Assembly (NCBI GenBank): GCA_020431405.1
Contig: JAGQIK010000117.1
Span: 1 to 30,590 of the forward strand
Direction of reading: 5' to 3'
Length of the DNA: 30,590 nt
Origin: Myxococcales bacterium
Lineage (GTDB): Bacteria; Myxococcota_A; Polyangia; GCA-2747355
Shown: piece after piece, positions 1 to 30,590 of the stretch
Layout: the number at the start of each line of letters is the position of its first letter
Numbering within the stretch: the stretch's first letter is position 1
The notes under the pieces: model-generated
The model's input: the letters and a program-made list of their open reading frames with translations, nothing else
What the model was told of the DNA's origin: nothing
Database searches by the model: none
Translations under genes and position numbers: made by a program

Positions 1-346
1 CGACCTCCGCCGAAAGCTCCGACTCGCCGACGTTGTTGAAGGCCGCCACGCGGTAGTACAGGCGCGTGCCGTTTTCGAGATCACGGTGCCGGAAGGGCGA
101 CTCGGCGAGCAGCCGCGAGTCGTCTTTGGTGACGTCCGGCGACTTGGCGAAGTAGACGGCGTATTTGAGCGCTGGATCGCTGTCGAAGGTCAGCGTGACG
201 GCGCGATTGCCCGCCACCGCCGAGAGCCCGGTGGGCGCGCGCGGCACGGCAGCTTCACCGCCGGCGCAGCCGCCGCCGGCGAGCGCGAGCGCGAGGACGA
301 GAGCAGGCGCGCCGCAGCGCGCGCGAGCGCCGGAGACCAGCGGCAT
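1..346 (-). CDS. Partial lipoprotein with a fibronectin type III-like domain; the N-terminus (ATG at 344-346) is in the window and the C-terminus runs off the edge.
   Basis: My own translation of the minus strand gives MPLVSGARARCGAPALVLALALAGGGCAGG..., a signal peptide with a lipobox. It continues ...AVTLTFDSDPALKYAVYFAKSPDVTKDDSRLLAESPFRHRDLENGTRLYYRVAAFNNVGESELSAEV, which looks like FN3. Its start lies 2 nt after the PilZ stop. It is absent from the ORF track because it has no in-window stop. Confidence 0.5.
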   Translation of the reverse strand, partial: MPLVSGARARCGAPALVLALALAGGGCAGGEAAVPRAPTGLSAVAGNRAVTLTFDSDPALKYAVYFAKSPDVTKDDSRLLAESPFRHRDLENGTRLYYRVAAFNNVGESELSAEV

Positions 347-347
347 C

Positions 348-683
348 TCAGCTCGACGGATGGGCCGCCGCGGCTTGTTCGATGTAGCGCGACAGCACCT
401 CGCGCGCCGGTTGGTCGAGCTCGACGAAGCGCACACCCATGTCTTCGAGCGCCTCGTTGAGCCACACCACCTCGCCGCGCGCCTCGACGCGCGCGTCGCC
501 GAGCTCGGGGAAGTTGACGACCAGATCGACCTCGGTGCCCGGCCGCTGAAAGAAGGCCGTGTGGATGCACAGCCCGCCGAGGCTGATGTTCTGCACCTTG
601 TGGGTGCGCTTTTCGCCTTTGGAGGTGTACTCCACGTAGGCCGTCAGCTCGTATCTCGGAAAGGCCCGCTTGTCGCTTCCCAT
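348..683 (-). CDS. PilZ-domain protein, a putative c-di-GMP receptor.
   Basis: The 111-aa ORF carries the PilZ hallmarks RxxxR (FPRYELTAY) and D/NxSxGG (QNISLGGLCIH). A CAGGAGAC Shine-Dalgarno sits 7 nt upstream of the ATG at 681-683. Confidence 0.75.
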   Translation of the reverse strand: MGSDKRAFPRYELTAYVEYTSKGEKRTHKVQNISLGGLCIHTAFFQRPGTEVDLVVNFPELGDARVEARGEVVWLNEALEDMGVRFVELDQPAREVLSRYIEQAAAAHPSS

Positions 684-714
684 CTATGCGGTCTCCTGCG
701 CGCTCATCGTATCA

Positions 715-1221
715 CTACCCCTTGGCATCGACGGCCTCCTTGCGCTCGAGGATCGTCGGATGGTCGGGCTCGAGATCGAGCGCGAACTTGTAGTTGAGCT
801 GCGCCGTCTTGATGTCGCCGCGTCGCTCGGCGGCGAGCGCGAGGGTGAAGAACTTCTTGGCCTGCGGGTTCTGGATCGCCTGCTCGACGCGCTTGGGGCC
901 CTCGCGCTTGCGGTCCTTGTTGACCAGCCGGCGCTCGCCGCGCGAAAGCGCCTCGAGGTACTCGGCGCGCTGCTCGTGATCCATCAGCACGCGGTAGCCC
1001 TCGCAGACGCGCTTGTAGACGTCGTAGAACATGCGCCGCAGCTCGGGATCGGGGTTGGTCGCGTAGCGGTCGGGGTGCATCGAGAGCGCCATGCGGTGAA
1101 AGGCGCCGCGGATCTCGTCGGGCGACGACTGCGGCGCCACCTTGAGCAGCTCGAAGTACGTGTACTGATCGAGGTCGCGGTGGATCTGCGCGATGCGCGC
1201 CTTGAGCTGAGACTGGTCCAT
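715..1221 (-). CDS. Small J-domain co-chaperone, DnaJ/HscB-like, with no zinc-finger or C-terminal domains.
   Basis: The 168-aa ORF has a J-domain with the HPD motif (ALSMHPDRYATNPD) preceded by the YTYFELLKV helix I pattern. It lies immediately downstream of the Hsp70 gene on the same strand. Confidence 0.8.
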   Translation of the reverse strand: MDQSQLKARIAQIHRDLDQYTYFELLKVAPQSSPDEIRGAFHRMALSMHPDRYATNPDPELRRMFYDVYKRVCEGYRVLMDHEQRAEYLEALSRGERRLVNKDRKREGPKRVEQAIQNPQAKKFFTLALAAERRGDIKTAQLNYKFALDLEPDHPTILERKEAVDAKG

Positions 1222-1233
1222 CGAGTGCTAGCT

Positions 1234-1263
1234 GTCTGCCTGTCTGCCTGGTCTGCCTGTCTA
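1234..1263. repeat. Tandem octamer repeat (GTCTGCCT) x3, plus one inserted G and a partial copy, in the Hsp70-J intergenic spacer.
   Basis: The sequence gctGTCTGCCTGTCTGCCTgGTCTGCCTGTCTa can be read directly. It abuts the Hsp70 stop codon (cta at 1261-1263 on the plus strand). Confidence 0.8.
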
Positions 1264-2892
1264 TCCCGTGTGCACGCCGGTGACCTCCTCGTCCGGGACG
1301 TGGTCTACCGGCGCAGGCATCTGGTCCTGGCGCGCGGCCATCTGGCTGATGGCTTCCTCGCTCGAGGTGCCGATGACCTGCACGCGCGCGTTCTGCGCGC
1401 GCCCCGTCTCGAGGTCGACGGCGCTGACCTGCAGGATGCCGTTGGTGTCGATCTCGAAGCGCACCTCGATCTGCACCTCGCCGCGCGCGGCCGGGCGCAG
1501 GCCTTCGAGCAGCAGCTCGCCGAGCGCCTGGTTCTCGGCGAACGTGCGCGACTCGCCCTGGCAGACCTGGATGCGCACCACCTGCTGGTTGTCCTGGCTG
1601 GTGGTGAAGACGCGGCTCTGCTCGACGGGGATCTGCTGGTTGCGATCGATGATCGTGTCGGCGTAGCCGCCGACGACGGCCATGCCGAGCGCGCGCGGCG
1701 TGACGTCGAGCAGCACCGAGCCGGGCGCCGAGGCCGAGACGCCGCTTCGCGCGAGCGCGGCGGCCTGGATCGCGGCGCCGACGGCGACGACCTCGTCGGG
1801 GTTGATGTCGGTGCGCGCTTCGATGCCGAAGTAGCCCTTCACGCCCTCGCGCACCATCGGCATCTTGGTCGAGCCGCCGACGAGCACCACGTCGTCGATC
1901 TGCGTGGCGGTGACGTTGCCGAGCTTCATCGCCTCGTCGCAGATCAGAAACGAACGCTGTACGAGATCGCGCGCCATCGCGTTGAGCGCCTCGACGGTCA
2001 ACGTGAACCCGAGGTCGAGCGACTGTCCGCCTTCGCCGTAGGCGATCTCTTGCACCTGCACGACGGCCTTGGGGCGCGAGCTGAGCTGACACTTGATCTG
2101 CTCGGCCACCGAGCGCAGGCGCGCCATGCCGCCGATGTTGTAGCGCAGGTCGACGCGCGTCTGGCGCAGGAAGATGTCGACCATGTAGTCGGTGATGCGC
2201 TCGTCGATGTCGTCGCCGCCGAGGAACGTGTCGCCGGCGGTGGAGAGCACCTCGAAGACGCGGTCGTTGAGCTGCAGGCAGGTGATGTCGAACGTGCCGC
2301 CGCCGAAGTCGTAGATCACGACGCGGCTGGTGATGCCGCGGCCGTAGCCGTAGGCGAGCGCGGCGGCGGTGGGCTCGTTGAGGATGCGCAGCACGTTGAG
2401 GCCGGCGATGCGGCCAGCGGCGCGTGTCGCCTCGCGCTGGCCGTCGTCGAAGTTGGCCGGCACGGTGATGACGGCGCTCTCGATCTTCTGACCGGTGTAG
2501 TCCTCGGCGAGCGCGCGCACGTGGCGCAGGATGAAGGCCGAGATCTCGGGGATGGTGTACTCGTTGCCGCGCGCGACGATGACGGGCTGTTGGTTTTCGC
2601 CCTCGACGACGTCGTAGGGCAGCCGCTTGGTCGACTCTTGCACCGGCTCGGCGCGGAAGCTGCGGCCGATGAGGCGCTTGGCCGAGTAGACGGTGTTCTT
2701 GGGGTCGATGATGCGGCGGCGCTTGGCTTCCTGGCCCACCAGCACCGTGCCGTTAGGGTGAAACGAGACCACCGACGGGTGAATGCGGCGTCCGTCGCGA
2801 TCGGGAATTACGGTCGCTTTGTTATCGGCGACCACGGCGATGACCGTGTTGGACGTGCCGAGGTCGATCCCGACGACGGGCTGCTCGGACAT
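1261..2892 (-). CDS. Hsp70-family chaperone, a DnaK paralogue of 543 aa that lacks the C-terminal lid region.
   Basis: The N-terminus VGIDLGTSNTVIAV and the motifs DFGGGTFD and VLVGGSTKMP are canonical Hsp70 ATPase-domain signatures. The protein ends shortly after the beta-sandwich substrate-binding region. Confidence 0.9.
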   Translation of the reverse strand: MSEQPVVGIDLGTSNTVIAVVADNKATVIPDRDGRRIHPSVVSFHPNGTVLVGQEAKRRRIIDPKNTVYSAKRLIGRSFRAEPVQESTKRLPYDVVEGENQQPVIVARGNEYTIPEISAFILRHVRALAEDYTGQKIESAVITVPANFDDGQREATRAAGRIAGLNVLRILNEPTAAALAYGYGRGITSRVVIYDFGGGTFDITCLQLNDRVFEVLSTAGDTFLGGDDIDERITDYMVDIFLRQTRVDLRYNIGGMARLRSVAEQIKCQLSSRPKAVVQVQEIAYGEGGQSLDLGFTLTVEALNAMARDLVQRSFLICDEAMKLGNVTATQIDDVVLVGGSTKMPMVREGVKGYFGIEARTDINPDEVVAVGAAIQAAALARSGVSASAPGSVLLDVTPRALGMAVVGGYADTIIDRNQQIPVEQSRVFTTSQDNQQVVRIQVCQGESRTFAENQALGELLLEGLRPAARGEVQIEVRFEIDTNGILQVSAVDLETGRAQNARVQVIGTSSEEAISQMAARQDQMPAPVDHVPDEEVTGVHTG

Positions 2893-3132
2893 GGCCCCTC
2901 CTGCGCTCAGCGGCTGCGGGTGATTCTAAACGATATTCAGCGCAGCGAGGGGATTGACACAGTTTGGATCGCGGCCTGACGCAGCTGTCATGTAGGCCGC
3001 CCGCGTTTCGAGGGCGCGCGCCGCTAAGCGCGCAGAACCGCGATGCTCTGTCTCGCGGCACGGCAGTTGCTCCATCGATCGGCGTGGCTGGCGCCGTGCG
3101 CGGGTCACACGCGTGTGCTGGGAGGTACCATC

Positions 3133-3711
3133 ATGGCCAAACGCACGCTGTTTGCCCTCGTCGCGCTGCTCTTCGCTTTCGCCTTCGCCCTCGCCGCCTG
3201 CGGCGACGGCGACGATGGTCCCCCCGCATCGGATACGGGTATCGCGCCCGACGGCGCCACGGACAGCGGCGCTTCGCTCGACGGCCGCCCGATCCTGCCC
3301 GAGCTCGGTCACTGGGCTTGGCGCCGTGTCTGTCACCAAGGGCTGGCGGTCAACGAGGTCACCGTCTCGGCGCAAGCCGGCGGCGCGTGCGGCGGCGCGC
3401 CGGTGGCGCCGTATCTGCGCGTGCGCTTCGATGACACGCAGCCGCTCGCGCACGTCGAGACGCTGGGCAGCCAACAGCAGCGTATGACGGTGGGCGGTGC
3501 GACGGTGTCGGCCGAGCTGTGTCGCGCGTCGAGCAGCGGGCAGGTGATCTGTGACAACGCGCTGTCGGGTTGGGTCGCCGCGGCGGCCGAGAGCGGCAGC
3601 GCGGTGGAGCTGCGCGCGGTGGAGGTCTCGCTCGACTTCAGCGGCGTGTCGGTGCGGCTGCGCTCGCCGATGTTCGAGATCTGCGCCTTCGACAAGCCGC
3701 CCGGCTGCTAG
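3133..3711 (+). CDS. Secreted lipoprotein of unknown function.
   Basis: GGAGG at 3121-3125 precedes the ATG at 3133. The N-terminus MAKRTLFALVALLFAFAFALAACGDGDDG is a signal peptide with a lipobox. Confidence 0.65.
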   Translation: MAKRTLFALVALLFAFAFALAACGDGDDGPPASDTGIAPDGATDSGASLDGRPILPELGHWAWRRVCHQGLAVNEVTVSAQAGGACGGAPVAPYLRVRFDDTQPLAHVETLGSQQQRMTVGGATVSAELCRASSSGQVICDNALSGWVAAAAESGSAVELRAVEVSLDFSGVSVRLRSPMFEICAFDKPPGC

Positions 3712-3732
3712 CGCGCGGCGAGCTGGAGCCTC

Positions 3733-4671
3733 TTACTTGAGCACCAGCTTGACGCACTGATCGAGGCACTTGTTGTCCGACGGCGTGTGCCCGCCGATGA
3801 TCATCGAGCCTTCGGGACAGATGCAGGTGTCGTTGACGTTGTAGGACTTGGCGATGACGCCGAGGATGCCGGGCGCGTTGCCTTTGGTGTAGACCGCCGT
3901 GACCGGCGCCGTGCGCTGCAGGTACTTGGTGTTGAACTTGGTGCAGTAGATCATCGGACCGGCGACGCTGAGCATGCCGGTGCCGATCTCGTCGGCGTTG
4001 CAGAAGCCGATGCGCATCACGTTGATCTCGGCCGGGTTGGTCGACAGCACGTTGGTGCCGCCGAGCGGACAGCACGTCATCTCGGCGGCCTTGCCGTCGT
4101 TGATGATGACGACGACGTTGCCCGCCGGGCAGGTCCCGTAGCCGCGTTTGCCGGCGGCCGGCAGTGCGGCGCAGGCGGTGTAGTTGGGCAGCGCGAAGCC
4201 GCCGGGGCCGAGCCCTTGCGGTTTCTGCACGTCGGTGGGCGGCGGCGGCGGCGGCGGCGGCGGCTGCGAGGCGCAGGGCTCGTCCTTGCCGTCGCAGTCT
4301 TGGTCGATGCCGTCGTCGCAGATCTCTTTGGCCGGACCGACGGCGCCTTCGCAGGGACCCCAGCTGCCGAACTCGGCGCTGCCGCTCGTCTCGCAGCGCT
4401 GCATGCCGGCCTTGCAGATGCCGACGCCGTCGGTGCCGCCGGCAGAGCAGGCGCGCGTGGCGCCGGCGGAACAGGCGCTGGTTGGCGCGTTGGGGTTGCT
4501 CGGCGTCGATGATGGCGGCGACGTGGAGGGCGGTTGGTTGGGGCTCGAAGTCCCCGGGCCCGAGCCCGGCGGCTGGCCGACGGGATCGCCCGTGTCGACG
4601 GCGCCGACGCCGCAGCCAGCGCTCAGATAGACCAATGCCACCACCGTACCGAGGATCCGCGTCGTTTGCAT
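3733..4671 (-). CDS. Secreted lipoprotein with a Cys-rich CxxDxDCDG-type motif and a poly-Pro linker. The ORF could extend to a TTG at 4689.
   Basis: The ATG at 4669-4671 gives MQTTRILGTVVALVYLSAGC, a lipobox signal peptide. The motif ICDDGIDQDCDGKDEPC is the metal-binding-like repeat common in Myxococcales. A PPPPPPPPPP linker follows. Confidence 0.65.
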   Translation of the reverse strand: MQTTRILGTVVALVYLSAGCGVGAVDTGDPVGQPPGSGPGTSSPNQPPSTSPPSSTPSNPNAPTSACSAGATRACSAGGTDGVGICKAGMQRCETSGSAEFGSWGPCEGAVGPAKEICDDGIDQDCDGKDEPCASQPPPPPPPPPTDVQKPQGLGPGGFALPNYTACAALPAAGKRGYGTCPAGNVVVIINDGKAAEMTCCPLGGTNVLSTNPAEINVMRIGFCNADEIGTGMLSVAGPMIYCTKFNTKYLQRTAPVTAVYTKGNAPGILGVIAKSYNVNDTCICPEGSMIIGGHTPSDNKCLDQCVKLVLK

Positions 4672-4824
4672 GGTCGTGTGACATCGCAAGGGTCGTGCCG
4701 CTCGCGATCGTGCGAATGCGGGGATCTAGCAGGGGCTCGCTGGGGGGGCGGTCGCCAGACCGGGTCAGTTGTCCTGAGCGGGAAACGAGTTTGCTATCTA
4801 GGTAAGTTTTTTTATCGTGCAGCT

Positions 4825-6378
4825 GTGCGGACGTTGCTCATCGCCCTGTGCCTGTCGCTGCTGGCCTGCGGCGAGACGCCTACGCCTACGCTCGGGCGCG
4901 TCGCGCGCGCGGCGACCAGCAGCTGCAAGCCGGGCTTCGACTGCTGCTTCGAGGCGCTCTCGCAGAGCCTCGCGGGCGCGACGCCCGACCCGAGCCTCAT
5001 CAGCGACCTCGGCAACAACGATCCCGCCGTGTGGTTCAAGAGCGGCGGCTCGGAGAATCACGCCGTGGCCTGCCGCGTGGCCAAGTACCACGTGGACAAC
5101 GACCCGGCGTGGCTGACGCGCTGGCTCGAGCTGCAGCTGCAGCCGGGGGCGCCGCACTTTCTCAACCGCGAGACGTTCTCCAACACGTACACGTCGCTTG
5201 TCATCGGCGGCGCCATCGCGGCGCTGCGGCGCGCGCAGGCGCAGGGGCACGCCACGCTCGCGGCGCACGCCGCGTCGTGGCTCGGCGCCTACTGGACGTA
5301 TCTCGCGCTGGCGGCGACGGAGCCGGCGCTGCAGCGCACGACGACCTACTCGCGCTACGGCACCGACAGCCAGACCGTCAGCTGGGGCTGGGGCTACAAC
5401 ATCGGCGTCGTCGGCTCGCGCTGCTACGTCAACGGCTACGGCGGCACGGCGCCGAGCGCCGGCGGCCCGGGGCTGCAGTCGATCCTGCTCGCCGTCGCGC
5501 TCGAGCACCCGTCGCGCGCCTTCAAGAGCGGCCTCATCGGCGGCTACTACAGCGGGCTGCGCGTGGCGCTGCAGGCGCTCGGCTACAAGCTCGACGCCAA
5601 GGGCCGCGTCGATCTCGCGAGCCGCAGCGTGCCGCCGGAGCAGGTTGGTCTGACCGCCGCGTGGCGCGCGCAGCTGCGTGCGTTCATCCAGGGTGGCGGC
5701 GCGAGCGGGGCGTCGGCGCTGCTGGCGCGCGTCGCTGGGCTGACGCTGCGCTGTCCGCAGACGCTGCTGCGCACGCAGGCTGGCGTGATCAGCTGGCACG
5801 GCGAGAGCACGGGCACGACCTCACCGTGCGGCGACGTCAAAGGCGGGCCATGGGCCATCGCGCGCGCGCTCGCGGCGTCGGGCAGCAGCGACTGGGTTAC
5901 GCGCTCGAGCGATAAGTGGGGCAACGGCGATCGCGGCAGCGTCACGCGCGTGGGCGACACGATCTGCGCGCGCTCGAGCACGCTGCCCGCGCTGTGTCTC
6001 GACATCCCATCCGGTGCGCTGCGCTACGAGATCGTGCTCGGCCCGCAGGGCGCGCGCTGTGTGGCGGGAAGCTGCGCGACGTCAGGCGGCGGCGATGGCG
6101 GAGGTGACAGCAGCGGCGGCAGCGACGCGAGCACCCCGGACCTCGGTGCCGACAGCACGGCGCCCGCAACCAGCGACGCCGTCACGCCCGCGCGCGACAA
6201 CAACCACGACCACGACGCCACCACCAGCACAGACGCGCACGCCAGCAACACGCAGCCGAGCAGCGGCGGCTGCCAGATCGGGAAGGAGCCGCTCGCTCCT
6301 CCCCCGCCGCTCCTCCTGCTCGGGGTCACTCTATGCGTCGTAAGCGCCTGGAATCGAAGACGTTCTAGCCCACAATGA
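4825..6378 (+). CDS. Lipoprotein with a C-terminal MYXO-CTERM-like sorting signal.
   Basis: A GTG at 4825 gives V/MRTLLIALCLSLLACGE, a lipobox signal peptide. The C-terminus SSGGCQIGKEPLAPPPPLLLLGVTLCVVSAWNRRRSS has the Gly-Cys, hydrophobic stretch and Arg-rich tail expected of MYXO-CTERM. A Gly/Ser/Asp/Thr low-complexity linker precedes it. Confidence 0.6.
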   Translation: MRTLLIALCLSLLACGETPTPTLGRVARAATSSCKPGFDCCFEALSQSLAGATPDPSLISDLGNNDPAVWFKSGGSENHAVACRVAKYHVDNDPAWLTRWLELQLQPGAPHFLNRETFSNTYTSLVIGGAIAALRRAQAQGHATLAAHAASWLGAYWTYLALAATEPALQRTTTYSRYGTDSQTVSWGWGYNIGVVGSRCYVNGYGGTAPSAGGPGLQSILLAVALEHPSRAFKSGLIGGYYSGLRVALQALGYKLDAKGRVDLASRSVPPEQVGLTAAWRAQLRAFIQGGGASGASALLARVAGLTLRCPQTLLRTQAGVISWHGESTGTTSPCGDVKGGPWAIARALAASGSSDWVTRSSDKWGNGDRGSVTRVGDTICARSSTLPALCLDIPSGALRYEIVLGPQGARCVAGSCATSGGGDGGGDSSGGSDASTPDLGADSTAPATSDAVTPARDNNHDHDATTSTDAHASNTQPSSGGCQIGKEPLAPPPPLLLLGVTLCVVSAWNRRRSSPQ

Positions 6379-6438
6379 CAAAACCGGTCATACGTCGGTT
6401 TCGCCGCAGACTGTGCTGGAGGCGGTTTTGTCATTGTG
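6371..6438. terminator. Bidirectional intrinsic terminator: a 16-bp perfect inverted repeat with a nested 6-bp inverted repeat, lying between convergent genes.
   Basis: CACAATGACAAAACCG at 6371-6386 pairs with CGGTTTTGTCATTGTG at 6423-6438. An inner AAACCG / CGGTTT pair surrounds gtcatacgt. The arms are AT-rich against the GC-rich background and U-tracts flank both sides. Confidence 0.55.
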
Positions 6439-6451
6439 CGATTTGCGCCCT

Positions 6452-7843
6452 TTAGTTTCGGCGGGTTGCGGATCGGAGAGTGACCCCGAGGGCGAGGAGG
6501 AGCAGCAGCAGCGACGAAGTCGAGTTGGTCGAGCCTGGGGGGACGGCGCAGCCGCCGCTGGGCTCGTCGCTTGGCACGAGGCCGTCGGGGTTTCGTTGGC
6601 TGGCGGGGGTCTTGGGCACGCCGGCGGCGACGGGCGTGGGCGTCTGGGGCTCGAAGAGGTCTTTGAACTCGAAGTCCTTGGGCTCGGTCATGGTGCCGTC
6701 GTTGTCGATGGTGCCGACGAAGCGCAGCGTCATGTCGCCGCGCGCGCGGTAGGCCACCGACAGGGCGTGCGTCGGCGGCGAGAAGGCTTTGCCGCCGAGC
6801 AGCACGTCGAGGTGCTGCTGCATGGTGTGCGCGCCGCCCTCGGCGTAGAAGGCGTCGATGTACTCGCCCCACTCGGGCGCGCTTTTGCCGTCGGTCTCGA
6901 AGTTGGTGGTGATCAGCACCTCGCCGTCGTGAAACTCGGGCTGCGGTACGCGCTTCTTCGAGCAGCGCTGACCGGCGAGGCAGGTGATGACGCCGCCGTA
7001 GCCGTCGGGGGCGTACCAGTTGATGAAGCCGCCGGTGGCGATGGTGTAGCGGCGCAGCAGTTGGTAGACGAAGTCGAGCTGCCGCGCGAGGGGCACGCCG
7101 TCGACAGCGGTGAGCACCAGGCGGTTTGCGACCATGCGCGCCAGGTAACCGTTGCCCGGCTTGGAGTGCATGTCGGTGGCGAGGTCGTGCAGCGAGGCGA
7201 GCACGCCATGCTCGTTGACGCCGGTCAGCGACAGCACGTAGCCGGGCCACGCGACGTTGAGCCAGCGCACGGGCTCGCCGGCGGTCGCCGCGCGCGCGAT
7301 CAGCACGTGGTGTTTGACGGCGTCGCTCTTGAGCACCAGCGGCGTGTCGAGCCGGCGGCTGTGCAGCGCGCGCACGGGCGCTTTGACGCGCGAGCCCCAG
7401 CTCGAGTGCGAGTTGCAGCCGGGCGGGTAAAGCCAGTCGGCGATGGTGTTGATGATCTCGAGGTCGGTGACGGTGATGTCGGCGTCGGGCAGCACGTGCT
7501 TGACGCCGTCGACGATGCCGCGCAGCTCGTCGAGGATGCCGCGCGGCTCGAAGACGTACGTTTTGACGCGCTCGCGGCCGCGGTCGTAGACCTTGGCGAA
7601 GACGGTTCGCGCCTCCTCGACGGCGAACAGCACGTCGCGCGCGAGCAGGGCACCGTGGGCGAAGCCCATCTCGTAGTGCGTGCCCCACACCGAGAGGATC
7701 GTGTAGCCCACGCGGCTCTTCGTCAGCGACTGCTCGATGATGCGGCCGTTGACCTCGACCTCGGGCGCTGCGTGCGCTGTCGCCAGCGCGAACGTCACCA
7801 GCACGGCGGCGGCGAGCGCCGTCGTCAATCTTGTCTCTTTCAT
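6452..7843 (-). CDS. Secreted protein that is tentatively a peptidase C45 / acyl-CoA:6-APA acyltransferase-like Ntn-hydrolase, with a C-terminal MYXO-CTERM-like signal.
   Basis: The signal peptide is MKETRLTTALAAAVLVTFALATAHA. WGTHYEMGFAHGALLARDV resembles GTPFEIGYEHGSAAKAVI of isopenicillin-N acyltransferase (C45), and GCNSHS resembles its autocleavage site DGCTTA. The tail PSGGCAVPPGSTNSTSSLLLLLLALGVTLRSATRRN matches the MYXO-CTERM pattern. Confidence 0.6.
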   Translation of the reverse strand: MKETRLTTALAAAVLVTFALATAHAAPEVEVNGRIIEQSLTKSRVGYTILSVWGTHYEMGFAHGALLARDVLFAVEEARTVFAKVYDRGRERVKTYVFEPRGILDELRGIVDGVKHVLPDADITVTDLEIINTIADWLYPPGCNSHSSWGSRVKAPVRALHSRRLDTPLVLKSDAVKHHVLIARAATAGEPVRWLNVAWPGYVLSLTGVNEHGVLASLHDLATDMHSKPGNGYLARMVANRLVLTAVDGVPLARQLDFVYQLLRRYTIATGGFINWYAPDGYGGVITCLAGQRCSKKRVPQPEFHDGEVLITTNFETDGKSAPEWGEYIDAFYAEGGAHTMQQHLDVLLGGKAFSPPTHALSVAYRARGDMTLRFVGTIDNDGTMTEPKDFEFKDLFEPQTPTPVAAGVPKTPASQRNPDGLVPSDEPSGGCAVPPGSTNSTSSLLLLLLALGVTLRSATRRN

Positions 7844-7865
7844 CTGTAGGTACTCCGAGTGCCCG

Positions 7866-15380: not shown

Positions 15381-16225
15381 TAGCGATCGTCGAGCGCGCG
15401 CATCAGGCGGTGCCGGTCGCGGCGGCTGGCGAACGGCGGCTCGCCGTCGCCCGCGCCGGCGGGTTGAAGCCCGCCATCGTCGGCCGCGTACCACTTGGGA
15501 AAGAACGACAGCTTCGTCGCGCGCTCGATCTCTTCGATGTCGTCGACCAAGTAGTCGTCGGGTGACTTGTTCTTCGGCGCGTCTTGCGGGATGCGGAAGG
15601 CGAAGACGTCGACGTTGCTCATGCGGTTCCACGGATAGCGGAACGGATCGGCCATCACGTAGAAGTACGCCTCGGGCAGCGGCACCTGGCTGCCGTTGGG
15701 GCGCTCGATGATCTCGGGGTCGTCGCCGAAGATCGGTCCAGCGATGGCCCAGACGTGGTCCTTGTCGGGGGTGTCCTCGATCTTGCGGATGGCGTCTTCG
15801 AGCTTGGCCCACACGCCGGTGTTGAGCGTGCCGCGCTGTGGGCTCATGTTCGACATCAGGAACGTCTCCATCTGCGCCAGGCGGCCGAACTGTTCATTGA
15901 TCGCCTGGTTGGGGACCATGTGACCGACGTGGTAGCCATCGCCGAAGGTCTCCGACCCGACGCGCAGTGCTTCATCGAGGCGCGCATCGTCGTAGTAGAG
16001 GTGCGGACGATCGTAGTCCACGGCGGCCTTGGCGTGCGCTACGCGGTAGGCCGCCCACGTCGGCTGCATGCGCTTGGGGCAGAACCCGACGGCGAAGCCA
16101 TGGTTGACGAGCACCACGACCGGGTTGTCCTTGTCGCCGTTGAGTGGTCGGCCTTGAAAGCAGTAGAGGTCGAGCAAGTAGGCCAGATGTTGGCTGCTCG
16201 GATGGACTGTCGTGAAGTCGGTCAT
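15380..16225 (-). CDS. DNA/RNA non-specific endonuclease of the Serratia NucA / EndoG family (a beta-beta-alpha-metal-finger nuclease), with no signal peptide.
   Basis: The catalytic His motif GYHVGHMVPN corresponds to DRGH. The metal-ligand Asn motif FLMSNMSPQ matches the EndoG motif TFYLSNVAPQ. The N-terminus is not hydrophobic. Its start overlaps the upstream gene's stop (ATGA at 16222-16225). Confidence 0.8.
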   Translation of the reverse strand: MTDFTTVHPSSQHLAYLLDLYCFQGRPLNGDKDNPVVVLVNHGFAVGFCPKRMQPTWAAYRVAHAKAAVDYDRPHLYYDDARLDEALRVGSETFGDGYHVGHMVPNQAINEQFGRLAQMETFLMSNMSPQRGTLNTGVWAKLEDAIRKIEDTPDKDHVWAIAGPIFGDDPEIIERPNGSQVPLPEAYFYVMADPFRYPWNRMSNVDVFAFRIPQDAPKNKSPDDYLVDDIEEIERATKLSFFPKWYAADDGGLQPAGAGDGEPPFASRRDRHRLMRALDDR

Positions 16226-17079
16226 GCTGCACCGCCGTTGCTCGCATCGTCGTGATCGTCATCGTCTCCGTCTTCGTCGCGCAGCGCGGCGAAAGGCGAG
16301 CCGGCGGCGAAGTAGCTCACGCGTTTGGTGCTCGGCAGCCCTTGCTTGTCGCCGCTGCCCGCGACGGCGAGCTCGCCGGCGTCGAGCTGGCGCAGCGCCT
16401 TGTAGTGGCCGTCTTCGTAGCGCAGCTGCACCGCTTGAAACGCGAAGACCAGCCGCGGATCGCCGCTGAACGTGAGCGCCGACTCGCCCGCCGAGCTCGC
16501 CTTGACGCCGACCTTGGCGCCCACCAGCTGCTTGATCTCGTCGACCTTGACGCCGACGTCGACGTTGCCTTCGTCCTTGGCGCTGACCTTGAGGTTGTTG
16601 CTCTTGAGCACGGTGGCGAGCACGTACAGCTCGTCCGCATCGAGCAGGCGCTTGGTGTTCTGCGCGTGCGGGTTGACCTCTGCCGTGGCGAGGAACTTGT
16701 CGAGGGCGATGATGCTGATCTGGTCCATACGCACGTCGTGAAATTCGAACGTCAGCGCCACCGCCTTGCTGTACTTGGCCTCGATGCCAGCGGTGCCGCC
16801 GCCGAGCGCCGCCAGCACGCCCTTGAGCAGCGACAGGCCGAGCGACAGCTCGAGCGAGCGCGTCTGCTTGCCGGCAAGCTGCGGCGTGGCGATGTCTGCT
16901 TCGACCTCGGGTATCGGCTCGGCGCCCGTGTTGAAGAGCTCGCCTAGCGCGCCGAGGCGGCGCAAGCTGCTGCCGCTTCGCTCGGCGAGCGTCAGCACCG
17001 GCAAGCGCTCGCGAGGCAGGCGCACCGCGGAGAAGCCCGAGTCGGCGAGCATGGTCAGCACGGGATCTTTGTTGCCCAT
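16222..17079 (-). CDS. Gasdermin-like pore-forming protein of 285 aa, putatively a bacterial gasdermin, with an acidic C-terminal tail.
   Basis: The protein is beta-rich and amphipathic. LYVLATVLKSNNLKVSAKDEG...ESALTFSGDPRLVFAFQAVQLRYED parallels the GSDMD N-terminal domain YVVTEVLQTQKEVEVT...IPSGSTLAFRVAQLVIDSD. The length fits bacterial gasdermins. The C-terminus DEDGDDDDHDDASNGGAA could be an inhibitory peptide. It is preceded by three caspase-like protease genes. Confidence 0.6.
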   Translation of the reverse strand: MGNKDPVLTMLADSGFSAVRLPRERLPVLTLAERSGSSLRRLGALGELFNTGAEPIPEVEADIATPQLAGKQTRSLELSLGLSLLKGVLAALGGGTAGIEAKYSKAVALTFEFHDVRMDQISIIALDKFLATAEVNPHAQNTKRLLDADELYVLATVLKSNNLKVSAKDEGNVDVGVKVDEIKQLVGAKVGVKASSAGESALTFSGDPRLVFAFQAVQLRYEDGHYKALRQLDAGELAVAGSGDKQGLPSTKRVSYFAAGSPFAALRDEDGDDDDHDDASNGGAA

Positions 17080-17113
17080 CTGTCTGTCTCCTCGTGCGCC
17101 GAAGCGGCGGCGG

Positions 17114-18490
17114 CTAGATCAACGTGGCGGCGGGATCGCCGTGAAGAACGAAGCTGGTGCGGTCGAAGGCGGTAAGCTTGGCGGTGGTCGCCTCGCGCGC
17201 GATCTTCTTGCGGTCGACGCCGGCGTCGCCCGACCAGCGGGTCAGCGCGTCGCGGCTCTGGCTGAGCAGCGCGCCCACGCCGACAGTGAACCCAGAAAGC
17301 GCACGCCCGATGGTGCTGCCGCTGTACAGCCCGTTGACCAGCGCGACGCGTACGTGATCAGCGAGCAGCTGCTGGTTGTCGATCAACGTCCAGTTGAAAG
17401 TTGGCTCGACGTGCCCGATGAACGCGCGCGCGGGGTGCGGCCCGCCGAGCAGCGCGCGCGCCAGCGGGCTCGAGCGCGCGCCGAGCGCGCCTACCGCGTC
17501 GAGCATCTCGCGAATGGGGCCATCGCTGAGCAGCGGCGCAAACACCGAGCCATCGTCGCTGCCGCCCGAGCAGCAGGCGTGGACGTACCAGATGGCCCCG
17601 CTGGCGGCGACGGCGGCGGCGACGGCCTGCGGATCGACGGCGGCGCCTCGCGTGTCCACCGGCGCACCGAGGCGCGCGCGCGCCTGCGCGCTGTCGAGCT
17701 TGCTCGTCAGACCGTGGCTGCTGCAGACCACGAGCGCTGGCTTTTCGCGCGACAGCACGTCGAGCAGCGCGTCGACGTTGGCGTCTTTGCCTTCGAGAAG
17801 GCGCGCGCCAGCGCGCGTGTCGGCGTCGGCGGCGAGCGCGCGGTGCACCGGCATCGCCACCGCGGGCTTCATCAGGTGCGTGATGTCGTCGGGGTCGTTG
17901 TCGTGGGTGACCGCGAAGACCAGCGACTGCGCGCGCTGTGCGGGCGCGGGCGGCTGCGCTGCGAGCAGCGCGTCGACGTAGCGGCCGAGGGCGTCGTCGT
18001 CGTCGTCGTCGTCGAGATCGAGGCGACCGACGTAGAGCCCCGAGAGGCCGGCCTGATATTGCAGCGCCCAGGGCAGCGCCTGCGGGCTGCCGAACAACAG
18101 CAGGTACGTCGGGATGCGTCCTGCGCCGGCGCCGCGCGGCGTGCCGACCAGCGGGCGCGCCTGGCCGTCGACCCACAGCCTTCGCGGGTCGCCGCGGTAG
18201 CGCAGCACCTTGGCGCCCGGCCGCGCCGCGAACAGCCGCTGCAACGCCGCAGGTGCGCCATCGAGCCGCGCGCGCGCGCTGTCGTCGAGCGCGTCGTCGT
18301 CGGGCAGCACGACGCCCCAGCCGACGTCGGGATGTGCAGGCGAGTTGGGATCGGGCGCGCCAGGCCAGGCCATCAGCGATTGCTCGCGTGCGGCGACACG
18401 CGCGTTGGCGAAGGCCAGCGCGTTGGGCGTCTCGTCGAGCAGCGCGCCCTCGCCGGCGACGTAGGCGTCGATGCGCAGCGCTTCGCTCAA
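17114..18490 (-). CDS. Caspase-like protease (peptidase C14 / CHAT-type His-Cys dyad) of 458 aa.
   Basis: The His motif PALVVCSSHGL aligns with caspase FVCVLLSHG. The Cys motif IWYVHACCSGG aligns with QACRG. There is a poly-Asp run (DLDDDDDDDA). Its start overlaps the upstream stop (ATGA at 18487-18490). Confidence 0.7.
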   Translation of the reverse strand: MSEALRIDAYVAGEGALLDETPNALAFANARVAAREQSLMAWPGAPDPNSPAHPDVGWGVVLPDDDALDDSARARLDGAPAALQRLFAARPGAKVLRYRGDPRRLWVDGQARPLVGTPRGAGAGRIPTYLLLFGSPQALPWALQYQAGLSGLYVGRLDLDDDDDDDALGRYVDALLAAQPPAPAQRAQSLVFAVTHDNDPDDITHLMKPAVAMPVHRALAADADTRAGARLLEGKDANVDALLDVLSREKPALVVCSSHGLTSKLDSAQARARLGAPVDTRGAAVDPQAVAAAVAASGAIWYVHACCSGGSDDGSVFAPLLSDGPIREMLDAVGALGARSSPLARALLGGPHPARAFIGHVEPTFNWTLIDNQQLLADHVRVALVNGLYSGSTIGRALSGFTVGVGALLSQSRDALTRWSGDAGVDRKKIAREATTAKLTAFDRTSFVLHGDPAATLI

Positions 18491-19797
18491 AGCTGACCTC
18501 GCAGCGTGGCGAGCGTGGCCTCCGCCGCAGCGCGCTTGTCGGGCGGCAACGCGGGCAGCGACGCCTCGAGCACCTGGATAGCGACGAGCAGATCGCCGCT
18601 GGCGCCAACGGCTTGCAGGCTATCGCGGCGCTCGAACAGCACGGGCGCGACCCAGCGCTTGTCGATGGGCGCGTGCTGCGGGCGCGGGTCGGGCACCAAG
18701 CGCTGTCGCGGCGAGAGCATCAGCTGCGGCCAGCTGAGCGTCTTGACGTCTTCTGGCTTCTGCAGCGCTTCGAGCAGTCCTGCGTAGAAGGCCCGCGAGA
18801 ACGTGCTCAGGTCGCCGAAGTCCATGATGTCGCTCATGCCGATCGCGGCGTGAAAGCGCTTCTGCACCAGCGTGCGTCCCATCGAGCGGCTGGTATCGCC
18901 CGGGCGCGCGCCGCGACAGCAGCCGAGCACCGCGACGAGCGGGTCGAACGCGGGCTTGGCGCGGGCCACGGCGTCGATGATGTCGTCGGGGTAGATGTAG
19001 ATCGAGCCGGGGGCGTTGAGCTCGGCGTCGATCACGTCGGAGACGATCAGATAGGGCGAGCGCGTGGCCTCACCGTGGCAGAAGACGTGAAGCACGTGCG
19101 GGCGAGACGCAGCGAGCGCCTCGAGGAGCGCGGGTCCGCCGCCGCGCTTGATCTCCTCGACGCGCAGGCGCGGCGTGCCGTTGGCCGCGGGCGCGCTGGC
19201 GGCGGGATGCGCGGCGGCCTCCTGCAGCACCTCCTTGTCGGCGGCCAGTAGGTGCAGCGTCGCTTCGCGCCCGTCAGCGAGCACCGTGTCGCGCAGCGCG
19301 CGCCACTCGGGTGTCGCTTTCCAACCTTGCGCGCCGAGCACGGCGAATACGCGCAAGCCCTCGCTGATGTCCACGGCGAAGCGCTCGTCGTCTCCGCGCC
19401 GCGCTACGTCGCGAACGACGCGGCTTACCGGCCAGCCGTCGAGCGAGATGAAGCGCGGTGGGTCGCCGGCGTTGGCACTGGCGCAGAGGCACTCCCAGGG
19501 CAGCGAGTCGACGTCGTTGCCGGCGAGGTCGAGCACCACCGAGCCGCCGTCGACCAGCAGCTTGACCACGCCGTTGTGCACGCCCGGGTTGTCCTTGACG
19601 AGCCCGTCGAACAGGCGCTTGCCCAGCGCCTCGGTGTTGGCGTCGTCGAAGGCGGCGCCGAGGAAGGCCTGCACCTCGGCATCGCTGCTGTCGAGCTCGA
19701 GCGTCGATTCGTGACCCCAGCCGGGGATGTTCTCGGGCCGGTCGAGCTCGACCTTGGTGCCGTCAGGCCGTTCGCGGATGCGCAGCACGAGCTTCAT
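18487..19797 (-). CDS. CHAT / caspase-like protease of 436 aa, starting at MKLVLRIRE.
   Basis: GGAGG lies 6 nt upstream of the ATG at 19795-19797. The His motif HVLHVFCHGEA aligns with CHAT HFAGHG. The Cys motif LVAVLGCCRGA aligns with LVVLSAC. The longer ORF in the track (to 19968) has an Arg/Pro-rich leader that looks like an artefact. Confidence 0.7.
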   Translation of the reverse strand: MKLVLRIRERPDGTKVELDRPENIPGWGHESTLELDSSDAEVQAFLGAAFDDANTEALGKRLFDGLVKDNPGVHNGVVKLLVDGGSVVLDLAGNDVDSLPWECLCASANAGDPPRFISLDGWPVSRVVRDVARRGDDERFAVDISEGLRVFAVLGAQGWKATPEWRALRDTVLADGREATLHLLAADKEVLQEAAAHPAASAPAANGTPRLRVEEIKRGGGPALLEALAASRPHVLHVFCHGEATRSPYLIVSDVIDAELNAPGSIYIYPDDIIDAVARAKPAFDPLVAVLGCCRGARPGDTSRSMGRTLVQKRFHAAIGMSDIMDFGDLSTFSRAFYAGLLEALQKPEDVKTLSWPQLMLSPRQRLVPDPRPQHAPIDKRWVAPVLFERRDSLQAVGASGDLLVAIQVLEASLPALPPDKRAAAEATLATLRGQL

Positions 19798-21104
19798 GCG
19801 TCGCCTCCGTCGCGCCTGCGCAGCGCGTCGACGTCGATCTCGGGCGGCGCGTCGCTGCTCTCGAGGAGCTTGGTGAGGTACTCGAGGGCAGCGCGTTGGC
19901 CGCGGCTGGTGCCGGCCGCGCTGTCGAGGCGCGCGGCGGTCTGGCGCACGAAGGCTTCGGCGCGCCACAGCTCGGGTTGCGCGTCGACGGTGCTCTCGAC
20001 GCGCGCCAACATCGCGTCGAGCTCGCTGCCGCTGCGCGCGTTTTCGAGCGCCTCGGGCGACGAGTAGACGCGCACACCGGGCGCGCCGTGAAGATCCTGC
20101 AGGCTGAACGGCTGGTGCTGCTCGAAGGGCAGCAGCGCGGCGAACAGCGCGTCGCCGACGTCACCGCCGACCTGCTCGCGCGCGTCGAGCACCGCGACCG
20201 TGCCGGCGCGCGAGCGGGCGATCGTGTCAGCCAGGCGCAAGAGCCCGCTGCGCGAGTAGCAGTCGTGCGCCATCACGACGGCCAGCGCGCTGCAGCCCAT
20301 GTAGTCGAGAGCCGCGATGAGCTGTTGGGATCCGACGTAGCGGCTCGCGCCGACGCGCTCGAGGTGCGGCGACTCGGCGACGGCGAGCACGCCGCTGCCC
20401 TGTGTGTACACGCCGTGGCCGACCACGGCGAAGAGATCTACCGGCCCATCGATACTAGTCACCATCCAGCGCAGCCACGGATCCCGGATGCGCCGCGTTG
20501 GCGACGCCGCCGCGCTGTCCGTTAGATCAGCCGGCGGGTGATGCACGCTGACGTTGGGCGGCACCATCTGCTCGACCTGATCGACGAGCGGCGCGTCGGT
20601 GAACACGTGTGTCTGCACGCCGGCGCCGAAGAGCGCGTCGGCGCCGCGCGCCAGCTGCGCACAGGTGTCGGGCACGCTGTAGCGCATCTCGTCGTCGGGC
20701 AGGCTGGCCCAGATCGCGGCGCAGGGCTGACGCCGCCGCGGCGCGTGCGCCACGTCGAGCCCGAGGCGCACCACGGTGCGCGCGAGCTGCGGCGCGAGCC
20801 AGCGCTCCCACGGCAGCAGCGGCAAACGGCTGCTCGCCGGCGCCACCCACAGCCAGACGCCAGGCTCGTTGGCGAAACGATGCGCGTGCGCGGCGACGCT
20901 CTGTAGCCCGGCGGGAAGCGCGTCCGGCGGATCGATCACTTCGGTGGCGGCGAAGCGGATCTCCGAGGGCAGCCCGATTTCGCTGACAGGGCAGCTGCCG
21001 GCGATCTCTCTCGCGTCGCCTTCGACCAGCGCGAGCTCGACGGTGTCGTCAGGCCCGAATCCAACCTCGAGCCGCGGCCCGCTCATCTGTGGCGGCGCTC
21101 TCAT
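19794..21104 (-). CDS. Third caspase/CHAT-like paralogue of about 436 aa, possibly degenerate or regulatory.
   Basis: GGGGAG lies 5 nt upstream of the ATG at 21102-21104. The His-Gly motif LFAVVGHGVYT and the downstream Cys motif LAVVMAHDCYS echo the dyad. Its stop overlaps the next gene's start (ATGA at 19794-19797). Confidence 0.55.
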   Translation of the reverse strand: MRAPPQMSGPRLEVGFGPDDTVELALVEGDAREIAGSCPVSEIGLPSEIRFAATEVIDPPDALPAGLQSVAAHAHRFANEPGVWLWVAPASSRLPLLPWERWLAPQLARTVVRLGLDVAHAPRRRQPCAAIWASLPDDEMRYSVPDTCAQLARGADALFGAGVQTHVFTDAPLVDQVEQMVPPNVSVHHPPADLTDSAAASPTRRIRDPWLRWMVTSIDGPVDLFAVVGHGVYTQGSGVLAVAESPHLERVGASRYVGSQQLIAALDYMGCSALAVVMAHDCYSRSGLLRLADTIARSRAGTVAVLDAREQVGGDVGDALFAALLPFEQHQPFSLQDLHGAPGVRVYSSPEALENARSGSELDAMLARVESTVDAQPELWRAEAFVRQTAARLDSAAGTSRGQRAALEYLTKLLESSDAPPEIDVDALRRRDGGDA

Positions 21105-21257
21105 CTGTGCTCCCCGCGCGCGACCGCGCGCTCCACCCGCTCCGTCCCGTACGCCCATGCGAACACAGATACGCATGATTTGCGGCTTGCGGAGGTTGTT
21201 ATGTACCAGAAAAAGGCGCGGCTGTGTTGCGCGACACGTAGCGCGGCGCGCGTGCGG

Positions 21258-22013
21258 CTAGAGCAGCGCCATCACCACGCCCGAGCCCAGCACGGCGAAG
21301 AACACGACCCAGCGCACGAGCCTGGCGCCGCCTTCGCGCACCTGCAGGCGTACGCCGATGTAGGCGCCGAGCAGCATGCCGACGGCGAGCGCGCCGCCAG
21401 CAGGCCAGTGCACCTGGCGCGCGGCGATGAACAGCGGCAGCGCGAGCAGCGTGTAGACCAGCACGAGCGTCATCTTCACGGCGTTGCCGCGCACCGGCGG
21501 CATGCCGACGGCGCCGACGAGGAACGCGACAAGCGGCAGGCCGACGCCGGCCTGCAGAAAGCCGCCGTAGCCGCCGACGGCGGCGCCGAGCAGATCGTGC
21601 CACCAGGTGGGTTTGCGCGGGCCGCCGGCGGGCGCTTCGAAGCTCTTGGGAAAGACCACGAGCACGATGGCCCAGGCGATGAAGACCCAGCCGAAGATCG
21701 GCTTGAGCAAGCGGCCGGGGATGTGCGTCGCGGCGTAGGCGCCGCCGACGGCGCCGAGGGCGATAGCGGGCGAGAGGCGCGCGGCCATGCGGCCATCGAG
21801 CATGTCGCGGCGCCAGAAGGTGATCATGCCGCTGAGGTTCTGCAGCACGAGGCCGACGCGAAAGGTGCCGTTGGCGACGCCCGGGCCGACGCCGAGGCCG
21901 AGCAGCGTCGGCAGCACGATGAAGCCGCCGCCGCCGGCCATCGAGTTGACGATGCTGGCCGCCACGCCGGCGAGGCCGACCAGCGGCAGCGCGAGGGGCA
22001 GCGCCAGTTTCAA
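21258..22013 (-). CDS. TauE/SafE (DUF81) family membrane exporter.
   Basis: The 251-aa protein has multiple transmembrane segments and Gly-rich motifs (MAGGGGFIVLPTLL, GAAVGGYGGFLQAG) typical of the sulfite-exporter TauE family. Confidence 0.8.
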   Translation of the reverse strand: MKLALPLALPLVGLAGVAASIVNSMAGGGGFIVLPTLLGLGVGPGVANGTFRVGLVLQNLSGMITFWRRDMLDGRMAARLSPAIALGAVGGAYAATHIPGRLLKPIFGWVFIAWAIVLVVFPKSFEAPAGGPRKPTWWHDLLGAAVGGYGGFLQAGVGLPLVAFLVGAVGMPPVRGNAVKMTLVLVYTLLALPLFIAARQVHWPAGGALAVGMLLGAYIGVRLQVREGGARLVRWVVFFAVLGSGVVMALL

Positions 22014-22040
22014 CGCGACTAGCTTAGCAGGCGGCGGCGA

Positions 22041-23087
22041 CTACGAGCGGTCGAGCAGGCGCAGCGTGGCGCGCGTCCTGCTGCCGAGCGGCGCGACGAG
22101 CTCGCGGTTCGCCTCGGTCTCGAGCGGCAGCGCCAGCCCGTCGAGGGCCATCGAGCGCGCGGCGGTCTCGACGACGCGCGCGACGGCGAGCCCATCGACC
22201 GCTCCGCTGCGCGGCGCCACGTTGTGCATCGCGCAATAGACGAAGTGCGCGCACTGCGCCTGCAGCGGCTCGACGCGCGCGATGCGCGGCACGTGCGGGC
22301 GCCCGTCGGCGTCGTAGATCACGAGCTTGGCCAGATCGCGCGTGTCGTCGAAGACCGCGCTGCCGCGGCTGCCGACCACGCGCAGCAGGCGCGTGCGGTG
22401 CGAGTCGACCAGCGAAAGCTCGATCTCGGCGCGCGCGCCGTGCGGCAGGTCGAGCGTGAGCGCCGCGCTCTTGTCGCTGCCGCGCGCGGCGACGCGCAGC
22501 GGCTCGGCACCCGAGAGGGCGCGCACCAGCGAGATGTCGTGCGGCGCGAGCGCCCACAGCGCGTGCTCGTCGCCGTGCAGCGCCTTGTGCGTGCGGCTCG
22601 ACGAGATGGTGTGCACGTCGCCGAGCTCGCCGGCGGCGATCAGCCGCGACAGCTCCACGACCGCCGGGTGGTAGCGCAGGATGTGGCCCACCATCAGCAC
22701 GCGGCCCGACGCGCGCGCGGCGCCTTCGAGCCGCAACGCCTCGCGCGGGCAGAGCGCCATCGGCTTTTCGACGAGCACCGACAGCCCGCGGCGCAGCGCG
22801 GCGAGGCTCAGCGCGCAGTGGCTCTTGGGCGGCGTGGCGATGACGAGCGCGTCGAGGCGCGTGTCGGCGAACAGATCGCCGATATCGTGCGTGACGCGCG
22901 CCCCGGGGCCGCCGTGGTCGTGCGCCCAGGCGCGCGCCTCGGCGTCCACGTCGCAGATCCAGCGCAGCTGCACGTCGGGCAGCGCGCGCAGCACGCGCAC
23001 GTAGTTGCGACCCCAGCGTCCAGCGCCGACGAGGCCGACGGCGAGCTGGCGCAGCTCCGAGCACGGTTTCTGTCTGGCGGCATACAT
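22041..23087 (-). CDS. Gfo/Idh/MocA-family NAD(P)-dependent oxidoreductase.
   Basis: The N-terminal Rossmann fold LAVGLVGAGRWGRNYVRVL, together with EKP (LVEKPMAL) and the spacing of the conserved H/Y region, is the family signature. Confidence 0.8.
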   Translation of the reverse strand: MYAARQKPCSELRQLAVGLVGAGRWGRNYVRVLRALPDVQLRWICDVDAEARAWAHDHGGPGARVTHDIGDLFADTRLDALVIATPPKSHCALSLAALRRGLSVLVEKPMALCPREALRLEGAARASGRVLMVGHILRYHPAVVELSRLIAAGELGDVHTISSSRTHKALHGDEHALWALAPHDISLVRALSGAEPLRVAARGSDKSAALTLDLPHGARAEIELSLVDSHRTRLLRVVGSRGSAVFDDTRDLAKLVIYDADGRPHVPRIARVEPLQAQCAHFVYCAMHNVAPRSGAVDGLAVARVVETAARSMALDGLALPLETEANRELVAPLGSRTRATLRLLDRS

Positions 23088-23138
23088 CGCGCGTCGCTAT
23101 ATGCGACGGTCGGGGATCAGCGCAAGAAAAACCTATGG

Positions 23139-27113
<3,975 letters not shown>

Positions 27114-27393
27114 GGGCTCTTCGGGCGGCGCGAAGCGTGTTCGGCCGGCGGCCGTATCTTACCAACGACCTGCGACTTTTCGCGACAACCTTCTCTGGTC
27201 GCGCGGTGGTCGTCCGCGAACGTCCCGTGTGACTTCGTGATGGTGCCACGGCCTGGGGGCTAGCGCTCCGATCTGGGAGGGCACGCCCCAGATCGCGTCG
27301 GCCCGCTGGCCGGTTATCTCGTCCAACTCGCGGGGAATATGAAGTTCCTTCTGATTGGAAACCCGTGGCATGTGGGTTGCTCTTCCGTGGGAC

Positions 27394-28749
27394 ATGCGTC
27401 TCCCGAGCATCGTCCTCGCCGCACTCCTCGCCGTGCCGGCGTCTGGCTGCGTCGAGACCGACGGCGAGCCCATCGAGAAGAACGAAGGCGCGCAGCAGTC
27501 GTGCCCCGGCGGCGTACCGCGTCGCGACCCGGTCAAGCCCGAGGTCATCCAGGCCTTCTATCCGTGCTGCAGCGGGCGCGCGCACCTGATCCCCGAGTTC
27601 CTCGTGCCGTCCGACTTCCGCGACATGCTCGACAAGGGCCCCGACGGCACGTCGACGCTGTGCGTGCCCGACGAGTTCGCGGTCAACCCCGACTTCACGC
27701 CCAAGACCTGCCGCTCGCTGTTCGGCCAGCCGGGCGCGTGCATCTCCGAGTGCGTGCCGCAGGTGCGCGACGCGCCGACGGCGCTGCCGCAGGCCGACTG
27801 CGCCCCCGGCGAGAAGTGCGCGCCTTGCGTCGACCCGCGCACCAACCAAGAGACCGGCGCCTGCAAGATGGGTCAGATGGCGTGCGCGCCGCCAGCGAGC
27901 AACACGCCCGGCACCGACGACTGCCGCGAGTGGGACCCCGAGCCGAGCCTCGCCGATCAGTACCCGGTCTGCTGTCCCGGCGCGCGCTGCGTGCCCAAGG
28001 ACCTGGTCGAGGATTCGCTCGCCAAGGACCTCGCGCCGTGTGAAGGCGGCTACTGCACGCCCGAGAAGTTCCTCGTGCGCGGCGGCAAGTTCAAGCCCGC
28101 CACCTGCCGCGCCATCGGCAACGTCGAGGGGCGCTGCCTGTCGACCTGCATCAAGTCGATCAAGGAGCAGGCCGATCAGCTCGAGCAGGGCAGCTGCGAC
28201 CAAGGCGAGGTCTGCGCGCCGTGCTACGACCCGCGCACCGGCATGGGCACCGGCGCCTGCACCGCTGGGCTGTGCGACGCGCCGAAAGAGCCGGCCAAGA
28301 CCTTCACCCAGTGCGGCAAAGAGAAGGACCAGGCCTGGTGCGTGCCCGAGTCGCTGGTGCCGGCCAAGGACCGCTGCAACTTCGACACGCAGGGCTGTCA
28401 GGCGGCGCCGGTGTGCGAGCCGGGCACGATCTGCGTGCCCAAGGCGATCGTCGACGCGGGCCCGACGTTCAAGCCGCGCCAGTGCACCAACGGGCTGCTC
28501 GGCTTCCTGGCGCTCTTCCAGAAGCTGTCGGGCGGCATCATCCAGGCCATCGCGGCGATGAAGGACTTCAAAGAGGGGCGCTGCCTCTCGGCCTGCCTGC
28601 CGCAGGTGCGCAAGGACGCCGCGCTGCTCGGCCAGAACGGCTGCGCCGACGGCGAGATCTGCGTGCCGTGCTTCGATCCGCGGCAAGCGGCCAACGGCAA
28701 GATCCCGACCGGGGCGTGCGACGAGAATCGCCGCTGCCCGGGGACCTAG
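27394..28749 (+). CDS. Cys-rich secreted lipoprotein built from three repeated modules of about 55 aa. The start could alternatively be 27355 or 27370.
   Basis: MRLPSIVLAALLAVPASGC is a signal peptide with a lipobox. Three modules follow of the form C(R/S)..G..G.C.S.C......L.Q..C..GE.C.PC.DPRT....GAC. Confidence 0.65.
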   Translation: MRLPSIVLAALLAVPASGCVETDGEPIEKNEGAQQSCPGGVPRRDPVKPEVIQAFYPCCSGRAHLIPEFLVPSDFRDMLDKGPDGTSTLCVPDEFAVNPDFTPKTCRSLFGQPGACISECVPQVRDAPTALPQADCAPGEKCAPCVDPRTNQETGACKMGQMACAPPASNTPGTDDCREWDPEPSLADQYPVCCPGARCVPKDLVEDSLAKDLAPCEGGYCTPEKFLVRGGKFKPATCRAIGNVEGRCLSTCIKSIKEQADQLEQGSCDQGEVCAPCYDPRTGMGTGACTAGLCDAPKEPAKTFTQCGKEKDQAWCVPESLVPAKDRCNFDTQGCQAAPVCEPGTICVPKAIVDAGPTFKPRQCTNGLLGFLALFQKLSGGIIQAIAAMKDFKEGRCLSACLPQVRKDAALLGQNGCADGEICVPCFDPRQAANGKIPTGACDENRRCPGT

Positions 28750-28761
28750 GGACGGCCGACG

Positions 28762-30590
28762 TTGATCACCCGCTTCAGCGCGGCGCTCGCGCCGCTCGTG
28801 CTGCTCGCGCTCGCGCCGTCGTCGGCGCGCGCTGGCGGCATGGAGGTCGGTGACACCGGCGCCGAGGCGCTCGGACGCGGCGGCGCGTTCACGGCCAAAG
28901 CCGACAACCCGACGGCGGTCAACTACAACCCCGCCGGCTTCGCCAAGCTGCGCGGCCACCACGCGGCCATCAGCGCCAACATCATCTACTCCGACTACAC
29001 GTTCCAGCGCCTCGGCGGCTTCGACGGGCAGACGCCCTATCCGACCATCGCCAGCGAGACGCCGCTGTTCGCCGCGCCGATGCACCTGATGGCGAGCACC
29101 GACTTCGGCTACTTCAAGCGCGTGACGTTCGGCTTCGGCATCTACATGCCCGCCGCCGCGACGCGCTCGTATCCGCGCGAGCTCAACGTCGGCGGCGCCA
29201 ACGTGCCGTCGCCGGCGCGCTTCGACTTCCTCTCGATGCAGGGCATCATGCTCTTTCCCACGGCGGCGCTGGCGATCCGCCTCACCGACTGGCTCGACGT
29301 CGGCGTGACGTTTCAGACCGTCATCACCAAGGCGACGATCAAGATGCTCGCCACGGTGGCGGCCGCCTGCGAGACCCCCGAGGACGCGTCGTGCGACGTC
29401 GACATCGACCTCGAGGTCAAAGACATGTTCTCGCCCACCGGCTCGCTCGGCTTTCTGATGCGCCTCGGCGAGAGCGTCGAGGTCGGCGGCATGCTGCGGC
29501 TGCCGTCGTCGTCGGAGCTCAAGGGCACCGCCAACGTCGGTTTCGGCCCTGGCATCTCGCGCCTCGAAAACAGCCTGCAGCACAAGATGCTCGATCCGAT
29601 GGCGCCGCAGGTCACGCTGACCAACGACTACCCGTGGATGATGCGGCTCGGCGGTCGCATCATCTTTCGCGACAAGCGCGGCGAGGAAGCCGGCGACATC
29701 GAGCTCGACCTGATCTACGAGCGCTGGTCGGCGGTCAGCAAGCGCACCGTGCTGATCGAGGGGCAGTCGCTGGGCAAGCCGATGCCGCCGTCGGAGGTCG
29801 ACTACGCGCTCAAGGACACCTTCAGCGTGCGCCTCGGCGGCGCCTATCGCTTCAGGCTCGCCAGCGACATGTTCCTCACGCTGCGCGCCGGCGTGTTCGG
29901 CGAGACGGCGACGACGTCGATCTCCGATACGCGCCTCGGCGTGCTGTCGCCGGCGCGCGTCGCGTTCACCGGCGGCGTCGGCCTCAAGTGGGGCTTCATC
30001 AGCGTCGACGTGGCGTTCGCGCAGTTCTTCTTCCCCAAGCGCGTGGTCGGGCGCAGCACGGTCACGGCGCAGGACTTCGGCGGCGGCGTCGGGCCGACGG
30101 TGGGCAACGGCGTCTACGCCGCCAAGCTGACGGCGCTGGCGCTGCAGGTCAGCTTCGCCTTCGGCCAGCCGAAGCAGGCGCTGCCGCGCCGCACGCCGCC
30201 CAAGCCCGACGACTACGACGGCATGGGCCTCTACCTCTCGAAGAACGAGCGCAAGCGCAAGCGCCGGCGCCGTCGCACGCGCCAGGCGCTCGCCTCGGCC
30301 GACGGGCTCGTGTTCTCGGGCACGCGCAGCTACGCCACGAAGACAGCCGCCGCGCACGAGAGCCGCACCGAGCGCCTGCAGCGCGCGCGGCGTCAGGGGC
30401 GCACGTCGTCGAGGCGCGCGCCGTCACGACGCGGCGTGCGCGATGTCGACTTCAACTTCTCGGCCGAGAAGGTCACGCGGCGCGACAGCAGCTCGCGCAG
30501 CGGCGGTGACAGCTACAGCTTCGAGCCCACCACCGTGCGGCGCTCGAGCCGCTCGCGTCGGGTGCGCCGCCGCGTGCGCCGCTACCGCCG
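28762..30590 (+). CDS. FadL/TodX (OmpP1) family outer-membrane transport protein, partial. It carries a long basic C-terminal extension that runs off the window.
   Basis: A TTG start lies 12 nt after the upstream stop. The signal peptide is ITRFSAALAPLVLLALAPSSARA. ALGRGGAFTAKADNPTAVNYNPAG matches the FadL N-terminus [24 protein letters not shown]. The barrel-terminal strand LALQVSFAF is followed by an Arg/Ser-rich tail. The frame is open to the window end and is absent from the ORF track because it has no stop. Confidence 0.7.
   Translation, partial: MITRFSAALAPLVLLALAPSSARAGGMEVGDTGAEALGRGGAFTAKADNPTAVNYNPAGFAKLRGHHAAISANIIYSDYTFQRLGGFDGQTPYPTIASETPLFAAPMHLMASTDFGYFKRVTFGFGIYMPAAATRSYPRELNVGGANVPSPARFDFLSMQGIMLFPTAALAIRLTDWLDVGVTFQTVITKATIKMLATVAAACETPEDASCDVDIDLEVKDMFSPTGSLGFLMRLGESVEVGGMLRLPSSSELKGTANVGFGPGISRLENSLQHKMLDPMAPQVTLTNDYPWMMRLGGRIIFRDKRGEEAGDIELDLIYERWSAVSKRTVLIEGQSLGKPMPPSEVDYALKDTFSVRLGGAYRFRLASDMFLTLRAGVFGETATTSISDTRLGVLSPARVAFTGGVGLKWGFISVDVAFAQFFFPKRVVGRSTVTAQDFGGGVGPTVGNGVYAAKLTALALQVSFAFGQPKQALPRRTPPKPDDYDGMGLYLSKNERKRKRRRRRTRQALASADGLVFSGTRSYATKTAAAHESRTERLQRARRQGRTSSRRAPSRRGVRDVDFNFSAEKVTRRDSSSRSGGDSYSFEPTTVRRSSRSRRVRRRVRRYR

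Follow-up and report, generated by a model that had tools for sequence, protein, structure and literature searches.

Bacterial gasdermins (bGSDMs) owe their activation to a CHAT or C14 protease encoded next to them, and C-terminal truncation makes them toxic; 43 of 50 bGSDMs adjoin one or more proteases. The inhibitory role of their C-terminal peptide is known from work on Vitiosangium, Runella and Bradyrhizobium. A palmitoylated cysteine stabilises some bGSDMs, and the Cys-less bGSDM of Gillisia is an accepted member of the family (Johnson et al.). Related effector systems have also been described: in CARD systems a nuclease or phospholipase can take the place of the gasdermin as effector (Wein et al.), a caspase-activated nuclease system named 'canu' exists (Tuck et al., 2025), and a caspase-like protease converts an alpha/beta-hydrolase zymogen into its active form (PMC12642450).

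The window, i.e., the whole stretch of 30,590 nucleotides that was analysed, contained a five-gene operon in the order P4, P3, P2, gasdermin and non-specific endonuclease, with the following features:

19794..21176, minus strand: P4, a CHAT paralogue without the conserved catalytic Cys, first gene of the cassette
18487..19797, minus strand: P3, a CHAT-type clan-CD cysteine protease (orthologues match PF12770; His and Cys conserved)
17114..18490, minus strand: P2, a gingipain/separase-like clan-CD cysteine protease, directly upstream of the gasdermin
17088..17092, minus strand: Shine-Dalgarno sequence AGGAG, 8 nt upstream of the gasdermin ATG, within the spacer between P2 and the gasdermin
16222..17079, minus strand: bacterial gasdermin (bGSDM) ORF, 285 aa
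16384..17079, minus strand: gasdermin pore-forming core, residues 1–232
16282..16383, minus strand: linker and predicted C-terminal autoinhibitory peptide, residues 233–266, terminating in PFAAL
16282..16296, minus strand: conserved PFAAL motif, P262–L266 (PFxxL in the family)
16225..16281, minus strand: acidic C-terminal extension RDEDGDDDDHDDASNGGAA, residues 267–285
15380..16225, minus strand: DNA/RNA non-specific endonuclease (beta-beta-alpha-Me, NucA/EndoG/EXOG family; PF01223)

The genes were tightly packed. The stop codon of P4 overlapped the start of P3 (ATGA, junction gcATGAagc), that of P3 the start of P2 (TTGA), and that of the gasdermin the ATG of the nuclease (ATGA), while a spacer of 34 nt separated P2 from the gasdermin. 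A scan of the operon for promoters and terminators returned nothing informative, and a search for tRNA genes found none.

The proposal of the first-pass annotation that 16222..17079 encodes a bacterial gasdermin was borne out by both sequence and fold. The PADLOC bGSDM model PDLC02986 matched residues 4–248 (E 3.5e-69), the NCBIfam equivalog prok_gasdermin NF051890 matched at 186.5 bits (cutoff 100), and the structure of Vitiosangium bGSDM (7N51) was the PDB sequence match (E 2.1e-37). A search against a local copy of Pfam gave no match, and the precomputed database entry gave PF26164. The AlphaFold model (pLDDT 87) had the twisted central beta-sheet of a gasdermin N-terminal domain, and in the Foldseek search suggested by that annotation all of its top structural hits were gasdermins. 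The ORF begins at the first ATG that follows an in-frame stop, GAGGAGA lies 8 nt before it, and the GC content at third codon positions (GC3) was 0.89 compared to 0.43 at second positions (GC2); the ORF is therefore genuinely coding. The two segments that had been aligned to human GSDMD were present as quoted, LYVLATVLKSNNLKVSAKDEG at residues 151–171 and SGDPRLVFAFQAVQLRYED at residues 205–223. A profile built on 106 gasdermin relatives gave the same pairing when aligned to human GSDMD-NT (E 1.3e-3, for a single comparison): DELYVLATVLKSNN-LKV paired with DNVYVVTEVLQTQKEVEV and LVFAFQAVQLRYED with ILAFRVAQLVIDSD. The protein is thus a true bacterial gasdermin, an ordinary though divergent member of the family described in 2022.

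The core was followed by about 50 residues, consistent with the short C-terminal inhibitory peptide of bGSDMs. At the F263 column, 95 of the 106 relatives had F or L, and 88 of them had a hydrophobic residue (L, I, V or F) at the L266 column. Model confidence was low over the C-terminal 45 residues (pLDDT 48–64; 48–52 over residues 241–260), and docking of the peptide was not seen in the model. The cleavage site would be expected in the low-confidence stretch at approximately residues 240–258 (GSGDKQGLPSTKRVSYF). The acidic tail had earlier been put forward as the autoinhibitory peptide itself; this was rejected, since the conserved PFxxL motif lies at residues 262–266 and the tail lies beyond it. 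Relatives end approximately 6 residues (median) after the Phe, compared to 22 residues here, the joint longest of the 106; the acidic run is therefore an appendage added to an inhibitory peptide that is in other respects normal.

The protein does lack an N-terminal Cys, as was also pointed out earlier: N3 (17071..17073) occupied the usual palmitoyl-Cys column, which held Cys in 67 of the 106 relatives, and the ORF could not be extended upstream. Judged by sequence, this is not unusual, because 41 of 113 full-length relatives had no Cys within residues 2–6 and the Gillisia bGSDM is likewise Cys-less. The nearest solved relative, the bGSDM of Vitiosangium sp. (7N51, inactive; 8SL0/9A84, pore forms; Johnson et al., 2022/2024), is also myxobacterial and shares the core fold (about 32% identity in the Foldseek structural alignment, TM 0.74–0.79) as well as a short C-terminal inhibitory peptide with a terminal hydrophobic cap motif. 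It differs in having a palmitoylated Cys4, where the window gasdermin has Asn3, and the latter is 19 residues longer through its acidic extension. A gasdermin that is both Cys-less and acid-tailed constitutes a natural test case for latency without palmitoylation.

Neighbouring proteases, which the first-pass annotation had assumed, did exist, and were revealed only by structure prediction and orthologue analysis. The gasdermin directly followed P2 and, beyond it, P3, in agreement with the protease-adjacent arrangement of bGSDMs. Searches of P2, P3 and P4 against Pfam, PADLOC and NCBIfam gave noise only, and PDB sequence searches returned nothing for P2 (single sequence and profile) or P3. P2, which starts with TTG, is a member of a large unannotated family; it had the caspase-hemoglobinase fold with a His...Cys dyad in canonical order, and neither Pfam Peptidase_C25 nor a PDB sequence match placed it in gingipain family C25 proper. 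The true start of P3 was the ATG at 19797 (M58 of the long ORF). By BLASTP it matched its orthologue at locus L005 (1.6e-76) and those at L001, L003 and L004 (about 1e-22). These four orthologues matched PF12770 CHAT at 37–56 bits (cutoff 24), whereas the window P3 itself had no match to Pfam CHAT at E<=1. H298-G299 and C351 (ORF numbering) were 100% conserved in 80 orthologues, the window protein included.

P4 (start at 21104 according to NCBI, giving 436 aa) had no Pfam, PADLOC or NCBIfam match, and a word-indexed protein search found 2 relatives. It was orthologous to the gene upstream of CHAT at loci L001, L003, L004 and L005. Profile-profile comparison related it to the P3 family (probability 97%, E 5e-11, 233 columns) and aligned its H254 with the P3 His. 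An active protease was rejected for P4: the catalytic-Cys column was unconserved among 78 orthologues, and the nearby C306 lies 3 residues off that column. A non-catalytic role, as a regulatory or sensor subunit, is probable for P4. No recognisable sensor domain (NTPase or repeats) was found in the P4-P3-P2 cassette.

The last gene of the operon matched PF01223 (E 8.8e-25, 88 bits, cutoff 23), and its PDB matches were EXOG (7e-12), Serratia nuclease (1e-9) and NucA (1e-7). Alignment matched both the GH of the active site and the Asn of SNxxPQ (GH and SNMSPQ, compared to GH and SNIVPQ in EXOG). Nuclease activity is not assured, because Val replaces the Arg of the 'DRGH' motif. A secreted enzyme was rejected, as no signal peptide was visible in the sequence.

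A relative of P2 was encoded at 211 places in the genome collection. Among the best 80 of these 211 loci, 68 had an alpha/beta-hydrolase (ABH) together with P4, P3 and P2, in the order ABH-P4-P3-P2 on one strand in 66 of the 68. The hydrolase retained the GHSyG Ser as well as the Asp and His motifs and matched DUF900; two of the four ABH-P4-P3-P2 proteins had no Pfam name. In the window this usual hydrolase was absent, and the gasdermin and the non-specific endonuclease followed instead, translationally coupled. A gasdermin was found at 0 of the best 80 of the 211 cassette loci, P2 or P4 at 0 of 80 other gasdermin loci, and the combination of gasdermin, three caspase-like proteins and nuclease at 0 of the 160 related loci sampled. 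The pairing of cassette and gasdermin consequently rests on one contig. Variation at cassette loci included an Endonuclease_NS-like fusion (L035) and a papain-like ORF (L035 and L067). Homologues of the ABH family adjoined gasdermins in other protease systems, at L091, at L120 (fused to S8) and at L135 (C14, GSDM, CHAT-TPR, ABH). The cassette was not represented among the PADLOC models, and no description of it turned up in the papers reached by the literature searches.

Among described systems, the type I bGSDM system of Runella zeae resembles the window in that the gasdermin adjoins a CHAT-type clan-CD protease. Its bGSDM is activated by the loss of about 20 C-terminal residues, a model that by analogy may apply here. 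Runella, however, has one large Roc-COR-CHAT protease with fused sensor domains, whereas the window has three separate proteins of about 440–460 aa (CHAT, pseudo-CHAT and gingipain-like), no recognisable sensor, and in addition a nuclease. The CARD systems of the Lysobacter type (Wein et al.) follow the same principle as the window, in which one conserved sensor/protease module is joined to alternative death effectors (gasdermin, endonuclease or phospholipase), but their trypsin-like proteases with CARD-like domains and NLR-like ATPase are absent from it. A CARD/trypsin-type gasdermin system was rejected, the operon proteins matching no trypsin, ATPase or such PADLOC model. In LcHydrolase and 'canu' modules, caspase-like proteases license a latent hydrolase or nuclease by site-specific cleavage, a logic that the usual ABH partner of the cassette and the nuclease of the window would fit by analogy. 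LcHydrolase measures about 33 kDa and comes with one caspase, compared to about 47 kDa for the cassette ABH and its three clan-CD paralogues, and the text of the 'canu' paper (Tuck et al., 2025) makes no mention of Endonuclease_NS/NucA/EndoG. The window also differs from the type III-B CRISPR cascade from SAVED-CHAT to PCaspase (Steens et al., 2024) in having no CRISPR, SAVED or cyclic-oligoadenylate machinery.

Our main reading, to which we assign a probability of about 0.72, is that the gasdermin, as fourth gene of a coupled five-gene operon, is kept inactive by its own C-terminal peptide and is activated by the P4-P3-P2 module. A trigger would activate this protease module, possibly as a cascade or a hetero-complex, and the active protease would cut the flexible linker (about residues 240–258) upstream of PFAAL. 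The freed N-terminal domain would then oligomerise into large membrane pores, leading to cell death, while the co-translated cytoplasmic endonuclease may serve as a second executioner, acting on DNA, in parallel to animal caspases acting on gasdermin D and CAD. The cassette would be a widespread portable module, in which the alpha/beta serine hydrolase effector was exchanged for gasdermin and nuclease. Our results directly show the family and fold of the gasdermin, the folds and conserved catalytic residues of the proteases, the geometry of the operon and the distribution of the cassette. Which protease cuts, where it cuts, what triggers it, the role of the nuclease and the purpose (phage defence or other programmed death) are parts of this scheme that we infer, and that P4, P3 and P2 act as a cascade is conjectural. 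To the broader reading, that P4-P3-P2 is an undescribed, widespread, sensor-less clan-CD proteolytic cascade licensing interchangeable death effectors, we tentatively give somewhat worse than even odds.

The gasdermin context offers a functional handle on the four-gene cassette of alpha/beta-hydrolase and three clan-CD paralogues. If a gasdermin can be driven by this cassette, then the hydrolase that normally accompanies the cassette is very likely also a death effector licensed by proteolysis, which would make the cassette a new module of cell suicide or immunity. Should the cascade reading hold, the contig would reveal the usual alpha/beta-hydrolase as a killer on a par with gasdermin. It would also represent a bacterial system in which one protease signal sets off both pore and nuclease, much as caspases act on gasdermin D and CAD in animals. 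The pairing of gasdermin and nuclease would be the bacterial counterpart of pyroptosis and DNA fragmentation driven by caspases.

The alternative that survives best concerns purpose: instead of anti-phage immunity, the operon may be a death or lysis module for development, stress, or eDNA and kin functions in bacteria with a social or multicellular life, myxobacteria and actinomycetes among them. Hosts of the cassette were mostly soil Actinomycetota, Acidobacteriota, Chloroflexota, Alpha- and Betaproteobacteria, and Gemmatimonadota. Metabolic genes rather than a defence island surrounded the operon here and the cassette at L001, L003 and L004; no defence genes were recognised within the window, and the missing PADLOC match agrees with a role outside immunity. 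Characterised gasdermin operons and protease-linked nucleases or hydrolases, however, have been tied to cell death, and to phage defence where tested, and we consider this alternative unlikely, although a serious contender.

The acidic tail could also have a dedicated role, either mimicking DNA so as to inhibit or tether the nuclease, or holding the full-length protein away from the anionic membrane by its charge; in the DNA-mimic version, a single cleavage would release pore and nuclease together. Besides its length, the tail ranked 3rd of 113 in net acidity. The overlap of the gasdermin stop codon by the nuclease gene, the lack of both a signal peptide on the nuclease and a visible immunity gene, and the nuclease C-terminus EPPFASRR, which loosely echoes SPFAALR of the gasdermin, all fit such a role. 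The PFA likeness, however, covers only 3–4 residues, and the tail had no conserved counterpart among the 106 relatives. Poly-Asp runs also occurred in three other proteins of the contig (the MVP-like protein, P2 and the TPR protein), which points to a lineage-typical low-complexity expansion. We therefore regard a dedicated function of the tail as improbable, and retain the appendage reading.

Slightly less probable still is that gasdermin and nuclease form an independent two-gene insertion behind the cassette, with the activating protease, if any, elsewhere and a different substrate for the cassette. The lack of any gasdermin at the 80 cassette loci would agree with this, as would the usual hydrolase at the closest cassette relatives (L005 and L087) and the overall GC content of the gasdermin (0.674) and nuclease (0.649), which was below that of P2–P4 (0.705–0.728). 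GC3, however, was uniform over all five operon genes (0.879–0.895, compared to 0.92–0.95 in flanking genes), and the 34-nt spacer with its Shine-Dalgarno sequence and the ATGA overlaps indicate tight coupling. An insertion would also leave the cassette, here without its normal hydrolase partner, with no effector. Use of an adjacent protease by 43 of 50 bGSDMs, and the sharing of protease systems by ABH-family hydrolases and gasdermins elsewhere, further favour activation by the P4-P3-P2 module.

The missing palmitoyl Cys, and the fact that no relative in the searched databases exceeded 50% identity, might suggest a gasdermin in decay or already inactive. Such a relic is very improbable given the intact ORF with strong codon bias, the full-length HMM match, the confident fold model, the retention of the family's conserved positions and PFxxL motif, and the similar lack of the Cys in approximately 36–37% of relatives. 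The closest database relative had 48% identity; a word-indexed protein search found 4 gasdermin relatives, and an exhaustive search 935 gasdermin clusters.

The gasdermin adds a new, Cys-less protein to a known family, and it lies within a new system variant, in which a widespread, undescribed triple clan-CD cassette (the protease-like genes P4-P3-P2) is accompanied by the gasdermin and a nuclease in place of its usual hydrolase. The genes concerned are as follows:

19794..21176, minus strand: P4, pseudo-CHAT protein, paralogue of P3 by hhalign (probability 97%, E 5e-11)
18487..19797, minus strand: P3, CHAT-type protease, orthologous to proteins passing the Pfam CHAT cutoff
17114..18490, minus strand: P2, gingipain/separase-like clan-CD protease
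16222..17079, minus strand: gasdermin, a 285-aa ORF (ORF call; locus tag KC503_08790, annotated 'hypothetical protein')
15380..16225, minus strand: DNA/RNA non-specific endonuclease downstream of the gasdermin (PF01223 at 8.8e-25)

Independent tests assigned the 285-aa ORF to the bacterial gasdermins (bGSDM), as the first-pass annotation had proposed. The PADLOC bGSDM model matched residues 4–248 (3.5e-69), and the NCBIfam equivalog 'prok_gasdermin' matched with 186.5 bits (cutoff 100). A single-sequence search of solved structures retrieved the Vitiosangium bGSDM (7N51, 2.1e-37) and the pore form 8SL0 (4.6e-37); with a 106-sequence profile, 7N51 reached 1.9e-88 and the Runella and Bradyrhizobium proteins about 1e-24 to 1e-30. 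Both segments quoted for the original call were present in the ORF, together with the acidic tail, and their hand alignment to human GSDMD-NT was reproduced with the same pairing by hhalign of the family profile. The start is the first ATG past a stop, with GAGGAGA 8 nt upstream, and GC3 and GC2 values of 0.89 and 0.43 are typical of real genes in the window, which is the entire 30,590-bp contig (70% GC) of a Myxococcales MAG. An exhaustive HMMER search with the gasdermin gave 935 cluster representatives (E<=1e-3), of which the closest shares only 48% identity, so the family is large and this protein a divergent member of it. Among these relatives, the gasdermin N-domains of P0129, P0155, P0140, P0143, P0201, P0158 and P0164 are fused in one polypeptide to subtilase S8, caspase C14 (+DUF4384), PG_binding_1 plus GH19 chitinase/lysozyme-like, or GDSL lipase domains; S8 is the partner in the nearest relative, P0129 (48% identity).

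Palmitoylation of the N-terminal Cys of bGSDM has been shown (Johnson et al.). The earlier remark that no such Cys occurs near position 3 is correct, N3 standing in an alignment column that holds Cys in 67 of 106 relatives. Since Cys within residues 2–6 was found in 72 of 113 full-length gasdermin representatives, and a Gillisia bGSDM without it is listed by Johnson et al., its lack is not exceptional.

The conserved C-terminal motif of the family is (P/A)-F-x-x-(L/I/V), here P262-F263-A-A-L266, and in the Vitiosangium peptide L260 caps the hydrophobic tunnel. The acidic tail had been put forward as a possible autoinhibitory peptide, a reading that did not hold, as the acidic run lies beyond the motif. 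A median of 6 residues follows the Phe in relatives vs. 22 in the gasdermin (joint longest of 106), the surplus being the acidic run. By analogy with the Vitiosangium peptide, the inhibitory element is the stretch up to PFAAL, and the acidic run is an appendage; residues 240–285 of the predicted model are of low confidence (pLDDT 48–64). Poly-Asp runs also occur in P2, a TPR protein and an MVP-like protein of the contig:

9458..12124, plus strand: bacterial homologue (888 aa) of the eukaryotic major vault protein (MVP), MVP_shoulder 7e-23, plus Vault_3 and Vault_4 repeats

The sober reading of the tail is thus a low-complexity expansion typical of the lineage, and a specific role for it has a low probability. 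The earlier observation is confirmed and its gasdermin reading supported, with the tail reinterpreted. The MVP homologue carries the long poly-Asp insert DDDDDDGDADDDDDDEDE, and residues 160–166 of P2 (17990..18010) form a seven-Asp run where the family consensus reads LDLDxxGL, which is another lineage-specific poly-Asp insertion.

The five genes form one operon, with junctions ATGA (P4/P3), TTGA (P3/P2), a 34-nt spacer with SD (P2/gasdermin) and ATGA (gasdermin/nuclease), and GC3 of 0.879–0.895 throughout vs. 0.92–0.95 in flanking genes. P2, P3 and P4, on the same strand upstream of the gasdermin, had no matches in Pfam, PADLOC or NCBIfam. In P3 the His-Gly and Cys are 100% conserved (80 orthologues); P4 has no conserved catalytic Cys and hence is probably a non-catalytic protein. 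The nuclease, related to EXOG, Serratia nuclease, NucA and EndoG, retains the catalytic His and Asn in alignment with its relatives, and Val replaces the DRGH Arg. Its C-terminus (15380..15490) reads ...GDGEPPFASRRDRHRLMRALDDR and the gasdermin inhibitory peptide (16282..16300) ...GSPFAALRDED; the P-F-A-x-x-R that both contain may be due to chance or may serve the cassette proteases as a common docking or cleavage motif.

Judging from the Runella, Vitiosangium and Bradyrhizobium systems, a cassette protease would most likely cut the gasdermin linker upstream of PFAAL and so release the pore-forming domain. The nuclease could plausibly act as a second executioner. Three elements of this scheme have published precedents: exchange of gasdermin for nuclease or phospholipase effectors, caspase-activated nucleases and caspase-licensed alpha/beta-hydrolases. 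P2 or P3 may be the cutter, the three proteins may act as a cascade or as a complex in response to a trigger, and phage defence is a possible purpose. No sensor domain was recognisable in the cassette, for which PADLOC has no model. Metabolic genes, and no defence island, surround it on this contig and at three other loci (L001, L003 and L004).

In a Thermoanaerobaculia MAG, Blastococcus, an Acidobacteriota MAG and two other contigs, the P2 homologue always follows a CHAT gene and one resembling P4, and a ~440-aa protein usually precedes them; the orthology of these genes was confirmed. Scanning one genome per species (185,579 species) yielded 211 places with a P2 relative, of which the best 80 were examined. 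ABH, an alpha/beta serine hydrolase matching DUF900 at or above cutoff, accompanied P4-P3-P2 at 68 of these 80, in the order ABH-P4-P3-P2 on one strand in 66 of the 68; its SHGWNN, GHSyG, Asp and His motifs are conserved and its central insert is variable. Loci without ABH were mostly truncated contigs, and none of the best 80 of 211 contained a gasdermin. Two loci without ABH, both alphaproteobacterial, are informative for what stands upstream of P4-P3-P2: in the effector position, L035 (L035:844-3444 and L035:509-1639) has a papain-like ORF (C1-type, QGSRGTC...GGHAM) alongside an Endonuclease_NS-like/lysozyme-like fusion, and L067 (L067:6040-7104) has the papain-like ORF. P2 also occurs alone behind an adh_short gene (L006:8001-9431) and directly behind ABH without P4 or P3 (L079:3046-6078), and at L088:4672-10534 a P4-like gene precedes a 949-aa CHAT protein, possibly a P3-P2 fusion.

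Conversely, P2 or P4 was found at none of 80 metagenomic gasdermin loci, most of them on short contigs. An ABH-family homologue adjoined the gasdermin at 3 of the 80, one fused to subtilase and another in a C14, GSDM, CHAT-TPR, ABH array; ABH and gasdermin therefore share one pool of protease-linked effectors. The Myxococcales contig is the only sampled case of the cassette with a gasdermin. Ordinary when taken alone, the gasdermin is set in a context that opens a testable approach to a four-gene system matched at 211 places in the genome collection.

Elsewhere on the contig, two ORFs overlap on opposite strands:

670..2979, plus strand: long ORF antisense to Hsp70/DnaK, PF10712 'NAD-specific glutamate dehydrogenase' 7.5e-99
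1261..2892, minus strand: Hsp70/DnaK gene, score 3e-167

The former is most likely the shadow ORF opposite dnaK rather than a real gene. In the 1088-aa ORF at 27091..30357 (minus strand), GC1 is 0.93 and GC3 is 0.63, which at high genomic GC is the mark of a wrong frame; the real gene must be read there in a different frame or from the opposite strand.

Follow-up and report, generated by a model that had tools for sequence, protein, structure and literature searches.

A gasdermin and a nuclease encoded downstream of a conserved three-gene protease-like module in a Myxococcales bacterium

Known protease-gated systems and the present locus

Activation of bacterial gasdermins (bGSDMs) comes from CHAT or caspase-like proteases encoded next to them, as with the Runella bGSDM and its Roc-COR-CHAT protein (Johnson et al. 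2021/2022). The partner met most frequently is CHAT (23 of 59 proteases; Johnson et al.), and the first-pass annotation of the present locus was roughly right in stating that typical loci have one protease, but loci with two and three proteases are known as well (7 and 4 of 50, respectively; Johnson et al. Table S1); Nostoc has three CHAT proteases and Actinoplanes one CHAT and two caspases (Johnson et al.). In CARD-type systems the gasdermin can be replaced by phospholipase or endonuclease effectors with the upstream module kept (Wein et al., PMC10312443). Neither gasdermin loci with several proteases nor the swapping of effectors is, in other words, new. Two further systems concern proteases that act on co-encoded proteins. 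In Haliangium, the CHAT protease of SAVED-CHAT cleaves and activates a caspase-like protease, PCaspase (Steens et al., bioRxiv 2023.06.23.546230), and in the caspase-nuclease (canu) system a MALT1-like clan CD protease activates a co-encoded nuclease of the MBL fold with gating insertions, the protease itself binding a further, accessory protein (PMC12799240).

The locus described here lies in a stretch of 30,590 nt from a Myxococcales bacterium (GCA_020431405.1, JAGQIK010000117.1), hereafter the window, in which three protease-like genes (A, B and C) are followed by a gasdermin and a nuclease gene on the same strand (Table 1). It resembles the operons of Johnson et al. in that a bGSDM with a short, putatively inhibitory C-terminal tail stands beside clan CD proteases. 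In contrast to those operons, the proteases here have no repeat or NACHT sensors, a nuclease is coupled to the gasdermin, and the usual partner of the conserved trio is a DUF900 hydrolase and not a gasdermin. A multi-protease operon with a swappable effector is also found in the CARD-type system of Lysobacter (PMC10312443), but the two trypsin-like proteases, CARD-like domains and NLR-like ATPase that mark this type (type II) are missing from our operon and window; trypsin, NACHT and ATPase domains were found neither in the operon nor in the rest of the window. With Haliangium's type III-B CRISPR/CBASS cascade the locus shares a pair of clan CD proteases within a single myxobacterial locus. 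It differs by the lack of a SAVED or other cyclic-nucleotide sensor and of CRISPR/CBASS genes (no cyclase or Cas gene lies within the window), by C being gingipain-like and not C14, and by the extra pseudo-protease. The sole hint of SAVED comes from B, whose protease region (positions 136-286) weakly matches the PADLOC model SAVED_CHAT (E 0.001), and no CRISPR/CBASS generator accompanies it. Unlike the canu nucleases, the nuclease here is a ββα-Me Endonuclease_NS protein without an identified gate.

Table 1. Features of the operon, with positions counted from the first nucleotide of the window
Feature	Position	Strand	Description
Upstream intergenic region	21105..21257	minus	presumed operon promoter; GGGGAG 5 nt 5' of the A start codon
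Gene A	19794..21104	minus	436 aa, CHAT-like pseudo-protease without catalytic Cys
Gene B	18487..19797	minus	436 aa, divergent CHAT protease, predicted active
B His241-Gly242	19072..19077	minus	predicted catalytic
B Cys294	18916..18918	minus	predicted catalytic
Gene C	17114..18490	minus	458 aa, gingipain-like clan CD cysteine protease, unnamed family, predicted active
Poly-Asp run, C residues 160-166	17993..18013	minus	lineage-specific loop insertion
C Ser258-His259-Gly260	17711..17719	minus	invariant SHG
C Cys306-Cys307	17570..17575	minus	invariant ACC
C-gasdermin spacer	17080..17113	minus	34 nt with RBS-like GAGGAGA
Bacterial gasdermin	16222..17079	minus	285 aa, pore-forming effector
Endonuclease_NS nuclease	15380..16225	minus	281 aa, DNA/RNA non-specific endonuclease

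The five genes of the operon

A, B and C are identical to deposited proteins over their full length (100% identity and coverage), and their sizes (436-458 aa), their overlapping stop and start codons and their motifs (GHG/AHDC in A, CHGEA/GCC in B, SSHG/HACC and seven Asp in C) agree with what the first-pass annotation had reported. Direct reading of the sequence gives a 4-nt overlap ATGA at A/B (gcATGAag, with GGAGG upstream), TTGA at B/C (cTTGAgc) and ATGA where the gasdermin stop meets the nuclease start. Three junctions of the operon thus overlap by 4 nt, and the only non-overlapping one, between C and the gasdermin, is a 34-nt gap with an RBS, in which no terminator-like or promoter-like site was seen on the minus strand. 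The tight coupling is a trait of the whole family, as the A-B and B-C spacings have a median of -4 nt (72 and 76 loci). No sigma-70 consensus was found in the region 5' of A, and the promoter is therefore placed there by position only. All five ORFs are intact. Their GC3 values (0.86-0.89) are shared and lie below those of the flanking genes (0.92-0.95), a composition consistent with joint arrival. GC2 is about 0.5 for A, B and C in a window of 70% GC, and this codon-position pattern, together with the homologues of the three elsewhere, indicates genuine genes rather than chance ORFs.

The three genes had been described as tandem paralogues of the caspase/CHAT type. Pairwise BLASTP gave no significant similarity for any pair, and at the profile level only A and B are related (hhalign 97%, E 5.8e-11), the comparisons of C with A and with B being non-significant. 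What stands of the description is a distant kinship between A and B; local duplication does not, since the pairwise similarities are non-significant, and judged from these comparisons A, B and C are not recent or local duplicates. The clan CD (caspase/CHAT-type) fold is common to all three, but C is structurally nearest to gingipains and not to CHAT or C14, and a profile match to the caspase/metacaspase family (Pfam Peptidase_C14) was not obtained. The annotation had also suggested a protease cascade, which was to fail if the N-terminal regions were non-protease domains and the dyad residues did not align to catalytic positions. In B and C the N-terminal regions belong to the protease fold and the dyads align, but the dyad of A does not.

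B is predicted from its sequence to be an active member of the CHAT family. Pfam CHAT (PF12770) is matched by 72 of 73 B orthologues (best 1.8e-16); the window copy itself gives no Pfam match at E<=1. The family profile finds SAVED-CHAT (8tl0, E 8.7e-9), which is the sole PDB sequence match of the B family, and H237, H241, G242 and C294 are invariant in all 73 sequences. Within the family the window B diverges most, with the elsewhere near-invariant Trp287 and Asn292 replaced. In both B and C the invariant His-Gly and the invariant Cys directly follow β-strands in the canonical arrangement, in line with the earlier view that these two are intact.

The A family (699 representatives at 50% identity) has homology to the CHAT fold; neither A nor C has a Pfam match. 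Among 68 orthologues of A the catalytic His-Cys dyad is not kept: the position equivalent to the Cys is occupied by Pro in 43 and by Ala in the window copy, only 37 have His at the position of the His, and the Cys of the window AHDC motif (C282) sits in an unconserved column that is Asn in 41. By this alignment A is a CHAT-like pseudo-protease and not a CHAT enzyme, as had been suspected, and without the catalytic Cys it cannot be an active proteolytic step.

C belongs to a family found in at least 209 species genomes. It has no match in NCBIfam, the Peptidase_C25 profile does not recognise it, no Pfam domain occurs on its homologues among the 120 matches listed, and its family profile has no significant match among PDB sequences. 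Its structure is closest to gingipains, with a two-subdomain catalytic fold in which His and Cys follow adjacent β-strands, at 13-14% identity to RgpB and Kgp. His and Cys are invariant across 48 sequences, and on these residues C is predicted to be an active protease. The gingipains of Porphyromonas (MEROPS C25) are secreted, multi-domain proteins, whereas the N-terminus of C has no signal-like hydrophobic stretch, and neither a prodomain nor an Ig-like domain nor a type IX secretion C-terminal domain was found with Pfam; C is presumably cytoplasmic. Its C-terminal part (residues ~361-445) is modelled as a helical bundle. The DDDDDDD run, noted earlier as unusual, is an insertion of four residues when aligned with 47 homologues and lies in the RLDL-(D/E)xxGL loop that joins strand 153-157 to helix 165-176.

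The gasdermin is recognised by PADLOC bGSDM (3.5e-69), by NCBIfam prok_gasdermin (186.5 bits with a cut-off of 100, E 4.8e-55) and by the PDB entries 7n51 (2.1e-37) and 8sl0 (about 1e-37), aligned over residues 4-240. Some 45 residues continue past the region aligned to 7n51 (after ~240) and hold an acidic tail, DEDGDDDDHDD, which is a putative inhibitory element. As in other bGSDM loci, proteases are adjacent in the same operon, C ending directly upstream of the spacer and the overlapping B and A lying further upstream; no further protease was found across the 30-kb window. The nearest characterised gasdermin, 7n51 of Vitiosangium, has just one neighbouring CHAT in Table S1 of Johnson et al., and for this reason one protease may be enough for the gasdermin. 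The nuclease, a coupled fifth gene that the first-pass annotation had omitted, matches Pfam Endonuclease_NS (8.8e-25, residues 37-246) and has the active-site motifs GHM and SNMSPQ in its translation. A signal peptide is not evident and an obvious inhibitory insertion was not seen in it; it is probably a second effector.

The module across genomes and the alternative readings

The sampled loci come from at least eight phyla, as judged by record title, and among the 93 with enough upstream sequence 84 (~90%) have the order Z-A-B-C, where Z is a protein with invariant GHSxG, Asp and His (45 of 60 members match Pfam DUF900) that by these motifs looks like a hydrolytic effector. The remaining loci have A-B-C alone (four), Z replaced by Peptidase_C1, either alone or together with Endonuclease_NS (two), Z-C only (two) or C alone (one). 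Z is absent throughout our window and no gasdermin was found in the 165 other loci, so that an effector swap onto a conserved module, in keeping with the replacements documented for CARD-type systems, is the best reading, and on balance we lean towards a protease-gated gasdermin operon that arose in this way. Only one of the ~166 sampled loci shows the gasdermin association, and because of this the link could be recent and could even be a non-functional juxtaposition.

The strongest alternative, in itself unlikely, is that the proteases work in parallel with no cascade, B and C responding to one shared signal or complex and each cutting a different effector (the gasdermin and the nuclease, for example), or else being redundant, and A serving only as a scaffold. 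The window, with two predicted-active proteases and two candidate effectors, would suit this arrangement, as would one locus (L032) in which A-B-C is accompanied by two accessory proteins, a nuclease related to ours and Peptidase_C1, and known bGSDM systems use a single protease directly on the gasdermin. However, in about nine-tenths of the loci a single accessory protein, Z, is found for two active proteases, and Z-C pairs without A and B occur (L074, L126 and L153, of which L074 is outside the 93-locus tally), but no Z-B pair was seen among the loci.

It is distinctly unlikely that A, B and C form an obligate hetero-oligomer in which one active site processes the effectors and the other dyad-bearing subunit acts as a sensor, decoy or allosteric element with no sequential proteolysis. 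Family-wide translational coupling of the three genes fits the fixed stoichiometry of such a complex, A is a pseudo-enzyme paralogue of B, and CanA and CanB of the caspase-nuclease system form a soluble effector-activating complex. The invariance of His and Cys in B (73 sequences) as well as in C (48) argues, in contrast, that both are used catalytically, and some loci have C but neither A nor B.

We also consider it improbable that the role is other than antiviral, that is, developmental or social cell death, kin discrimination or stress lysis with an endogenous trigger in soil bacteria (myxobacteria, actinomycetes, Chloroflexota). Ordinary housekeeping genes directly flank the Z-A-B-C cassette, and only 5 of 106 neighbours match PADLOC at 1e-5, so that there is no defence-island signal for an immune role; no copy of the cassette turned up on viral contigs; and by record title most hosts belong to soil and sediment lineages, of which many are filamentous or social, our window itself coming from a Myxococcales MAG. 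Against this, characterised bGSDM systems defend against phage, and the patchy spread of the cassette across phyla with varied insertion sites is what mobile accessory or defence modules typically show.

Very improbable is a chance landing of the gasdermin and nuclease beside an A-B-C module lacking Z, the gasdermin being no substrate or the locus decaying: the single occurrence, the four A-B-C loci with no recognisable accessory gene and the lone open junction would fit it, but the shared strand, the RBS-bearing spacer with no terminator-like site seen, the five intact ORFs of equal GC3, the need of gasdermins for a protease where no other is nearby and the recurrence of Endonuclease_NS beside A-B-C in L032 speak against it.

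Proposed mechanism and its meaning

Under the effector-swap reading, the operon would be a regulated cell-death system in which the gasdermin, and probably the nuclease, has been grafted onto the A-B-C module. A would pair with its distant paralogue B as a regulator or sensor, similar to pseudo-protease partners elsewhere. We infer that B would be released into activity by a trigger, for which phage infection or some other signal of cell damage is the likeliest candidate, and that B would then activate C or license it within a complex. Since Z-C pairs occur without A and B, and C adjoins the gasdermin, C is the candidate effector-proximal protease, which would cut off the inhibitory C-terminal tail of the gasdermin and let the N-terminal domain form pores. 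The nuclease may then degrade nucleic acid, either when it has itself been processed or when the cell can no longer escape death. This order of action, from A/B to C and on to the effector, is put forward tentatively.

More doubtful is a wider reading, according to which Z-A-B-C is an undescribed, widespread regulated cell-death or immune system with three tiers of clan CD proteins, in which a dead CHAT would regulate an initiator CHAT much as cFLIP does, the initiator would switch on a gingipain-like executioner, and the executioner would turn a zymogen effector into its active form. For the effector, most loci would use a lipase-like hydrolase (DUF900) and some a nuclease or papain-like peptidase, the present locus having a gasdermin.

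Through this locus an uncharacterised protease module would be connected with cell death by pore formation. If the wider reading of Z-A-B-C were true, the gasdermin variant in this window would be a natural experiment that reveals the role of the whole family, and gasdermin loci published as "single-CHAT" may contain hidden protease partners that escape Pfam.

The five-gene operon and its surroundings

The window has a GC content of about 70% and is rich in spurious ORFs, and a GC3/GC2 filter picked out five consecutive genes on the minus strand, namely the three protease-like genes A, B and C followed by a gasdermin and a nuclease gene. The lengths of A, B and C are identical to those of the deposited proteins (locus tags KC503_08805, KC503_08795). 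The junctions read gcATGAag between A and B (GGAGG upstream), cTTGAgc between B and C (GAGG upstream) and gcATGAcc between the gasdermin and nuclease genes, and the 34-nt gap between C and the gasdermin gene includes GAGGAGA. Neither promoter-like sites nor coding-strand terminator-like sites were found in the five-gene run. The genes of the operon were as described in the first-pass annotation and every motif it quoted from A, B and C is present, but it ended the operon one gene too soon, as the nuclease also belongs to it. GC3 is 0.86-0.89 in the five genes compared with 0.92-0.95 in the flanks (TauE, oxidoreductase, TPR protein, MVP, glycosidase), a difference that may reflect horizontal acquisition of all five genes together.

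Features of the window and of loci with relatives of C
Feature	Location	Strand	Length	Remark
Operon	window 15380-21104	-		five genes
Gene A	window 21104..19794	-	436 aa	
Gene B	window 19797..18487	-	436 aa	P0001
Gene C	window 18490..17114	-	458 aa	
Gasdermin	window 17079..16222	-	285 aa	
Nuclease	window 16225..15380	-	281 aa	Endonuclease_NS
Major vault protein homologue	window 9458-12124	+	888 aa	Pfam MVP_shoulder 7.2e-23, Vault_3 2.1e-7, Vault_4 2.1e-4
Large ORF	window 13743-15353	+		no Pfam match
Large ORF	window 27091-30357	-		no Pfam match
Large ORF	window 6452-7843	-		no Pfam match
Peptidase_C1	L032:578-3447			Pfam 2.6e-12, with Endonuclease_NS 1.9e-37
Peptidase_C1	L063:6061-7107			Pfam 6e-11
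Trypsin-like peptidase-Endonuclease_NS fusion	L075:13845-16133			
Trypsin-like peptidase-Endonuclease_NS fusion	L148:10791-12998			
Relative of C without A, B, Z	L084:9001-11450			P0004

The gasdermin gene encodes a bona fide bacterial gasdermin (PADLOC bGSDM, 3.5e-69; NCBIfam prok_gasdermin, 186.5 bits at a cut-off of 100). Its best matches among PDB sequences are 7n51 and 8sl0 (about 1e-37, residues 4-240), and about 45 residues, with an acidic run at the end, lie past this alignment. The product of the last gene is an Endonuclease_NS protein (Pfam 8.8e-25) with intact His and Asn motifs. No relatives of the gasdermin were found in scans of genomes, metagenomes and viral contigs, and no further protease or defence genes were recognised in the 30-kb window. 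The flanking genes encode Hsp70, DnaJ, PilZ, TetR, a major-vault-protein homologue, a glycosidase, TauE, a GFO/IDH/MocA oxidoreductase and a large TPR protein. The vault homologue is full-length, which is notable in a Myxococcales MAG, as such proteins belong mainly to eukaryotes. The large ORFs without Pfam match have a coding-like composition, and the one on the plus strand is convergent with the nuclease gene, with 27 nt between their ends.

Identity of A, B, C and the partner hydrolase

The window copies of A, B and C had no match in Pfam, NCBIfam or the PDB sequences, and the lone database signal for the trio was a weak one of B to PADLOC SAVED_CHAT (E 0.001). Pairwise BLASTP gave no significant similarity between the three proteins, the best pair being B and C around the His motif (E 0.07), which rules out recent tandem paralogues and contradicts the first-pass annotation, where they were called tandem paralogues; kinship of C to A or B found no support at the profile level either (hhalign E 0.02 and 0.17, probability <3%). 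The same annotation took all three for caspase/CHAT proteins, and a clan CD fold does hold for each of them; its guess that A is a pseudo-protease was right.

A word-index homologue search returned only B itself for B and two weak relatives for A, and the orthologues of both were taken from the loci flanking C homologues. Pfam CHAT is matched by 72/73 B orthologues, the window copy being the sole miss, residues H237, H241, G242 and C294 are invariant, and the family profile matches the solved SAVED-CHAT structure 8tl0 (E 8.7e-9), so that B appears to be a divergent CHAT protease, predicted to be active. Window B is an outlier in its own family, with near-invariant Trp287 changed to Leu and Asn292 to Gly, and an identical protein is found on a 1.3-kb ENA contig. 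As for A, the catalytic Cys column holds Pro in 43/68 sequences and Ala in the window, His is present in the His column in merely 37/68, and the Cys of the window motif AHDC lies three columns beyond the catalytic column, at an Asn-dominated position; A is a CHAT-derived pseudo-protease. A structure model of A was built with sequences from a representative search.

All 48 sequences of C share S258-H259-G260 and A305-C306-C307. The AF2 model of C is confident (pLDDT 88.6, pTM 0.89), and in it the SHG and ACC motifs immediately follow strands 251-257 and 300-304. The poly-Asp run of window C was considered as a functional feature and rejected as a family trait. Z, the gene found 5' of A-B-C in other bacteria, encodes a protein of about 445 aa in which GHSxG, Asp and His are invariant and which matches Pfam DUF900 in 45/60 members. 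It is a serine α/β-hydrolase, for which a role as lipase- or esterase-type effector is plausible.

The Z-A-B-C cassette across bacteria

The protein database holds 265 relatives of C, named "hypothetical" and without a Pfam domain among the 120 matches listed. Scanning one genome per species gave 209 relatives, of which 80 loci were fetched, and a metagenome scan gave 241 more, with another 80 loci fetched. The genes 5' of the C homologues are orthologues of window B and A according to all-against-all BLASTP, a pattern already visible in the neighbourhoods of the first two relatives, and tblastn over all loci showed that Z-A-B-C is a conserved, tightly packed cassette. Spacing has a median of -4 nt for both A-B and B-C, and the overlapping junctions are thus a family trait. 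Judged by record titles, the hosts are Actinomycetota, Pseudomonadota (alpha, beta, gamma), Acidobacteriota, Chloroflexota, Gemmatimonadota, Desulfobacterota, Verrucomicrobiota and Rhodothermales, which Myxococcota joins via the window itself. When the tally of architectures was restricted to loci with at least 5.8 kb upstream of C, A-B-C stood alone in four loci and C alone in one; a third Z-C locus (L074) fell outside the tally by this length criterion. The second-closest relative of window C (45% identity) occurs without A, B and Z, and the gene after it reaches the contig end incomplete and has no Pfam match.

Exchange of genes around A-B-C was also observed. A papain-family Peptidase_C1 takes the place of Z in two alphaproteobacterial loci, one of which, L032, also carries an Endonuclease_NS (Pfam 1.9e-37) fused to an additional C-terminal domain, so that this nuclease beside A-B-C recurs in L032 as well as in the window. 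Two related contigs with a Z-less A-B-C share a fusion of a trypsin-like peptidase with Endonuclease_NS (Pfam Trypsin_2 1.2e-18, Endonuclease_NS 8.2e-35), encoded some 2.5 kb downstream of C, with one opposite-strand gene in between.

Z is absent from the entire 30-kb window, no gasdermin was found by tblastn or phmmer in the 165 other fetched loci, and the nearest relatives of the window are distant, with 38-50% identity in L001, a Z-A-B-C locus (B 38%, A 45%), and at most 45% in metagenomes. Taken together, these observations suggest that the window module is a derived version, in which the hydrolase would have been lost and a gasdermin-nuclease pair attached downstream of C.

Proposed mechanism, alternatives and significance

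Bacterial gasdermins (bGSDMs) are held inactive by a short peptide at their own C terminus until CHAT or caspase-like proteases encoded beside them activate them (Johnson et al.), and in CARD-type systems gasdermin swaps with phospholipase or endonuclease effectors (Wein et al. preprint, PMC10312443). In Haliangium, a CHAT protease switches on a second, caspase-like protease (Steens et al., bioRxiv 2023.06.23.546230), and pro-nucleases are activated by clan CD proteases aided by a bound partner protein (PMC12799240). By analogy with these four precedents, the five genes most likely form a protease-gated cell-death operon, in which A would regulate B, B and C would both be used catalytically, and the effector-proximal step would probably be taken by C. 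A proteolytic cascade, as proposed in the first-pass annotation, is plausible; what sets the system off, in which order its members act and where cleavage takes place are inferences. Instead of acting in series, B and C could be parallel proteases, which we consider unlikely. Circumstantial support for C as the probable executioner comes from its position next to the gasdermin in the window and from Z-C pairs that lack A and B; pairs of Z with B were not seen among the loci. A single hetero-oligomeric enzyme made of A, B and C is quite unlikely.

We also give little credence to a non-immune, developmental role, although some of the data point to it. A PADLOC match was found in just 5/106 immediate neighbours of the cassette, which by Pfam are heterogeneous housekeeping genes, none of them conserved as a fifth member of the cassette; this is a weak test, because the GC3-based gene caller was crude and only the nearest genes were covered. 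Viral, phage-borne copies of the cassette were found neither by sequence nor by fold. An accidental juxtaposition of the gasdermin and A-B-C is very unlikely, and Z-A-B-C would then still be an uncharacterised, widespread operon.

Multi-protease bGSDM loci are already known: Table S1 of Johnson et al. lists two proteases in 7/50 loci and three in 4/50, for example in Nostoc (three CHAT) and Actinoplanes (one CHAT and two caspases). What is new is that the trio is resolved as pseudo-CHAT, CHAT and gingipain-like proteins, that A, B and C are a conserved, widespread module with a DUF900 hydrolase as its usual partner, and that A, C, Z and the cassette as a whole are unrepresented in Pfam or PADLOC v2, apart from the DUF900 matches of Z. 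No description of the cassette was found in the literature searched, which is not in itself proof of novelty. The locus would be a gasdermin system under the control of a conserved but uncharacterised protease module. Table S1 of Johnson et al. 2021 also lists five Chloroflexi bGSDM loci (Chloroflexus, Oscillochloris, Chloroploca, Viridilinea) whose sole annotated CHAT and gasdermin are 2-3 gene numbers apart, which means that unannotated genes lie between them, and these may be A- or C-like proteins invisible to Pfam.

If the protease-gated model is true, annotation-based counts of proteases beside bacterial gasdermins would be too low, since gingipain-like and pseudo-CHAT partners evade domain searches. 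A conserved four-gene cassette of hundreds of soil and sediment bacteria, which is absent from PADLOC and includes two proteins without a Pfam family, would be assigned a function in protease-gated cell death. The locus would also make a compact initiator-executioner protease hierarchy available for study, one that works without CRISPR or cyclic nucleotides and has a pseudo-protease regulator built in, and in formal terms nothing known to date would come closer to caspase-8/cFLIP-to-gasdermin logic.
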